Origin: Gammaproteobacteria bacterium
GTDB taxonomy: Bacteria; Pseudomonadota; Gammaproteobacteria; Steroidobacterales; Rariloculaceae
DNA length: 64,000 nucleotides
Reading direction: 5' to 3'
Assembly: GCA_022820625.1 (NCBI GenBank)
Contig: JAJEFE010000077.1
Location: 96,126 to 160,125, forward strand
The position numbers were made by a program, and so were the translations under genes. Positions 1 to 64,000 of this stretch are shown piece after piece (the stretch's first letter is position 1; every line of letters starts with the position of its first letter). The notes under the pieces were generated by a model that did no database searches, had not been told where the DNA came from, and was given only the letters and a program-made list of their open reading frames with translations.

Positions 1-1
1 C

Positions 2-1657
2 TCAAGCTTCAGGGGCATTCACGAGTCCATCGTCAACTATGGCGGCAACCAGGCCCCGGAGCTGCTGACCTGCGTTCATGAGGAGCAGGCGGCCGCGATG
101 GCGCATGGCTACTACAAGGTCACCGGACGTCCGCTGGGCGTGCTGTGCCACGGGACGGTGGGTTTGCAGCATGCGTCCATGGCGGTCTACAACGCCTGGT
201 GCGACCGCACGCCGATGATCCTGCTCGCCGGCAACCATCTTGACGCCACCGAGCGCCGCGCGGGCGTGGAGTGGTCGCATTCGGCCCAGGACTGCGTACG
301 CGTGGTGCGCGACTACATCAAGTGGGACGATACGCCGTTCTCGCTGCAGCACTTCGCGGAGTCCATGGCCCGTGCGTACAGGATCGCCATGACGCCGCCC
401 ATGGGGCCGGTGGCCGTGGTAATCGACGGACACCTGCAGGAGGGTGAGGTCGGCGATCACGCTCACGAACTGCTGCCGGTGACGCCGGTGCAACCCCCCG
501 TAGGTGACGAGGCCGCGATCGCCGAAGCAGCTCGCTGGCTGGTGGAAGCGGAGTCGCCGGTCATCGTTGCCGACCTGATGGCCCATGACCAGGAGGGCGT
601 GGAGCGGCTGGTCGCGCTGGCGGAGGCGTTGCAGGCTCCGGTGGTCAACCAGTACGGACGGATGAACTTCCCCAACACCCACTACCTTTCACAGGGCGCA
701 GGCGCGGTTGCGCAGGCCGATGTGGTGCTGGGGCTGGAGCTGTTCGATACCTGGGGCGTCATCAATACGCTCCGCGACCGCGTGCACCGCGACGCCGTGC
801 GCAGGGTACGCCCCGACGCGCGAGTGATCAGTATCGGGACAAGCGACCTGTTCACCAAGTCCAATTACCAGAGCTTTCAGCGCTATTACCCGTCGGATCT
901 CGCCATCGCCGGGGATGCTCAGGCGACACTGCCGATTCTGACGGACGCGGTGCTCTCCAGCATGTTGCGGGCGCGGCGGGCAACCAACGCCGAGCGGGAA
1001 TCCCGCTGGCGGGACGCACACGCGCAAGCCAGGGAACTGGCCCTGAACGACGCCCGGTATGGCTGGGACGCCAGTCCGGTCAGCACATCGCGCCTGTACG
1101 CGGAGCTGTGGAACGTGGTGAAGGACAGGGATTGGGCGCTGGTGTCGGATGACAATATGCAAAGCCGCTGGGCGCGCCGGTTGTGGCCGATCGACAGGCA
1201 CTATCAGTATATCGGCCGCGCGGGCGGCGCCGGTCTTGGCTATGGAGCGCCGGCGGCCGTGGGCGCCGCGCTGGCTCACCGCGCTGAAGGCCGCATGGCG
1301 GTCAACGTCCAGCGGGACGGCGACATGATGTACACGCCGGGCGCCTTCTGGACTGCTGCATACCATGGGATACCGCTCCTGACGGTGACCCACAACAACC
1401 AGGGCTATCACCAGGAGTTCATGCATCTGCAGAGAATGGCTGCGCGACGGCAACGCGGAATCGACGGAAGTTCGTGGGTGGGCAACGAATTGCGCAACCC
1501 GGATATCGACCTGGCCCGGATCGCCGGCGCAATGGGCGTATGGTCGGAAGGCCCGATCACCGATCCCGAGGATCTCGGCCCGGCTCTGGCGCGGGCGGTA
1601 GAGGTGGTCGATGGCGGCGAGCCGGCCTTCGTCGACGTGCGCTGCCAGCCGAGATGA
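2..1657 (+). CDS. Thiamine-pyrophosphate-dependent enzyme (acetolactate synthase / benzoylformate decarboxylase superfamily), 5'-truncated by the window edge
   Basis: The frame is open to the window start (SSFRGIHESIVNYGGNQAPELLTCVHEEQAAAMAHGYYKVTGRPLGVLCHGTVGLQHA), typical of the TPP-enzyme N-terminal domain. The C-terminal GAGLGYGAPAAVGAALA ... RDGDMMY...THNNQGY resembles the TPP/Mg-binding GD(x)n-NN motif. Confidence 0.85.
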   Translation, partial: SSFRGIHESIVNYGGNQAPELLTCVHEEQAAAMAHGYYKVTGRPLGVLCHGTVGLQHASMAVYNAWCDRTPMILLAGNHLDATERRAGVEWSHSAQDCVRVVRDYIKWDDTPFSLQHFAESMARAYRIAMTPPMGPVAVVIDGHLQEGEVGDHAHELLPVTPVQPPVGDEAAIAEAARWLVEAESPVIVADLMAHDQEGVERLVALAEALQAPVVNQYGRMNFPNTHYLSQGAGAVAQADVVLGLELFDTWGVINTLRDRVHRDAVRRVRPDARVISIGTSDLFTKSNYQSFQRYYPSDLAIAGDAQATLPILTDAVLSSMLRARRATNAERESRWRDAHAQARELALNDARYGWDASPVSTSRLYAELWNVVKDRDWALVSDDNMQSRWARRLWPIDRHYQYIGRAGGAGLGYGAPAAVGAALAHRAEGRMAVNVQRDGDMMYTPGAFWTAAYHGIPLLTVTHNNQGYHQEFMHLQRMAARRQRGIDGSSWVGNELRNPDIDLARIAGAMGVWSEGPITDPEDLGPALARAVEVVDGGEPAFVDVRCQPR

Positions 1658-2034
1658 ACTTGAACCGGCGGTTCTCCCTGTCACCCGGACGCGGCATGCT
1701 GGTCATGTCGCTGTGGGCGCTGGGTACAGCGGTTGCATTCCCACAGGAACCGGACGACGACGAGGACACAAGGGAAGGTCGGGCGCTGTACGAAAGCCAC
1801 CAGTGCTGGCAGTGTCACGGGTACGAAGGGCAGGGCAGCGTGGCCGGCGTGCGGATCGCGCCGACGCTCTATCCCTATGAAGCGTTCGCCGTGCTGGTGC
1901 GGCATACGAACCTGATGCCGGCCTATTCGCCCAATGTGCTCAGCGAGGCGCAACTCCGCCAGATATACGCCTTTGTACTATCCATCCCGGAGCCGCCGCC
2001 GCTGGAAGAGATTCCGGAACTGGATTTCGACTAG
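1654..2034 (+). CDS. Small exported monohaem c-type cytochrome
   Basis: ATG 1654 overlaps the upstream stop (ATGA). Hydrophobic N-terminus MLVMSLWALGTAVAF. Single CWQCH haem motif, with a candidate Met ligand in NLMPAY. The longer ORF start at 1474 lies inside the TPP gene and was rejected. Confidence 0.8.
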   Translation: MNLNRRFSLSPGRGMLVMSLWALGTAVAFPQEPDDDEDTREGRALYESHQCWQCHGYEGQGSVAGVRIAPTLYPYEAFAVLVRHTNLMPAYSPNVLSEAQLRQIYAFVLSIPEPPPLEEIPELDFD

Positions 2035-2055
2035 GTACGTATTCGAGAATATAAT
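2026..2055 (+). promoter_or_regulatory. Candidate sigma70-type promoter in an AT-rich island (TTCGAC-N18-TATAAT)
   Basis: Perfect TATAAT at 2050-2055 and a -35-like TTCGAC at 2026-2031. Both lie in a roughly 55-bp very AT-rich stretch (2036-2090) just upstream of the amidohydrolase start. No clear Shine-Dalgarno precedes ATG 2087. Confidence 0.3.
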
Positions 2056-2086
2056 TTCATGTATAACAAATAGATATAAAATATAT

Positions 2087-3733
2087 ATGAGTGATCACAT
2101 GAATATCAGGCGTTTGATTGCATCTGGGTCCTGGATCCTCCTCGCGTCGACGGCAATGATTCTGGCGGCTTGCCAAACCGAACAGCCGAACTACGCCGAA
2201 CAGGTGCTTCGCAACGGCAGGATCCTGACGGTCGACAACGACTTTTCCATCGCCGAGGCCCTGGCGATTCAGGGCGAACGCATCGTTGCGGTAGGCAGCA
2301 ACGTCGACATCGAGGAACAAATCGGGCCCGGCACCGGGGTGATCGATCTTGGGGGCAGAACCGTCATCCCGGGCCTCATCGACAATCACATGCATTTCAT
2401 TCGCGCCGTGCAGCGCTGGAATCTGCAGGCACGGATCGACGGCGTGAATTCGAAACAGCAGGCGCTGGACATCATGGCCGCCAAGGCCGCATCGATGGAG
2501 CCCGGAGAGTGGTTGATGGTGCAAGGCGGCTGGCGGGAAAACCAGTTCGTCGACGGACCGAGCGCATTTACGTTGGAGGAACTCGACGCGGCAGCCCCTG
2601 AAAACCCGCTGTTCCTGCAGATCACGTACCAGTCGGTGTATGCCAACAGCCTGGCGCTGGAAGCGGTCGGCGTGTCCCCTGACGAGGGCGCCTACCATCG
2701 GGGCCCGCCGCTGATTTCCGGACAGCCTCCCTATGGATTGCTCAATGAGCAGATGCCTTCAGTCTCGCAGGAACAACTGGAACGGAACCTGTTCGACTTC
2801 ATCCATGAGCTCAATCGCGTCGGCCTGACGAGCGTCTACGATGTCGGCCGGCCACCGGAAGGGGATATCTCGCTGCTGGAACGCATGTCCACGGCGGACG
2901 AACCCTTGCCGCTGCGGGTCTGGCACACGCTCAAGTACGAGGCCTACGACCCCCAGGGCGCCGATGCTGCGGTCGCACTGGTGCAAAACAGTGCCCCGGA
3001 CAATGGCGATTACCTGGGGTTGCTCGGGTTGGGTGAACATATCTATCTACCCATGTTCGACAACCCCGGTACCACGGAGCGTTATTCCGACGAGATCATC
3101 GACGAGTTCATGAAGATCGCCATCGCTGCGGCCGAGGGCGGATTCCAGGTGCACGAGCACACCATGCAGGACGTCACGGTGCGGAGCCTGCTGGACAGGT
3201 ACGAGGAGTTGAACGAAACGATCCCGCTTGCGCCGCTGCGCTGGACGTTCATTCACGTATTCTCGTTGTCACCGGAAAGCATCGAAAGGATCAGGGCGCT
3301 GGATATGACGATCGCCGTGCACAGCGTCGCCTCTCTGGCTGAGGCCAGAGTGCCGTTGCGCGATATTCAGGATGGCGGAGTCGTCTGGGGGCTCGGCACG
3401 GACGCGACCATCGTGGCGCACTATCAGCCCTTCATCACGCTGGGCTGGGCCGTAACCGGCAAGAACGTTTCCGGCAATACGGTTCTGGACCAGACCGTGA
3501 GCCGTGAGGAAGCGCTCATCGCGCACACTCGCGCCAACGCCTGGCTGCTGTTCAAGGAAGATGATCTGGGTACGCTGGAGGCGGGCAAGTTTGCGGATCT
3601 GGTGGTGTTGGACCGGGATTACATGACCATCCCGGAAGACGAGATTTTCGACATAGAGCCGGTACTGACCATGGTGGGCGGGCGAATCGCTTACGATGGC
3701 ATCGGCGCATCGGGTGCGGCGATTGACGAATAG
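2087..3733 (+). CDS. Amidohydrolase-family (amidohydrolase_3 / metal-dependent TIM-barrel hydrolase) lipoprotein
   Basis: Lipobox MILAAC. VIPGLIDNHMHFIRAV metal-binding HxH region. C-terminal GTLEAGKFADLVVLDRD is typical of this family. Paralog of 12093-13742. Confidence 0.85.
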   Translation: MSDHMNIRRLIASGSWILLASTAMILAACQTEQPNYAEQVLRNGRILTVDNDFSIAEALAIQGERIVAVGSNVDIEEQIGPGTGVIDLGGRTVIPGLIDNHMHFIRAVQRWNLQARIDGVNSKQQALDIMAAKAASMEPGEWLMVQGGWRENQFVDGPSAFTLEELDAAAPENPLFLQITYQSVYANSLALEAVGVSPDEGAYHRGPPLISGQPPYGLLNEQMPSVSQEQLERNLFDFIHELNRVGLTSVYDVGRPPEGDISLLERMSTADEPLPLRVWHTLKYEAYDPQGADAAVALVQNSAPDNGDYLGLLGLGEHIYLPMFDNPGTTERYSDEIIDEFMKIAIAAAEGGFQVHEHTMQDVTVRSLLDRYEELNETIPLAPLRWTFIHVFSLSPESIERIRALDMTIAVHSVASLAEARVPLRDIQDGGVVWGLGTDATIVAHYQPFITLGWAVTGKNVSGNTVLDQTVSREEALIAHTRANAWLLFKEDDLGTLEAGKFADLVVLDRDYMTIPEDEIFDIEPVLTMVGGRIAYDGIGASGAAIDE

Positions 3734-3766
3734 GCCGGCATTGGACAAGTTGCGAGGTTGTTCGCC

Positions 3767-4900
3767 ATGACCAGAAAACTGATTTTATCGTTGAGCGCGT
3801 CGTTGCTGGTGTCGACCACTGTCTCTTCGCAGGAGGCTGTACCGGACGCCAATCCACTGGACGGTATCGACATTCGCGTGACCGGGGAGATGGTGAAGGC
3901 AGCCCAGGCGATTCTGGAGAGTACGCGCGACGGCGTACCACAGCAGGGCGATCGGGACGCGGGCACCAACCGTGTCGAGCGCATGGTGGGGTACTCGAGG
4001 GAAGCGCTTCTCAGCCTGCCGGCGGAAGACGAGGCCAAGCGGGACTGGGTGTACTGGCCACGGTTCCGGGTCGGGCTGACGCTGGAATACATGACCGCCG
4101 AGCAGCGGATGCTGGTTCACGATTTCCTGCAGACATCGTTGAGCGCGGTCGGCTACCTGAAGACCGTCCACGTGATGCAGACAGAGGAAATTCTCAACCT
4201 CTGGGAGGATATCGGCTTGCCGCGGGGCAACGAAAAGTACTGGCTTGTATTCTTTGGAACGCCGTCAATGGATGAGCCCTGGGCGTGGCGGTTTGAGGGC
4301 CACCACGTGTCGCTGAACGTGTCCGTGGCGCCCGGGAGCGTGCGAGTCACTCCCACGTTTTTCGGGGCCGATCCGGCCGAGGTGCCCCAGGGGCCCATGG
4401 CGGGCTTCCGACCTCATGCGGCCGTGGAGGATCTGGGCCGTACGCTGATACTGAGCATGGATGCGCCCCAGCGGGAGGTCGCTATCGTCGACGACCAGGC
4501 GCCGCGCGAGATTTTTGCGACCAATCTTGGCCGTCCCCGAGACGACTGGGATGCCTGGAAGCAGGCCCTGCAGCCCGAGGGCGTCGCCGTTGAGGATCTT
4601 CGGCCGGAACAACGCCACATGGTTCAGCGTCTCCTTGACGAGGTCGTCAGGACGTATCGTCCCGAAATCTCCGAGGCGTACCTGAATACCATCGATGTCG
4701 ACGACCTGAGTTTTGCCTGGATGGGAAGTACCAACCGGCGCGAACCCCACTATTACCGCCTTCAAGGCGTCGACTTCGTATTCGAATACGATAATGTTCA
4801 GGACAATGCCAACCACATTCACACGGTCTGGCGGAGCAAGAGCGGCGATTTCGGGGATGACCTGTTATCCAGGCACTATCAGAGCGCGCATCTCCCGTAA
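3767..4900 (+). CDS. Exported hypothetical protein, DUF3500-like
   Basis: Signal peptide MTRKLILSLSASLLVSTTVSSQEA. The WAWRFEGHHVSLNV core matches my recollection of DUF3500. ATG 3767 was chosen over TTG 3758 because of a GAGG 9 nt upstream. Confidence 0.6.
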   Translation: MTRKLILSLSASLLVSTTVSSQEAVPDANPLDGIDIRVTGEMVKAAQAILESTRDGVPQQGDRDAGTNRVERMVGYSREALLSLPAEDEAKRDWVYWPRFRVGLTLEYMTAEQRMLVHDFLQTSLSAVGYLKTVHVMQTEEILNLWEDIGLPRGNEKYWLVFFGTPSMDEPWAWRFEGHHVSLNVSVAPGSVRVTPTFFGADPAEVPQGPMAGFRPHAAVEDLGRTLILSMDAPQREVAIVDDQAPREIFATNLGRPRDDWDAWKQALQPEGVAVEDLRPEQRHMVQRLLDEVVRTYRPEISEAYLNTIDVDDLSFAWMGSTNRREPHYYRLQGVDFVFEYDNVQDNANHIHTVWRSKSGDFGDDLLSRHYQSAHLP

Positions 4901-4923
4901 CTGTCCGGTCCGGGTCGCGATGG

Positions 4924-7164
4924 ATGATGACCCGCATGGATGACCGGACGGCAGTCAGGAGGCACTGCAGAGGTGGGGTTCCGATTTGCCTCGTAGGGCT
5001 GCTGGTGCCGGCCGTATGGACGGCGCAGGCGCAAGAGCCCGTGGCGACAGGCGAGATCAAGACCGCGGAGGCCGTTCGCACCGACGAGCCTATCAGCATC
5101 GACGGGCGACTGGACGAAAACGCCTGGAACGACGCCACGGTCATCACGGACCTCCACCAGATCCTCCCGGTCGAATACTCCGAGCCGTCACAGCATACGG
5201 AGTTTCTTGTCCTCTACGACGACGACGCGCTCTACCTGGCGGCCCGCATGTACGACGATCAGCCCGACCGCGTGGTGGCCAAGGTCCTGCGGCAGGGAGG
5301 CATGTCCTGGCTGGACGATCAGTTCAACATCATTCTGGATCCGTTCAACGACAAGCGCAGCGGATACCGCTTCCAGGTCAATCCGAACGGGGTCTGGGAA
5401 GAGGGGCTTTTCAGGGGCGGCGACCAGATGCAGTGGGAATGGAGCGGCATCTGGCAGGCGTCGGCATCCCGGAACGATGAGGGCTGGGTCGCCGAGACGC
5501 GCATCCCCTTCAAGACGGTTTCGTTCCATCCGGACAACGACACCTGGGGCATCAACTTCAACCGCAGAATCGCCCGTAACAACGAATCTGTAGGCTGGGT
5601 ATCCCGGAACCGCACCCAGAATCCGGGTGTTGCAGGAGAAATCACCGGTCTTGTGGGTCTGGATCAGGGACTCGGTCTGGATGTCGTGCCATCCGTGACC
5701 GCAAACAGCCGGCGCGGGTTTTCTTCCGGCACGGAGGACTCCGAATTCGAGCCCTCGCTGGATCTCTTCTACAAGGTCACACCGGCCCTGAACGCATCCC
5801 TGACGGTGAATACCGATTTCTCCTCCACCGAAGTGGACGATCGACAGGTCAATTTGACCCGGTTCGGGCTGTTTTTTCCCGAGAGGCGGGACTTCTTCCT
5901 GCAGGATGCGGATATTTTCGAGTTCGGCCGCATCGGTCAGCGGGAGCAGGGCTCGACCTTCGAAAGGCCGCTGGCCGAGAACGCCCGGCCGTTTTTTTCG
6001 CGCACCATCGGGTTGAGCGCCCGGGGCCAGCCGGTGGACCTTGAGGCCGGCGGCAAGCTCAGCGGCCGGGTGGGCCGCTGGAACCTGGGGGCACTGGCGA
6101 TTCAGCAGGACGAGTTCGAAGGCGTGGAGGCCAAGGACCTCTTCGTCGGCAGAATGGCCGCAAACGTCCTGGAAGAATCCGCCGTGGGTCTCATCGTCAC
6201 CGACGGCGACCCGCAATCGAATGCCGACAACAGCCTGGCCGGCATCGATTTCCGATACCAGAATACGCGTCTGCCGAATGGCAGAACGATCGAATCTGAA
6301 ATCTGGTACCAAAAGACCGAGACGGAAGGATTGGACGGCGACGACGGCGCCTGGGGTGCGCGTTTCTGGATGCCGAACAATGCCGGACTTCGGGGAGGCG
6401 TCGGGCGGAAGGAAGTTCAGCGGAACTTCAACCCCGCATTGGGTTATCTCAATCGCCGCGATATCCGCGATACGACTGGCGAATTCGGATATACCCACCG
6501 TCCGACCGGGTCTTACGTGCGGTCGGTCTATACGGGCGCGACATTCCAGCGGATCGAGCGCTTGACGGGCGGCTTGCAGAGCGAGGCAACGAATTTTCGC
6601 GTAAGACTGGAGAACCAGACCGGCGACACCCTGGCGTTCCTTGCCCAAATCGAGCGCGAGGGTCTTGTCGAGCCGTTCGAGATATCACGCGGCATCGTCA
6701 TTCCCGTCGGGGAATATGCCTTCGACTTGTACGGTGTCGCTCTGGTCACGGGACCCCACCGACGGCTGGTGGCGAACATCAGGGCTGGCGGGGGCAAGTT
6801 CTATGACGGCAATCGCAGGACCGTCAACATGCAATTGGAATGGACGCCCATCCCGCAGTTCAGGACCCTCATTGCCTACGACCACAACGACATCGAACTC
6901 CCCCAGGGCGATTTCGTTCGCCGATTGGCGCGAATCGGGATCGACTACATTCATTCCTCCAGGCTCTCCTGGGTAAACCTGGTGCAGTACAGCAACGACA
7001 CGGAGGTCGCCGGCATCAACAGTCGCATCCACTGGATACCCGAGGCGGGGCGGGAACTGTTCGTCGTCCTCAATCACAATCTGGAAGATCCTGACCTGGA
7101 TAACCGCTTCCATTCGTCTTTCGCGGACCTGTCCGTACAATACCGGCATACGTTCAGGTTCTGA
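4924..7164 (+). CDS. Exported CBM9-like / DUF5916-type large protein (probable outer-membrane or cell-surface)
   Basis: The N-terminal IDGRLDENAWNDATVITDLHQILPVEYSEPSQHTEFLVLYDDDALYLAARMYD pattern is typical of carbohydrate-binding-family-9-like domains fused to DUF5916. Ends in a beta-barrel-like ...YRHTFRF. Confidence 0.65.
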   Translation: MMTRMDDRTAVRRHCRGGVPICLVGLLVPAVWTAQAQEPVATGEIKTAEAVRTDEPISIDGRLDENAWNDATVITDLHQILPVEYSEPSQHTEFLVLYDDDALYLAARMYDDQPDRVVAKVLRQGGMSWLDDQFNIILDPFNDKRSGYRFQVNPNGVWEEGLFRGGDQMQWEWSGIWQASASRNDEGWVAETRIPFKTVSFHPDNDTWGINFNRRIARNNESVGWVSRNRTQNPGVAGEITGLVGLDQGLGLDVVPSVTANSRRGFSSGTEDSEFEPSLDLFYKVTPALNASLTVNTDFSSTEVDDRQVNLTRFGLFFPERRDFFLQDADIFEFGRIGQREQGSTFERPLAENARPFFSRTIGLSARGQPVDLEAGGKLSGRVGRWNLGALAIQQDEFEGVEAKDLFVGRMAANVLEESAVGLIVTDGDPQSNADNSLAGIDFRYQNTRLPNGRTIESEIWYQKTETEGLDGDDGAWGARFWMPNNAGLRGGVGRKEVQRNFNPALGYLNRRDIRDTTGEFGYTHRPTGSYVRSVYTGATFQRIERLTGGLQSEATNFRVRLENQTGDTLAFLAQIEREGLVEPFEISRGIVIPVGEYAFDLYGVALVTGPHRRLVANIRAGGGKFYDGNRRTVNMQLEWTPIPQFRTLIAYDHNDIELPQGDFVRRLARIGIDYIHSSRLSWVNLVQYSNDTEVAGINSRIHWIPEAGRELFVVLNHNLEDPDLDNRFHSSFADLSVQYRHTFRF

Positions 7165-7224
7165 CACGCTCAATTTGCCAAGCAGATACTGAATTATGGT
7201 TCGTATCTATCTAATTTTAACGGA

Positions 7225-7551
7225 GTGCGCACGATCTACGTGGTAGGCGAGGGCGGCCCGGTGCGGCCTCGAATGGGCCGTTCGGTGGGGCGGTGGGAGG
7301 GACGTACGCTGGTTGTAGAGACGACGGACATGGAATGGCGTTACGTGGACGACCTGGGTACCCCTCAGAGCGAGGACGCGGTCATTGAGGAACGCTTCGC
7401 AATGAGCGAGGACGGTGTCCGCCTCGACTGGGAAGCCCGGATTGCCGACCCGGTCAATTACACCGAACCGGTGGTGATGGAAGGCGCCTGGACCTGGGTC
7501 CCGGGTCACGAGATCATGCCGTTCAACTGCGAGTTGCCGGAGAGCGGCTGA
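7225..7551 (+). pseudogene. 5'-truncated remnant of the GRWE/Cys-pair C-module family (paralog of 17572, 21110, 37982)
   Basis: VRTIYVVGEGGPVRPRMGRSVGRWEGRTLVVETTDME...PFNCELP aligns only with the C-terminal half of the 21110 protein (VRRIFMDGRQAP..GFSVGRWEGNTLVVRTTHL...EYECFS). It lacks a signal peptide, the first conserved Cys and an N-module. An AT-rich junction (7165-7224) precedes it. Confidence 0.55.
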
Positions 7552-7709
7552 ACTGAAAGCCCCGGCAAAGTTCTCGCGCGTGGCGTGGCTGCCGCCCAAT
7601 GCCCGCCGTCCGGTCTCTCGCCGGTCCGTGAAATGCGGGAAAGGCGCGACCGCCGCTGTCGGTCGAATGCCAGGCGGCCGCGCCGGTTGTCAGTCCCTGA
7701 ATCTGAGGG

Positions 7710-10118
7710 TCAGCGAGTCCCGAAATCCTTGGTCAGGCTCAGGGAGATCATGCGTGGAGGGCCGCGGTCCGTGAATATCCCGTAGTTCTCCGTGTTCGGG
7801 CGGTTTCCGGGCCTCCCTCCGTGGAAGAAGCGGGCGAATTTGGAGTGCCACCGCCCGTACACTTCGTCCGTCAGGTTGGTTCCCTCAAGCGCTACGGTAA
7901 GCGCCTGGTCCGGAAGGAACCAGGCGATACGGCCGTTCAGCAGCCCCCTGGCCGGAGTCGTGTAGGACTGGTCCGTGTTCTCGGATGAATGGTTGTAGAA
8001 CTCATCCTGCCAGGCGTAGTTCAGATTGGTCGACAGGCTTCCGGCGCCGACATCGGCCCGATGACTCAGCGACAGGTTGTAGCTCAGTTCCGGCGCGCTG
8101 GTTATGAACACGGTCCCCGGCGGACTGGGATTCAGGATGATCGCGTCGGTCCCGCCCGCGGAGAGACTGATGGTCAGGTCGTCGGTCGCGGCCAAGGCGA
8201 AGTCAAGCTCCCAGCCCTTGCTGGATACGTCGCCGAGGTTGACGATTTCGACCACCGCCGAGTCTCCGGTCGTGACCAACATGGCGCCCTGACGATTCGT
8301 GAAGTCCATGTCGAAGTACGTGAGATTCAGGCGCACGCGATCCTCTAGCCAGTTCGTGCGCATACCGACTTCCGTGCTGATGACTTTTTCCGGCTCGATG
8401 GCGTTGATCTCATAAGTCGCAGGGTCGATGGCGCCCAGGCCCATCGAGCCATCGTGGTTGAACGCGCCGGCGCGATAGGCCTTTGAGATCGATCCGTAGA
8501 GCATCGCCTGGTCGGATACATCGTGATCGAGCACGAAACGGTAGTCCGTCTCGCTCCAGCCTTCGTCGCCGGTCGTCTCCCAGAGGCAGTCGGGATCGCG
8601 TACGACCTGCCCGGTGGTGCTCGATGCCGTCGAGCAATTGTTCCATCCGGTGATGTTGAAGTCTCCGCTTTCCCATTCGCGCATGTGAAAACTGGCGTCT
8701 TCGTTGGTATTGCGCAGGCCCACGGTCAGGTTCGTTGCGCCGTTGGGGAAATGGTAGACGCCCTCGGCGAACACGCCGAAGGCCGTTCCCGAGAAAGTGT
8801 CGCCCCAGATGTCGCGCGTATCGGCGTCTCCGTTATCGTTGTTCTGGTTGCGCAGGACATGTTGCAACGTGCTGCGGGTCGTATCGTAGTAGTTGATTCC
8901 GGATACCAGGTCGATGGCGCCGCCGGCCAGAGCGGAATTCAGCAGGACTTCCAGCATGGTGGCGTCGCCTTCATAGTCGCGAAAACGGATTTCCGCCCCG
9001 TAGGTGATCCAGTCCGTCGCCTCGGAATTGGATACGTCGTGCCGGCCGAAGGTGACCTGCAGGCCATGATTCTCGTTCAGGTCCCAGGTCAGCGCGCCGG
9101 TGTATTGCCGGTTGTCGGAATCGTCCCAGGTGGCGCAGTCCGACTCCCAGCTCAAGGGGTCCATATCGACCAGGAAGCAATAGCCCGAAACCGTGTAGTC
9201 GTCGAGAAGCAGCCGCGGGTCGTTCTGTACCAGCGCGGGTTCGCCGTTGTTGATAAGTTGGCGGTTGAGCTGCGCGATGTGGGCGCCGAGGGGCGCCGTC
9301 ATGATGTCCAGTTCCTCCATGTCCCGGCTGGACGGGTTGCCACGCGTCTGTTCGGAGCGGATCTTGAAATCCACCGTCATGGAGTCGTCCGGAACCCACC
9401 TGAAAGCGAGGCTGGCGATGGTATCGTCGACCTGGCCGAGCGTGGCCTGATCGCCGGACACGCCCCGGCGCGTGACGTAGCCGTCCCGGTTCAGGCTGGC
9501 GATGTCGCCCTTGAAAAAGAAATTCTCGCCAAGAGGTGCGTTGAGCGTTGCCTCCAGGTCGGCGCGGCCGAAGTTACCGGCCCGCAACGTCACGTCGGAA
9601 TAGAACTCCTCCGACGGCTTGCGCGTGGTGATGCGTATGGCCCCGCCGGTGCTGTTTCGCCCGAACAGCGTGCCCTGCGGCCCCCGCAGCACCTCGATGG
9701 ATTCGATGTCGATGGTCCTCAGGGCATTTCGCGCGATGCTCGGAAAGTAGACATCGTCGATGTACAGCGCCACACCGCTGTCGGTATCCAGCCCCGGACC
9801 GCCGCCACCGCCTATACCGCGAATGTTGAATGACGGCTGGCTTCCTCCGTTGCCCCGGGTGGGCGCTATGTTCAGGTTCGGCGCGATCGACTGCAGGTCG
9901 TAAAAGTCGGTAACCACCGCTGCTTCGAGGGTCTCCGGCGTGAACGCGGCCACCGATAACGGCGTATCCTGCAGCAGCGTCTCCCGGCGTTCCGCCGTGA
10001 CGACGATTTCCTCAAGTGCCTGTGCGTGCACCGCGCCGGTCACAAGTGACGCGGATACCACAAGAACTACGGCCGCTGCTCCGGGCAGGGCACGTTGGAC
10101 AATATGACTCTTTCCCAT
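7710..10118 (-). CDS. TonB-dependent receptor
   Basis: Signal peptide, then ALEEIVVTAERRETLLQDTPLSVAAF (plug). RGIGGGGGPG..ALYIDDVY, EVLRGPQGTLFGRNSTGGAIRI, and a long beta-barrel. ATG 10118 is preceded by GGAG. Confidence 0.9.
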   Translation of the reverse strand: MGKSHIVQRALPGAAAVVLVVSASLVTGAVHAQALEEIVVTAERRETLLQDTPLSVAAFTPETLEAAVVTDFYDLQSIAPNLNIAPTRGNGGSQPSFNIRGIGGGGGPGLDTDSGVALYIDDVYFPSIARNALRTIDIESIEVLRGPQGTLFGRNSTGGAIRITTRKPSEEFYSDVTLRAGNFGRADLEATLNAPLGENFFFKGDIASLNRDGYVTRRGVSGDQATLGQVDDTIASLAFRWVPDDSMTVDFKIRSEQTRGNPSSRDMEELDIMTAPLGAHIAQLNRQLINNGEPALVQNDPRLLLDDYTVSGYCFLVDMDPLSWESDCATWDDSDNRQYTGALTWDLNENHGLQVTFGRHDVSNSEATDWITYGAEIRFRDYEGDATMLEVLLNSALAGGAIDLVSGINYYDTTRSTLQHVLRNQNNDNGDADTRDIWGDTFSGTAFGVFAEGVYHFPNGATNLTVGLRNTNEDASFHMREWESGDFNITGWNNCSTASSTTGQVVRDPDCLWETTGDEGWSETDYRFVLDHDVSDQAMLYGSISKAYRAGAFNHDGSMGLGAIDPATYEINAIEPEKVISTEVGMRTNWLEDRVRLNLTYFDMDFTNRQGAMLVTTGDSAVVEIVNLGDVSSKGWELDFALAATDDLTISLSAGGTDAIILNPSPPGTVFITSAPELSYNLSLSHRADVGAGSLSTNLNYAWQDEFYNHSSENTDQSYTTPARGLLNGRIAWFLPDQALTVALEGTNLTDEVYGRWHSKFARFFHGGRPGNRPNTENYGIFTDRGPPRMISLSLTKDFGTR

Positions 10119-10337
10119 GGCCAATTCTCCTTCGCGTTTACGACATTCGCATACAGTATCATGTCGATATGTTGCAAAAAAACACACAGATATTACTTCC
10201 GTGACAAGCAGCCTGAATTTCGCGCAGCAGGGAGGGTATGTAGAAGTCTCTGAAGGAGGCGCTGCTCAAACCCCTGTTGCTGTAGACCTGTCCCGGCGCG
10301 CCCGCCACTCATGATCGCATTTGCGCGTTGATGGTTT

Positions 10338-11078
10338 TTACCGGGGCGCGCTGTCCTCGTCCAGAAAGGGTACGAACCTGACGGGCAGAACGTGCGTCAC
10401 GCGCGTCTGCCCGTCTTCGGTTTTCTCCAATACCTGCAGGGATTGGACCTCATTTTCCGGTCCAACCGGAATGACCAGCCGTCCTCCGGGCTTGAGCTGC
10501 GTGATCAGCGGCTCCGGAACCGCCTCCGGCGCCGCGGTAACCAGGATCGCATCGAACGGCGCGTACTCCGGCCACCCCTGGTAGCCGTCACCGATTCGGA
10601 CCGATACGTTGGAATAGCCCAGGCGCTCCAGGGTCAGCGCGGCGCGGCGGCCCAGCGGTTCGACGATCTCGATGGTGTAGACGTGATCGACGGATTCGGC
10701 AAGCACGGCGGCCTGGTAGCCTGAGCCGGTGCCGATCTCCAGCACCACCGAATCAGGTCCGACCTCGGCAAGATCCGTCATCAGCGCGACGATATAGGGC
10801 TGCGAGATGGTTTGTCCGCTGCCGATGGGCAAGGGGCTGTTGCGATAGGCGTCGGCGCCGCGAAATGCCTCGGGGACGAATTCGTGTCGAGGCACGGTGC
10901 GCAGCGCTTCGATGACCTGGTCCTTGAACTGAGGGCGCCCCGTTTCCGCACCGGTCAATTCGGCAAGCCGAACAACCTGTTCAACCATGAATTCGCGTTC
11001 TTCCGCGAAATCCGACTGTGCGCCCGACTGCAGCGTTGCCAACAACAGGGGCAGCGCAATGTATGGATTACGGTGCAT
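10338..11078 (-). CDS. pcm: Protein-L-isoaspartate O-methyltransferase paralog with a signal-peptide-like N-terminus
   Basis: GQTISQPYIVALMTDLAEV..VLEIGTGSGYQAAVLAE and GGRLVIPVG are classic PCMT motifs. The N-terminus MHRNPYIALPLLLATLQSGAQS looks like a Sec signal. Confidence 0.85.
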   Translation of the reverse strand: MHRNPYIALPLLLATLQSGAQSDFAEEREFMVEQVVRLAELTGAETGRPQFKDQVIEALRTVPRHEFVPEAFRGADAYRNSPLPIGSGQTISQPYIVALMTDLAEVGPDSVVLEIGTGSGYQAAVLAESVDHVYTIEIVEPLGRRAALTLERLGYSNVSVRIGDGYQGWPEYAPFDAILVTAAPEAVPEPLITQLKPGGRLVIPVGPENEVQSLQVLEKTEDGQTRVTHVLPVRFVPFLDEDSAPR

Positions 11079-11200
11079 GACACGCGTTACATCACAGGTT
11101 GTTCCTTCGGTCAACAACGGCTGCATCCTGATCGGGTTTCAGGCGGTCTGCTACTATGGGGTGAGATGGCTGGAATACAAAGCCAAATAAGGAAAGGCAA

Positions 11201-11764
11201 ATGAACTATACAAACTTTTGGCGTGTTGTATTGGGTGCTGGTTCTCTTCTTGCCCTGGCGGCGGTTTCCGCAGATGTCGAAGTGACGCTCAAGGATCGTC
11301 TGGACGGGAACCTCAACGGTTATTGCCTGGACATCCGGGGCGGCGGCCAGAATATCGACCCGTCTCAGGGGCTGCAGGCGCATACCTGCTACAGCTATCG
11401 CGGGGACCTGGGCTCGGACCAGGCGTTCGACCCCGAACTGATGGCCGGTGGCGAATTCAAGGTCATTGCCTTTGATGTATGCGCCACCATGGACGGTACG
11501 GAAGCGGGTGCGGAAGTTGAGTTGTCAGCCTGTGATGGAAGCGAACTGCAGCAATTCGACTTGTCGGCGAATGGCAGCATCAGCCCGAAAAGCGCGCCGG
11601 GCATGTGTCTGACGGCAGGAAACGAAACGACGTTCGGTATGGGCGGTACCTCGCCGCACCAGATCAAGACCCTTACGCTGCAACAGTGCAGCGATACCCT
11701 GGCGGCTTATCAGGAGTGGTATACGCGAACGCAGGAAGACTACAACAGCGAGGTGGGCGAATGA
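11201..11764 (+). CDS. Exported ricin-type beta-trefoil lectin-like protein
   Basis: Signal peptide. Repeated C-containing units (GYCLDIRGGG..LQAHTC; FDVCATMDG..LSACDGSELQQF; GMCLTAGN..LQQCS) resemble ricin-B QxW-type repeats. Confidence 0.55.
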   Translation: MNYTNFWRVVLGAGSLLALAAVSADVEVTLKDRLDGNLNGYCLDIRGGGQNIDPSQGLQAHTCYSYRGDLGSDQAFDPELMAGGEFKVIAFDVCATMDGTEAGAEVELSACDGSELQQFDLSANGSISPKSAPGMCLTAGNETTFGMGGTSPHQIKTLTLQQCSDTLAAYQEWYTRTQEDYNSEVGE

Positions 11765-11958
11765 GACTCAGGACACTACCGTGGCTGTTTCTGGTCACCG
11801 TGTCGGCCATCGCGGCCCCGCCGGGAACCGCGGGGCCTTTCGACGCTCAGACTTCAATCGCCCAAGTCTCGAAGTCGTGTTGGGCCGTCCCTTTCTCCAA
11901 AAATCGTAGCTCACACGCAAACCGAAGCTACGGCCTTCGTTTGAACTACGATTTCTAG
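11761..11958 (+). CDS. Possible small exported ORF (65 aa), translationally coupled to the lectin gene
   Basis: ATG 11761 overlaps the lectin stop (ATGA). N-terminus MRLRTLPWLFLVTVSAIAAPPG is signal-like. The 3' half falls in a lower-GC stretch with hairpins, so coding status is doubtful. Confidence 0.25.
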   Translation: MRLRTLPWLFLVTVSAIAAPPGTAGPFDAQTSIAQVSKSCWAVPFSKNRSSHANRSYGLRLNYDF

Positions 11959-12092
11959 CCTGGAATTGGAACGACTTGATCTCTGAACCTGAGGATTTCA
12001 GGAAAAAAGTCTGAAACACTTCTAAGTAGCCAATAGAACTCAGCGGGCGCCTCGTCGGTCTAGCTGTTTCACGCGGCTTTTGCCACGGGCCT

Positions 12093-13742
12093 CTAGAGAA
12101 TGCTGTATACGATCTCTCCTCCAACCATCGTCATCACGGGTTCGATGTCCTTGATTTCGTGCGCGGGCACCGTCAGGTAGTCGCGATCAAGCACGACAAG
12201 GTCCGCCAGTTTGCCGGCCTCGAGGGTCCCCAGGTCGTCTTCCTTGAACATCAGGTATGCGTTCGAACGCGTATGGGCGACAAGCGCCGCTTCCCGACCC
12301 ACCGGATCCGGGTGAATTGGCGTGCCGTCGATTCCGAGGCCGGTGGCGGCCCACATCAGTGTCACGAAAGGCTGGTAGTGCGACACGACACCCGTATCGG
12401 TGCCAAGTCCCCAAATCATTCCACTGGCTTCGAAAGCCGCCATCGGCGGAATCGGCGGTCTGGTTGCGTTGCCTCGAGGCACGATCGGGCGCGCCTGGTG
12501 CACTGCCTGGCCGTGGACGGCCGCCGTCAGGCCCAACTCTCTGGCGCGCTGAATGGTTTCCTCCGTCACCGTGAGCACGTGGGCCAGCGTCCAACGCAGA
12601 TCGGTGATGGGCACGGTTTCATTGAGCGTCTCCAGCCGGTCCAGAAAGTCTATGGTCGTCCGGTCGGCCATCACGTGCTCGTGAATGTGCCAGCCGCCTT
12701 CCGCGGCGACGGTGGCAAGTTTCATGTACTCGTTCCAGATCTCGTCCGAATACGACTCCACCGTGTTGGACGAGTCGTGCATCGGGCCGTAAACGTGTTC
12801 GCCCAGACCGAGCAGACCGATCCGGTCGTCCACGGAGAAGGGCGTGTGCGACCGAATCAGCTCGACCGCTTCATCCGCCTCGGCCGATGTTTCGGCGCGG
12901 TACTTCAATGTATGGAACACCCGCAACGGCAGATGTCTTTCCGACGAAGCGCGTGCGATCAGGGAGATGTCGCCGGCGGAGGGGCGGTCGACATCGTAGA
13001 CGGTCGTCAATCCCACGGCGTTCAGATCGGCTGAGAACTGGTATAGGTTTTCCTTTAGCTGTTCCTCGGTCGGCGGGGGCATCTCGCGGAACATACGATT
13101 GAAGGATTGCCGGCCCTGCCGCCAGGCGCCGGCTTCCGTCCCAACTCCCACAGCGTTCAGAGCAAGGCTGTTTGCGTATGCGCCACGATAACTGGTTTGC
13201 GCGTAGAACGGGTTGTCGGGTGCCGCACGATCGAGTTCTTCCAGCGTAAAGCCACCTTTCCGATCGGCGAATTGGTCCACCGACCACCCGCCCTGGACCA
13301 TGAACCACTCGCCGGCCGGAAGGCTCGCGGCATGCTCCGCGATGATGGCGAGCGCGTCTTCACGCGATGCCACGCCGTCGATTCGCGCCTGTTGATGCCA
13401 GCGCTGCACGGTGCGGATGTAGTGCACGTGATTGTCGATGAGGCCCGGAATTACGGTGCGGCCTTCAAGGTCCATGACTACCGTGTCCGGACCGGCAAGC
13501 GCGACCACTTCGTCGGTGGCGCCTGTTGCAAGAATCCTCTCGCCATTGATTGCAATGGCTTCCATGACATTGAAATCGTTGTCGACGGTAAGGATCCTCC
13601 CGTTGTACAGGATCCGGTCAGGCGCCGGAAAGGCCGCCGTTTCGGTCGTGCTGCCATCGATTGAATCCACCGGGCCGCCATCGCAGCCCACGATCATGAC
13701 GGACCACAGCAGAAGGAAAATTGAACGCGTTGTCTTGTACAT
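12093..13742 (-). CDS. Amidohydrolase-family lipoprotein (paralog of 2087-3733)
   Basis: Lipobox MIVGC. VIPGLIDNHVHYIRTV and GTLEAGKLADLVVLDRD. Collinear with 2087-3733 over the full length, roughly half the residues identical by eye. Confidence 0.85.
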   Translation of the reverse strand: MYKTTRSIFLLLWSVMIVGCDGGPVDSIDGSTTETAAFPAPDRILYNGRILTVDNDFNVMEAIAINGERILATGATDEVVALAGPDTVVMDLEGRTVIPGLIDNHVHYIRTVQRWHQQARIDGVASREDALAIIAEHAASLPAGEWFMVQGGWSVDQFADRKGGFTLEELDRAAPDNPFYAQTSYRGAYANSLALNAVGVGTEAGAWRQGRQSFNRMFREMPPPTEEQLKENLYQFSADLNAVGLTTVYDVDRPSAGDISLIARASSERHLPLRVFHTLKYRAETSAEADEAVELIRSHTPFSVDDRIGLLGLGEHVYGPMHDSSNTVESYSDEIWNEYMKLATVAAEGGWHIHEHVMADRTTIDFLDRLETLNETVPITDLRWTLAHVLTVTEETIQRARELGLTAAVHGQAVHQARPIVPRGNATRPPIPPMAAFEASGMIWGLGTDTGVVSHYQPFVTLMWAATGLGIDGTPIHPDPVGREAALVAHTRSNAYLMFKEDDLGTLEAGKLADLVVLDRDYLTVPAHEIKDIEPVMTMVGGEIVYSIL

Positions 13743-13920
13743 GGCTTGTCCCTCGTCCAACGGAGAACGGTCATTTTCCAGGCGGCTGGTTTCAGTCGCA
13801 GAAACCAGGGTTTGAGTCTTTGTAGCCTGCTTTTCGACAGACTGCAACATTACGTCCCGAAAGCAGCTTCACGAACTTCCAAAAGCTTCTTTTTTTCTGC
13901 TTTTTCGAGCCGCTTCGGTG

Positions 13921-14415
13921 CTATGGACTCGTGCTCGCCACTATCTCTCGTGTCGTCATATCGATCACGAACAATCGTGAAATGAAGAAGGGGCCGCTTT
14001 GCGCATCCTCCAGTTCAGGCATTTCGTGCATATCCGGCACCGCTGTCGGCAGACCGGAAGAGGCGCCCGTAACAGAGGCACGCACTTCGTAGTTGTTGCC
14101 CGCGTAAGCATTGAAGCACAGCTCGGATTCCATGGAATCCAGTGTGGAAGTCGTCGCGCGCGCTTCTATGCAAACGCCGCGAGGCCTTACCCGGATACTG
14201 CGGCTCGTCACCCGTATGGGGTCACCTCGGGCGTTATCGGCCGACAGTATTCGAATTCTTGCTGCTGTACGGTCATTCGGCGCTCGCGGGGCACCGATCA
14301 GGGCTGTCTGAATGTCAGGAAGCGCCGGCCCCTCATACAATTGTGGTGGCGCACTTGCACACGAGGCCAGTGCCAGGCAGGCCATCATGGCAGTAAGGGA
14401 AAGCGTCGATCTCAT
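13921..14415 (-). CDS. Hypothetical lipoprotein
   Basis: MRSTLSLTAMMACLALASCAS lipobox. No recognisable domain. Confidence 0.55.
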   Translation of the reverse strand: MRSTLSLTAMMACLALASCASAPPQLYEGPALPDIQTALIGAPRAPNDRTAARIRILSADNARGDPIRVTSRSIRVRPRGVCIEARATTSTLDSMESELCFNAYAGNNYEVRASVTGASSGLPTAVPDMHEMPELEDAQSGPFFISRLFVIDMTTREIVASTSP

Positions 14416-14700
14416 TTCAATCCCCCGAGCGAAATAGTCTTTCTCTGAAATTGGCGTTACCGGAAGGTTATGTAGAAATCACTGCCGTCACAATAGCCGC
14501 GTGCCTCAATCTCGCTACGCAACCTCGGTATCGTCGCCGAACCCCCATACTGAGTTGCCCGGTGGGTTGAGGGACAGTTGCCTTTTTTGTGAAGATGCGA
14601 GTAGCGCCCCTCCGTGTTTCCCGGTCGGTACCCAGTGAACTCACGGTGGATGAGGACATTTGCGGGTGGAGGTTTCGCCCGTAATGAATGGAGAAAGGAT

Positions 14701-15711
14701 ATGAAGTCGGTTCGTGCAGTTGTTTCACTCTTGCTTGCGGCCTCTCCCGGGTTCGCCCAGAACGTGACGATCACGCCGATCGGCTCTCATCCCGGCGAGT
14801 TGTGCGCCAACGACCGGGCCATCGTGTTCGAGGACCCGACCGGCGTCCGCCTGCTCTACGACCCCGCCCACAACCTTGTCGCGGGTGACGACCCACGGCT
14901 CGGAGACGTTCATGTGGTGCTGTTCTCCCACATGCATGGGGACCACCTGGGAGATCGCAGCCTTCGGGCCGAGGGCGCCGGCAACTGCGCCAACTCCGAG
15001 CGCGTTCCCGCCCCGAACTCCATGACTGCGGAGGTTGTGGTGGCACACGACGCCGTGCTCGTGACGACCCGTGCCATGGCCGGATTCGTGGCCAGCAAGG
15101 TCGAGGGCATGCGCGGACGTCCCCTGGGCGTGTGTGCGAATCCCGTTGCCGCCACCGTTCCCGCTGAGACAGCCTGCAGATCCAGCATGGATCTGGGCGG
15201 CGTGTTTGTCGCCGGTATGGTCGATGCGGACGCTGGTGTGGAGATCACGATCGTATTCGCGTCACATGTGAACAACGCCCCACCCGCGTTACTCTCCGAA
15301 GCGCAGCGGGCCGCCCTTCAGGCCGACGGCGCGATTCTCGAGTACGGTCCGCCCACAGGCTATGTCGTGAAGTTCACCAACGGACTGACCGCCTGGCTTT
15401 CGGGCGATACCGGTATCCACTCGGAGATGAGAACGGTCGTCAACGAATTTCACGGGGCGAACCTCGCCGTACTCAACCTGGGTAACAACCCCGGCATCTA
15501 CATGTCGGCCCCCCACGTGATCGACGAACTGGTCCAGCCGGCGTCGGTGATTCTCACGCATGTGAACGAGCCCGCCACGGAAGGTGGAATTCTCAGTCCG
15601 CAGTCGCGTACCGCGGCGGTAATCGACCAACTCGGGACGCCGGCGCACCTGGCCATCAGCGGGCGCACCATGGAGTTCGACGGACAGGGCCGCTGCGTGG
15701 CCGGTTGTTGA
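14701..15711 (+). CDS. Exported MBL-fold metallo-hydrolase
   Basis: GGAGAAAGG RBS before ATG 14701. Signal peptide MKSVRAVVSLLLAASPGFAQN. HVVLFSHMHGDHLGD is the HxHxDH motif. Confidence 0.8.
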   Translation: MKSVRAVVSLLLAASPGFAQNVTITPIGSHPGELCANDRAIVFEDPTGVRLLYDPAHNLVAGDDPRLGDVHVVLFSHMHGDHLGDRSLRAEGAGNCANSERVPAPNSMTAEVVVAHDAVLVTTRAMAGFVASKVEGMRGRPLGVCANPVAATVPAETACRSSMDLGGVFVAGMVDADAGVEITIVFASHVNNAPPALLSEAQRAALQADGAILEYGPPTGYVVKFTNGLTAWLSGDTGIHSEMRTVVNEFHGANLAVLNLGNNPGIYMSAPHVIDELVQPASVILTHVNEPATEGGILSPQSRTAAVIDQLGTPAHLAISGRTMEFDGQGRCVAGC

Positions 15712-15924
15712 GGTCTGTCGGGGCATATTTTTCATGCCGCGTGTACAAAATCGCAGCGTTGCCGGGTCGCCGTCAGCGGTATAGTTACCCTTCCACGAGT
15801 GAAGTCTTTTTCGACGTGTCGAGAATTGGAGGTGGATTCCGCCATGAACGCGCCGTTCGAACCGAAGATCAGTTCATCGCATATCACGTTGGAAGGGGTG
15901 GACCGGGTATGACCCGCTCTGGCA

Positions 15925-17559
15925 TTGGTTTTCTTGAGGTTGCGGGGAGGCGATCCCATTAGGGCCCGGATTCCGAATACGCTGCGCATTCGTCACGCGA
16001 TTGCCGTCCTGCTGCTGGGCTGGGGCGGATGGGCCGGCGCCGAGCCCAATGTTCTGCTGATCATTGCCGACGACTACGGTTTCGACAAATCGTCGCTCCA
16101 TGTCTCCGGCGAGCACGTTCCGCCGACACCGGTGATCGAGGCGCTGGCCCGCGAAGGCGTGACCTACGACAACGTGTGGTCGTCACCCAGTTGCTCCCCG
16201 ACTCGTGCCACCATGATCACAGGACAGTTCGGATCCCGAAACGGGGTGCCCGGAGTCATCACGCCGCCCCTGGAAGGGCTCGTCCATCGCCTGGATTACC
16301 CACATTATCTGCCCAGGGAACTGGGCAAGCTCGGATACGTCACGGGCATGGTGGGAAAGTGGCACCTGACCCGCACGGGAGACGGTCCCGTTCTGGCCGG
16401 GTACGATTTCTTTGCGGGCCGGCCGCGCAGCTTCGGCGCCGGCGCCGGCGCGCCGGAGGACTCGATCGCTGCCTACTGGGGCGGTTACCTGGAAACCTGG
16501 CGCTGCACTCCGGCCTGTGAGCAGGTAATGTTCCCGGAGAGCCCCCGTCCGGCGCCCGTACCGGATCGCCTTCATGGCAACTACATGACCACCTGGGACG
16601 TGGATCAGGCGCTTGGATGGATTTCGGAACGGGCGGATTCACCGTGGTTCCTGTGGCTGGCATTCCAGACGCCTCATACGCCGCTTCAGTTGCCCCCGGA
16701 ACACCTGGTCGACACGGGTGTTGCGGAGCGCATTGAGGACCACTTCGGCAGCTACGAGGCCGGGCTCTGGGTTCAGGAACGTGAGGATCCTTTGGGTGGT
16801 CGGCTCGTGTTCGACTCCATGGTTTCGGCCATGGACACCGAAATCGGGCGGTTGCTGGAGGGGGTGGATCTCGAAGAGACGGTGGTGATCTTCCTGGGCG
16901 ACAACGGCACGGTCGCATCGCTTTCAGACCCGGCCATCGTGCCCGGCCGCCGCGGCAAGGGAAGCCTCTACCAGGGCGGTATCCACGTCCCCATGGTGAT
17001 CGCGGGCCCGGGTATCGAGGATCGGGGCCGCCGTTCCGGCGCACTCGTGCACACCAGCGACATTTTCCCGACCGTTCTCGATCTCGCGGGAGCAGATATG
17101 GGACCGGACGGCGTACCGGCGTCCATTCCGCGTGAGGTCGTGATCCACGGGCGATCCCTGGCGGCCACGCTCAGGGGCGAACCCGTACCGGGACGCCGGT
17201 ATATTCTCGCGGAAGGCGGCGCCTTCGCGGGCAATCCCGCCTGGGAAGAGCAACCGCGCTTCGGCGGCAGGGAATCCACGGCAATCCGCAACGACCGCTA
17301 CAAGCTGATGCAAGCTACGGTCCAGGACGAGAATCGCAGCTTTATCTGCATAGACGGGCCGCAACCCACGGTGGAAGATCCTGTGCCGTGCGAACGCGAC
17401 GAACGGGTCAAGTCCTACGAACTCTACGATCTCCTGAGCGATCCTCGCGAGTCCGACGATCTCCTCGCCAACGGGGTAGACGCGCTCGAGCCCGACGCGC
17501 GTTTAGTCTTTGAAGAGCTTCGGGACGCGGTTGCGCACGTCCGGGCGGGCCTCAGGTAA
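15925..17559 (+). CDS. Sulfatase (Cys-type, formylglycine-dependent)
   Basis: NVLLIIADDYGFD ... SSPSCSPTRATMITGQF (CxPxR). KWHL and GDNG motifs. The only in-frame start candidates are TTG 15925, 15934 and 15940, so the start is uncertain. Confidence 0.85.
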   Translation: MVFLRLRGGDPIRARIPNTLRIRHAIAVLLLGWGGWAGAEPNVLLIIADDYGFDKSSLHVSGEHVPPTPVIEALAREGVTYDNVWSSPSCSPTRATMITGQFGSRNGVPGVITPPLEGLVHRLDYPHYLPRELGKLGYVTGMVGKWHLTRTGDGPVLAGYDFFAGRPRSFGAGAGAPEDSIAAYWGGYLETWRCTPACEQVMFPESPRPAPVPDRLHGNYMTTWDVDQALGWISERADSPWFLWLAFQTPHTPLQLPPEHLVDTGVAERIEDHFGSYEAGLWVQEREDPLGGRLVFDSMVSAMDTEIGRLLEGVDLEETVVIFLGDNGTVASLSDPAIVPGRRGKGSLYQGGIHVPMVIAGPGIEDRGRRSGALVHTSDIFPTVLDLAGADMGPDGVPASIPREVVIHGRSLAATLRGEPVPGRRYILAEGGAFAGNPAWEEQPRFGGRESTAIRNDRYKLMQATVQDENRSFICIDGPQPTVEDPVPCERDERVKSYELYDLLSDPRESDDLLANGVDALEPDARLVFEELRDAVAHVRAGLR

Positions 17560-17571
17560 CGGGGATCGGGT

Positions 17572-18618
17572 ATGCTGCCAAACAAGACATTTCCACGCAG
17601 GGATCAGGGAGGAAGTACCTTGTCTGTTACCAGTACCAGGCTCGCACTCGGGTTGGCCACGCCGATCGGTCTGCTTTTGCTGACCTGCATTGCGAACGCG
17701 CACCATTCCACAACCGCGATCTTTGACCCACGCCAAACAGCGGAGGTCGAAGGCACCATTACGGATGTTTTCCTGAGAAATCCGCACATCGGCATGACCC
17801 TGCTCGTGGAAAGCGAAACAGGCGAGGAAGAGGAGTGGCAGATCGAAGGAGGCACGTACAACGAACTCGTGCGCATGAACTTCGATGAGTCGACGATTGC
17901 GGTCGGAACGAGGGTCCGGGTGATCGGAATGGCCTCTCGGCGAGGCGCGAACGAAATATACCTCAGACAGGTGCTGTCGCCGGACGGCGGGGTAGTCATG
18001 CGCGCCGGTGTGGACACGCTCTCCGGCAATACGGAGCGGGACCCCGCGGCTGAAGCGGCCGCGCAGGGCATCTTCCGGGTGTGGGTGAACGGCGGCCGGA
18101 TCCACAGGCTCCGAAATCCCCTGTCGCCGACCGCGGCTGCCGAGCAGGCCAGGGCGTCCTGGGATCCCCTGACGGACGACCCGAGCCTGCGTTGCCAGGC
18201 GCCGGGGATGCCTAACGCCAACCTGAACCCCTATCCCATCGAGTTCGTGGACGAGGGCGACCGGATCGTGCTGCGAATCGAGGAGTGGGATGCGGTACGC
18301 ACGATCCACCTGAACGGCGAGATTCCCGACGATGTGGAGTCGACGCCGCTTGGCTACTCCGTGGGCCGCTGGGAAGACAAGACCCTGGTCATCGAGACTA
18401 GCCACGTGGACTATCCGCTGCTGGACGATTCAGGTACGCCCATGAGCAGCGACGTTCGCATCGTCGAGCGATATACGCTGAACGAAGACGATACCCGGAT
18501 GGATTACGAAGTCATTGTTACGGATCCCCAGTACCTTGAAGAGCCGGCCGTCTGGGATGCCGTATGGGCTTGGGAGTCCGGCGTTCAGATCAGGCCCTTC
18601 GAGTGCACGGTGCGCTGA
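17572..18618 (+). CDS. Exported two-module protein: DUF6152-like HHS/NPH N-module fused to the GRWE/Cys-pair C-module
   Basis: Signal ...LLLLTCIANA then HHSTTAIFD, and FLRNPHIGM. C-module LRCQAPGMP ... GYSVGRWEDKTLVIETSHV ... PFECTV. Confidence 0.7.
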   Translation: MLPNKTFPRRDQGGSTLSVTSTRLALGLATPIGLLLLTCIANAHHSTTAIFDPRQTAEVEGTITDVFLRNPHIGMTLLVESETGEEEEWQIEGGTYNELVRMNFDESTIAVGTRVRVIGMASRRGANEIYLRQVLSPDGGVVMRAGVDTLSGNTERDPAAEAAAQGIFRVWVNGGRIHRLRNPLSPTAAAEQARASWDPLTDDPSLRCQAPGMPNANLNPYPIEFVDEGDRIVLRIEEWDAVRTIHLNGEIPDDVESTPLGYSVGRWEDKTLVIETSHVDYPLLDDSGTPMSSDVRIVERYTLNEDDTRMDYEVIVTDPQYLEEPAVWDAVWAWESGVQIRPFECTVR

Positions 18619-18681
18619 TCCGGGGAGTTTCGCCGCAAGGTCGGGCACGGCTTTTCGCGGCAGTAAAGTTGGAGAGAAACG

Positions 18682-19650
18682 ATGAGAACAACTGCGAAGA
18701 TGATTTTTCTTGCTGCCTTGTGTGGCCTGTCATGGCACACCGCCGTGGGCCAGGGCATGGGCGGAGCCGGTGCGGACACGATTGTCCAGCTCACCGACAA
18801 CGTGTACCGGCGCGGCCCGACGTCCAATACCTTCCTTGTCACCGACGAAGGTATCATCATGGTGGACGCCACCTGTTCCGGCAGCGGGATGGAGTGGCTC
18901 AAGGAGGAACTGGACCGGCGCTTCGGCGTTCCGGTGAGGTACGTCATCCTCAGCCACGATCACGAGATGCACATCTGCGGCCTGCAGGTCTTCGACGACA
19001 CCGCAGTCACCATCGGGCATAGCAACATCCGCGAGCACCTCATCCGGGAGAATCGCAACACGTCCATTCCCGACGTGGTGTTCGAGGACGAGATGGAGAT
19101 CTTTCTCGGCGGCCACCGCGCCGTGCTCTACTACTTCGGCAAGACCCACAGCGACAACCTGATCCAGGTGCACTTTCCCGAGGAGGGTGTGCTGGTGGCG
19201 ACCGACATGGTCCGCTCGGGCAAGGCGCTGGGCCTGCCGGATTTCCGCGACTCCGACGTGGACGGCGTCATCGATGCGCTGTACGAGCTGTCGAAGCTCG
19301 ATAACGTGGACATCGTCGTTCCCGGTCACGCGGGTCTCGCCGACCAGCAGTCGTTCGTCTATTTCCGCGAGTGGACCATGACGCTCAGGGAACGCGTCTA
19401 CGACGAAATGCTCGCCGGCGCGACCGTCGAGGAGATTGTCGAGCGCGTCACCATGGAGGACTTCTCCGACTACGAGAACTACGGGCCGTGGCTGCGCGCC
19501 AACGTGATTTCCATGTGGGACTACCTGTACCGGTACCGGGAGCCCAGCCCGGGTGCGCCCGGATCGCAGGGATACCAGCAAAACTGGCCGATCGGTTTTC
19601 CCATCGGAGCCGTGAACTTCGCCATACAGGACGAGGCCGAGGAGGAATAA
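18682..19650 (+). CDS. Exported MBL-fold hydrolase (variant metal motif)
   Basis: Signal peptide. TFLVTDEGIIMVDA, VILSHDHEMH (HxHxxH variant), GKTHSDN, VVPGHAG. Confidence 0.7.
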   Translation: MRTTAKMIFLAALCGLSWHTAVGQGMGGAGADTIVQLTDNVYRRGPTSNTFLVTDEGIIMVDATCSGSGMEWLKEELDRRFGVPVRYVILSHDHEMHICGLQVFDDTAVTIGHSNIREHLIRENRNTSIPDVVFEDEMEIFLGGHRAVLYYFGKTHSDNLIQVHFPEEGVLVATDMVRSGKALGLPDFRDSDVDGVIDALYELSKLDNVDIVVPGHAGLADQQSFVYFREWTMTLRERVYDEMLAGATVEEIVERVTMEDFSDYENYGPWLRANVISMWDYLYRYREPSPGAPGSQGYQQNWPIGFPIGAVNFAIQDEAEEE

Positions 19651-19759
19651 TGCCTGGAAACGGAGGCAGAACAGGCCGCTAACGCTGACCGAGCCGAAAA
19701 AACCATCGACAATCGGGGGGACCGAAGATGAAACGCGCGAAGCTCGGCGGGTAACTGTC

Positions 19760-21076
19760 ATGACGACGATTGATCCCCGTTCGCTGAGCTTGAGACAGCT
19801 CAAGGCCGTGCTACTGGTCGGCGAGACAGGCAGTGTCACCGGCGCGAGTTCTGCTTTCGCCCGGTCCCAGTCCGCCATCACGAAGGCAGTTTCTCATATT
19901 GAAAGAAAACTGGAGGTGTCGCTGTTTGACCGGACCGCGTCGGGCATGCTTCCGACTTCGCATGGCAGGGTATTGCTGCGGCGCCTGAAAAATGTGGCCC
20001 GGGAGTTCGAATTGGCGCGTGCAGAGTACCTGAACATGATCGCGGAAGCGGACCGGGACCTGAATCTGCCGTTTTTCCGCATGGAAATCAGTAATCAGCG
20101 TCTGGATGCATTGATTGCGCTTCATGAGTGTCGAGACGCCAAGCGGGCTGCCGACCGCTTGGGGGTGACTGCACAGTCAATCTATCGCTCGCTCCATGAA
20201 CTCCAGGAACAGCTTGGCGTTCGTCTGTTCGAACGCTCGACCATCGGAATCCTGGAAGCGACGCCCTTCTCCAAGACCCTGTTGACCCACGTGAAGCTGG
20301 CGTTCGCCGAGATTCGGCACGCCATCGCCGAACTTGACAGCATCGATGGTGTTCCGCGGGGCCGGGTCACGGTCGGTACCCTGCCGCCGACCAAGACCAT
20401 TCTCCCAATGACCATCAACCGCGTGCTGTCGAATTGTCCGCAGATTCAACTGAGTGTCCGGGATGGCGACTTCCAGGGGCTGGAAGCCGGCCTTCGCGCC
20501 GGCGACCTGGATATGGTGATCGGTACGCGCTCGGCATCGTCCGATTATCCCGACGTGCTTGTTCTGCCGATGATCGATTCACCGTTCTATGTCTTTGCGC
20601 GCGAGGGGCATCCGTTGGCGAATGTGGCGGCGGTCACGCCGGCACAGCTTTCGGAGTGCAAATGGATCATTCCCCCGACTCATACGCCCCAGAGCCGGTG
20701 GCTGGCACGGTTTCTGGCGGACAACGGGGGCGGCTTGTCCGCCGACCTCATCGAAACAAGCACGTTTGAAGTCATGGCGGCGGTGGTCGGCAACAGCGAC
20801 CGGCTCGGACTGGCGCCGCTTCTGGAACTTGAACGATCCGAACCGGGGACCGCGTTGGTCCTGTTGCAGGTTCCGGAGTTGATGGATCAGGAAGACGAGA
20901 GCATCCCGAGTACGCTGCACGTAATTCTTCGCGCCCACACGACGCTTTCGCCGGCCGCGAAGGTGTTCTATCGCTCGCTGTTGCGTGTCGCCCGCGAGGT
21001 CGAAACAAGAGCGACCCCCGGGAGATCGCTCGCGCGGCCCCATCAGGCTAGAATTTCGTCCATACGCCGACGGTAG
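19760..21076 (+). CDS. LysR-family transcriptional regulator with two tandem N-terminal HTH domains
   Basis: HTH copy 1: LRQLKAVLLVGETGSVTGASSAFARSQSAITKAVSHIERKLEVSLFDRT. HTH copy 2: NQRLDALIALHECRDAKRAADRLGVTAQSIYRSLHELQEQLGVRLFERS. A LysR substrate-binding domain follows (GRVTVGTLPP...). 438 aa, against about 300 aa for a typical LysR. Confidence 0.85.
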   Translation: MTTIDPRSLSLRQLKAVLLVGETGSVTGASSAFARSQSAITKAVSHIERKLEVSLFDRTASGMLPTSHGRVLLRRLKNVAREFELARAEYLNMIAEADRDLNLPFFRMEISNQRLDALIALHECRDAKRAADRLGVTAQSIYRSLHELQEQLGVRLFERSTIGILEATPFSKTLLTHVKLAFAEIRHAIAELDSIDGVPRGRVTVGTLPPTKTILPMTINRVLSNCPQIQLSVRDGDFQGLEAGLRAGDLDMVIGTRSASSDYPDVLVLPMIDSPFYVFAREGHPLANVAAVTPAQLSECKWIIPPTHTPQSRWLARFLADNGGGLSADLIETSTFEVMAAVVGNSDRLGLAPLLELERSEPGTALVLLQVPELMDQEDESIPSTLHVILRAHTTLSPAAKVFYRSLLRVAREVETRATPGRSLARPHQARISSIRRR

Positions 21077-21109
21077 ACGCATGGCCGGACAAGTTGCAGG
21101 GGAAACGAG

Positions 21110-21763
21110 ATGAATGCGCGACCGACAATGGGTGTTGTAGCGGCCGTCGCTTCGGGTCTCGCGCTCGGCGCACAGGCTCAGTCCGTACCCGAGATAGACG
21201 GAATATGGGAGCCCACACGCGGCGCGCCCGCGGGTCACCCGTCGGTGGCTGACATCAGCCTTACACCGGAAGGGCGGGCGGAGTTCGAACGGTTTTCGGA
21301 AGAGAACGATCCGACCCTGAAATGCATCATGCCGGGCGTTCCCCTCGGCATTCACGATCCGTACCCGCTGGAGATCATCCAGCAGAATCACCAGATCGCG
21401 CTGCTGTACGAGCACTTTCACATGGTGCGCAGGATCTTCATGGATGGCAGGCAGGCGCCCGAGGATTGGTGGCCGTCGCTGGTCGGTTTCTCCGTGGGCC
21501 GTTGGGAGGGCAACACGCTGGTGGTCCGGACGACCCATCTGGCACCGAATCTCACCTGGCACAATGGCATGCCTTTTTCCGGCGATGCGGAGGCCTATGT
21601 GGTCGAGCGCTATCGCTTTGACGGCGACGAATTGTTCCTCACTGCCGAAGTATTCGATCCGAGGTACTACCAAGAGCCGTACGTCATCCTCAGCTCCCGG
21701 ACGAGGTCTCCGGATGCGATGATCCTTGAGTACGAGTGTTTCTCCGAATACAGTGGATTCTGA
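21110..21763 (+). CDS. Exported stand-alone GRWE/Cys-pair module protein
   Basis: Own signal peptide MNARPTMGVVAAVASGLALGAQAQ. LKCIMPGVP ... GFSVGRWEGNTLVVRTTHL ... EYECFS. Confidence 0.7.
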   Translation: MNARPTMGVVAAVASGLALGAQAQSVPEIDGIWEPTRGAPAGHPSVADISLTPEGRAEFERFSEENDPTLKCIMPGVPLGIHDPYPLEIIQQNHQIALLYEHFHMVRRIFMDGRQAPEDWWPSLVGFSVGRWEGNTLVVRTTHLAPNLTWHNGMPFSGDAEAYVVERYRFDGDELFLTAEVFDPRYYQEPYVILSSRTRSPDAMILEYECFSEYSGF

Positions 21764-21785
21764 CGATGAAGAAGGGAGTAACGAG

Positions 21786-22214
21786 ATGAGGCGCCCTGGA
21801 ATCCTGGTTTGTGCGATTGCTTCAGGTTTGCTGGGATCTCTCCCGGCATTATCGCATCACAGCAGGACAGCGTACTTCGACATGGACACGACCATAGAGC
21901 TCAGGGACGTGACCGCCGTGAGCTTCAAGGTAGTGAACCCCCACTCGCAACTGGTGTTCGCGGCAGCGGACGAACAGGGCAACCGGGTGGAGTGGACGGC
22001 GGGCGCCATGAGTGCCAGCCACCTTCGCCGGGCCCGCGTTCCCGCTGACCTCATCCGCCCGGGCGACACGTTGACGGTTACCGGCTCCCCGAGCCTCGAC
22101 AAGTCGAACGTGATGTGGCTGCATACCGTAATCCTGCCCAACGGCGACGTTGCGGACCTGTTCGATGCCATTCGGACCGGGAACGATGTGATCACGCCTG
22201 CGGCCAGCCGCTGA
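21786..22214 (+). CDS. Exported stand-alone DUF6152-like HHS/NPH module protein
   Basis: AAGGGAG RBS. Signal MRRPGILVCAIASGLLGSLPALS then HHSRTAYFD, and KVVNPHSQL. Confidence 0.7.
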   Translation: MRRPGILVCAIASGLLGSLPALSHHSRTAYFDMDTTIELRDVTAVSFKVVNPHSQLVFAAADEQGNRVEWTAGAMSASHLRRARVPADLIRPGDTLTVTGSPSLDKSNVMWLHTVILPNGDVADLFDAIRTGNDVITPAASR

Positions 22215-22291
22215 CACTTGCGCGATATTCTGCCTACCGGCAAGATGAGGTCCCCTCAGCAGGCCGAAGCAGGCGCATTGGAGCGATCGCC

Positions 22292-23317
22292 ATGTCGAGA
22301 CGGCAATTTCTCAAGAGTTCGGCGGCCCTTGGGGCCAGTGCCGCGGCAGCGGGTTTGGTAGCGCCTGCCTCACGCGCGCAGCAGGCCGGTCCGGCAGGCG
22401 GACCGATCCGCATCATGATGGCCGGTTACGGTCCGTCCACGACCAGCTTCAGCCTGGCTCTGAAACGCATGGGCGACCGGCTGGAAGCCCGCTTCGGCGA
22501 TGACGTGGAAGTGCGCTACGTCTACAACATTCTGGATCTCGGTTACCGGGGTCTGGATATCCTCTGGCTGGTGGAGGAGGGCATTCTGACTCTTGGCTAC
22601 CAATCCAGCAGTTATCTTACCGACCGCGTTCCGGAACTGGGCCTTGTGGACCTGCCATTCCTGTTCAGGGACAACGTCAGCGCTCGTGCGGCGATGGACG
22701 GGGAACTGGGACGCGTCTTGACTGACGCCATTGAGGCGCAGACGGACTATCGCATTCTCGGTTACTTCGAGAACGGTCTGCGCCACATGTCCAATCGGGT
22801 GCGTCCGATCCGTTCCCCGGCAGATCTCGACGGTCTGCTCATGCGGGTCCTGCCCAGCCAGGTGCATGCCCGCACTTTCGAACTACTCGGCGCCGACCCG
22901 CAGATCATGGATCTTTCCGAAGCCATCGAGCGGATCGTTGGCGGCACCCTCGACGCCCAGGAGAATCCCTTCGCGAACACGGTGACCTACGGCGTCCACA
23001 ACTTCCATCAGTACCATACCGCCAGCAACCACTTCTACATCTCTCGCCCGATTTTCGTGCACCGTCCCACGTTCGATTCATGGCCTGAAGAGGTGCAGAC
23101 GGAACTGCGTGCCGCAGTGACCGATGCGGTGGCCTTTCAGCGAAGCCTGAAGGACGGCGAGGAGACCGACGCCGCGGCGGCGATCAGGGAAGCCGGCGGG
23201 GAGATCCTCGAACTTACCCCCGAAGAGGTTGACGCGTTCGTTGCGGCCATTCAGCCGATTTACGCCGAAGCCCGGACTCAGTACGATCGGGAATTGCTGG
23301 AGTTGGCGGGGCTCTGA
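22292..23317 (+). CDS. TRAP-type (DctP family) solute-binding protein with a Tat signal; no adjacent permease genes
   Basis: MSRRQFLKSSAALGASAAAAGL twin-arginine motif. DctP-like body (RHMSNRVRPIRSPADLDGLLMRV, ENPFANT). Confidence 0.8.
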   Translation: MSRRQFLKSSAALGASAAAAGLVAPASRAQQAGPAGGPIRIMMAGYGPSTTSFSLALKRMGDRLEARFGDDVEVRYVYNILDLGYRGLDILWLVEEGILTLGYQSSSYLTDRVPELGLVDLPFLFRDNVSARAAMDGELGRVLTDAIEAQTDYRILGYFENGLRHMSNRVRPIRSPADLDGLLMRVLPSQVHARTFELLGADPQIMDLSEAIERIVGGTLDAQENPFANTVTYGVHNFHQYHTASNHFYISRPIFVHRPTFDSWPEEVQTELRAAVTDAVAFQRSLKDGEETDAAAAIREAGGEILELTPEEVDAFVAAIQPIYAEARTQYDRELLELAGL

Positions 23318-23333
23318 GCTATCCGTTCACCAG

Positions 23334-24116
23334 CTAGAAACGGTCAATTCTCCGCCAGTTGCGCGTAGGCGAGCGGCGCTGGCGCCAACCGTGGTAAGGG
23401 TGGCGGCGCAATAACTCGCGGTCTCTGAACAGGAAAATGAGCACGGCCCCGGTGGCGAACCCGCCCACATGAGCCCAGAATGCCACGCCACCTCCCTGGG
23501 CGCCGAGAGTGGCGAACCCGCTCAGGACCTGTATGAGCAGCCAATACCCAAGCATCAAAACCGCGGGCACGGCAATCGTCGTGATGAAGAAACCGAAGAA
23601 GATCAACATATGGACGTGCACGCGGGGATACAGCAGGATATAGGCGCCCATCACACCACCAATGGCCCCTGATGCTCCTACCATGGGTACGGCGGAGTCG
23701 GGATTCGACACGATCTGCGCCGCTGCAGCCGCCAGTCCGCAAAGCACGTAAAACACCGCGAAGCGCCCGTGTCCCATGGAGTCCTCCACGTTGTTGCCGA
23801 AGATCCACAGGAACCACATGTTTCCGATGAGATGGAACCAGCCGCCGTGGAGGAACATCGACGTCAGCGTCGTGTGCCAGACCGAGGCATCGCCCAACAC
23901 GCAAACGCTGTTCGGCCCGACCTGAAACCGTGTGCCAACCGGTATCGTTTGCAGAAGCTCGCCGGGGATCAGGCCAAGTCGGCAGATGGAACCGGCCAGC
24001 GCGGGGTCTGAGCCCAGCCCCTGGACGAAGATCCACGCCAGCGCGTTGAGACCGATGATCGTATAGGTCGTATACGGCGTCAGGATCTGGGGATTGTCGT
24101 CGCGTATCGGGAACAA
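23334..24116 (-). CDS. Rhomboid-family intramembrane serine protease
   Basis: Polytopic. HGGWFHLIGNMWFLW, GASGAIGGVMGAY (catalytic Ser) and AHVGGFATG (catalytic His). Confidence 0.85.
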   Translation of the reverse strand: MFPIRDDNPQILTPYTTYTIIGLNALAWIFVQGLGSDPALAGSICRLGLIPGELLQTIPVGTRFQVGPNSVCVLGDASVWHTTLTSMFLHGGWFHLIGNMWFLWIFGNNVEDSMGHGRFAVFYVLCGLAAAAAQIVSNPDSAVPMVGASGAIGGVMGAYILLYPRVHVHMLIFFGFFITTIAVPAVLMLGYWLLIQVLSGFATLGAQGGGVAFWAHVGGFATGAVLIFLFRDRELLRRHPYHGWRQRRSPTRNWRRIDRF

Positions 24117-24191
24117 GTTTTTGAAGCTCGGTTACTGTATCGAGTGTGTTGGACTGCCGGTGAGCCCTGTCAAGCGAAGCACCTGGTCTCG

Positions 24192-25892
24192 CTATTCACC
24201 CGTGGCAACCCCGACGTCCTCGGCGTAGCGGTACCACGCGTCGATCAGTTCGCCAGTCAGATCAGGCTGCTGCGCCGCCAGATCGTGGCGCTCGAACGGG
24301 TCGCTTCCCAGATCGAACAGTTCCCAGCGGGTTTCCTCTTCGGGGGCGGGGAGCCACAGCAACTTCCAGGGCCAGCGAACCAGGGCACGCTGGCCGTGAA
24401 GCTCCCAGCCGATCGCCTCGTCAACCCCGTGTACAGGGCTATCGCCACCCTGCAGGTGGTTCAGGAATGACTTGCCGCGAATGGGCAGTACCGGTCGATG
24501 GTTGTATTCACCTGCCGGGGGCTCAACGCCCGTCAGTTGCAGCAGCGTCGGCATCACGTCCTGCATGGTGAGGTATTCCCGGGAGAACCCCCCCTTGTCC
24601 GTGACGGAGGCGTGCGCAGCGAATGCAGCCGCCAGTACACCGCCTTCGGCCATCGACCCCTTTACGTCCCGATAGGGCGCAGTAGCCGCTTCCGCCCAGC
24701 CCCTGCCATATTCGATGAACGAATCGCGATGGCCCATATTGGCGAGGCTGTTGTCGTAACCTTCGGCGAAGCTGGCAGGCGCGCTACCCGAGGCGCCGTT
24801 ATCCGACATGAACAGGATGAATGTGTTGTCGAATTCACCGATGGACCGCAGGTATTCGGCCAGGCGGCCCACGTGGTGATCCATGTTGGCGACCATGGCC
24901 GCGTAGATTTCCATGCGGCGCGCATGTTCGGTGCGGGCGGTTTCGCTTAGTTCTGCCCAGGGTATGGAACTCCGCCGGAAATCCGCCATGTCGGCGTTTG
25001 GTGAAATAATCCCCAACTCGCGGGCGCGCTCCACACGGCGATCTCGAACCACGTCGTAACCGTCGTCGTATTGGCCGGCGAACCGATCCAGCCAGTCCTC
25101 CGGAACCTGCAGCGGCCAGTGAGGCGCGGTCAGCGCCAGGTAGGCAAAGAACGGCCGGCCGTCGTCCCGGTTCTCATCGATGTACTCGATGATCTTGTCG
25201 GTGTACGCCTCTGTGGAGAAGTAATCCTCCGGCAAGGCGGTGACCACATCCCAGTTTTCCCGATAGACAAGCGGGTCCGCTCGGCTGATGCCGCCGTGGG
25301 CGCCGCCGTCGGCCGGTCTCAGGTGCAACGCGGTGCCGGTTGTCTGCACGAACGAGGACTCGAAGCCGCGTCCAGCGGGATTTGTCTCGTCGACGAGGGC
25401 CCGGCCAAGGTCCCACTTCCCCGCCATGTAGGTGTGATAGCCTGCATCGCGCAAGACTTCGGGCAAGGCTGCAACCCGGTGGCTCAGGTAGCCTTCATAG
25501 CCCGGAAGCCCGTAGCCGGTGGCGGTCTGGACAGGCTCGGTGCCGTTGTCGAAGAAACGCTTGATATTCATCGACCCGATTCCGGCCTCGTGATTGTCCA
25601 TGCCGGACAGGAGCATCGCTCGTGCCGGTGCGCACACGGGCGCCGCGTGAAAGTTTGTCAGGCGCACGCCACTGTAGGCCAATTCGTCCAGGTTCGGCGT
25701 TGGAATCTCGCTGCCGAACGAACCCAGGTCGGTATAGCCCATATCGTCGGTGACGATCACGAGAATGTTCGGGCGCTGGTCCACGGCAGGGGTCGCTTCC
25801 CGGGTCTGAGTGGCGGGACCGCCGATGTCGCAAGCCGCCACGCTGACAGCGACAACGACTGTCGAAGTTCTGATTCCGACTGAAAATTTCAT
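24192..25892 (-). CDS. Arylsulfatase-type sulfatase lipoprotein (Cys-type)
   Basis: Lipobox VAAC. PNILVIVTDDMGYTDLGSFG ... AAPVCAPARAMLLSG (CxPxR). GKWDLG, FMSDNG. Confidence 0.9.
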   Translation of the reverse strand: MKFSVGIRTSTVVVAVSVAACDIGGPATQTREATPAVDQRPNILVIVTDDMGYTDLGSFGSEIPTPNLDELAYSGVRLTNFHAAPVCAPARAMLLSGMDNHEAGIGSMNIKRFFDNGTEPVQTATGYGLPGYEGYLSHRVAALPEVLRDAGYHTYMAGKWDLGRALVDETNPAGRGFESSFVQTTGTALHLRPADGGAHGGISRADPLVYRENWDVVTALPEDYFSTEAYTDKIIEYIDENRDDGRPFFAYLALTAPHWPLQVPEDWLDRFAGQYDDGYDVVRDRRVERARELGIISPNADMADFRRSSIPWAELSETARTEHARRMEIYAAMVANMDHHVGRLAEYLRSIGEFDNTFILFMSDNGASGSAPASFAEGYDNSLANMGHRDSFIEYGRGWAEAATAPYRDVKGSMAEGGVLAAAFAAHASVTDKGGFSREYLTMQDVMPTLLQLTGVEPPAGEYNHRPVLPIRGKSFLNHLQGGDSPVHGVDEAIGWELHGQRALVRWPWKLLWLPAPEEETRWELFDLGSDPFERHDLAAQQPDLTGELIDAWYRYAEDVGVATGE

Positions 25893-26031
25893 GGCTCGAC
25901 GAGTCTCCCCGGCCGACTGGAAGGACCAAGTCCGGCTACGCTAACACCGATTGAGTTCTCGTGCACAAACGTTCTTGCCTCCTTGTTCAACGCGATGCGC
26001 TGGTACAGACGGCGCCGCGGGTAGCGCTCGT

Positions 26032-26769
26032 TCAGGGTAGTTCGTAGCCCGCTGCGGCGATTGTCCGCCGCGCTTCGGGCGACCGCAGAAAACCGACGAA
26101 TTCCTGGGCTGCCGGGTTGTCCCGACTCCGCATCAGCAGCATTGCGTCTTGCCGTATCGGCTCGTGATGTTGCGCCGGAACAGTCACATAGGCAGCCCCG
26201 GACGGGTAGGCGAGGGCTGCGGAAAGCGCGATCAGGCCCAGTTCCGCGTTGCGGGTTTCCACCATCGCGAATGCCTGTCCGACATTCTCGCCCAGCACGA
26301 CCCTCGGCTGCATTGATTCCCACAGTCCCATCGCCTCGAGTGTTTCCCTGGCGGCGACGCCATAGGGGGCGAGCTGCGGGTTGGCGATGGCGAGGCGGCG
26401 GAAAGTGGCGCCGGCCAATGCGTCGACGGTCAGGTTTGCAGAGAATTCCTCGTGCCGGGTCCACAGCGCCAGGCGCCCGAGCGCGTAGGTGAATGGAACG
26501 TCGCCCAGGCCCTTTTCGGCCAGTTGACGTGGCCGCTCCGCGTCCGCGGCAAGGAAGAGATCATAGGGTGCGCCATTGATGATCTGCGCATACAACTGGC
26601 CGGTAGAGCCATGGACTACCGTCAGTTCGTGGATTCCGTACTCCTCGAACAGAGTCTTCAGATCGCCCATGGGCCCGGCAAAGTTTGCGGCTACCGCCAC
26701 GGTGGCCTGTTCGGCGTTGACGCCCGATACGAGACACAGTGCGAGCAGTGCGGATACCGGACTCTTCAT
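26032..26769 (-). CDS. modA: Molybdate ABC transporter substrate-binding protein; no modBC adjacent
   Basis: Signal peptide. TVAVAANFAGPM..., GSTGQLYAQIINGAPYDLFLAAD and APYG are typical of ModA. Confidence 0.8.
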   Translation of the reverse strand: MKSPVSALLALCLVSGVNAEQATVAVAANFAGPMGDLKTLFEEYGIHELTVVHGSTGQLYAQIINGAPYDLFLAADAERPRQLAEKGLGDVPFTYALGRLALWTRHEEFSANLTVDALAGATFRRLAIANPQLAPYGVAARETLEAMGLWESMQPRVVLGENVGQAFAMVETRNAELGLIALSAALAYPSGAAYVTVPAQHHEPIRQDAMLLMRSRDNPAAQEFVGFLRSPEARRTIAAAGYELP

Positions 26770-26802
26770 GAGAATTCACGGCCGGACCGGCAACAGAGCA
26801 AC

Positions 26803-27147
26803 TTATTGTCGGTCGTTGATCGCATTTTCGAGCGCCTCAACACAGTACGTATTCAGGCTTTTGCCCTGTTTTGCCGATTCCAACGCCAGTCGCTCGTGAA
26901 GAGGCCGCCCTAGCCGAAGATTGAATTTCCCCGAATATTTCTTCCCGGCGAAACCTGGAGGCAGGGTTTCGTTATTCGCTTCTGAAGTTTCCACCCAATG
27001 GTCAATAGCGTCGCAAAGCTCGGCGAAGACCCTTTGTTCCCTTGTGCCGTGAACGCCGCCAAACATGAGTTCCGGACACCTGCCGACGAAGCAGCGGTCT
27101 TCCTCCGACCATTCCACGATCTTCAAGTATCTGTCCGATTTTCTCAT
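26803..27147 (-). CDS. HicB-family antitoxin-like protein (HicB-like domain plus C-terminal ribbon-helix-helix); solitary
   Basis: YLKIVEWSEEDRCFVGRCPELMFGGVHG (HicB-like fold), then YSGKFNLRLGRPLHERLALESAKQGKSLNTYCVEAL (RHH). Only about 133 nt lie upstream and no hicA-sized ORF is present. Confidence 0.7.
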   Translation of the reverse strand: MRKSDRYLKIVEWSEEDRCFVGRCPELMFGGVHGTREQRVFAELCDAIDHWVETSEANNETLPPGFAGKKYSGKFNLRLGRPLHERLALESAKQGKSLNTYCVEALENAINDRQ

Positions 27148-27280
27148 TCCGACACCTTCGGAACAGGGCAAATTTGACGCTTGTTGCGGGCCGGTCGGCG
27201 GCACACGGAAACGAATCGTTCAGGCACTATCGGCTCCGTGGCCACACCAGCACGGAGACGGTGGCGTTTTCGAGGTGTCG

Positions 27281-29392
27281 CTACTTCGCCAGCGGATCCG
27301 GACGCACCTGGAAGTGAACGACCAGAGGCCGCGATCCCTGGCCACCTTCCATCAGCCACGGCGTTCGGTCGCCGCTGGGGACCCACAGACCCCGGCCCTT
27401 CCAGCCGGCGTCGGGATCGTCGATGCGGCCCTCGAAGCCCTTGCTGTAAAAGCCCAGGGGATAGGGGATGCGCATGGTAACGAATTCCCCGTCCACGAGG
27501 GCATGCACGCCGTCGTACAGGTTTGCCGTGGCAATGGGGGTGTTCTCTCCAAGTCCCGACGAATTGTGCTGGTCGACCCAGGTGTAGTAGCTGGACTCGA
27601 TGCTGTACTCCGGCAACTCGGGAAAGCCCGGGCCGGGGAGGCGGTGGAAGGTCCAGCCCTCGGGGCAGTGATCGCCCGTGGCCGTGGGGCCGTTGAGCGG
27701 ACCCTCGCACTTGTCGCGGTTGAACTCGCCCAGGTGGCCGCTGCCGAGCGAGACCCAGATCACGCCGCTGCGGTCGATGTCCGCGCCGCGGGATGAGAAC
27801 CCCGGCAGCGGGATGTTGTAGCGCTCCGCCAGTGCCGTGAAAGGCGGATTGTCGCCCGGGTCAAGCCGCATGATCGCGCCCGGGAAGGTGAAGCTCCATG
27901 AACCCCAGACCGTGCGGCCGTCCGCCGGGTTGGGCATGACCGCATAGAATCGCGCCGGCACACGGGTATCCAGTTCCGGATCCATGGGCTCGCCCGGTTC
28001 GACCCACTCGTCCTGTTGGCCGTTGCCGTTGGTATCCAGGATCGCCGGCGCCCACCCCTGGGAGGCCACGTAGTCGCCGGTCTCGTCGAACATGTTGGTG
28101 TTCAGCCAGCCCACGACATCGCCGCCGCCGCTGGTCCAGAGGGTGTTGTCCTCGTCATACGCGAACTGCAGGTGATGGGTTCCGAAGCAGGTCTCGATGG
28201 GTGTGTATTCCCCGGTCTCCTGATCGTAGAGAGCCAGATGGCGGTTGACGCGCGCGGTGGGGAAGTGCTGCGCCGACGGATGGTCGGAGCCTTCACGGCA
28301 GAAATCCGCCGTTTGGGGCCGGCGGACGCGCGCCGTGTACCAGACTCGCCCGTGCTCGTCCAGCATGGGATTGTGGGCGTTGGCCTGGCTGTCCCAGATC
28401 CGTTCCTCGCCCCAGTAGGCCGAGGGCATACCGATGGGATCGCTGTTGGTGGTGGGCGTTTCCGGATCGAGCACCAGCGCACGGAAGGTCGTGTCGGTGT
28501 TGTTGACCGGGTCGAGAATCGGAAAGTTGTCGGTGCTCAACTCGGGCGCCCCGAAGATCTTTCCATAGCCGTTGACCGTCGGATCCCGCCGATCGGTGGT
28601 CGAGAGGTCGTGAAGGTAGGACTTCGGATCGGCCCAGTCCCTCACGGTTGCGACCACATTGCGCTCGACACCCTGGGGACGTTCGGGTATCCAGGAGGGC
28701 GTTTCGCCGGCGGCAACGCGGTCGGTCCAGTCGGCCAGGTACTTGAACGGCACGCCGGCGAGCCGGGAGGCCAGCGGTTCGATCATCTGCCTGGCGGCTT
28801 GTCCGGCCTGAACACGGCGAATCCAGCGCTCCTCGGATGACTCGATGTGCATGAATTCCTCGGGGAAGGTCCGCGTGGACAACTGGCCCAACTGATGGCA
28901 GCCTACGCAGGATTGATTCTTCATGGTGCCGAGGTATTCGTTCAGACCGCCGGGCAGGTGCGCCACTTCGCTTTCGTCGGGCAGGTGCATCATGGAGTAC
29001 CAGGCAATGGCCGGATACACTTCGGCGGCTTCCGCGGCGTCGGCGGCCGGTCGGGCGGTCAGGTCCACAGCATCGCCGGGGCGCGCACCGACCTTGTCCG
29101 AATCCGCCAGCCCGTAGCCCCGCACCCAGACTTGGTAGTCCGCATCGGGAAGATCCGGCACCACATAGCGGCCGTCGTCGTCAGTCACGACGATCCGGGC
29201 GAACCGCGTCTGGAAGTCATCGGTTTCGGCTATGACCCAGACACCGGCTTCGGGCCCGTTCTCGCTCGTGACGATGCCGCCGATATCGTCGGCGTCGATC
29301 GCCACTTCCTGCCCTTGACCGTTGGCGCTCCAGAATGCTGCGGCTGACATGGCGGTGACCCAAAGTCGCCTGGATGTGCTCATTGTCCCCAT
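27281..29392 (-). CDS. Large exported protein: carboxypeptidase-regulatory-like N-domain, single CXXCH haem motif, beta-propeller-like body
   Basis: Signal peptide MSTSRRLWVTAMSAAAFWSANG. VWVIAETDDFQTRFARIVVTDDDGRYVVPDLPDADYQVWVRGYG (CarboxypepD_reg-like). NQSCVGCHQLG. AAGGAG sits 6 nt before ATG 29392; the alternative GTG 29410 abuts the G10 tract. Confidence 0.7.
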   Translation of the reverse strand: MGTMSTSRRLWVTAMSAAAFWSANGQGQEVAIDADDIGGIVTSENGPEAGVWVIAETDDFQTRFARIVVTDDDGRYVVPDLPDADYQVWVRGYGLADSDKVGARPGDAVDLTARPAADAAEAAEVYPAIAWYSMMHLPDESEVAHLPGGLNEYLGTMKNQSCVGCHQLGQLSTRTFPEEFMHIESSEERWIRRVQAGQAARQMIEPLASRLAGVPFKYLADWTDRVAAGETPSWIPERPQGVERNVVATVRDWADPKSYLHDLSTTDRRDPTVNGYGKIFGAPELSTDNFPILDPVNNTDTTFRALVLDPETPTTNSDPIGMPSAYWGEERIWDSQANAHNPMLDEHGRVWYTARVRRPQTADFCREGSDHPSAQHFPTARVNRHLALYDQETGEYTPIETCFGTHHLQFAYDEDNTLWTSGGGDVVGWLNTNMFDETGDYVASQGWAPAILDTNGNGQQDEWVEPGEPMDPELDTRVPARFYAVMPNPADGRTVWGSWSFTFPGAIMRLDPGDNPPFTALAERYNIPLPGFSSRGADIDRSGVIWVSLGSGHLGEFNRDKCEGPLNGPTATGDHCPEGWTFHRLPGPGFPELPEYSIESSYYTWVDQHNSSGLGENTPIATANLYDGVHALVDGEFVTMRIPYPLGFYSKGFEGRIDDPDAGWKGRGLWVPSGDRTPWLMEGGQGSRPLVVHFQVRPDPLAK

Positions 29393-29409
29393 ACCTTTCT
29401 CCTTGCGCA

Positions 29410-29419
29410 CCCCCCCCCC
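29410..29419. repeat. Homopolymeric C10 (G10 on the coding strand), immediately 5' of the RBS/start of the 27281-29392 gene
   Basis: Read directly: gcgcaCCCCCCCCCCaataat. Confidence 0.95.
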
Positions 29420-29489
29420 AATAATCGGTTTGATGCTCGAGACTTGCGGTTCGTTTATTTGCCGATCCGAATCGTTGTGTCCGTATTCT

Positions 29490-30554
29490 TTACGTCTCGA
29501 TACGCAGCAACTCCATCAGGTTACCGCCGACGATGGCGATTTTCTCTTCGTCGCTCAGGTAGGACGCCTCCAGGATCAGGTCCAGCGTATCCGGCCAGTT
29601 GAAGGGCACGTCCGTGCCGTAGACGATCTGGCCGGCGCCCATCTCCGCCACCAGGTGCCGCAGGCCCTCGTGCGAGAACACCATGCTGTCCGCGAATACC
29701 TGATCCCTGAGGTACTCGCTGGGCAGCCGCGTGCTCGCGCAGTCCGCGTTGCCGCGCACCTCGCAGGCCACTTCGAACCGCATCAGGTAGGACGGCAGGT
29801 AGCCACCGCCGTGCGCTCCAACCACCTTGAGCCCCGGGAACCTGTCCAGCGTGCCGTCGAACATCAATCGTGCCAGGAAATGGGCGGTCTCCAGGGGATT
29901 GCCGATGATGTTGCCGAGGTCGCCGCGGCCGTCGAATGCGCCTTCGCGGATCAGGTTGGCGGCGTTTCCGGGGTGCATGAACACCGGCGCACCCAGTTCT
30001 TCCGCCTTGGCCCAGAACGGGTCGAACCTGGGATCGGAAAGGTTCTCTCCGTTGCAGGACCCGCCCACCGAGGCGCCCCTGTGACCGAGTTCGTTCACGG
30101 CGTATTCCAACTGTTCCGCTGCTAGGTCCGGGAACTGCAGGGCGGGCGAAGTCAGGGCGACGAACCGGTCGGGATGTTCCTCCACCCACGCCCCCAGGCC
30201 TTCATCGTGGATCCTGACGATTTCCGCCGCCAGATCCCGGTCGGCTCCATACCACCAATACCGGTTGATGCTCAGAGCCTGGTAGTCGATGCCACGTTCG
30301 TTCATGACCTCCAGGCGATCGGGTCCGAGGGCCTGCCAGGCGGCAAAGCCCACATCCGCGAATTCGGTTTCCTGCAATGCTTCCGCGACCTCGGGAAAGA
30401 CACAGTGCGCGTGAATGTCCACGGTGGTAGCCCGCTGGGAGCCGACGTGGATCTCGCGCCGCGCGGTTTGAGCGAGAGAACGTGCAATGGGCGAGAGGAA
30501 AATGGCGCCGGCCGCCCCACTTGCTGCCTTCAGGAAGTCTCTGCGATCTGCCAT
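29490..30554 (-). CDS. Tat-signal amidohydrolase_2 (ACMSD/decarboxylase-like) family protein
   Basis: AGGAG RBS. MADRRDFLKAASGAAGAIFL twin-arginine signal. TVDIHAHCVFPE metal motif. The 527-aa ORF-track version extends antisense into the regulator gene and was trimmed to ATG 30554. Confidence 0.8.
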   Translation of the reverse strand: MADRRDFLKAASGAAGAIFLSPIARSLAQTARREIHVGSQRATTVDIHAHCVFPEVAEALQETEFADVGFAAWQALGPDRLEVMNERGIDYQALSINRYWWYGADRDLAAEIVRIHDEGLGAWVEEHPDRFVALTSPALQFPDLAAEQLEYAVNELGHRGASVGGSCNGENLSDPRFDPFWAKAEELGAPVFMHPGNAANLIREGAFDGRGDLGNIIGNPLETAHFLARLMFDGTLDRFPGLKVVGAHGGGYLPSYLMRFEVACEVRGNADCASTRLPSEYLRDQVFADSMVFSHEGLRHLVAEMGAGQIVYGTDVPFNWPDTLDLILEASYLSDEEKIAIVGGNLMELLRIET

Positions 30555-30806
30555 GGTGAACTCCTTTCTGGATTTTTTGCGAACAACGGTTTCCGAGCGC
30601 GGCCACCGCAATTCTTGTTCGTATTCGGTCGTACGAAATGAAGTATACAGCCTCGAATGCCATCGAGAGCACGCTGCGGCAGGTCGCAGGGCAAACTTAA
30701 CTTCCTGTAATGTCTTGGGGTTTCGCTGGCGCGGCCACACCGTTTTCTCTAGTGTCTGGAGATGTTGGCCGGACGGCCCGGCGCCCGTTGAATCCGGAGA
30801 GCGGGA

Positions 30807-31484
30807 ATGCGTATCCTGGTAGTCGAAGACGATTCGACCATGGCTCAACACATCGTGCGCGGTCTCACCGAGGCCGGCCATGACGTCGATCACGTCGGCG
30901 ATGGCCGCGATATGCTGCGGGCCGCGGCCGACGATTCGCTCGACATGTTCGTCGTGGATCGCATGTTGCCGGGCATGGACGGGCTGAGCGCCATTCAGGC
31001 GGTCCGTGCCGCCGGAAACCAGACGCCCGTGTTGATCCTGAGCGCCCTGGGCGACGTGGACGATCGCGTTCACGGATTAAGGGCGGGTGGAGACGACTAC
31101 CTGGTCAAACCGTTTGCGTTCTCCGAGCTGGTCGCCCGGATAGAGGCGCTGGCACGGCGAGCAACGAGCCGCGAGATCAACACTTCGCTGCAGGTGGGTG
31201 GACTGTACATAGACCTACTGGCCAGACAGGTCTTTCGCGAGGAAATCGAGATCGATCTCAAGCCCCGGGAATTTCAGCTTCTCGAGTACCTGATGCGCAA
31301 CGCGGGCCACGTGGTTACCCGCGCCATGCTTCTGGAGGCCGTCTGGCACTATCACTTCGACCCCCAGACCAACGTGATCGACGTCCACATCAGCCGGTTG
31401 CGCCAGAAGATCGACAAGGGATTCGAGCAGCCGTTGATTCACACGGTACGCGGAATCGGATATGTACTGGGTGCGTCAGAATAA
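30807..31484 (+). CDS. OmpR-family response regulator
   Basis: MRILVVEDD...DMFVVDRMLPGMDG receiver domain. C-terminal winged helix (LKPREFQLLEYLMRNAGHVVTR...IHTVRGIGYVL). Confidence 0.9.
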   Translation: MRILVVEDDSTMAQHIVRGLTEAGHDVDHVGDGRDMLRAAADDSLDMFVVDRMLPGMDGLSAIQAVRAAGNQTPVLILSALGDVDDRVHGLRAGGDDYLVKPFAFSELVARIEALARRATSREINTSLQVGGLYIDLLARQVFREEIEIDLKPREFQLLEYLMRNAGHVVTRAMLLEAVWHYHFDPQTNVIDVHISRLRQKIDKGFEQPLIHTVRGIGYVLGASE

Positions 31485-32883
31485 CGTCTGGCGCAGCACC
31501 ACCTTCCACCTGGGCCTCCTGTTCATGGTGTTGTTTTCGGCGTCGTTCCTGGTTCTCGGCGGATTCATTTACCGCCAGACGCTGGTTTTCATGGAACAGG
31601 AAGTACAGGCCCTGATCCAGCTTGAACTGAATCGATCCCGGCAGTTCTACCTGGAGCGCGGCGAAGAATCCTTTCTCGGTGAAATCGACGAGCAGGCGGA
31701 GATAGACCCGGCCGGCATCTACATCATTCTCGACGACGCCTGTCAGGGCCTGTTCGGTGGGTACCAGCGGCTGGACGAGGATGAATCGATCCAGGATATT
31801 TGCACCAGTGCTTCCGACACGGACGGATGGGTGCAGTTCGAACTGCAGATCCCGCGCGGTTTTCGTGCCGAAATTCCCGAATGGGATGACAACGTATACG
31901 CGCGAATTATCCCTATCGCCCCCAACCGTCAACTTCTGTATGGCCGAATGGGCGGAATAATCGATTCGATGCGCCAGGTGATCGGAGAGGCCATGGCGTG
32001 GGGAGTGGCCGCCATGGCGGTCCTTGCCGTGATGGGCAGCTACCTGATGGCGGTCAGCATCGCCGGGCGGCTCGAGCAGATCAACCGAATCAGCCAGGAC
32101 ATTCGCCACGGGGATCTGTCGCGGCGCATGCCCCAGGGCCACGGCCGCGACGAGTTCGATCGCCTGGCCGGCAATCTGAACCGCATGCTGGATCAGATCC
32201 AGTCCCTGATGGAGGGCGTGCGTACGGTATCGGACGCCATCGCCCATGATCTTCGGACGCCGCTGGCGCGGTTGCGTACCCGGTTGGAACGGCTGCGCGA
32301 AGCCCAGCCGGGCGAACTGGAAGAGGACGTGGAACAGTCCATTGCAGAGGCCGACAGCATGCTAGCCACGTTCAATGCACTGCTGCACATCGCCCAGCTC
32401 GAGGCCGGCAGCCGTCGAAGCGATTTTGGCAAAGTGGACATGCGGGCGTTGTTGGTTGACATTGCCGAGTTGTACGAACCCGTTGCGAGCGACGGAAATG
32501 TCGACCTGCGGCTGGGACTCAACGTCGCGGTGCATGTGAACGGCGACCGCAATCTGCTTTTTCAGGCGATATGCAACCTGGTTGACAATGCCGTCAAGTA
32601 CACACCGAGGGGAGGGCGGGTACAGCTTGAACTGCACCGGCGCGCCCAGGTTTCACGACTGGTGGTAGCCGACACGGGCCCCGGTATTCCAGCAGAAGAA
32701 CGCAGCCGTGTGTTCGAGCGCTTCTATCGGCTAGATGCTCATCGGGAGTCGGAGGGCAACGGGCTTGGATTGAGTCTCGTGGCTGCGGTGGCAAAGCTCC
32801 ACGATTCAAAGGTGGAGTTGCAGGATAACCAACCCGGGCTCCGGGTGATCTGGGATCTGCCGCGTTCCAGGAATCGTTCATGA
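31462..32883 (+). CDS. Sensor histidine kinase (two TM, HAMP, HisKA, HATPase_c)
   Basis: AHDLRTPLARL H-box. NLVDNAVKYTP N-box. DTGPGI and GNGLGLSLV G-boxes. Overlaps the regulator gene by 23 nt. Confidence 0.9.
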   Translation: MYWVRQNNVWRSTTFHLGLLFMVLFSASFLVLGGFIYRQTLVFMEQEVQALIQLELNRSRQFYLERGEESFLGEIDEQAEIDPAGIYIILDDACQGLFGGYQRLDEDESIQDICTSASDTDGWVQFELQIPRGFRAEIPEWDDNVYARIIPIAPNRQLLYGRMGGIIDSMRQVIGEAMAWGVAAMAVLAVMGSYLMAVSIAGRLEQINRISQDIRHGDLSRRMPQGHGRDEFDRLAGNLNRMLDQIQSLMEGVRTVSDAIAHDLRTPLARLRTRLERLREAQPGELEEDVEQSIAEADSMLATFNALLHIAQLEAGSRRSDFGKVDMRALLVDIAELYEPVASDGNVDLRLGLNVAVHVNGDRNLLFQAICNLVDNAVKYTPRGGRVQLELHRRAQVSRLVVADTGPGIPAEERSRVFERFYRLDAHRESEGNGLGLSLVAAVAKLHDSKVELQDNQPGLRVIWDLPRSRNRS

Positions 32884-32961
32884 ATCAAAATTAAAATTCG
32901 TGGGACTGGAATTCGGGCTAGACTCCGGTCTCGGTTGTTTGACGACAAGGGGATGACGCAG

Positions 32962-33597
32962 ATGAGAAGAACAATCCACGTTCTGGCAGCGGTGTTTCTG
33001 GCGCTTGCGGGTACTCATGGGGCGCTGGCGCAGGACATGACTTTCTTCATTACCAGCGTGGGACTCGGTAACGGCGGCGATCTGGGTGGCCTTGAAGGAG
33101 CGGACGCCCACTGTCAGGCGCTGGCCGAATCCGCCGGTGCGGGCGACAACACCTGGCGCGCCTACCTGGGTACGGAACGGGAAGGCGGCCGCGGCATCGA
33201 CGCGCGCAGCCGTATCGGTGAGGGTCCCTGGCACAATGCCAACGGCGACCTGATCGCGGAGAACCTGGACCAGTTGCACGTCAGCCCCAACATGTTCGCC
33301 AGCACCGGACTCGACGAGAATGGTAACCGTGTCAATGCGCGCGGCGACCAGCCGAACAGGCACGATATCCTCACAGGGTCCATGGCCGACGGGACCGCCT
33401 ACTTCCCCGATGATGCGGACCACACCTGCAACAACTGGACCAGCAGCAGCGAAGGCAGCGCCCAGGTGGGGCATCACGACCGGCATGGCGGCGGCAACAC
33501 GTCCTGGAATTCGGCGCACGCCTCCAGGAGTTGCTCCCAGGAGGATCTGCAGGCCACCGGTGGAGACGGGCTGTTCTACTGTTTCGCGGCCGAATAG
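32962..33597 (+). CDS. Exported Cys-containing hypothetical protein (possibly DUF1554 / C-type-lectin-fold-like)
   Basis: Signal peptide MRRTIHVLAAVFLALAGTHGALAQ. MTFFITSVGLGNGGDLGGLEGADAHCQALA resembles my recollection of DUF1554. The family call is tentative. Confidence 0.6.
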   Translation: MRRTIHVLAAVFLALAGTHGALAQDMTFFITSVGLGNGGDLGGLEGADAHCQALAESAGAGDNTWRAYLGTEREGGRGIDARSRIGEGPWHNANGDLIAENLDQLHVSPNMFASTGLDENGNRVNARGDQPNRHDILTGSMADGTAYFPDDADHTCNNWTSSSEGSAQVGHHDRHGGGNTSWNSAHASRSCSQEDLQATGGDGLFYCFAAE

Positions 33598-33667
33598 CCT
33601 TCGCGGCCGACGGGCGTTCGCAGCCGATCGGAGTTCGCGGTTAAACAGCGTTCGTGGCCGACCAGCG
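33583..33667. repeat. Five phased imperfect tandem copies of a 17-bp unit (core TTCGYRGYYGA)
   Basis: ttcgcggccgaatagcc / ttcgcggccgacgggcg / ttcgcagccgatcggag / ttcgcggttaaacagcg / ttcgtggccgaccagcg. Unit 1 contains the stop codon of the 32962 gene; the rest fills the convergent spacer. Confidence 0.9.
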
Positions 33668-33683
33668 CCCGGGTCTGCATGGA

Positions 33684-34658
33684 TCAGGTGAACCTGTTCC
33701 GGTCATGCGGGGCCGCGTAGTCTATTTCGGGACCGCTCGGCACGATGCGCGTGGGATTGATCGATTCATGACTGCCGTAGTAATGCGCCTTGATGTGATC
33801 CAGGCGCACGGTTTCGGCGATGCCCGGCTGCTGATACAGATCCCGCGTGTAGGCGGACAGATTGGGGTAGTCCGCGATTCGTTTCAGGTTGCACTTGAAG
33901 TGCCCGACGTAGACGGGATCGAAACGGAACAGCGTCGTCACCAGGCGCCAGTCTGCTTCGGTGATCGCGCTGCCCGTGAGGTAACGCTGTTCTGAAAGGC
34001 GGTCCTCCAGCCAATCGAGCGATTCGAACAGGGGTCCCACGGCCTCTTCGTAAGCTTCCTGTGTGGTGGCGAATCCGGATCGGTAAACGCCGTTGTTGAC
34101 GGTGTGGTAGACGCGCTCGTTGATCGTGTCGATCTCCTCGCGCAGTGCCTCGGGATAGTAATCGCCAGGCGCGGCACCGACGCCGTCGAATGCGCTGTTG
34201 AACATGCGGATGATCTCCGAGGACTCGTTGGATACGATGGTCCCCCGACGCTTGTCCCACAACACCGGTACGGTGACCCGCCCCGTGTAGTCGCTCTTGG
34301 CCGCGGTATAGACCTGGTGCATGAACTGCGCCTGGTTCACCGTATCCGGTATCTCGGCATCCTTGAACGTCCAGCCGGACTCACCCATGAACCAGTGAAC
34401 GGCGGACAGCGAAATCATGTCTTCCAGCCCCTTGATCGCGCGGAAGATGAGCGTCCGGTGAGCCCACGGGCATGCATGGGACACGTACAGGTGATAGCGT
34501 CCTGCCTCGGCCTTGAAGCCTCCCGTACCGCTGGGGCCGGGCGAACCGTCGGCAGTCACCCAGTTTCTGTATTGCGATTCCTTGCGGACGAATCGCCCCC
34601 TGGAGATTCGTGTGTCGTGCCAGCGGTCCTGCCACTGCCCGTCGACCAGAAGTCCCAT
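33684..34658 (-). CDS. Xi-class glutathione S-transferase (glutathionyl-hydroquinone reductase, YqjG/ECM4-like)
   Basis: GRYHLYVSHACPWAHRTLIFR (CPWA active site). GGAG RBS before ATG 34658. Confidence 0.85.
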   Translation of the reverse strand: MGLLVDGQWQDRWHDTRISRGRFVRKESQYRNWVTADGSPGPSGTGGFKAEAGRYHLYVSHACPWAHRTLIFRAIKGLEDMISLSAVHWFMGESGWTFKDAEIPDTVNQAQFMHQVYTAAKSDYTGRVTVPVLWDKRRGTIVSNESSEIIRMFNSAFDGVGAAPGDYYPEALREEIDTINERVYHTVNNGVYRSGFATTQEAYEEAVGPLFESLDWLEDRLSEQRYLTGSAITEADWRLVTTLFRFDPVYVGHFKCNLKRIADYPNLSAYTRDLYQQPGIAETVRLDHIKAHYYGSHESINPTRIVPSGPEIDYAAPHDRNRFT

Positions 34659-34779
34659 TTCTACTCCACGCCGCCCGTCGTATGCTGCCGGCCATGATAG
34701 CGGCCTCGTCGGCGCTGGCAACTCAGGCTGTACAATGAGGCAGGAAATTCATTGGCCGCATCGCCGCAGGAGAAAAACG

Positions 34780-36024
34780 ATGTCCAGACGCGGATCCTCA
34801 AGCGGTGGAGGCCTCGCCGCACGGCGGGCGTTCCTGCGATACCTGGCCGGGATGCCGGTCGTCGCGGGCTCCGGGTTGCTTCCCCTGCTGGCCGAAAAAA
34901 TCCTGGCGGACGAACTGCCGACGGATTTGATCGAGTCGGCCGGAGATGCGCTCAATGTCTTCGATTTCGAGCCGGTTGCCAAGACGCGCATGTTGCCCGC
35001 CCACTACGGCTATACGGTTTCCGGAACCGATGACGACGAGACCCTGCTGGCCAATCGCGAGGGCTTCCGCCGCTATCGAATCCGAGTGCGGCGTCTGGTG
35101 GACGCCCGCGAAGCAGATACTTCCACCCGTGTCTTCGGCATCCCATGGAGCAACCCCATCGCGCTTGCGCCGGTGGGCGGGCAGGCGAAGTACCATCCGG
35201 ATGCCGAAGTGGCTGCCGCGCACGCCGCCAGGGCGGGCGGGCATACGCAGATTCTCTCCACCATGACCAGCCGCAGCATCGAGGACGTCGCCGCCGCCAG
35301 GAACGAACCCGTCTGGTTCCAGCTTTATCCGACCAACTACTGGCGCGTTGCCGAGGCCCTGGTCAAGCGTGCCGAGCAGGCCGGGAGCCCGGTGGTGGCG
35401 GTCACCGTGGACCGTTCGGCGCCCCGTAACATGGAGACCTACGAGCGGTACGCGCGCTCGGACGCCACAGACTGCACGGCGTGCCACATTCCCGGTGCAA
35501 CGCCTCAGCAAAGGCTCCGCAACCGGGGCGTTTGGACGGGGATCGATCTGGACGGCATCGAGAGCACGCAGGCGACAGGGCTCACGTGGGAGTTCGTCGA
35601 CCGACTGAAGTCGGCGACGTCCATGCAGGTGGTGCTCAAGGGAATCGTCACTGCCGAGGACGCGACGATGTGCCTGCAGCACGGTGTGGACGGGATCATC
35701 GTCTCCAATCACGGCGGCCGTTCCGAGGCCAGCGGCCGTTCCACCATCGAGAGCCTGCCGGAAATCGTTGCTGCGGTTAATGGGCAAATCCCGGTTCTGA
35801 TCGACGGTGGCTTTCGCAGGGGTACGGATATCTTCAAGGCGCTGGCGTTGGGCGCCGATGCGGTGTGCGTCGGCAGGCCCTACGTGTGGGGACTGGGGGC
35901 ATTCGGTCAGGCGGGCGTCGAGCAGGTGCTCAGCCTGTTGCGGGCTGAATTCCGCCGGGTCATGCGGGAAGTCGGCGTGACTTCGGTCGCGCAGATCGAC
36001 AGCTCCTGTATCGAGAGCGCCTGA
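34780..36024 (+). CDS. FMN-dependent alpha-hydroxy-acid dehydrogenase/oxidase family protein with a twin-arginine signal
   Basis: GGLAARRAFLRYLAGMPVVAG (Tat-like). FDFEPVAK..., IVSNHGGRS and DGGFRRGTDIFKALALGA are family hallmarks. AGGAG RBS before ATG 34780. Confidence 0.85.
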   Translation: MSRRGSSSGGGLAARRAFLRYLAGMPVVAGSGLLPLLAEKILADELPTDLIESAGDALNVFDFEPVAKTRMLPAHYGYTVSGTDDDETLLANREGFRRYRIRVRRLVDAREADTSTRVFGIPWSNPIALAPVGGQAKYHPDAEVAAAHAARAGGHTQILSTMTSRSIEDVAAARNEPVWFQLYPTNYWRVAEALVKRAEQAGSPVVAVTVDRSAPRNMETYERYARSDATDCTACHIPGATPQQRLRNRGVWTGIDLDGIESTQATGLTWEFVDRLKSATSMQVVLKGIVTAEDATMCLQHGVDGIIVSNHGGRSEASGRSTIESLPEIVAAVNGQIPVLIDGGFRRGTDIFKALALGADAVCVGRPYVWGLGAFGQAGVEQVLSLLRAEFRRVMREVGVTSVAQIDSSCIESA

Positions 36025-37802
36025 TGTCGAGCCGACACGGGCGATCGAGGCTCCTCAATGCATTGGGCTGCGGGGTATTCGCCGCGTCGCTGGTTGCCTG
36101 CACCGAGCAGGCGTCAACGCCGCGGTACGCCGACGCGATCGTGGTGGGCGCCGGTCTGTCGGGACTCGCCGCCGCCGTGGAAATGGGCGGCGAAGGCGTT
36201 AACGTGGTTCTCCTTGACATGAATTCCGTCATGGGCGGGCACGCCGTAATGGCCGGTGGTTTCGCCATCGTCGATACGCCCATTCAGCACGAGGCGGGAT
36301 TCGAGGACTCGGCCGAAAAGGCGTATGTGGACTGGATGGATTGGACCGATGACGGCGATCCAGCGTGGACGCGTTACTACGCCGAAAACTCCCGGACGAT
36401 GATCTACGACTGGATGGCCGAAATGGGCGTGGATTTCGTGCGCGTGCAGGCGGGCCACGAGAACAGCGTGCCGCGATTCCATTTCACTCCGAGGGGTGCG
36501 CTCGACGTGGTTCTCGCGCTTTACCGCGAGGCGCTCGCGCTGCCGGACGTCGCCTTCGAGTGGAACGAGAAGGTGCAATCGCTGGTTGTCGAGGACGGGC
36601 GCGTGACCGGCGTGACCACGCGGAATTTGCGTACCGGTGTCGAACGCACCCTGTTGGCGCCGAACGTGGTACTGGCCACCGGCGGTTTCGAAGGTAACCT
36701 GGAACGGGTGCTGGAATACTGGCGAACGGATTTGCCGAAGCCCGACCGTTTGCTCCTGGGCGCGTCGATTCACGCCACCGGAACCGGCCACGATATGGCC
36801 GAGGAAGCCGGCGCCGATCTGACCTGGATGAACCGCCACTACATCTATACCAACGGCATGGTGGACCCTCGCGATCCGGAGCAGACGCTGGCCATTACCG
36901 CAGGGAACAATGCAGCGCTCTGGGTCAATGCCCAGGGCCGGCGCTTCACCAACGAAGCGGGGTTCGACAAGACGATCCTGGCGCATGTCCTTGACCAGGA
37001 GCCGACGACCTATTGGATGATTTTCGACGAATCCTCCAGGCACGCGTTTTCCATGCGAGGCCGCGAGTGGATCAACAACCCCACTGACGGCCATGCCGTT
37101 CTCGACCATCCCGAGGCGACGATCAGGGCGGATTCGCTTGAGCAACTGGCCTCGACGACGGGACTTCCCCCGGACCCGCTGAAGTCCAGCGTGGAGCGCT
37201 TCAATGCACTCATCGATGCCGGCGTCGACGAGGATTTTGGCCGCTTTGCCCACCCTGACGAGGCGCCGCCGAAAATCGATCAGGCGCCGTTCTACGCCAT
37301 CCAGTTTTTCCCGATGCCGCGCAAAAGCATGGGCGGCGTCGCCATAGACATGCAGGCAAGGGCGTTGGACGACGCGGGCGAAGTCGTACCGGGGCTCTAC
37401 GCGGTGGGCGAACTCACCGGCAGTGTCGGGATCAACGGCACCCACGGCATGGACGGCATGTTTCTCGGCCCGGCGTTGGTCACGGGGCGCATCGCCGGTC
37501 GCACCATAGCGGATGTGGTTACGGCAGATATTTCCCGGAAACCCATCGCGGAAGTTTCGCCACTGGCGCCGATGTCCGATGCCGGCCCGTGGGAACCGGC
37601 ATTGACGGCGGACGATCTCGAAGGGTTGATAGCCCTGAAGCGCGACGGTTACTGGCACTTCGAAGTATCCCATGAACTCGCCCTGGAGAGGGACTACGAG
37701 TGCGTACTCTGCCACTCGGCGCAGATGCCCTTCGCGCCGTTGGACAACAGGCAAAGCCTCCTGGCCCAAAGTGAGGTCTGCGGGAACTGTCACGGCAGGT
37801 AG
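36024..37802 (+). CDS. Lipoprotein flavocytochrome: FAD_binding_2 (fumarate-reductase/KstD-like) flavoprotein with a C-terminal dihaem tail
   Basis: Start overlaps the upstream stop (TGATG). Lipobox SLVAC. DAIVVGAGLSGLAAA dinucleotide fold, and YAVGELTGS. C-terminal CVLCH and CGNCH. Confidence 0.8.
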   Translation: MSSRHGRSRLLNALGCGVFAASLVACTEQASTPRYADAIVVGAGLSGLAAAVEMGGEGVNVVLLDMNSVMGGHAVMAGGFAIVDTPIQHEAGFEDSAEKAYVDWMDWTDDGDPAWTRYYAENSRTMIYDWMAEMGVDFVRVQAGHENSVPRFHFTPRGALDVVLALYREALALPDVAFEWNEKVQSLVVEDGRVTGVTTRNLRTGVERTLLAPNVVLATGGFEGNLERVLEYWRTDLPKPDRLLLGASIHATGTGHDMAEEAGADLTWMNRHYIYTNGMVDPRDPEQTLAITAGNNAALWVNAQGRRFTNEAGFDKTILAHVLDQEPTTYWMIFDESSRHAFSMRGREWINNPTDGHAVLDHPEATIRADSLEQLASTTGLPPDPLKSSVERFNALIDAGVDEDFGRFAHPDEAPPKIDQAPFYAIQFFPMPRKSMGGVAIDMQARALDDAGEVVPGLYAVGELTGSVGINGTHGMDGMFLGPALVTGRIAGRTIADVVTADISRKPIAEVSPLAPMSDAGPWEPALTADDLEGLIALKRDGYWHFEVSHELALERDYECVLCHSAQMPFAPLDNRQSLLAQSEVCGNCHGR

Positions 37803-37842
37803 CGTCACAAGGATCGCGCAGGTGGCCTTTATTCGAGTGTGT

Positions 37843-37885
37843 CCGTTGTGGACGCAACGGCAACGCGGACGTGAATGCCGCGTTG
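37843..37885 (+). terminator. Twin GC-rich hairpins after the flavocytochrome gene (candidate terminator or REP-like element; no U-tract)
   Basis: CCGTTG-tggacg-CAACGG is followed directly by CAACGCGG-acgtgaatg-CCGCGTTG. Confidence 0.3.
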
Positions 37886-37981
37886 AAAATCATGGCGTCG
37901 GCGACAAGAATTCAAGTCCCATCTGATATTCTTGCGACGAACGAAAACCGAACACCCATGGAAGTCATGGTATGAGTCCCA

Positions 37982-39097
37982 GTGAATGACTCAATCGCAA
38001 TTTCCCAAGGCAGGATTTACGGTCATTGCGCAGCGGTACTGGTGCTGATCGCCTTTGCGGCTGCAGGGCCGGTTCGTGCCCATCATTCGTTTGCGGCGGA
38101 ATACGATCCCGATAGGCATGGCACGCTGCGGGGCGAAATCGTCGATGTGCAGTTCGTCAATCCCCACGTGCGCTATCGTATCCGCGCGGAGCTGGAAAGC
38201 GGGTCCGTCGAAGAATGGGAACTGCAGACCCACAACGTCCGGACCATGGTGCGCATGGGGTGGACAGCCGGGACGATCGAGGTGGGCGACCGTATCGAAG
38301 TCTCGGGCGCACTGGGTCGTAACGGTGTCAGGAAACTCTCGATGGATTCGGTCGTTCTGGCCGATGGCACGCGATTCGAGCCGCGCGGCGGCGAGGTTGC
38401 CGATGCCTATACGACGAGTGAGATCAACGCCGATCCGAACCAGTCATACGGGGTCGTCACCAACGCTTATCCGATCGACATCACCGGGCTCTGGGACAAT
38501 ACCTATCGATTCAGGTTGACGGTGGACGACCTGGAACCCAGGCCAACGCCGTTCACACCTGAGGGCAAGGCCGCATTCGAGGCCAACGAAAACTGGCGCG
38601 ATCCCAGCAAGAGTTGCCGCTCGGGCGGGTTGCCGAGACTCTTCGGTTCGCCCACGAACATGGAAATCCTCGATGTCGGCGACTATTACCTGATCACCCA
38701 GGCAAATCGGCCCCGAAGGATCTGGATGGATGGGCGCACGGCGCCGCCGCCCGGTTCTGCCCCGAGTCCCATGGGGTTTTCGACCGGGCGCTGGGAAGAT
38801 GAGGTTCTTGTCATCGAGACCACTCATCTCGAGCCCGGCTGGCTGGATGGGTCCGGACTGCCGATGGCAGGCGTTGGCACCCGGCTTGTCGAGACCTATA
38901 CCATCAGCGAGGATCGGCTGAGCATGGAACGGCGGATGACCATCCACGATCCCAACTACACCGAGCCGTTGGTGCGTGTACGAGGTTCTGCCCGCAACGA
39001 CGACCTGCAATTCGTGCTGGATCCCGGCTGCGACCCTCGAGGCTACTATCGCGACTTGCAGCAGCAGGGTCTGATCGAAGCGCTTTGGGAGAACTGA
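37982..39097 (+). CDS. Exported two-module protein: DUF6152-like HHS/NPH N-module fused to the GRWE/Cys-pair C-module
   Basis: GTG start. ...AFAAAGPVRA then HHSFAAEYD, FVNPHVRY, KSCRSGGLP, GFSTGRWEDEVLVIETTHL and DPGCDP. Confidence 0.7.
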   Translation: MNDSIAISQGRIYGHCAAVLVLIAFAAAGPVRAHHSFAAEYDPDRHGTLRGEIVDVQFVNPHVRYRIRAELESGSVEEWELQTHNVRTMVRMGWTAGTIEVGDRIEVSGALGRNGVRKLSMDSVVLADGTRFEPRGGEVADAYTTSEINADPNQSYGVVTNAYPIDITGLWDNTYRFRLTVDDLEPRPTPFTPEGKAAFEANENWRDPSKSCRSGGLPRLFGSPTNMEILDVGDYYLITQANRPRRIWMDGRTAPPPGSAPSPMGFSTGRWEDEVLVIETTHLEPGWLDGSGLPMAGVGTRLVETYTISEDRLSMERRMTIHDPNYTEPLVRVRGSARNDDLQFVLDPGCDPRGYYRDLQQQGLIEALWEN

Positions 39098-39237
39098 TTG
39101 CGCATTTCAATTCGTTTCCGGGAGATTTTGGTGGGCGTCGCGGCGGCATTCGCCGCATGCGGGTTCGTTATTCGTGTTTCCACGAAGCCCTGGTGGAGGG
39201 CGACGCGATCACTGCGACAGGGCACCGGGTACCGGAC

Positions 39238-40989
39238 ATGAGCCGGCTTGAAATGAAGGCGGAGACCGCACTTCTGGTTCTTGTCTGTTCCACCCTGCCC
39301 GCGCTTGCGCAAGAGCGCCCGACAACCCCCGTTACGGATGCGATGCTGCAGGACCCCGACCCTGCCGACTGGCTCATGTGGCGCCGCACGCTGAACCAAT
39401 GGGGGCACAGCCCTCTGGATCAGGTCAACAGAGGCAATGCCGGCGAACTGGAACTGGTCTGGTCGCGGCCGCTGCATTCGGGCGTTCAGGAAGGCACACC
39501 GCTCGTCTATGACGGGGTCATGTTCTTTCCCAATCCCAGTGATGTCATTCAGGCCATGGATGCGGCCACGGGCGAATTGTTCTGGGAGTACGCCCGTGCC
39601 CTGCCGACGGATCTGAACGTCTACTTTCCAGCGCCCGGCATCAACCGGAATCTGGCGATTTACGAGAACAAGATCATCAATACCAGCGCGGACGACTACC
39701 TCTTTGCGCTCGACATGGCCACGGGCGAGCTGGTCTGGGAACACCTGATCATGGACTACCGGGCCGGCGCCCAGCACACCTCGGGCCCGATCATCGGCGA
39801 CGGCAAGATCATTTCCGGACGGGGCTGCGAACCGGAGGGCGGGCCGGACGCCTGCGTCATCATGGCGCACGACGGCTCCAGCGGCGAGGAACTGTGGCGC
39901 ACACGGACCATTCCGGCGCCGAGTGAGCCCGGCGGCGACTCGTGGGGGGATGTTCCCTTCGAGGCGCGCTGGCACGTCGGAACGTGGATGGTGCCGAGCT
40001 ACGATCCGGAACTGCAGCGCGTTTTCATCGGTACATCGGTCACCTCGCCGGCGCCTAAATTCATGCTCGCCGGCAACGATTACCAGTACCTCTATCACAA
40101 TTCCACCCTGTCGCTGGACGCTGTCACCGGCGAGATCGTGTGGTACTACCAGCACCTGGTGGATCACTGGGACCTGGACCATCCGTTCGAGCGGTTGCTG
40201 GTGGACACCGTGGTGGCGCCAAACCCCGACGCGGTCCGCTGGATCAACCCGGATCTGCAGTCCGGAGTGGTCCGCCAGGTGGTCACGGGGATCCCCGGGA
40301 AAACAGGAATCGTTTACACGCTCGACCGGGATACGGGCGAGTTTCTCTGGGCGACGCCGACAGTGGCACAAACGGTAGTCGAGAGTATTGACGGCGCTAC
40401 CGGCGCCGTCCACGTAGCGCAGGACATGCTCTTTACGGGTGCGGAGCAGACGCTTTTCGTCTGCCCGGCAACCTACGGCGGGAAGAACTGGCCCGCCGGC
40501 GCCTACAGCCCGGCTTCCAACACCATGTACATGCCGCTTCAGAACACGTGCATGAACATTCGGTCCACGGCGGAAGAGCCCAGCCTGGACGAACTCTACG
40601 CGATCGACCCGGCCCGGGAAATCACGCCCGGAGAGGAATACGTCGGTACGGTGCGCGCCATTTCCGCCGAAACCGGCGTGACATCCTGGACCTACGAACA
40701 ACCCGCCGGCATTGCCTCGCTGATCGTCACGGATGGCGGACTGGTCTTTGCCGGCGACGCCGCCGGCTGGTTCCGGGCGCTGGACCAGATGACGGGCGAG
40801 GTGCTCTGGGAGACGGATCTCGGTGCCCAGGTAACAGGATACCCGGTGACCTATGCCGTGGACGGCAAGCAGTATGTTGCCGTCAGTACCGGCGGTTCCC
40901 TGACCCTGATGGGGCTGAATCGGCTGGTTTCCGAGGATCTTCGGGCCGGCACCGACACCAATCTGTTCGTCTTCGCGCTGCCGGATTGA
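39238..40989 (+). CDS. PQQ-dependent dehydrogenase (quinoprotein alcohol/sugar dehydrogenase family)
   Basis: Signal peptide. DWLMWRRTLNQWGHSPLDQVNRGNAGELELVWS, repeated W-motif propeller blades, and a C-terminal GYPVTYAVDGKQYVAV. Confidence 0.85.
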   Translation: MSRLEMKAETALLVLVCSTLPALAQERPTTPVTDAMLQDPDPADWLMWRRTLNQWGHSPLDQVNRGNAGELELVWSRPLHSGVQEGTPLVYDGVMFFPNPSDVIQAMDAATGELFWEYARALPTDLNVYFPAPGINRNLAIYENKIINTSADDYLFALDMATGELVWEHLIMDYRAGAQHTSGPIIGDGKIISGRGCEPEGGPDACVIMAHDGSSGEELWRTRTIPAPSEPGGDSWGDVPFEARWHVGTWMVPSYDPELQRVFIGTSVTSPAPKFMLAGNDYQYLYHNSTLSLDAVTGEIVWYYQHLVDHWDLDHPFERLLVDTVVAPNPDAVRWINPDLQSGVVRQVVTGIPGKTGIVYTLDRDTGEFLWATPTVAQTVVESIDGATGAVHVAQDMLFTGAEQTLFVCPATYGGKNWPAGAYSPASNTMYMPLQNTCMNIRSTAEEPSLDELYAIDPAREITPGEEYVGTVRAISAETGVTSWTYEQPAGIASLIVTDGGLVFAGDAAGWFRALDQMTGEVLWETDLGAQVTGYPVTYAVDGKQYVAVSTGGSLTLMGLNRLVSEDLRAGTDTNLFVFALPD

Positions 40990-41104
40990 GCGCGGCGTTG
41001 CAGTTCGATGGCCCGGCTGTAATAGCGGGTCACGTCGTGGCCGAGCCCGATAGCGAGAGGTTGCACAGGAGATCGGATCTCGATCCGCGAATGGCCGGCG
41101 CCGC

Positions 41105-42736
41105 TCATTCGCACATGAAGTTGCCGGCAACCCAGTTCACCGGGTCATTCGGATCGCCATTACCGATGTAGGCCGCCCGTTGGGGGTGCGGACAAACGAT
41201 CCGTTCATTATCCACGATGCCGTCGGTCAGGCGCTGAACTGTCATTGAATCCGGCGCTGTGTCGTTTTCCACCCAGTCAACGATATGCGCCAGCCGGTCC
41301 CAATTGCTCGGGCCGGGTCCGCCCCCGCAGTGGGCCATGCCCGGAATCATGAACAGCCGCACGGCATCTTCCGCAGCCGCGCGGTCGCCGCCGTAGGTTG
41401 TGTCGAGCACATCGTTGTAATAGTCCACGATCGGCTCGGCGGGGATGATCGTGTCGGCCCAGCCATGGTAGATCAGCAGCTTGCCGCCCTCCTGAACCAG
41501 GTAACGCGTCAGGTTCGGATCGTCCGCATCGGTAATGTCGCGCATGGTATCGCCGAGTCCGGCGGTGAAGTCGTCAAAGTCGAATTGCCACCAGGCGTAC
41601 TCCGGCGGTTCGCGGGTGGGATCGGGCGCCAGCGAGAGGTCGGCGGGGCGCGTCGTGGGGACGCCGGGGTCGGTGTCGTAGAAGAGGTAATTCACGTAGT
41701 CGGAGGTCAGTCCCATCTGGCCGGGCCGATGGTTGTTGCCCTGATGCGGAATCACGGCCCTCGGCCAGAGTACCTCGGACCCAAACGACTTGCCCTTGTA
41801 GATTAACCTGCCCCGGGAATCGTGGGGGCCGCTGTAGATGGCCTCAATGGCTGCAAGTTGCGTAGTGGTGAAGCAGTCGTCCGCGTTCACGTCGTTCGGG
41901 CACATTGCGTGGGCAAGATCCCTGACGGGCGAAAAGTCGCAGGACAGGGGGTCGTTGACCACGCGGTCCGTGATCCCGTCATTGGCATCGCATTGGGCGA
42001 GCACGGCTTCGGTCAGCATGTTGGCCTTGGTGAGGCTGTCGAGCTGGCCGTCGCCGGTGGTGTCGAACGCGAGAGCGCCGGCATGGTTGTCCTTGAGCAT
42101 GATCTGCATGTCCCAGTTGTGGGTGAGATTCAAACGCTGCAGGAATGAGGCCGGAGCGCCGGCCACGATGCCGTCGAAGATGGCCGGCAGCCGTTGCGCG
42201 GCCATCAGCCCCTGGCGCCCGCCGGTGGAGCAGCCTTCGTGGTAGGCGTAGTCCGGCAGCCGGCCGTAGTAGGCTCTGATGGCCCTCCTGGCCGCCGTGG
42301 CCGTTACCTCCAGGTGGCGATAGCCGTAGACAATTTCCCCCTGGCGGTTGTTGAACGCCCACGAAGCCCCGGGCTGTGAACCGCTGTCGTGGCCCATGTT
42401 GCTGTTGGCGACCGCGTAGCCCTCGGCAACCCGGTGGGGCGCGTAGTCCAGGTCGCCGTCGTGACCGCCATCGCCCCAGTGGAGGAACCGCCCGTTCCAG
42501 GCTTGCGGTGGCGGCAACTGCACGTAGTAGGTGATGCCGGGAGCCACCAGGCCCTGAACGTGGCAATGGTCGGGAAACCGTTCGTTGGCGGGGCGCCATT
42601 CCGCCCGGTAAAGGGTCAGGTTGCGGGTATCCATCATGCCTTCGCAATGTGCAGCATGGTCGTCCTGAGCGTGGCTGGCGGCGGCGCACGTCAGCCAGCC
42701 GACAAGGACCGCCTGAAGGGCTGCAATCGTTCTCAC
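41105..42736 (-). CDS. Tannase / feruloyl esterase family alpha/beta hydrolase (exported)
   Basis: Signal peptide. YHEGCSTGGRQGLMAAQRLPAIFDGIVAGAPA (GCSTGG nucleophile motif). Confidence 0.85.
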   Translation of the reverse strand: MRTIAALQAVLVGWLTCAAASHAQDDHAAHCEGMMDTRNLTLYRAEWRPANERFPDHCHVQGLVAPGITYYVQLPPPQAWNGRFLHWGDGGHDGDLDYAPHRVAEGYAVANSNMGHDSGSQPGASWAFNNRQGEIVYGYRHLEVTATAARRAIRAYYGRLPDYAYHEGCSTGGRQGLMAAQRLPAIFDGIVAGAPASFLQRLNLTHNWDMQIMLKDNHAGALAFDTTGDGQLDSLTKANMLTEAVLAQCDANDGITDRVVNDPLSCDFSPVRDLAHAMCPNDVNADDCFTTTQLAAIEAIYSGPHDSRGRLIYKGKSFGSEVLWPRAVIPHQGNNHRPGQMGLTSDYVNYLFYDTDPGVPTTRPADLSLAPDPTREPPEYAWWQFDFDDFTAGLGDTMRDITDADDPNLTRYLVQEGGKLLIYHGWADTIIPAEPIVDYYNDVLDTTYGGDRAAAEDAVRLFMIPGMAHCGGGPGPSNWDRLAHIVDWVENDTAPDSMTVQRLTDGIVDNERIVCPHPQRAAYIGNGDPNDPVNWVAGNFMCE

Positions 42737-42944
42737 TTGTCGCCTCCCGTGACGTAATGCGATGATTCCGGGTGCGTTGAAAGACTACGCTGCCCGGGTT
42801 GCTTTGTCGATTTTCCGGATGGATCGAAGATTGGCTTGAAGGTGCCGTGGAGCCGCCAATTTCCCTATACTAGGACCATTGCCAAAACGGAACGGCTCTG
42901 CCTGGAATACGGTTCGCTGTGGTTCCGGTCAGGGAGGAACGGCC

Positions 42945-43286
42945 ATGAAGAGATTGACGGGCGTCCTGTTCCTGGTGGCCATGGCGGCAATCTTTTGTTC
43001 GGCGACGGCACAGGAGCAGGCACGGCGGGGCAAGGTGGTCTACGACTACTGGTGCATCCAGTGTCATGGGAGCTTTCCCGGCACGCCGGGTACGCAGGCC
43101 CTGCAGGTGCTCTACGGAGGGTTGAAGCCCGCCGACCTGGAGGAGCGTACCGACTTGCCGGCAGAACTGGTAAGGCTCTACGTGCGCACCGGTGTTTCCA
43201 TCATGCCGACTTTCCGCAAGACGGAAATCAGCGATGAGGATCTGGAAGCCCTGGTGGCCTACCTCTCGTTCGACTACGAGCCCTAG
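42945..43286 (+). CDS. Small exported monohaem c-type cytochrome
   Basis: AGGGAGG RBS. Signal MKRLTGVLFLVAMAAIFCSATAQ. CIQCH, with a candidate Met ligand in SIMPTF. Confidence 0.8.
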   Translation: MKRLTGVLFLVAMAAIFCSATAQEQARRGKVVYDYWCIQCHGSFPGTPGTQALQVLYGGLKPADLEERTDLPAELVRLYVRTGVSIMPTFRKTEISDEDLEALVAYLSFDYEP

Positions 43287-43405
43287 AAATTGCGGTGGGA
43301 GTACCTCCGCGGGAAGTGGAACCCAGCGACTTCGAAGCCGTGCGCGAGGTGTTCGAAAGTGCCGTGGGGGCGCTTCACGGAATTGACTGACCTCGCCGGG
43401 ACGAC

Positions 43406-44749
43406 ATGAAGACAGTGCCGCTGATCTCAGCCGCAGAGGCTGCACGGATGGTCAAGACCGGAGACGTACTGGTCGTTGGCGGATTCGGCATGACCGGTAC
43501 GCCCATTCACCTGCTGGACGCGATCGCCGCAACGGATGTCAACGGCCTGACGATGATTGCCAACAACATCGGCGAACCCGGCCTCGGGGGCGGACGGATG
43601 CTGCGCAACGGGCAGATCGGCAAGGCGATCGGTTCCTATTACACCAGCAATCGCGAAGCCGTCGAGGCGTATCAGACAGGGAAGATCGACATAGAATTGC
43701 TGCCCCAGGGCAGCATGGCCGAGGCGATCCGCGCGGGAGGTGCCGGCCTCGGCGGATTCTATACGCCCGCTTCTGCCGGTACGTCGTTGGCCGAGGGGCG
43801 CGACACGCGCATCATCGACGGCATCGAATACGTATTCCAACCGGCCCTGACCGCGGATGTGGCGCTGATTCGTGCATGGCAGGCCGATACCGCCGGCAAC
43901 CTCGTCTACCGCAGGACCGAGAACAACTTCAACCAGGCCGCAGCGACTGCCGGAAGACTGGTCATCGCCGAGGCGGAAACCGTGGTTCCCGTGGGCGAAC
44001 TGGACCCGGATCACATTCATACGCCCGGGTGCTTTGTCGACTACCTGGTCGAGGCTCACACCACGCTCGAGGAATTGGGCAGTTCGGCTTCGGTAGCGGG
44101 CAGCCTCAAGAAGGTGAGCGAGGCGCGCATGACCATGGCGCGCGGGGCGCTGGAAGAACTGAATCCGGGTGACGTCGTCAATCTCGGCATCGGCATTCCC
44201 ACCCTGGTGGCGGACCTGATCACACCGGAGCACGGCATCATCATGCACACGGAAAACGGAATGCTGGGTGTCGGTCCGGAACCGGAGTCCGGCGGGGCGA
44301 TGGATTATCCCGTCAACGCGGGCAAGATCCCGGTGACCGCGTTACCGGGCAGCAGCTATTTCGACAGCGCCAGTTCCTTCGGCATGATCCGGGGCGGGCA
44401 CGTGGATGTGGCGGTCATGGGCGGTTTGCAGGTGGACGAGAGCGCCAACCTCGCCAATTGGGCCGTTCCCGGAAAGCCGCTTCTGGGAGTAGGGGGCGCC
44501 ATGGACCTTGCTTCGGGCGTGCGGAAGCTGATCGTCACGATGATGCACACCAGCCGCGACGGGGCAGCCAAGATCGTTCCGGAGTGCACGCTGCCGCTCA
44601 CGGCCGTCGGTGCCGTGAGCGTAATCGTAACGGAGTTGGCCAAGTTTCGTTTCGTGGATGGGCGGCTGGCCCTGGTCGGCGTCATGCCCGGGGCATCCCT
44701 CGACGAAATTCGTGCAAACACAACCGCGCAGTTCGACGTCAGGACTTGA
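43406..44749 (+). CDS. 3-oxoacid CoA-transferase, A and B subunits fused in one polypeptide
   Basis: The N-half ([21 protein letters not shown]..., [22 protein letters not shown]) is subunit-A-like. The C-half ([13 protein letters not shown]...[11 protein letters not shown]..., GGAMDL) is subunit-B-like. Confidence 0.85.
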
Positions 44750-44853
44750 AAAAGGCCGGTGCCTCGCCGGGGCGCCATCAGGCTGCGCCGGGCACAAGAC
44801 TCGACCTGACTTGGCATACATAAATTAATACATGAGAAAACGATTAACTATTT

Positions 44854-46320
44854 ATGAATAAAATGAGACTAAGTTGGCTAGCCAACGCAGCGCCTGGTCT
44901 TTTGCCGGTCTTCCTGGGCGGACTGGCCAACGCCCAGTTTCCACCCGCGTCACCGGATGCGCTGGAGCAGTATCCGATTTCCGAACATGACCGGCGTGTA
45001 AGCGCAATCGAGTCCTTCGACCAGGTGCTGGACGGCTGGGAGCGCCGCGCCAGGACCGGCAACATCATGAGTTCGTATGACGTGCAGGTGATCGAAACCT
45101 ACGACCCGGGCGAGCAGAAGTTTGAGCCGCAGCCCGGCAAGACGTATTTCTACGAAAACCTGGGTACTTCGACCGTCTTCTATTCCGCCGGTCGGCGTCA
45201 AGCGGCGGTGGAGGGCAACCAGGTCGTAGTCGGGGACGCCGAGACCAAGGAAGTCATTGCATCCTACATGTTGGCGCCCGAGATGCGCAGCAGCATGCAC
45301 ACCACGTTCATGTCTCCGGACGGACGGTATGTCTTCATCATCGGCTCGCCGTCGGGGGAACCCACCGGACTGGCGGGACTCGCCGTTTCGGCTTCCCTGA
45401 TAAAGGTCGACGCCCTGACGCTCCAGCCGGTCAAGCAGATGAACGTGGGAGGGCGATTGCACCACGGGCAGATCTTTCGGGACAGATTCCTGCTGATAGA
45501 CACGTTCGCCCGGGACGACGATGGGCTCGACCTGTTCCTGTTCGATCCGGAAACGGACCGCATCATCGGCGGTGTGCGCGACGAGGACCTGGGCGGCGCG
45601 ACCTACACCGCGTACACGGACGACGAGTACATCTACGTGCTCATGGAACCGGTGGGCTACGGCCCCATGTCGCTGACCGGATACATCGGAGCAGTCAATC
45701 TCGGGCTGGGACAGGTCACGGCGCTGCGCCCATTCTGGGTGTCTCGAATCGATCCGGACACCTGGGAAGTGGTGGACGAATACCCCTATCCGGGATACCG
45801 TGGCGACTGGATCCTCATCGACGACGCCAGCGAATACATTTACGTCCCCGGCGGCGGCTCCCACAGCCTGTCCAAGATCGAGCTTGCGACCGGCGACATC
45901 GCATGGCACCGGTCGACGGGCATCGGCCCCTATGGGGCGTCGTTCAATGCGGATCAGTCGGAAATCTGGGTGGCGGACAAGGGCGAGGCGAACGGCTTCT
46001 TCGGGCGCACGCTGACCGTCTTCGATACCGCGACCGGCAATCCGCTGGAAACCCTGTTCTCCGGGTACGTGGTGGATCATGTGCTGCTGTCGCCCAATGG
46101 CAGGGAAATGTGGGCCACCGCCAACGGTGACGCGCAGATCTTCGTATACGATGCGGCAACCCGCGAACAGACTCACGTCATCGACATGCCCAACTGGGGC
46201 GAGCCCCACGGTCTGGTCTGGGTTCACTACGACGCCGACGGAAGTCCCCGGGTCGTCAGGGACCAGGGGGGATTTCGCGGCGGTATCGACCCGGTCGCGG
46301 GTATCGTCCTCGACTACTGA
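44854..46320 (+). CDS. Exported beta-propeller protein (YVTN/YncE-like repeats), function unknown
   Basis: Signal-like N-terminus. Repeated blade-like segments (IWVADKGEANGFFGRTLTVFDTATGNPLETL; MWATANGDAQIFVYDAATRE). AT-rich upstream region. Confidence 0.6.
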   Translation: MNKMRLSWLANAAPGLLPVFLGGLANAQFPPASPDALEQYPISEHDRRVSAIESFDQVLDGWERRARTGNIMSSYDVQVIETYDPGEQKFEPQPGKTYFYENLGTSTVFYSAGRRQAAVEGNQVVVGDAETKEVIASYMLAPEMRSSMHTTFMSPDGRYVFIIGSPSGEPTGLAGLAVSASLIKVDALTLQPVKQMNVGGRLHHGQIFRDRFLLIDTFARDDDGLDLFLFDPETDRIIGGVRDEDLGGATYTAYTDDEYIYVLMEPVGYGPMSLTGYIGAVNLGLGQVTALRPFWVSRIDPDTWEVVDEYPYPGYRGDWILIDDASEYIYVPGGGSHSLSKIELATGDIAWHRSTGIGPYGASFNADQSEIWVADKGEANGFFGRTLTVFDTATGNPLETLFSGYVVDHVLLSPNGREMWATANGDAQIFVYDAATREQTHVIDMPNWGEPHGLVWVHYDADGSPRVVRDQGGFRGGIDPVAGIVLDY

Positions 46321-46408
46321 GCCGGATTTGTGCCGGTGCGGTCACCGATGGGCATGATCGAGTGACTCTATCCGGTGTAAACTCAGCCTTCGCAGGAGGG
46401 CAACCAAG

Positions 46409-47692
46409 ATGAGAAACAACACAAGATTTCGATGCACGTGGGTTCTGCTGGCGGGGGCCGCATTGGCCGCGTTCTCCGCAGTCGGCCGGGCGCAGGCGCC
46501 TGAATTCGTATTCGATCCAAGCTGGCCCCAACCGTTGCCGAACAATTGGAAAATCGGCGGAATCACGGGCCTTGCCGTGGACGCCGACGACAACATCTGG
46601 GTACTCAACCGGCCGAACGACCTGACGGCACTGGAACTCAGGGCGGAACCCTCACCGTCCATTGCGCTGTGCTGCGCGCGGCCGCCGGCGATGATTCACT
46701 TCGACCGGCGCGGCAACGTCATCGGGTCGTTCGATGCGACCCAGGGTCACGGCATGGACGTGGACGCCGAGGGGTTTGTCTACCTGGGTCAGGACACCGT
46801 TCGCAAGTACGACCCGAGCACGGGCGAGGTGGTGGCGGAAATCGCGCGCACGCCCGAACGTGAGAACGGTGCCCGGGTGGGTCTGCCGCCGCCCGTGGAG
46901 CGCGAGCCCGGCCAGGGCAGTCGCGGTCCGGTGATCAATTTCCTCGGGCCGCCCGGGGGTATGGCCGCCGCCGACCCGGCCGTGCTGGAGCAGCGGGCCG
47001 CCGCGCAAATGGCGTTTCGCGAGCGCTATCCGCCATCGACTCCGATGGTCGTTGGCGGTATCGAGGAGATCCGGATCGTCGATGCCGAAAACGAAGTGTA
47101 CGTCGCCGACAACTACCTGGGCGGACGTGTTCTCGTATTCGATCTGGATACGCTCGAGTTCAAGCGCGGCTGGGGCGCCTACGGCAAGCCGCTGGCGGAG
47201 ATCAGTGTCGACGACGCGGATCACGATTACACGCCCAACGGCCCCATGCCGCCGGACTTCGCCGGACACCTGACGATCAACGTCTCCAACGACGGTCTCG
47301 TGTACGCGGCCGACCGCAACGCCAACCGCATCCACGTCACCACCACGGAAGGCGAATTTGTTGACGAATTCATCCTTGCGCCGGAAACAGGCGCGGGCGG
47401 TTCCACAGGCGGGGTGGCTTTTTCCCATGATCCGGAGCAGCGTTACCTGTACATCTCCGACCTGACCAACAACCGCATCTGGTTCCTGAACCGCGCCGAC
47501 GGCGCCCTGATCGGGCAGATGGGCACCATGGCCGACAACGGCGGGCAGTTCTTCGGCCTGCACATGATCGCCGTGGACAGCGGCGGCAACATCTACACGG
47601 GCGAGGTCTTCACCGGCCAGCGAGTGCAGCGCTTCGTTCCCGCCGAAAGCGAAAAGGGGCAATTGCTGCTGCAGATCGCCGGGATGGATTGA
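46409..47692 (+). CDS. Exported NHL-repeat protein (peptidyl-alpha-hydroxyglycine alpha-amidating lyase-like family)
   Basis: Signal peptide. WKIGGITGLAVDADDNIWVLNRPND, LVYAADRNANRIHV, YISDLTNNRIWFLN and IAVDSGGNIYTGEVFTGQRVQRF. Confidence 0.7.
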   Translation: MRNNTRFRCTWVLLAGAALAAFSAVGRAQAPEFVFDPSWPQPLPNNWKIGGITGLAVDADDNIWVLNRPNDLTALELRAEPSPSIALCCARPPAMIHFDRRGNVIGSFDATQGHGMDVDAEGFVYLGQDTVRKYDPSTGEVVAEIARTPERENGARVGLPPPVEREPGQGSRGPVINFLGPPGGMAAADPAVLEQRAAAQMAFRERYPPSTPMVVGGIEEIRIVDAENEVYVADNYLGGRVLVFDLDTLEFKRGWGAYGKPLAEISVDDADHDYTPNGPMPPDFAGHLTINVSNDGLVYAADRNANRIHVTTTEGEFVDEFILAPETGAGGSTGGVAFSHDPEQRYLYISDLTNNRIWFLNRADGALIGQMGTMADNGGQFFGLHMIAVDSGGNIYTGEVFTGQRVQRFVPAESEKGQLLLQIAGMD

Positions 47693-47753
47693 TTTCAAAT
47701 CGCCCCGGCGCGGTACGCGCGCCAGTGCGAATGTATTGGAACACGCTTTAGTC

Positions 47754-47840
<87 letters not shown>

Positions 47841-47881
47841 CGGGGTAGGAAGGCGCCAGAATTTACTGGCTGTACCGATGA

Positions 47882-50122
47882 GTGTCAATCGTGCGTAGCA
47901 GCCGGTATCGGCATCCCATCCCATCGCGCAGCGAGATCGTCAAGGCGATGGAGACAGCGGGGCGTCCGCTCACGCTTGTCTCGCTCACAGGGCATTTGCG
48001 GCTCAAGGGCTCCAGGAACGAGGCCGCGCTCAGGCGTCGGCTCAAGGCCATGGTTCGTGACGGGCAACTTATTCGCAATCGTGCACGGGAGTATTGCCTG
48101 GCTCACCACCTGGATCTGGTAATCGGCCGGGTGCGCGCGCGCAAACACGGTTACGGCTTTCTGACACCGGACAGTGGCGGCGAGGACGTCTTCCTCTCGT
48201 CGAGAGAAATGGGCCGCCTTTGGGACGGTGATCGCGTGGCCGCACGCATCAGCGCCACTCAGCGCGGCTCCGAGGGCCGCGTGGTCGAGATTTTGCAGCG
48301 GGCTGTCACGGAAGTCGCCGGGCGCCTGGTCAAAGAGCGGGGATTCGACTGGGTGGAAGTTGAGGGTCGTGAGCGCACAAGGGTGCTCATTCCCAGCGGG
48401 CAAGGCCAGGGTGCCGGGGCGGACGACCTGGTTCGCGTCGAGATCACCTCACATCCCACCAGGCGGACCAATGCCATCGGGCGCGTCGTTCGCGTGCTGG
48501 GCCGTTTCGACGATCCGGGTGTGCAGACCCTGTCGGCCATCCTGTCGCACGGAATCCCGCACGAATTTTCTCCCGGCGTCGAGGCGGAGACGGCGGAGAT
48601 GCCCACGGGCGTCACGGCCGACGCACGGCGTGGACGCAAGGATCTGCGCAAACTGCCTCTGGTCACCATAGACGGCGCGGATGCGAAGGACTTCGACGAC
48701 GCAGTCTACTGCGAACCGGCCGGTAATGGCTGGCGGCTGATTGTTGCGATCGCCGATGTCGCTCATTACGTTCGCGCCGGGACGGGGCTGGATGAAGCGG
48801 CCCGGGAACGGGGGACTTCGGTCTATTTTCCGGATCGGGTCGTTCCCATGCTGCCTGAAGCGCTGTCCAACGGGCTGTGCTCGCTGCAACCTGACGTTGA
48901 GCGTCTGTGCCTGTGCTGCGAAATGACCGTTTCGGAGCAGGGCAGGGTGAAGAAGTCCCGCTTCTACGAGGCGATCATGCGCTCGGCCCGGCGATTCACC
49001 TACGACGAGGCTGCCTGGCTGCTTTCCGGCGAGTCCGGAACGTCTGGGGAGTTCGGAGAGTCCGGAAATTTCGGCAGGTCTGGAGATTCTGGGGAGTCCG
49101 GAAGGTCCGGAAACTCTGGTGGGAAGGATGCACCTTCAGCCGATTCGGCCACGTTTCGCAGCCTGAAGGCCCTGGCTGGTGTGTACGATGCATTCCTGGC
49201 GCGCCGCCGCGAACGCGGCGGCCTCGAATTCGATCTGAATGAAGTTGTCCTCGAACTGGATGACCGGGGTCGAATCGCCAGCGTCGCTCCCCGGCAGCGC
49301 CTCGTCACGCACCGGATCATTGAAGAGTGCATGATCGCCGCCAATGTTGAAGCCGCCAGGTGGCTCCAGAAGGCTCGTATCCCCAGCCTGTACCGGGTGC
49401 ACGAAGGACCGGGTCCGGAGCGGGTCGACGAGCTGATCCTGTTTCTGCGCACGCTGGGCATCACGTCTGTGTCTCCCGGTCGTCTGCAACCCGGCGACAT
49501 GAACCGGATTCTGAAGGCGACGGAATCGGGACCCGAGGCCGAACTGGTGCAAACGATGTTGCTTCGCTGCATGGCCCGTGCAGAGTACAGGCCGAAGAAC
49601 CGCGGGCACTTCGGTCTTGCGCTGCCCGCCTATGCGCACTTCACCTCGCCCATTCGCCGTTATCCGGATCTCCTCGTGCACCGGGCCATCAAGCATCTGC
49701 TCCGCAAGGGCGGCGTGAAGGGATTCAGCTACGATCTGGCGGCGATGGAGCATCTCGGCCGCCATTGCTCGCAAGCCGAGCAACGCGCGGATGAAGCCGT
49801 CTGGGACGTGGAGGAGCGCCTCAAGTGCGCCTGGCTGAAGGATCGTGTCGGAGACCGTTTCACGGTTTCCGTCGCCGGCATCGCGCCTTTCGGACTGTTC
49901 GTGCGTGTGCCGGAACTCGGGATCGACGGCCTGGTACACGTCTCCTCGCTGCCCCGCGACTATTATCATGTCGACGCCGGAGGCAGCGCATTGACAGGTG
50001 AGAATTCAGGCAGGAGTTTCCGTCTGGCCGACCGCTTGCGCGTGCAATTGACGTCGGTGAGTGTCCGGGAGCGCAAGATCGACTTTGTCCCGGTGGAGCG
50101 TACGAGTAAGGCGAGACACTGA
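47882..50122 (+). CDS. rnr: Ribonuclease R (3'-5' exoribonuclease, RNB family)
   Basis: YRHPIPSRSEIV N-terminus as in E. coli RNase R. PLVTIDGADAKDFDDAV, SVYFPDRVVPMLPE, HFGLALPAYAHFTSPIRRYPDLLVHR, and a C-terminal S1 domain. GTG start at 47882 or 47891. Confidence 0.9.
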   Translation: MSIVRSSRYRHPIPSRSEIVKAMETAGRPLTLVSLTGHLRLKGSRNEAALRRRLKAMVRDGQLIRNRAREYCLAHHLDLVIGRVRARKHGYGFLTPDSGGEDVFLSSREMGRLWDGDRVAARISATQRGSEGRVVEILQRAVTEVAGRLVKERGFDWVEVEGRERTRVLIPSGQGQGAGADDLVRVEITSHPTRRTNAIGRVVRVLGRFDDPGVQTLSAILSHGIPHEFSPGVEAETAEMPTGVTADARRGRKDLRKLPLVTIDGADAKDFDDAVYCEPAGNGWRLIVAIADVAHYVRAGTGLDEAARERGTSVYFPDRVVPMLPEALSNGLCSLQPDVERLCLCCEMTVSEQGRVKKSRFYEAIMRSARRFTYDEAAWLLSGESGTSGEFGESGNFGRSGDSGESGRSGNSGGKDAPSADSATFRSLKALAGVYDAFLARRRERGGLEFDLNEVVLELDDRGRIASVAPRQRLVTHRIIEECMIAANVEAARWLQKARIPSLYRVHEGPGPERVDELILFLRTLGITSVSPGRLQPGDMNRILKATESGPEAELVQTMLLRCMARAEYRPKNRGHFGLALPAYAHFTSPIRRYPDLLVHRAIKHLLRKGGVKGFSYDLAAMEHLGRHCSQAEQRADEAVWDVEERLKCAWLKDRVGDRFTVSVAGIAPFGLFVRVPELGIDGLVHVSSLPRDYYHVDAGGSALTGENSGRSFRLADRLRVQLTSVSVRERKIDFVPVERTSKARH
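49028..49126 (+). repeat. In-frame (Gly-X-Y)x11 coding repeat inside rnr, built from GAGTCCGGA-like units
   Basis: Translates to GES GTS GEF GES GNF GRS GDS GES GRS GNS GGK. The nucleotide units gagtccgga / aggtccgga / aggtctgga recur. Confidence 0.85.
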
Positions 50123-50126
50123 ACCC

Positions 50127-50918
50127 ATGGGCGGCGAGTATCACCGGATCTATGGCGTGCACTCCGTGCGTACCCTTGTGGAAACGCGTCCGGAAACGAT
50201 TCGCGAGGCGGTCCTGTTGCGGGGTTCGCGGTCCGGCGCCCTGCCTGCACTTCGTCGTGCGCTTGAGGCGCTGGGCATCCCCGTGGAGGAGGCTGACCGG
50301 GAGCGACTGGACCGAATGAGCGGCGGCGGGCGTCACCAGGGCGTACTGGTGCGGACAGCGGGAATCGTGGAGATGGGTATCGCCGATTTCGAGGAGCGGG
50401 TGATCGAGCGCGGCCGGACCTTCCTTTGCCTGGTGCTGGACGGCGTTCAAGACCCGCGCAATCTGGGGGCCTGCCTTCGCAACGCCGACGCCGCCGGAGT
50501 GGACGCGGTCGTCGTACCCAGGCGCCGCGCGGCCAGTCTGACCGCGGCGGCGCTCAAGGCGGCAAGCGGGGCCGCCACGACCGTACCGCTCGTGCGCGTC
50601 AACAATCTGGCCGGAACGCTTCGCTGGCTTCGTAACGTGGGCGTGTGGGTCGTCGGGGCGGATGGCGAAGCCTCCCGGACAATCTACCGGGCCGGATTCC
50701 GGCTGCCCCTGGCGCTCGTGGTCGGTGGCGAGGGAAGAGGGCTGAGGCGCCTCACCCGCGAGTTGTGCGACGAAACGCTGTCGATCCCCATGCGGGGTGT
50801 GGTGAAAAGCCTGAACGTATCGGTCGCCGTCGGTGTGCTGTTGTTCGAGGTGCAGCGGCAATTGCATGGCCATGCAGGCACCGGCCGTGCCCGTGGGGCG
50901 CCGGGCCAGCAGGGTTGA
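50127..50918 (+). CDS. rlmB: 23S rRNA (guanosine-2'-O)-methyltransferase RlmB (SpoU/TrmH family)
   Basis: Follows rnr, as in many gammaproteobacteria. YGVHSVRTLV, LVLDGVQDPRNLGACLRNADAAGV, LVVGGEGRGLRRLTRELCD and SLNVSVA. Confidence 0.85.
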   Translation: MGGEYHRIYGVHSVRTLVETRPETIREAVLLRGSRSGALPALRRALEALGIPVEEADRERLDRMSGGGRHQGVLVRTAGIVEMGIADFEERVIERGRTFLCLVLDGVQDPRNLGACLRNADAAGVDAVVVPRRRAASLTAAALKAASGAATTVPLVRVNNLAGTLRWLRNVGVWVVGADGEASRTIYRAGFRLPLALVVGGEGRGLRRLTRELCDETLSIPMRGVVKSLNVSVAVGVLLFEVQRQLHGHAGTGRARGAPGQQG

Positions 50919-51029
50919 GACTGTCCGTATCATGAAGTAGCATCTGCGCCGGCCTGCATTACCCGCCAATGTGCGTGCAGCGCGGCCGTAATTGACGCCG
51001 GGAGCGAATGTTCCGCCGCACTCGCAAAT

Positions 51030-51108
51030 GGACGGAGGAGAAGGCCGAAAAATTCGTTTCTCCTTGCCTCACCGGAAATCGGGAGGCTTTGACCGTAAGG
51101 AGCCTGCA
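51030..51108 (+). promoter_or_regulatory. Candidate rpsF-operon 5' leader structure (two hairpins just upstream of the SD)
   Basis: GGAGAA(51037-42)...TTCTCC(51058-63), and GCCUC-A-CCG-GAAAU-CGG-G-GAGGC (51066-51087). AAGGAG follows at 51097 and TTG at 51109. An S6:S18-binding leader is known for rpsF operons, but identity with it is not shown here. Confidence 0.3.
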
Positions 51109-51822
51109 TTGAGACACTACGAAGTCGTGTTTCTGGTCCATCCTGACCAGAGCGAGAACGTCCCTGCCATGATGGAGCGCTATCGATCCATGATCGAGGG
51201 TGCTGACGGACAGTTGCACCGCGAGGAAGACTGGGGCCGGCGGCAGCTGGCCCATTCGATCAACAAGATCCACAAGGCGCACTACCTGCTGATGAATATC
51301 GAGTGCGGCCAGGACGCGTTGGACGAATTGGTGGGCGCGTTCCGGTTCAATGACGCCGTTTTGCGTTACCTGGTGATCAAGCGCGACAAGGCGGTCACGG
51401 ACATGTCGCCCATGGCAAGGGCGCGCGAAGAGGAACGCGCTCGCGAGGAGGCGGCTTCCCAGGCCGAAGCGGCGCGCGCCAAGGCGGCCGCGCAGCGCAA
51501 GGCCGAACGGGAAAGGGAACGGGCGAGCGCCGATCAGGTCAAGGATGAGGCAAGCTCCGGACAGGGCACGAAAAAGGCTGACGCCAAGCAGGCCGAGGAG
51601 AAGACAAATTCCGGGCAGGACGGGGACGAGTCGGCCGCCGGGCAGGACGAATCAGAGGCGGGCGCCGTCGAGGCCGCGGAGGAAGCAGACGCCGGGGAAG
51701 CTGCACTGGAAGCAGACGCCGCGGAAGCGGGTGCGGGGCAGGGCGACGATTCCGCGGAATCCGGGGATGAATCCGGGGACGCCAAGGATGAAGCAGCCTC
51801 TACAGAGACTACCGAAGAGTAG
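51109..51822 (+). CDS. rpsF: 30S ribosomal protein S6 with a long charged/acidic C-terminal extension; TTG start
   Basis: (L)[24 protein letters not shown]... is the canonical S6 N-terminus. It begins at TTG 51109, 6 nt after AAGGAG. The ORF-track start 50992 adds 39 non-homologous residues. Confidence 0.85.
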
Positions 51823-51833
51823 GGAGGACCGAC

Positions 51834-52058
51834 ATGGCACGTTACTTCAGACGCAAGAAATATTGCCGCTTCACGGCCGACAACGTGGAGGAAATCGACT
51901 ACAAGGACCTTGCAACGTTGAAGCAGTACATTACCGAAACGGGCAAGATCGTTCCCAGCCGCATCACCGGCACTCGCGCGAATTATCAACGGCAACTGGC
52001 AACCGCGATCAAGCGGGCGCGCTACCTGGCGCTGTTGCCATACACCGATCAGCACTGA
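51834..52058 (+). CDS. rpsR: 30S ribosomal protein S18
   Basis: [47 protein letters not shown]... Confidence 0.95.
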
Positions 52059-52089
52059 GGCATCCTGCCCGCGGCAGCGGGCCAGATTC

Positions 52090-52989
52090 ATGGCAGGTTT
52101 GGTGCAGTGGCTACTCTTACGGCGATATCGGCTGATCATTCTGGCTGCCGTCCTCGCGCCAGTTCCGGTGCTCGTATTCGTCTCTTCGGCGCTGATGACG
52201 CTGGAGACGCTCTACCGCGGTTCCCGAAACGGCGTTTTCAGCGCAGCGGCGGCGACCCTGGTGGCAATCCCGTTTGCATGGGCCTGGGGAGTCAGCCCCA
52301 CGGGGATGGCGCTGGAATCCGGCGCCGTGCTCTTCGCCGGGGTTGGTTTGGGCACACTGTTGCGCCGCACAGGTTCGCTGGCGCTGACGTTTCAGGGCGT
52401 AGGGCTCGTTTGCGCGGCCGGAGCCTTGTTGGCGGCCTTGCTCTGGCCGGAACCCGGCGCCTGGGTGATCGCCATTCTGGATGGGCTCGCCGAAGTGGCG
52501 CGCTCCGGAGGCGCTACGGAACAGCAGGTAAACTCACTGGTCGAAAACCTGGGGCCATACTTTACGGGTCTGATGGTGGCGGGTATTTACCTGCAACTCA
52601 TGGCGGCGTTGTTGACGGGAAGCTGGTGGGCGTCGAAAACGCAGGAAGAATCCCAGTTCGGCCCACAGTTTCGCCAGCTTCGTCTCGGCAAGATTCTGGG
52701 CATACCCGCGACCCTGTTGATGGCTTCCAGTTTGCTGCTGGACGGGCCCGTCGTCCGGAATCTTTTCCCGCTGGTGCTGTTTGCCTTCTGGTTTCAGGGG
52801 ATCGCCGTGGTGCACGCCTGGGCGTGGGCGAAGCGCTGGAGCGCGGGTTTCCTGGTACCGATGTACGTGCTTCTGATCATGCCGATCACGGCTGCGGTCA
52901 CTATTCTGTTGCTGGCATCGGTGGGATTGGTGGATAACTGGATCGAGTTGCGCAGGCCGTTGGCCGGGCAACCTCAAAAGAGGAATTGA
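52090..52989 (+). CDS. Polytopic inner-membrane protein (possibly DUF2232/YybS-like), conserved position between rpsR and rplI
   Basis: Multiple hydrophobic spans. It occupies the same position as the hypothetical membrane gene between rpsR and rplI in Pseudomonas. The overlapping frame 52107-52937 is Arg/Gly-rich and was rejected. Confidence 0.7.
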   Translation: MAGLVQWLLLRRYRLIILAAVLAPVPVLVFVSSALMTLETLYRGSRNGVFSAAAATLVAIPFAWAWGVSPTGMALESGAVLFAGVGLGTLLRRTGSLALTFQGVGLVCAAGALLAALLWPEPGAWVIAILDGLAEVARSGGATEQQVNSLVENLGPYFTGLMVAGIYLQLMAALLTGSWWASKTQEESQFGPQFRQLRLGKILGIPATLLMASSLLLDGPVVRNLFPLVLFAFWFQGIAVVHAWAWAKRWSAGFLVPMYVLLIMPITAAVTILLLASVGLVDNWIELRRPLAGQPQKRN

Positions 52990-52992
52990 GGG

Positions 52993-53505
52993 ATGGAAAT
53001 CATTCTGTTGGAGAACATCGATCATGTCGGCAAGTTCGGCGAGCGCGTCACGGTGAAACCCGGTTACGCGCGCAACTATCTGCTGCCGCAGGGCAAGGCG
53101 ACTGCCGCGACACCCGAAAACATTGCCAAGTTCGAGGCGCGCCGGGCTGAACTGGCGGCCAAGGCGGCGGATCTTGTCGAGCAGGCGCGCATCCTCGCCG
53201 AGCAGATTCAGGGCCGGACGGTCACCATTCACGCCAACACCGGGCCCGAAGGGAAGCTCTTTGGTTCCGTGGGCGCCGTGGATATTGCCGATGCCCTGGG
53301 GGAGCGTGACATCACGGTCGAACGCAGCGCAATCCGCTTGCCGGACGGGCCGATTCGCGTCGTGGGGGAGTACACGATCGAAGTGCATCTGCATGTGGAC
53401 ATCGATGCGGAATTGACGGTCGTCGTTGATGGCTCGTCCGATTTGGCGGATATTCCGGAGGATACTGCCGAACCGGAAGAGACAGGCGACGACTACGACG
53501 AATAA
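52993..53505 (+). CDS. rplI: 50S ribosomal protein L9 (short acidic C-terminal extension)
   Basis: MEIILLENIDHVGKFGERVTVKPGYARNYLLPQGKA... Confidence 0.95.
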   Translation: MEIILLENIDHVGKFGERVTVKPGYARNYLLPQGKATAATPENIAKFEARRAELAAKAADLVEQARILAEQIQGRTVTIHANTGPEGKLFGSVGAVDIADALGERDITVERSAIRLPDGPIRVVGEYTIEVHLHVDIDAELTVVVDGSSDLADIPEDTAEPEETGDDYDE

Positions 53506-53588
53506 ATCGCCGCACGACCCGGTTCCGGGACGCGCCTCGCAAGGACCGCGTGTGCTAAGCTGAATCGACGAAAAAACGCCCCTGGACC

Positions 53589-54983
53589 ATGGCCGAAGTC
53601 CTGTCCACAACCCAGCTTGGTTCACCCGTACCGGTACCGCGCCAGCCGCCTCATTCCGAAGACGCGGAGCAGTCGCTGCTGGGCGGTATCATGCTCGAGG
53701 AGCGGGCCTGGGACCGGATCGCGGATGTCGTCGGCGGAAAGGATTTCTACCGACCGGATCACAGGTTGATTTTCGCTGCCATGGGCGATCTTGTAGAGCG
53801 GAACCAGCCGCTCGATGCCATCACCGTGGGCGATCACCTGCAGCGGCAGGACAAGCTGGACGATGCCGGCGGCCGCGCCTACCTGGCGCGCCTGGTAGGG
53901 AACACGCCCGGAGCCGCCAATATTCGCCGCTATGCTTCCATCGTGCGTGAGCATGCCATGCTTCGCCAGTTGATCGAGGTGGGCGGTGATATCTCCGCCA
54001 GCGCCTTCGAATCCGAAGGCCGCCAGGTGGAGGAACTGGTGGATCAGGCCGAGCAGCGCGTGTTCGAAATCGCCGAACGCGGCCAGCGCAGCGGCGCCGG
54101 CTTTATCGCCGTGAAGGATATGGTCCAGCCCAGCATCGACCGGCTCGACGCCTTGAGCAAGAGCGAAGGCGGAATCACCGGTGTTGCAACCGGATTCGAG
54201 GACCTGGACAAGCTCACCGCCGGGCTGCAGGGCGGAGACCTGATCGTGATCGCCGGCCGTCCGTCCATGGGCAAGACCACGCTGGCTCTGAACATCGCGG
54301 AAAACGCAGCCATCGGCCATGACCTGGCGACGGGTGTGTTCAGCATGGAAATGCCCAAGGAGCAGGTCGCCATGCGGATGATCGGCTCCATTGGCCGTGT
54401 GAACCAGTCGCACCTGCGGTCGGGCCGGTTGACGGAGGACGACTGGACGCGCATCAATTCGGCCGGATCGATGATGTCGCACGCACCCATTTTCATCGAC
54501 GATGCGCCGGGGCTGACGCCAATAGAAGTTCGTGCCCGGTCGCGCCGGCTCAAGAGAGAGCACGGGTTGGGGATGGTGGTCGTGGATTACCTGCAGCTGA
54601 TGCAGGTCGGCGGGTCCATCGAGAATCGCGCCACCGAGATTTCCGAGATTTCGCGTTCGCTCAAAAGCCTGGCGCGGGAGTTGAGCGTTCCGGTCGTCGC
54701 GTTGTCGCAGCTCAACCGAAGCGTCGAGCAGCGCAACGACAAGCGCCCGGTAATGTCCGACCTCAGGGAATCGGGCGCCATCGAACAGGATGCCGATGTC
54801 ATCATCTTCATCTATCGGGAAGAAGTCTACGATTCAGAGACGCCCAGGAAAGGCGTGGCCGAAATCATCATCGGCAAGCAGCGAAACGGCCCGACCGGCA
54901 CGTTTCTGCTGACGTTCAAGGGCGAGTTCACGAGATTCGAAAGCCACATCCCGGAAGATTACAGCGAGGGGGTTTACGGGTAG
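53589..54983 (+). CDS. dnaB: Replicative DNA helicase DnaB
   Basis: PPHSEDAEQSLLGGIML, GDLIVIAGRPSMGKTTLALN (Walker A), VVDYLQLM, LSQLNRSVEQR and RESGAIEQDADV. Normal length, no intein. Confidence 0.95.
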   Translation: MAEVLSTTQLGSPVPVPRQPPHSEDAEQSLLGGIMLEERAWDRIADVVGGKDFYRPDHRLIFAAMGDLVERNQPLDAITVGDHLQRQDKLDDAGGRAYLARLVGNTPGAANIRRYASIVREHAMLRQLIEVGGDISASAFESEGRQVEELVDQAEQRVFEIAERGQRSGAGFIAVKDMVQPSIDRLDALSKSEGGITGVATGFEDLDKLTAGLQGGDLIVIAGRPSMGKTTLALNIAENAAIGHDLATGVFSMEMPKEQVAMRMIGSIGRVNQSHLRSGRLTEDDWTRINSAGSMMSHAPIFIDDAPGLTPIEVRARSRRLKREHGLGMVVVDYLQLMQVGGSIENRATEISEISRSLKSLARELSVPVVALSQLNRSVEQRNDKRPVMSDLRESGAIEQDADVIIFIYREEVYDSETPRKGVAEIIIGKQRNGPTGTFLLTFKGEFTRFESHIPEDYSEGVYG

Positions 54984-55097
54984 GCGACGGGCTGCCAGGC
55001 GGGAACGCTGCCTCGCGCAGCCACCGGGTTCGCATAGCCGCCCCCATACAGCCTCCGTCGCGCAGCCGCCCCCGATTCAAGGTGATATTCTCCACCG

Positions 55098-56483
55098 GTG
55101 GCCAAGCCTAAACGACTCTATGCCTGCTCATCCTGCGGCGCCCGGCAACTCAAGTGGCAGGGGCAGTGCCCGGACTGCGGTGAGTGGAACACGCTGACGG
55201 AAGCCACGCCGGCGCGGCCCGGTCGCGTCGTACGCGGCGTTGCTGCGCCCGGTGCAGCCTCATTAACGCGTCTGGACAGTCTGGAGGTGGCCAGTGTGCA
55301 TCGCCGCAGCAGCGGGCTCAGGGAACTGGATCGTGTCCTCGGCGGCGGCCTGGTGCCCGGCGCCGTGGTCCTCATCGGCGGCGATCCCGGGATCGGCAAG
55401 TCCACGCTGCTGCTCAGCGCCATTGCCAACCTCAGTCGAGATGGCGGCGGTTGTTACGTGACCGGGGAGGAATCGCTCGATCAGATCGGCCTTCGCGCCG
55501 ACCGGCTGGGCGTCGGGCAGGCACCGGTGCAGTTGCTCTCGGAGACCTGCGTTGAAAGCATCATCGGCACGCTGTCCCCGAATCCTCCGGAGGTTCTGGT
55601 CATCGATTCCATCCAGACGCTGTTCAGCGAGAACCTGGAATCCGCTCCGGGCTCCGTCGCTCAACTTCGCGAATGCGCCGCGCAACTGGTCCGGTTTGCC
55701 AAGCAGCAGGGCGTATCCACCGTTCTCGTCGGCCATGTGACCAAGGAAGGCACACTGGCAGGACCCCGGGTACTGGAGCACATGGTGGATACCGTGCTGT
55801 ATTTCGAAAGCGACCTGGGCAGCCGGTTTCGCATCATCCGTACTGCGAAGAACCGCTTCGGCGCCGCCAACGAGCTGGGGTTTTTCGTCATGGGCGAGCA
55901 GGGGTTCAGGGAGGTCAAGAACCCTTCGGCCATCTTTCTCGCCCGCCGTACGCGGCCGGTGCCGGGGAGCACGACCCTGGTCACGCGCGAAAGTTCGCGC
56001 TCGCTGCTGGTGGAGGTGCAGGCGCTGGTAGATGCCAATGCCGGACAGCCGCCGCGCCGGCTTGCGCAGGGGCTGGACTCAAGGCGCCTGGGTCTGCTGC
56101 TGGCAGTGTTGCATCGCCACGCCGGTGTTTCCCTGGCCAACAGCGATGTATTTGCGAACGTGGTTGGAGGCTTGCGTGTCGGCGAGACGGCCGCAGACCT
56201 GGCGGTGTGCATGGCCGTGATCTCAAGCTACAGGGAAAGCGCAATTCCCGGCGACCTGGTCGCCTTTGGGGAAATCGGCCTCACCGGGGAAGTCAGGCCC
56301 GTGCCTTTCGGGGAAGAGCGTCTTCAGGAGGCCGCCAAGCACGGATTCAGGCAAGCGGTGATACCGATTGCAAACCGGCCGCGCGGCCAATGCCCCCTGG
56401 AGGTGATTCCTGTGGAGCGGCTTGATCAGGCGCTGGGCCGGGTGTTTCACAACCACACTTCACAACCGGCGGAAAAGCAGTAG
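55098..56483 (+). CDS. radA: DNA repair protein RadA/Sms
   Basis: GTG start. YACSSCGARQLKWQGQCPDCGEWNT zinc finger. GGDPGIGKSTLLL Walker A. KNRFG motif. Lon-like C-terminal domain. Confidence 0.95.
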   Translation: MAKPKRLYACSSCGARQLKWQGQCPDCGEWNTLTEATPARPGRVVRGVAAPGAASLTRLDSLEVASVHRRSSGLRELDRVLGGGLVPGAVVLIGGDPGIGKSTLLLSAIANLSRDGGGCYVTGEESLDQIGLRADRLGVGQAPVQLLSETCVESIIGTLSPNPPEVLVIDSIQTLFSENLESAPGSVAQLRECAAQLVRFAKQQGVSTVLVGHVTKEGTLAGPRVLEHMVDTVLYFESDLGSRFRIIRTAKNRFGAANELGFFVMGEQGFREVKNPSAIFLARRTRPVPGSTTLVTRESSRSLLVEVQALVDANAGQPPRRLAQGLDSRRLGLLLAVLHRHAGVSLANSDVFANVVGGLRVGETAADLAVCMAVISSYRESAIPGDLVAFGEIGLTGEVRPVPFGEERLQEAAKHGFRQAVIPIANRPRGQCPLEVIPVERLDQALGRVFHNHTSQPAEKQ

Positions 56484-56552
56484 AATGCGCACTCCCGCGG
56501 GCCGCAGCGGCGGCTGCGCCCGTAGATTCTCAACACAGGGGCCGGATCGAAC

Positions 56553-56807
56553 ATGGTAAGCATTCGTCTGTCACGGGGTGGCGCAAAGAAACGCCCCTTC
56601 TACCACATCGTCGTCACGGACAGCCGTAACCGGCGGGACGGCCGCTACATCGAACGACTGGGTTTCTTCAATCCGATCGCGACCGGTGGGGAAACCGAGT
56701 TGAACATCGATCTTGCGAGAGCCGACTACTGGATCTCCCAGGGGGCAGCGCCATCCGACCGGGTTGCCAGCCTGATGAAGAAGTATCGGCGCAGCGAGGC
56801 GTCCTGA
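56553..56807 (+). CDS. rpsP: 30S ribosomal protein S16
   Basis: [41 protein letters not shown]. Confidence 0.95.
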
Positions 56808-56848
56808 GCGAACCCGCCGAACAGCCCAAGCCGATCCTGCTCGGTCGA

Positions 56849-57322
56849 GTGACCGGGCTTTACGGAGTGAAGGGATGGATCAAGGTTCACTCCTACACCC
56901 ACCCGCGAGAGAATATCGTGAGCTTCCGCCGCTGGACGCTGCGCCAGGGGGGTGACCGTGCGCCGGTGGCGGTGGAGGATGGCAGACTGCAGGGGCGGAC
57001 CGTTGTGGCCAAGCTTCGGGAGATCGACGATCGGGACGAGGCAAGGGCGCTGATCGGCGCGGAGATCACCGTCGAACGGGATGACCTGCCGCCGTGTGAG
57101 CCCGGCGAGTACTACTGGGCCGATCTGGAAGGGCTGGGGGTTCATACTGAATCAGGCGAGAATCTGGGTCATGTTGACTACCTGTTCTCCACGGGAGCCC
57201 ACGATATCCTGGTAGTCGCAGGCGATCGGCAACGTCTGATTCCGTTCGTCATGCAAAGAGTGGTTCGAGAGATCGATTTGAAGCGCGGTCTGATCGTGGT
57301 CGATTGGGATCGCGACTACTAG
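56849..57322 (+). CDS. rimM: Ribosome maturation factor RimM (coordinates from the first canonical start; the true start is probably upstream, see findings)
   Basis: GLYGVKGWIKVHSYT, EYYWADLEGLGV, and a PRC-barrel C-terminus. Position is between rpsP and trmD. Confidence 0.85.
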   Translation: MTGLYGVKGWIKVHSYTHPRENIVSFRRWTLRQGGDRAPVAVEDGRLQGRTVVAKLREIDDRDEARALIGAEITVERDDLPPCEPGEYYWADLEGLGVHTESGENLGHVDYLFSTGAHDILVVAGDRQRLIPFVMQRVVREIDLKRGLIVVDWDRDY

Positions 57323-57395
57323 GTCCGGTTACCTCGGAAAGCACTGGCGGGGGCTGGCGCGAGGTGCGGGGGCCGCAACGCACGGCAGGTACGGC

Positions 57396-58148
57396 ATGTT
57401 CCAATTGGCGGTCATCTCCCTACTTCCGGAATTGATTGAGCCGGTTTTTCGCGCCGGCGTCGTCGGGCGCGCCTGCGAACGGGGGCTGTTGTCCGTGAAC
57501 CTGGTTTCCCCGCGGGATTTCACTTCCGACCGCCACCGCACCACCGATGACCGTCCCTATGGCGGCGGGCCAGGCATGGTGCTCAAGTACGAACCGGTCA
57601 GGGACGCGATTCGAGCGGCGCGACGTGAATTGCCGAAGGAAAGCGCTGAATTTGTCTTGAGCGCAAGGGGCAGGAGATTCGACCAGTCCATGGCGCGAAA
57701 GTTGGCGGCAGGCTCCGGGCTCCTGCTGGTCGCGGGGCGCTACGAGGGCATTGACGAGCGAATCGTGACGGGCGAAGTTTCCGGCGAACTCTCGCTGGGC
57801 GACTTTGTGCTCAGCGGGGGTGAACTCGCCGCTGCGGTGGTCATCGACGCGGTGGCCAGGTTGCTGCCCGGGGTGCTCGGCCACGAGGAATCCGCGCTGC
57901 GCGACTCGCACATGGAAGGACTCCTGGGACATCCCCAATATTCGCGTCCGGAGACGGTGGACGGCATGAGCGTGCCCGACGAACTGCTGGGCGGCCATCA
58001 TGAAGCCATCCGGCGCTGGCGGCTCAAGCAGGCGCTGGGCGTCACCTGGCTCAGGCGGCCTGAATTGCTTGAACGTCGCGAGATGACTCCCGAAGAGCAG
58101 GAACTGCTGCAAGAATTCATGCGCGAACATAAGGTTGAGGGCCATTGA
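57396..58148 (+). CDS. trmD: tRNA (guanine37-N1)-methyltransferase TrmD
   Basis: DDRPYGGGPGMVL, LLLVAGRYEGIDERI and SLGDFVLSGGELAA. Confidence 0.95.
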   Translation: MFQLAVISLLPELIEPVFRAGVVGRACERGLLSVNLVSPRDFTSDRHRTTDDRPYGGGPGMVLKYEPVRDAIRAARRELPKESAEFVLSARGRRFDQSMARKLAAGSGLLLVAGRYEGIDERIVTGEVSGELSLGDFVLSGGELAAAVVIDAVARLLPGVLGHEESALRDSHMEGLLGHPQYSRPETVDGMSVPDELLGGHHEAIRRWRLKQALGVTWLRRPELLERREMTPEEQELLQEFMREHKVEGH

Positions 58149-58301
58149 AGTAAAATTTTCTGGCAGGTGTGACGCGGGTAAGGTACCCTGCGCTCCGCAA
58201 GGGCGAACGCGCCTTTCCCGCTAACGATTGTCGTAAGCGAGTCCGGACCCCGGGCGCCAGGTTGGCTGGCGGATGGACGGAGAAACAAGAGGAATTCAGC
58301 G

Positions 58302-58646
58302 ATGTCGAAACTCATCCAGGAAATCGAGCAGGAACAGCTGAATGCGGATATTCCCGAGTTTGGCGCCGGCGATACCGTCGTTGTTCAGGTCAGGGTGAAG
58401 GAAGGCAGCCGGGAGCGGCTCCAGGCCTACGAAGGCGTGGTCATCGCCAAGCGAAACCGTGGCCTCAATTCCTCCTTCACGGTTCGCAAGGTATCCCATG
58501 GAGAAGGGGTGGAACGAGTATTCCAGACCCACAGTCCCCAGATAGCCAGCATCACACGGAAACGCCGGGGCGATGTACGCCGGGCAAAGCTCTACTATTT
58601 ACGTCAGCGCAGTGGAAAGTCCGCGCGGATCAAGGAGAAGATCTAG
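58302..58646 (+). CDS. rplS: 50S ribosomal protein L19
   Basis: [47 protein letters not shown]. Confidence 0.95.
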
Positions 58647-59499
58647 TCTTCTCACCGGAGCGCCCGCGGCGGCGGCTGCCGCCCTGCAGTTGTGTTTGCT
58701 CGGAGGCTGTGCGTCTTACATCGGGAACATGGCTGCCGACACGCTGTCTGCCGCAGTCCTCAATCAGGATGACCCGGATGTCGTGGAATCCGGGTTGCCC
58801 GCCTACCTTCTGCTCGTCGATGGGATGATCAGCCAGAACCCGCAACAGCCGGCAATGCTGGCGGCCGGAGCGGAACTCTACGCTCTCTACGGTTCCCGCT
58901 TCGTGGAGGACGACGAACGTTCGGCGTTCATGACAGCGAAAGGCCGGGATTACGGCCGGCGCGCCATCTGTCAGGCGTACAGTCGGGCCTGTGGCTGGGA
59001 GGGCCTGTCATACGACCAGTTCGTTTCCGAACTGGATGACGTGGGCCGGCGGCAGGTGCGCTACCTGTATGCATACGCCCTGAGCTGGCTGAGCCATCTG
59101 GATGCCACCAGTTCCGACTGGAACGCGGTAGGCGAGGTGCCCTGGGTGCAGGCCGCCATGGAACGTGTCGTGGCGCTGGACGACACGTACGATAACGGCG
59201 GCATACATGTTTACCTCGGTATGTTGTATTCCTTGCGGCCCCCGGCGTTGGGAGGACAGCTTGACCTGGCCAGGGACCACTTCGACCGCTCCATCGCGAT
59301 TTCCGGAGGGAGGGATCTGTCGGCAAAGGTGGAATACGCGCGCCGCTATGCGCGTATGGTGTTCGACAGGGAACTTCATGACCGATTGTTGACCGAAGTA
59401 ATCGAGGCGCCCGCGGAGGAGCCCGGGCGGACACTATTTAACGTGTTGGCTCAACAGGATGCGATAGAATTGCTCGCGTCCTCCGGGGACTACTTCTGA
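58612..59499 (+). CDS. TatT-like TPR lipoprotein component of a TRAP transporter; 5' end overlaps rplS
   Basis: Lipobox LLGGC preceded by [23 protein letters not shown]. The helical body ([16 protein letters not shown]...[17 protein letters not shown]...ARDHFDRSI...[19 protein letters not shown]) matches my recollection of the TatT family. Upstream in-frame starts are GTG 58612 and ATG 58573, both inside rplS. TTG 58690 would leave no signal peptide. Confidence 0.6.
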
Positions 59500-60584
59500 T
59501 GCAGGACGTCAAACACGAAAATTCGGCGATGCGACAGGGCTGTTACCGCGGGCTCCCTCGGGTGCGCCTGCAGCGGGGATTGCAATTGGCATCGCTGCTG
59601 CCACTGGCCGCATTCGCCGTCCAGGCGTTTGCGGTCGAGTTCAAGCTCGCCACCGTAGCGCCCGACGGTACGGCCTGGATGCGGGAGATGCGCGCCGGAG
59701 CGCAGTTGATCGAGGAACGGACCGGCGGCCGGGTTCAGTTCAAGTTCTATCCCGGAGGCGTCATGGGCAACGACGCCCAGGTGTTGCGCAGGATGCGCGT
59801 CGGGCAAATTCACGGCGGCGCGTTCGCGGTATCGGGAATGCTGGACCGCTACAGTGCGATCAGCCTGTACGGGGTGCCGTCGCTGATACGGTCGCACGAC
59901 GAAATAGACTATGTCCGCGAGCGCATGGATCCGGGCTTGCATGAGGGCCTGGAAGACTCCGGCTTCATCTCCTTCGGATTCATAGAAGGCGGTTTCTCGT
60001 TCATGATGGCCAATGAACCCATTCGCGGCGTGGAGGACATGCGCCGGCGAAAGGTCTGGATTCCCGAGGGCGATCAGGCAAGCATCATGGCGCTGGAGGC
60101 GTTGGGGTTATCACCAGTCGTACTGCCGATCACCGACGTTCTCACCGGTTTGCAAACCGGCCTTCTGGATATTGTGGCGGCTCCGCCAACGGTCGCGCTG
60201 GTTTTGCAGTGGCACACAAAGATCAAATACGTCACCGATCTGCCGGTGGTGTATTCCATGGGTATTTTCGCATTGGACGCGCGGACGTTCCGGCAATTGC
60301 CCGAAGGCGATCAGCAGGTCGTTCGTGAAGTCATGACGGATGTCGTTCAGCGCCTGGACCGCCAGGCCCGGGCAGACAATGCGCAGGCCCGGCAAGCGAT
60401 GGAGAACATGGGGATCGAATTCGTTTCGGTCGACCCGGCCGATGTGTCGGAATGGCGGGCGACCATCTCCGGCGCAATGCCCCAATTGATCCAGCGCAAC
60501 ATAATCGACGCCCGATTCTATGACCAGTTACAAGGCATCCTTGAAGAGTATCGGCATGGCGGAAGCGCCGGTACGGAACCTTAG
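59499..60584 (+). CDS. TRAP transporter substrate-binding protein (DctP/TatP-like)
   Basis: Start overlaps the upstream stop (TGATG). Signal peptide. FKLATVAPDGTAWMREM...FKFYPGGVMGND...RKVWIPEGD. Confidence 0.85.
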   Translation: MQDVKHENSAMRQGCYRGLPRVRLQRGLQLASLLPLAAFAVQAFAVEFKLATVAPDGTAWMREMRAGAQLIEERTGGRVQFKFYPGGVMGNDAQVLRRMRVGQIHGGAFAVSGMLDRYSAISLYGVPSLIRSHDEIDYVRERMDPGLHEGLEDSGFISFGFIEGGFSFMMANEPIRGVEDMRRRKVWIPEGDQASIMALEALGLSPVVLPITDVLTGLQTGLLDIVAAPPTVALVLQWHTKIKYVTDLPVVYSMGIFALDARTFRQLPEGDQQVVREVMTDVVQRLDRQARADNAQARQAMENMGIEFVSVDPADVSEWRATISGAMPQLIQRNIIDARFYDQLQGILEEYRHGGSAGTEP

Positions 60585-60613
60585 CGAACTCTCCACATGC
60601 TGTTGAGCGTGGC

Positions 60614-61105
60614 GTGAACGCCCGGCACGCGCGTTGGCTGCAGCAGGCGGACCGCTGGGGCCGCTGGCTGGAAAACGCCGTTCTGTTCTTCCTGCTGGGA
60701 GGTCTGATCGTGCTGTCCGCCAGCCAGATCGCGCTTCGCAATATCTTCTCCACGGGATTGCCGTGGGCGGATCCTGCGGTTCGCATGATGGTCCTTTGGC
60801 TGGCATTGGCCGGCGGGATCGCCGCAGGACGGGATCGCAAGCAGATCGCCATCGACGTGGTGACCCGGCTGCTCCCGGAGCGCGCGCGCCGTATAGCCGA
60901 AACGGCCACTTGCCTGTTCACGTCCGCCATCACCACCGCGATCGCATGGCATTCGCTGCGCTTCGTGCGGGATTCCTACGCATTCGGGGATACGGTGTTC
61001 GGCGTTTGGCCCGCGTGGATTTTCCAGATCATCCTGCCCATCGGATTCGCGGCCATCGCCTACCGCTATTTTGTGCGAGCCCTGATGCCGGGGCCGGATC
61101 GATGA
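60614..61105 (+). CDS. TRAP transporter small permease (DctQ-like)
   Basis: GTG start. Four hydrophobic spans. Position between the binding protein and the large permease. Confidence 0.8.
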   Translation: MNARHARWLQQADRWGRWLENAVLFFLLGGLIVLSASQIALRNIFSTGLPWADPAVRMMVLWLALAGGIAAGRDRKQIAIDVVTRLLPERARRIAETATCLFTSAITTAIAWHSLRFVRDSYAFGDTVFGVWPAWIFQIILPIGFAAIAYRYFVRALMPGPDR

Positions 61106-62361
61106 TCCTCACCGGCCTGCTGCTGCTTGCACTGGTGCTGCTCGGGGCGCCGTTGTTCTCCGTGATCGCGGCCAGCGCCATGCTGGGATTCTATCGCTCC
61201 GGCATCGACCTGTCGGTCGTCGCCATCGAATTTTTCGGAATCTCGGAAATGCCCATCCTGGTTGCCATTCCGCTGTTCACCTTCGCCGGGTTCGTGCTCA
61301 GCGAGAGCGGCAGCGCCAGGCGGCTGGTACGCCTGTCCAACGCCCTCCTGGGATGGCTCCCCGGGGGGCTTGCGATCATCTCGCTGGCCGCCTGTGCGCT
61401 CTTTACCGCCTTTACAGGCGCATCCGGCGTGACCATCGTCGCCCTTGGTGCGCTCCTTTACCCGGCGCTGTCCCAGGCGGGATACGAGGACCGTTTCAAC
61501 CTCGGGCTCATCACCACCTCCGGCAGCCTGGGACTCCTGTTCGCGCCTTCCTTGCCGTTGATTCTCTACGGGATCGTCGCCGGCGTTTCCATCGATCAAC
61601 TGTTTCTTGCGGGAATCCTGCCCGGCATGCTGATGCTGGTCGTGCTGTCGGGCTACAGTTTCTGGAAGAACCGGCATGTGCGGCAGTCGTTGTCAAAGGC
61701 GTCCGGGGCGGAAATCGCAGGCGCCCTGCGCGAGGCGATATGGGAGTTGCCCCTGCCGGTAATTGTGCTCGGAGGAATCTACAGCGGCTACTTCGCGGTT
61801 TCGGAGGCTGCGGCCGTGACCGCCCTGTACGTCATCCTCGTGGAGATGATCATCTTGAGGGAGATTCCGTGGCGGGAGCTGCCCCGGATCATTCGCGAGT
61901 CGATGGTGCTGGTGGGGGCGATCCTGATGATTCTCGGCGTGTCGCTGGCCTCGACCAATTACATGATCGACGCGGGCGTGCCCCAGCGCCTGTTCGAGAT
62001 CATCGATACCTATGTATCCGGGCAGGGGACGTTCCTGCTGGCGTTGCTGATCTTCCTGCTGATCCTCGGCGCTCTCCTCGACATTTTCTCGGCGATCGTC
62101 CTGGTGGTTCCGCTGATTCTCCCGGTCGCTTCGCTCTACGGCGTTCACCCGGTTCACCTGGGCATCATCTTTCTGGCTGCCATGGAACTGGGATACCTCA
62201 CGCCTCCGGTGGGATTGAACCTGTTCATCTCGAGCTTCCGGTTCGAACGCAGCATCGCTGACGTCTTTCGGGCAACCTTCCCGTTTTTCATCCTGTTGCT
62301 GATCACCGTGGTCGTCATTGCCTATTGGCCCGGACTTTCCCTGGTCCTCTTGAACTTGTAG
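61102..62361 (+). CDS. TRAP transporter large permease (DctM-like)
   Basis: ATG 61102 overlaps the dctQ stop (ATGA). MILTGLLLLALVLLGAPLF..., polytopic. The ORF-track start 60634 runs through dctQ in another frame and was rejected. Confidence 0.9.
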   Translation: MILTGLLLLALVLLGAPLFSVIAASAMLGFYRSGIDLSVVAIEFFGISEMPILVAIPLFTFAGFVLSESGSARRLVRLSNALLGWLPGGLAIISLAACALFTAFTGASGVTIVALGALLYPALSQAGYEDRFNLGLITTSGSLGLLFAPSLPLILYGIVAGVSIDQLFLAGILPGMLMLVVLSGYSFWKNRHVRQSLSKASGAEIAGALREAIWELPLPVIVLGGIYSGYFAVSEAAAVTALYVILVEMIILREIPWRELPRIIRESMVLVGAILMILGVSLASTNYMIDAGVPQRLFEIIDTYVSGQGTFLLALLIFLLILGALLDIFSAIVLVVPLILPVASLYGVHPVHLGIIFLAAMELGYLTPPVGLNLFISSFRFERSIADVFRATFPFFILLLITVVVIAYWPGLSLVLLNL

Positions 62362-62414
62362 CCCACGGCGGGTCAAACTCCGGTTATGGGCATCTCAAAA
62401 AATGTGAGTAGTCG

Positions 62415-64000
62415 ATGAACGTACCCAGATTGATAAGGTCATTGTTTGTGGGCATCTGGCGTGCCGCCGAAGGCGTAAGGAAGATTCTGCACCTGATCTT
62501 TCTGCTCCTTGTCGTGGGTGTCCTGATTGCGGCTATAGCAACCCAGGACCCGCCGCGGGTTCCGGAACAGGCCGCGTTGATGGTTGCCCCGGAAGGCAGG
62601 CTGGTCGAGCAACTCTCGGGCGATGTACTGGACCGGGCGCTTGCGGAGGCGCGGGGCGTGAACATCGGCGAAACCCTGCTCAAGGATGTGATCGACGCGA
62701 TACGCGCTGCCGCGGACGATGACCGCATCGAGGCTCTGGTGCTGGATCCGAGCGGCCTGACCGGCGGCGGACTGAGCAAGCTGCAGGAACTGGCCGATGA
62801 GATCGTACGATTCAAGGAAAGCGAGAAACCGGTCATCGCCATTGGCGACAACTTTACGCGGGACCAGTACTATCTCGCCGCCCACGCCGACGAAATCTAC
62901 ATGAACCCCATGGGAATCGTCTGGATTTCCGGCTACAGCCGCTTCCTTTCCTACTACAAGTCCGCCATCGACAACCTCTACATCGACTTCCACGTGTGGA
63001 CGGTAGGGGAGTACAAGTCGTTCGTGGAACCCATAAGCCGCGACGACATGTCGCCGGAAGATCGAGAAGCCTCGGAGGCCTGGCTCGGTGCACTCTGGGA
63101 TGCCTACCAGGCGGACGTGACCGCGGCGCGCGAGCTCCCGGGCGATGCGCTGCAGCGGTTTGCGGACGACATGGTCGAGCTTCTTGCGGCTGCCGACGGA
63201 GACACGGCGCGCATGGCGCTGGATTTCGGCCTGGTGGACGAGTTGCTGACCCGCGACGAGATCCGGAACCGTCTGGACGGGTTGGTGGGGGAGGCCGACG
63301 ATGACGAGCACGACACGATAACTACCTCTGCATACCTGGCTGCGGTGGATTCGACCGAAGAGAATCGCGATGCGGAGGACAGCGTTGCCGTCATCGTGGC
63401 CTCGGGAACCATCCTCGACGGCTCACAGCCGCCGGGAAGCATCGGCGGCGATTCCACTGCCGCCACCATTCGCCGCGCCATCGAGGACGACGGCGTCAAG
63501 GCGCTGGTGCTCAGGGTAGACAGCGGCGGCGGGAGCGCGTTCGCCTCCGAAGTCATTCAACGCGAGCTGCAGGTCTTCCGGGAAAGCGGCAGGCCGGTGG
63601 TGGTGTCCATGAGCAGTGTGGCGGCTTCGGGCGGGTACTGGATTTCCATGGGCGCGGACGAGATCTGGGCCAGTCCCACCACTATCACCGGGTCCATCGG
63701 AGTCGGCGCCACGATTCCCACTTTCAGCCGCAGTCTGGATCGGATCGGCGTTCATGTGGATGGAGTGGGCACCACCCGGTTGTCGGGCCAGGATAACCTG
63801 TTGCGCGATCTCGGCGACGAGTTCGCAGCGATGGTTCAACACAGCATTGAGCGTGTGTACGCGGATTTTATCGGCAATATCGCCGAATATCGAGACAAAA
63901 CGGTGGAAGATGTCGACATGGTCGCGCGCGGCCGAGTATGGATCGCGAGCGATGCCCAGGCATTCGGCCTGGTGGATGGCCTGGGCAACCTGGAGGACGC
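62415..64000 (+). CDS. sppA: Signal peptide peptidase SppA, 67K type (S49 family), 3'-truncated by the window edge
   Basis: I translated it by hand from ATG 62415 and found no stop through 64000. It is absent from the ORF track, presumably because it has no stop in the window. MNVPRLIRSLFVGIWRAAEGVRKILHLIFLLLVVGVL, IEALVLDPSGLTGGGLSKLQEL, VLRVDSGGGSAFASE and SMSSVAASGGYWIS (catalytic Ser region). Confidence 0.85.
   Translation, partial: MNVPRLIRSLFVGIWRAAEGVRKILHLIFLLLVVGVLIAAIATQDPPRVPEQAALMVAPEGRLVEQLSGDVLDRALAEARGVNIGETLLKDVIDAIRAAADDDRIEALVLDPSGLTGGGLSKLQELADEIVRFKESEKPVIAIGDNFTRDQYYLAAHADEIYMNPMGIVWISGYSRFLSYYKSAIDNLYIDFHVWTVGEYKSFVEPISRDDMSPEDREASEAWLGALWDAYQADVTAARELPGDALQRFADDMVELLAAADGDTARMALDFGLVDELLTRDEIRNRLDGLVGEADDDEHDTITTSAYLAAVDSTEENRDAEDSVAVIVASGTILDGSQPPGSIGGDSTAATIRRAIEDDGVKALVLRVDSGGGSAFASEVIQRELQVFRESGRPVVVSMSSVAASGGYWISMGADEIWASPTTITGSIGVGATIPTFSRSLDRIGVHVDGVGTTRLSGQDNLLRDLGDEFAAMVQHSIERVYADFIGNIAEYRDKTVEDVDMVARGRVWIASDAQAFGLVDGLGNLED

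Follow-up and report, generated by a model that had tools for sequence, protein, structure and literature searches.

A histidine that is exposed at the N-terminus of an exported protein by cleavage of the signal peptide has repeatedly proved to be a metal site, as in LPMOs, CopC, YcnI, DUF4198 and DUF6702. The histidine brace of LPMOs, pMMO and X325 has been defined in PMC10952591, according to which bacterial brace-like proteins other than LPMOs still lack a convincing demonstration of LPMO-like redox activity. In CopC/CopD (YobA/YebZ of E. coli, PMC11923076) and in YcnI/YcnJ of B. subtilis (PMC8424229) an exported protein with an N-terminal His occurs beside a His-bearing membrane protein, and in YcnI the N-terminal His is the metal site (PMC8424229). 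A conserved N-terminal His that follows the cleaved signal peptide likewise marked real metal sites in the "signal-strapping" metalloproteins, comprising DUF4198 (Ni), DUF6702 (Ni/Co/Cu, tri-His) and the anglerases, and DUF6702 has been modelled with a three-His site composed of His1, His28 and His32 (PMC12537917). DUF6152, the family analyzed here, is not mentioned in PMC12537917, and we found no paper that names it.

Analysis of the window, i.e. the whole 64-kb stretch of DNA presented above, centered on an ORF of 371 aa with a GTG start (37982..39097, + strand), of which 37982-38400 encodes the signal peptide and an N-terminal domain (N-module) and the remainder includes a second, barrel-like domain (C-module). 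The Pfam model of DUF6152 (PF19649) matches residues 26-117 of the product with 67.2 bits against a cutoff of 27 (E 1.5e-18), and two paralogs in the window also exceed this cutoff, with 60.2 and 44.7 bits; a search of the same protein against NCBIfam gave no match. The N-module shares with DUF6152 the signature A/HHSFA...NPH (here and below the slash marks the predicted cleavage site), and the pairing of a mature His-His with an invariant NPH, on which the preliminary description of this DNA was built, is confirmed at this ORF. The features of the window are as follows (evidence in brackets):

7213-7515: partial C-module
17572..18618, + strand: paralog with the same fused layout of N-module and C-module; HH at 17701-17706, NPH at 17779-17787
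21110..21763, + strand: C-module encoded as a separate gene and equipped with a signal peptide, directly 5' of the stand-alone N-module
21786..22214, + strand: stand-alone DUF6152 paralog; HH at 21855-21860, NPH at 21936-21944
34513..37802, + strand: upstream FMN-dependent dehydrogenase (RR, Tat-like leader) and FAD_binding_2 protein (Pfam, translations, synteny)
37982..38080, + strand: predicted Sec-type signal peptide, 33 aa, ending in Val-Arg-Ala (ORF, translation, -3/-1 and h-region statistics from 131 paralogs)
38081..38086, + strand: His34-His35, predicted residues 1-2 of the mature protein (sequence; conservation in 438 domains)
38081-38089, + strand: codons of His34-His35-Ser (sequence)
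38081..38392, + strand: DUF6152 domain, predicted SSB/PriB-like OB fold with a 9-residue N-terminal arm (Pfam, AF2, HMM span)
38159..38167, + strand: Asn60-Pro61-His62 (NPH), in the predicted loop between OB strands 1 and 2 (sequence; DSSP string of both models)
38462..39097, + strand: predicted C-terminal FABP/calycin-like beta-barrel module, stop codon included (full-length AF2, HMM span)
39085..40989, + strand: downstream PQQ-dependent dehydrogenase (Pfam PF01011)

The cleavage site was judged by the -3/-1 rule, with no Pro allowed at +1, on 131 paralogs from the same genome aligned on the HH pair. All three copies in the window have small residues at -3 and -1 (VRA/HH, ANA/HH and ALS/HH), and the rule holds directly before His1 in 130 of the 131 paralogs (99%), as against 17-66% at other offsets and none at offsets +1 to +4. 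Position -1 is occupied by Ala in 108 paralogs, by Gly in 14, by Ser in 5 and by Thr in 3, and 120 paralogs have Ala, Ser, Val or Gly at -3. A hydrophobic h-region is present in 130, and the median length of the signal peptide is 24 aa. In the ORF at 37982..39097 the only consistent site for signal peptidase I (VRA/HH) precedes His34, so the mature protein very likely starts with His34-His35. The earlier proposal that His becomes residue 1 of the mature protein in all three intact N-modules is thus supported as firmly as a sequence rule permits, the best rival offset reaching only the above-mentioned 66%.

The distance from HH to NPH in this protein is exactly 26 residues, and the same spacing is retained in 117 of 120 full-length homologs, down to 52% identity, while the three exceptions are truncated or mis-started sequences. 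The second invariant His, which the preliminary description had placed in NPH about 25-30 residues after the first, is His62 in this protein. An HMMER scan of 1.84 billion cluster representatives (E <= 0.001) revealed DUF6152 in 5894 clusters at 50% identity, most of which comprise stand-alone proteins of ~130 aa; among the best 150 of these 5894 clusters, 137 have HH located 20-30 residues ahead of NPH, mostly at exactly 26. In 150 paralogs from the window's own genome His1 is aligned in 131, His2 in 140, and Pro28 and His29 in 148 each (mature numbering, in which His34 is residue 1 and His62 residue 29), and the paralogs without His1 or His2 correspond to gaps in the alignment. The analogous values for 438 distinct DUF6152 domains are 94% for His1, 97% for His2, 91% for Asn27, 99.5% for Pro28 and 98% for His29, i.e. 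the His of NPH; here too the shortfall of His1 and His2 is due to alignment gaps, except for two sequences with Gln at position 2. Judged from these alignments, HH...NPH is a signature of DUF6152 as a whole, conserved far beyond chance, and not a quirk of three genes. The stand-alone proteins devoid of the barrel, which make up the majority of the family, retain both HH and NPH. From such typical members the ORF at 37982..39097 differs by its fusion to a 230-aa FABP-like barrel and by belonging to a lineage-specific expansion of ~150 copies. Neither Cys nor Met is conserved in DUF6152, nor could a conserved carboxylate be placed near the putative site. The Asn-Pro of NPH could be a mere structural turn.

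The AF2 model of the mature N-module, calculated from 140 aligned sequences (pLDDT 91.9, pTM 0.84), predicts with high confidence that the DUF6152 domain is an SSB/PriB-like OB barrel, with five strands and a helix between strands 3 and 4; the strand ladders obtained by DCA (see below) agree. Searches with Foldseek and VIA-align pointed to OB folds of the SSB/PriB type: PriB (4apv) superposes best on the model, at Z 9.7 with an rmsd of 2.3 A over 81 aligned residues, SSB (4dam) reaches Z 9.1, and Foldseek gave an E value of 4.5e-4. This likeness concerns the fold only and implies no nucleic-acid function, the protein being exported. The structural alignments mostly start at model residue 10-11, so residues 1-9 appear to be a family-specific arm that precedes strand 1; the mean pLDDT of residues 1-10 is 82, which means that the arm is modelled as ordered. 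Neither LPMO nor CopC, YcnI or PmoB is among the structural matches listed for the N-module, and in Pfam, scanned at E up to 1, the protein matched DUF6152, DUF4131 and TY-Chap3 but none of these four. Membership in the LPMO families (AA9/AA10 and related) was rejected, as there is no Pfam match and the predicted structure is an OB barrel, not an immunoglobulin/FnIII-like beta-sandwich; membership in CopC (PF04234) was rejected as well, with no match at E up to 1 and a fold assigned from the model as OB, not cupredoxin-like. Searches of the PDB by sequence gave nothing below E 0.27 with the single sequence and nothing below E 0.17 with the family profile (PriB at E ~1), and ESM Atlas features retrieved only MamS/MamX at 0.78, below the meaningful level. 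Prediction of a complex of the N-module, the C-module and Zn gave ipSAE values of 0.00 and 0.01, which are below the mark and weigh neither way on binding. CusF is a periplasmic OB-fold chaperone of Cu(I)/Ag(I), whose ligands (His, two Met and Trp) lie inside the barrel. DUF6152 would resemble it as a small periplasmic OB barrel, but has no conserved Met and its candidate site is at the N-terminus; CusF is not among the structural matches listed for the N-module, though the two may be similar in structure.

In order to place the arm on the barrel, we carried out mean-field DCA on the 438 DUF6152 domains (Meff 351, 5460 pairs). The top pairs recover the OB strand ladders 1-2, 2-3, 3-5, 4-5 and 1-4, which validates the signal. 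Within the variable columns, residue 7 of the arm is coupled with residue 31, located just past NPH, and with residues 79 and 85, each of these three pairs ranking in the top 0.5% of the 5460, as well as with residue 48 (top 1%), and further couplings link residue 4 with 81 and 77, residue 5 with 74 and 83, and residue 6 with Asn27 and 80. These couplings suggest that the arm lies on the end of the barrel to which the NPH loop contributes together with the end of strand 3 and the loop between strands 4 and 5. For the invariant His columns themselves DCA provides no usable contact signal, and the couplings among the invariant columns 1, 2, 18, 28, 29, 41, 46 and 69 were discarded, since they stem from a few degenerate sequences. 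It is plausible that His1 and His2 are close to His29 of NPH, because both are located 2-5 residues before the coupled positions of the arm.

The genomic context of the wider family was analyzed in a sample of 300 evenly drawn Pseudomonadota genomes and the window's own, with 12 DUF6152 loci inspected. DUF6152 is present in 28 of the 300 genomes, usually as a single copy, and at all nine single-copy loci of the divergent A/HHGW..YD..NPH type it is followed directly 3' by a gene on the same strand that encodes DUF6644, a protein of ~160 aa with four predicted membrane helices. Of the 301 genomes, 21 possess DUF6644 and every one of these possesses DUF6152 as well, and DUF6644 is missing from each of the 272 genomes that lack DUF6152. 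By coordinates, the two genes adjoin each other in 16 genomes and in the window's own, seven families being represented. Comparison by hhalign of a 16-sequence DUF6644 alignment with HemJ-like proteins (i.e. the ones picked up by the Pfam CopD model) gave a probability of 83% and E 8.5e-6 with the conserved His of TM1 aligned, and a probability of 1% was obtained with two CopD-like sequences alone; a profile search for DUF6644 relatives retrieved, among the matches listed, almost only near-identical proteins from Bradyrhizobium. These results suggest that DUF6644 is distantly related to HemJ/CopD, nearer to HemJ, and that DUF6152 was ancestrally the partner of this four-helix membrane protein. 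The window's genome possesses a DUF6152/DUF6644 locus on contig C130, composed of two C-modules, one DUF6152 and two DUF6644 genes, but no DUF6644 gene was found in the 64-kb window. A gene pairing that may be of the CopC/CopD type is thus seen at the single-copy loci of the family and on contig C130, and is absent from the window locus. In three stand-alone DUF6152 loci from metagenomes we found no metal genes, but a mixture of TonB receptor, alpha/beta hydrolase, AtuA and ABC transporter. The wider DUF6152 family resembles CopC/CopD and YcnI/YcnJ in that a small exported beta-protein with a predicted mature N-terminal His is encoded next to a small, His-bearing membrane protein that probably belongs to the CopD/HemJ superfamily; it differs from them in the predicted OB fold, the His-His terminus, the partner nearer to HemJ, the lack of DUF6644 in the window, and in that its copper binding is putative.

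Taking these features together, we lean slightly towards the view that DUF6152 carries a non-canonical, histidine-brace-like metal site formed by three His and the N-terminal amine. Such a site is the best single explanation for an invariant residue at +1, an adjacent invariant His and a third invariant His on the loop contacted by the arm, for the ancestral partner from the CopD/HemJ superfamily, and for the published precedent of N-terminal His sites. The terminus being His-His, a site of three imidazoles plus the amine is at least as likely as a T-shaped brace. The brace-like site suggested in the preliminary description is therefore retained in part: the N-terminal His, the distal invariant His, the arm on the NPH-loop end of the barrel and the HemJ/CopD-like partner elsewhere speak for it, but the fold is predicted to be OB and not that of LPMO, CopC or PmoB, and with the extra adjacent His the T-shaped N3 arrangement becomes only one option. 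As in the brace of LPMO, pMMO and X325, the N-terminal His of DUF6152 would be freed by signal peptide cleavage and is accompanied by a second conserved His, while the fold and the additional adjacent His are different, as far as sequence and predicted fold can be compared. The His spacing of DUF6702 is similar to that of His1, His2 and His29 in DUF6152, but DUF4198, DUF6702 and the anglerases are beta-sandwiches with no kinship to DUF6152 in sequence or fold.

The product of the ORF at 37982..39097 would accordingly be envisaged as a periplasmic two-domain protein, in which the arm may fold back onto the end of the barrel that bears the NPH loop and the loop between strands 4 and 5, and a single mononuclear transition-metal site may be made up of His62, the free N-terminal amine and the rings of His34 and His35. 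Even a short peptide of the Xaa-His type (e.g. Gly-His-Lys) chelates Cu(II) strongly on its own. Cu(II) would be the likeliest metal, with Ni, Zn and Fe as possible substitutes, and the basic job of DUF6152 would probably be to hold a metal at the inner membrane or to transfer metal or electrons there, given the ancestral DUF6644 partner related to HemJ/CopD. In the Rariloculaceae lineage, we speculate, the metal tip would act on, or sense, a small hydrophobic ligand in the attached barrel. Against a metal site speak the ~150 paralogs per genome, a number unusual for metal trafficking, the lack of metal-homeostasis genes among the annotated families of enriched neighbors and of DUF6644 in the window, as well as the lack of conserved Cys and Met and of a usable DCA signal for the invariant His columns.

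No Pfam or NCBIfam model matches the last 230 residues of the ORF at 37982..39097, and the fold of the C-module was read from the AF2 model of the full-length mature protein (103 aligned sequences, pLDDT 88.6, pTM 0.84), in which it spans residues ~125-308. Its structural matches, all with middling scores, are UnaG (Z 8.4, 113 residues aligned), SAHS (Z 8.3), nanoKAZ (Z 8.2) and nitrobindin (Z 7.8), as well as CRABP (Foldseek E 1e-3, TM 0.5), which suggests a middling resemblance to FABP-type calycin barrels.

Two of these matches bear on other readings of the invariant histidines. Nitrobindin is a haem protein, and HemJ, the group with which DUF6644 aligns best, TM1 His included, binds haem b. 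The histidines could thus ligate haem iron or another redox cofactor, with the protein acting as a shuttle between periplasmic enzymes and DUF6644, and the ORF, with a flavocytochrome c on one side and a PQQ dehydrogenase in need of an electron acceptor on the other, would be well placed for such a relay. We regard it as very unlikely, as neither a motif nor a pocket for haem was recognized in the OB domain, OB barrels of 100 residues whose histidines lie on the surface are not known as haem folds, and most paralogs adjoin hydrolases, which need no electron carrier. The match to nanoKAZ, i.e. Oplophorus luciferase, indicates that a FABP-like fold can support an oxygenase, as would be expected if DUF6152 were a canonical copper brace with oxygenase or peroxygenase activity, in which the amine and N-delta of His34 and the N-epsilon of His62 bind Cu in a T-shaped arrangement and the barrel presents a hydrophobic substrate. 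The N-terminal His and the distal invariant His that it calls for are present, and the expansion of paralogs is reminiscent of LPMOs, which form expanded gene families. However, a canonical brace leaves the invariant His35 unaccounted for, the predicted fold is unlike that of every known brace protein, and the non-LPMO brace-like proteins of bacteria appear to be tied to Cu transport (PMC10952591), all of which makes this solution most improbable.

Analysis of the distribution of both modules reveals a massive expansion in this lineage. The window's own assembly contains 149-150 DUF6152 N-modules and 135 C-modules, distributed among 202 ORFs, namely 83 fusions (in which the N-module always comes first), 67 ORFs with the N-module only and 52 with the C-module only, and there are 34 adjacent split pairs of N- and C-module. 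DUF6152 matches number from 42 to >112 in each of the 18 genomes sampled from the same family, and one weak match in one genome is all that was obtained from 12 genomes of the order's remaining families. The families enriched within two genes of the modules include sulfatases (15 of 47), MBL hydrolases (7 of 14), PQQ dehydrogenases (6 of 11), Amidohydro_2 (5 of 9) and CBM9/DUF5916 (5 of 13), and an unnamed exported family of ~220 aa is adjacent to DUF6152 or C-module genes in six cases out of six; copper, nickel or other metal-homeostasis families are absent from the enriched neighbor families annotated in this genome. The expansion and the hydrolase-rich surroundings argue for substrate-specific periplasmic chemistry or binding in this lineage, and not for bulk metal trafficking. 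They also weaken the earlier suggestion that the haem, flavin and PQQ enzymes of the loci fit a redox role, since with ~150 paralogs hydrolases adjoin as often as redox enzymes.

The same distribution speaks for periplasmic carriers that bind no metal, in which the His-His arm would act together with the NPH loop as a latch or a ligand-contact surface and the FABP-like barrel would hold a hydrophobic or sulfated substrate and hand it to the adjoining hydrolases, dehydrogenases or transporters, the histidines serving protein-protein or ligand contacts or acid-base chemistry. An expansion to 150 N-modules and 135 C-modules is of the style expected for substrates, sulfatases, MBL hydrolases, PQQ dehydrogenases and TRAP/TonB components are enriched in the neighborhoods, and the C-module resembles lipid-binding proteins. 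Nevertheless, HH and NPH are retained by the majority of DUF6152 proteins, which have no barrel, the constancy of residue 1 right behind the cleavage site would make little sense if neither the free amine nor the terminal position mattered, and the pairing with a His-bearing HemJ/CopD-like membrane protein is left unexplained, so we consider carriers of this kind unlikely. A bolder version of the metal-site hypothesis treats DUF6152 as a new scaffold for an N-terminal-His copper center and the fusions and pairs of DUF6152 with the FABP-like module as undescribed periplasmic copper oxidoreductases, whose barrel presents small hydrophobic or sulfated metabolites (e.g. those of a host-associated niche, should the lineage live with sponges, as the names of isolates lead us to suspect), so that the ~150 paralogs would represent a radiation of substrate specificity like that of fungal LPMOs; we deem it distinctly improbable.

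If the metal site that we favor does exist, DUF6152 would add an OB-fold scaffold and a His-His variant to the repertoire of N-terminal-His metal sites. It would also provide a function for the widespread DUF6152/DUF6644 envelope module (e.g. in Bradyrhizobium) and explain a gene family that makes up ~4-5% of the genes in the Rariloculaceae lineage.

At the window locus itself, the upstream FAD_binding_2 protein has a lipobox-like leader (LVAC) and two C-terminal CxxCH motifs. The true start of the downstream PQQ dehydrogenase (ORF 39085..40989) is probably near 39240, and 573-581 of its 634 aa are covered by the tblastn alignment. Five related genomes retain the FMN dehydrogenase and the FAD/dihaem flavoprotein upstream of the counterpart of the ORF at 37982..39097, and the FMN enzyme is found upstream even in a locus whose counterpart is only 50% identical.

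The modules that make up the DUF6152-FABP fusion gene (window 37982-39097, + strand) have undergone an extreme expansion that is specific to the lineage of the window's genome, G000 (window at contig C118, 96126-160125). Across its 4.56 Mb, 202 ORFs carry one or both of these modules, with 150 copies of DUF6152 and 135 of the FABP-like barrel in total. Each of the 18 genomes sampled from this taxonomic family has between 42 and more than 112 DUF6152 matches; among the 12 genomes sampled from other families of the order, only one has a match. Loci on other contigs of G000 carry DUF6644, the membrane protein that accompanies DUF6152 in single-copy loci of other Pseudomonadota, or a third exported module:

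C130, 24034-27189: mixed locus outside the window, with two genes for the FABP-like C-module, one unfused DUF6152 gene and a tandem pair of genes for the membrane protein DUF6644
C3, 32143-33177: DUF6644 tandem
C38, 51509-52446: DUF6644 tandem
C3, 76809-77522: third exported module, about 200 aa, with five paralogues in G000
C142, 42487-43437: the single fusion of the third module behind a DUF6152 domain

The C130 locus ties the expanded DUF6152 family to its ancestral membrane partner, and no DUF6152 was found within 4 kb of the DUF6644 tandems on C3 and C38. The third exported module yielded no Pfam match and is unrelated to the N- and C-modules according to hhalign, and in G000 all stand-alone copies (6 of 6) have family genes at most two genes away. 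Since it has been fused once behind a DUF6152 domain, it is possibly an alternative partner domain for DUF6152.

Judged from leader sequences, members of the DUF6152 family are predicted to differ in their export route: the DUF6644-paired protein of a single-copy genome, probably Bradyrhizobium (L060, 4935-5291), has a twin-arginine-type leader (TRRLFL) before A|HHGW, whereas other members have Sec leaders.

Within the window, the following features were considered:

4924-7164, + strand: CBM9_1 + DUF5916 protein, 746 aa
7213-7515, + strand: partial C-module (HMM positions 82-185 only), just 3' of the preceding gene
34513-37802, + strand: flavin gene pair, FMN enzyme followed by FAD_binding_2 gene
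47882-50122, + strand: second ORF of 746 aa

The FMN-dependent 2-hydroxyacid-type dehydrogenase is extended at its N-terminus by a long stretch that contains an RR (Tat-like) motif. The FAD_binding_2 protein encoded next to it carries the sequence LVAC, which resembles a lipobox, and has two CxxCH motifs in its C-terminal part. These features suggest a periplasmic flavoenzyme/flavocytochrome pair. In related genomes (loci L031, L033 and L034, 7113-8600), the DUF6152-FABP gene is separated from the PQQ dehydrogenase gene by about 1.4 kb with a weak DUF6152-like match (E about 1e-6), while the window has no such insert between the two genes (39097-39250) and has thus apparently lost a gene at this point.

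The CBM9_1 + DUF5916 family has 13 paralogues in G000, and its occurrence near DUF6152/FABP genes is enriched (5 of 13). ORF 47882-50122 may belong to the same family as ORF 4924-7164, and both proteins are possibly outer-membrane components. The partial C-module is probably a gene remnant.
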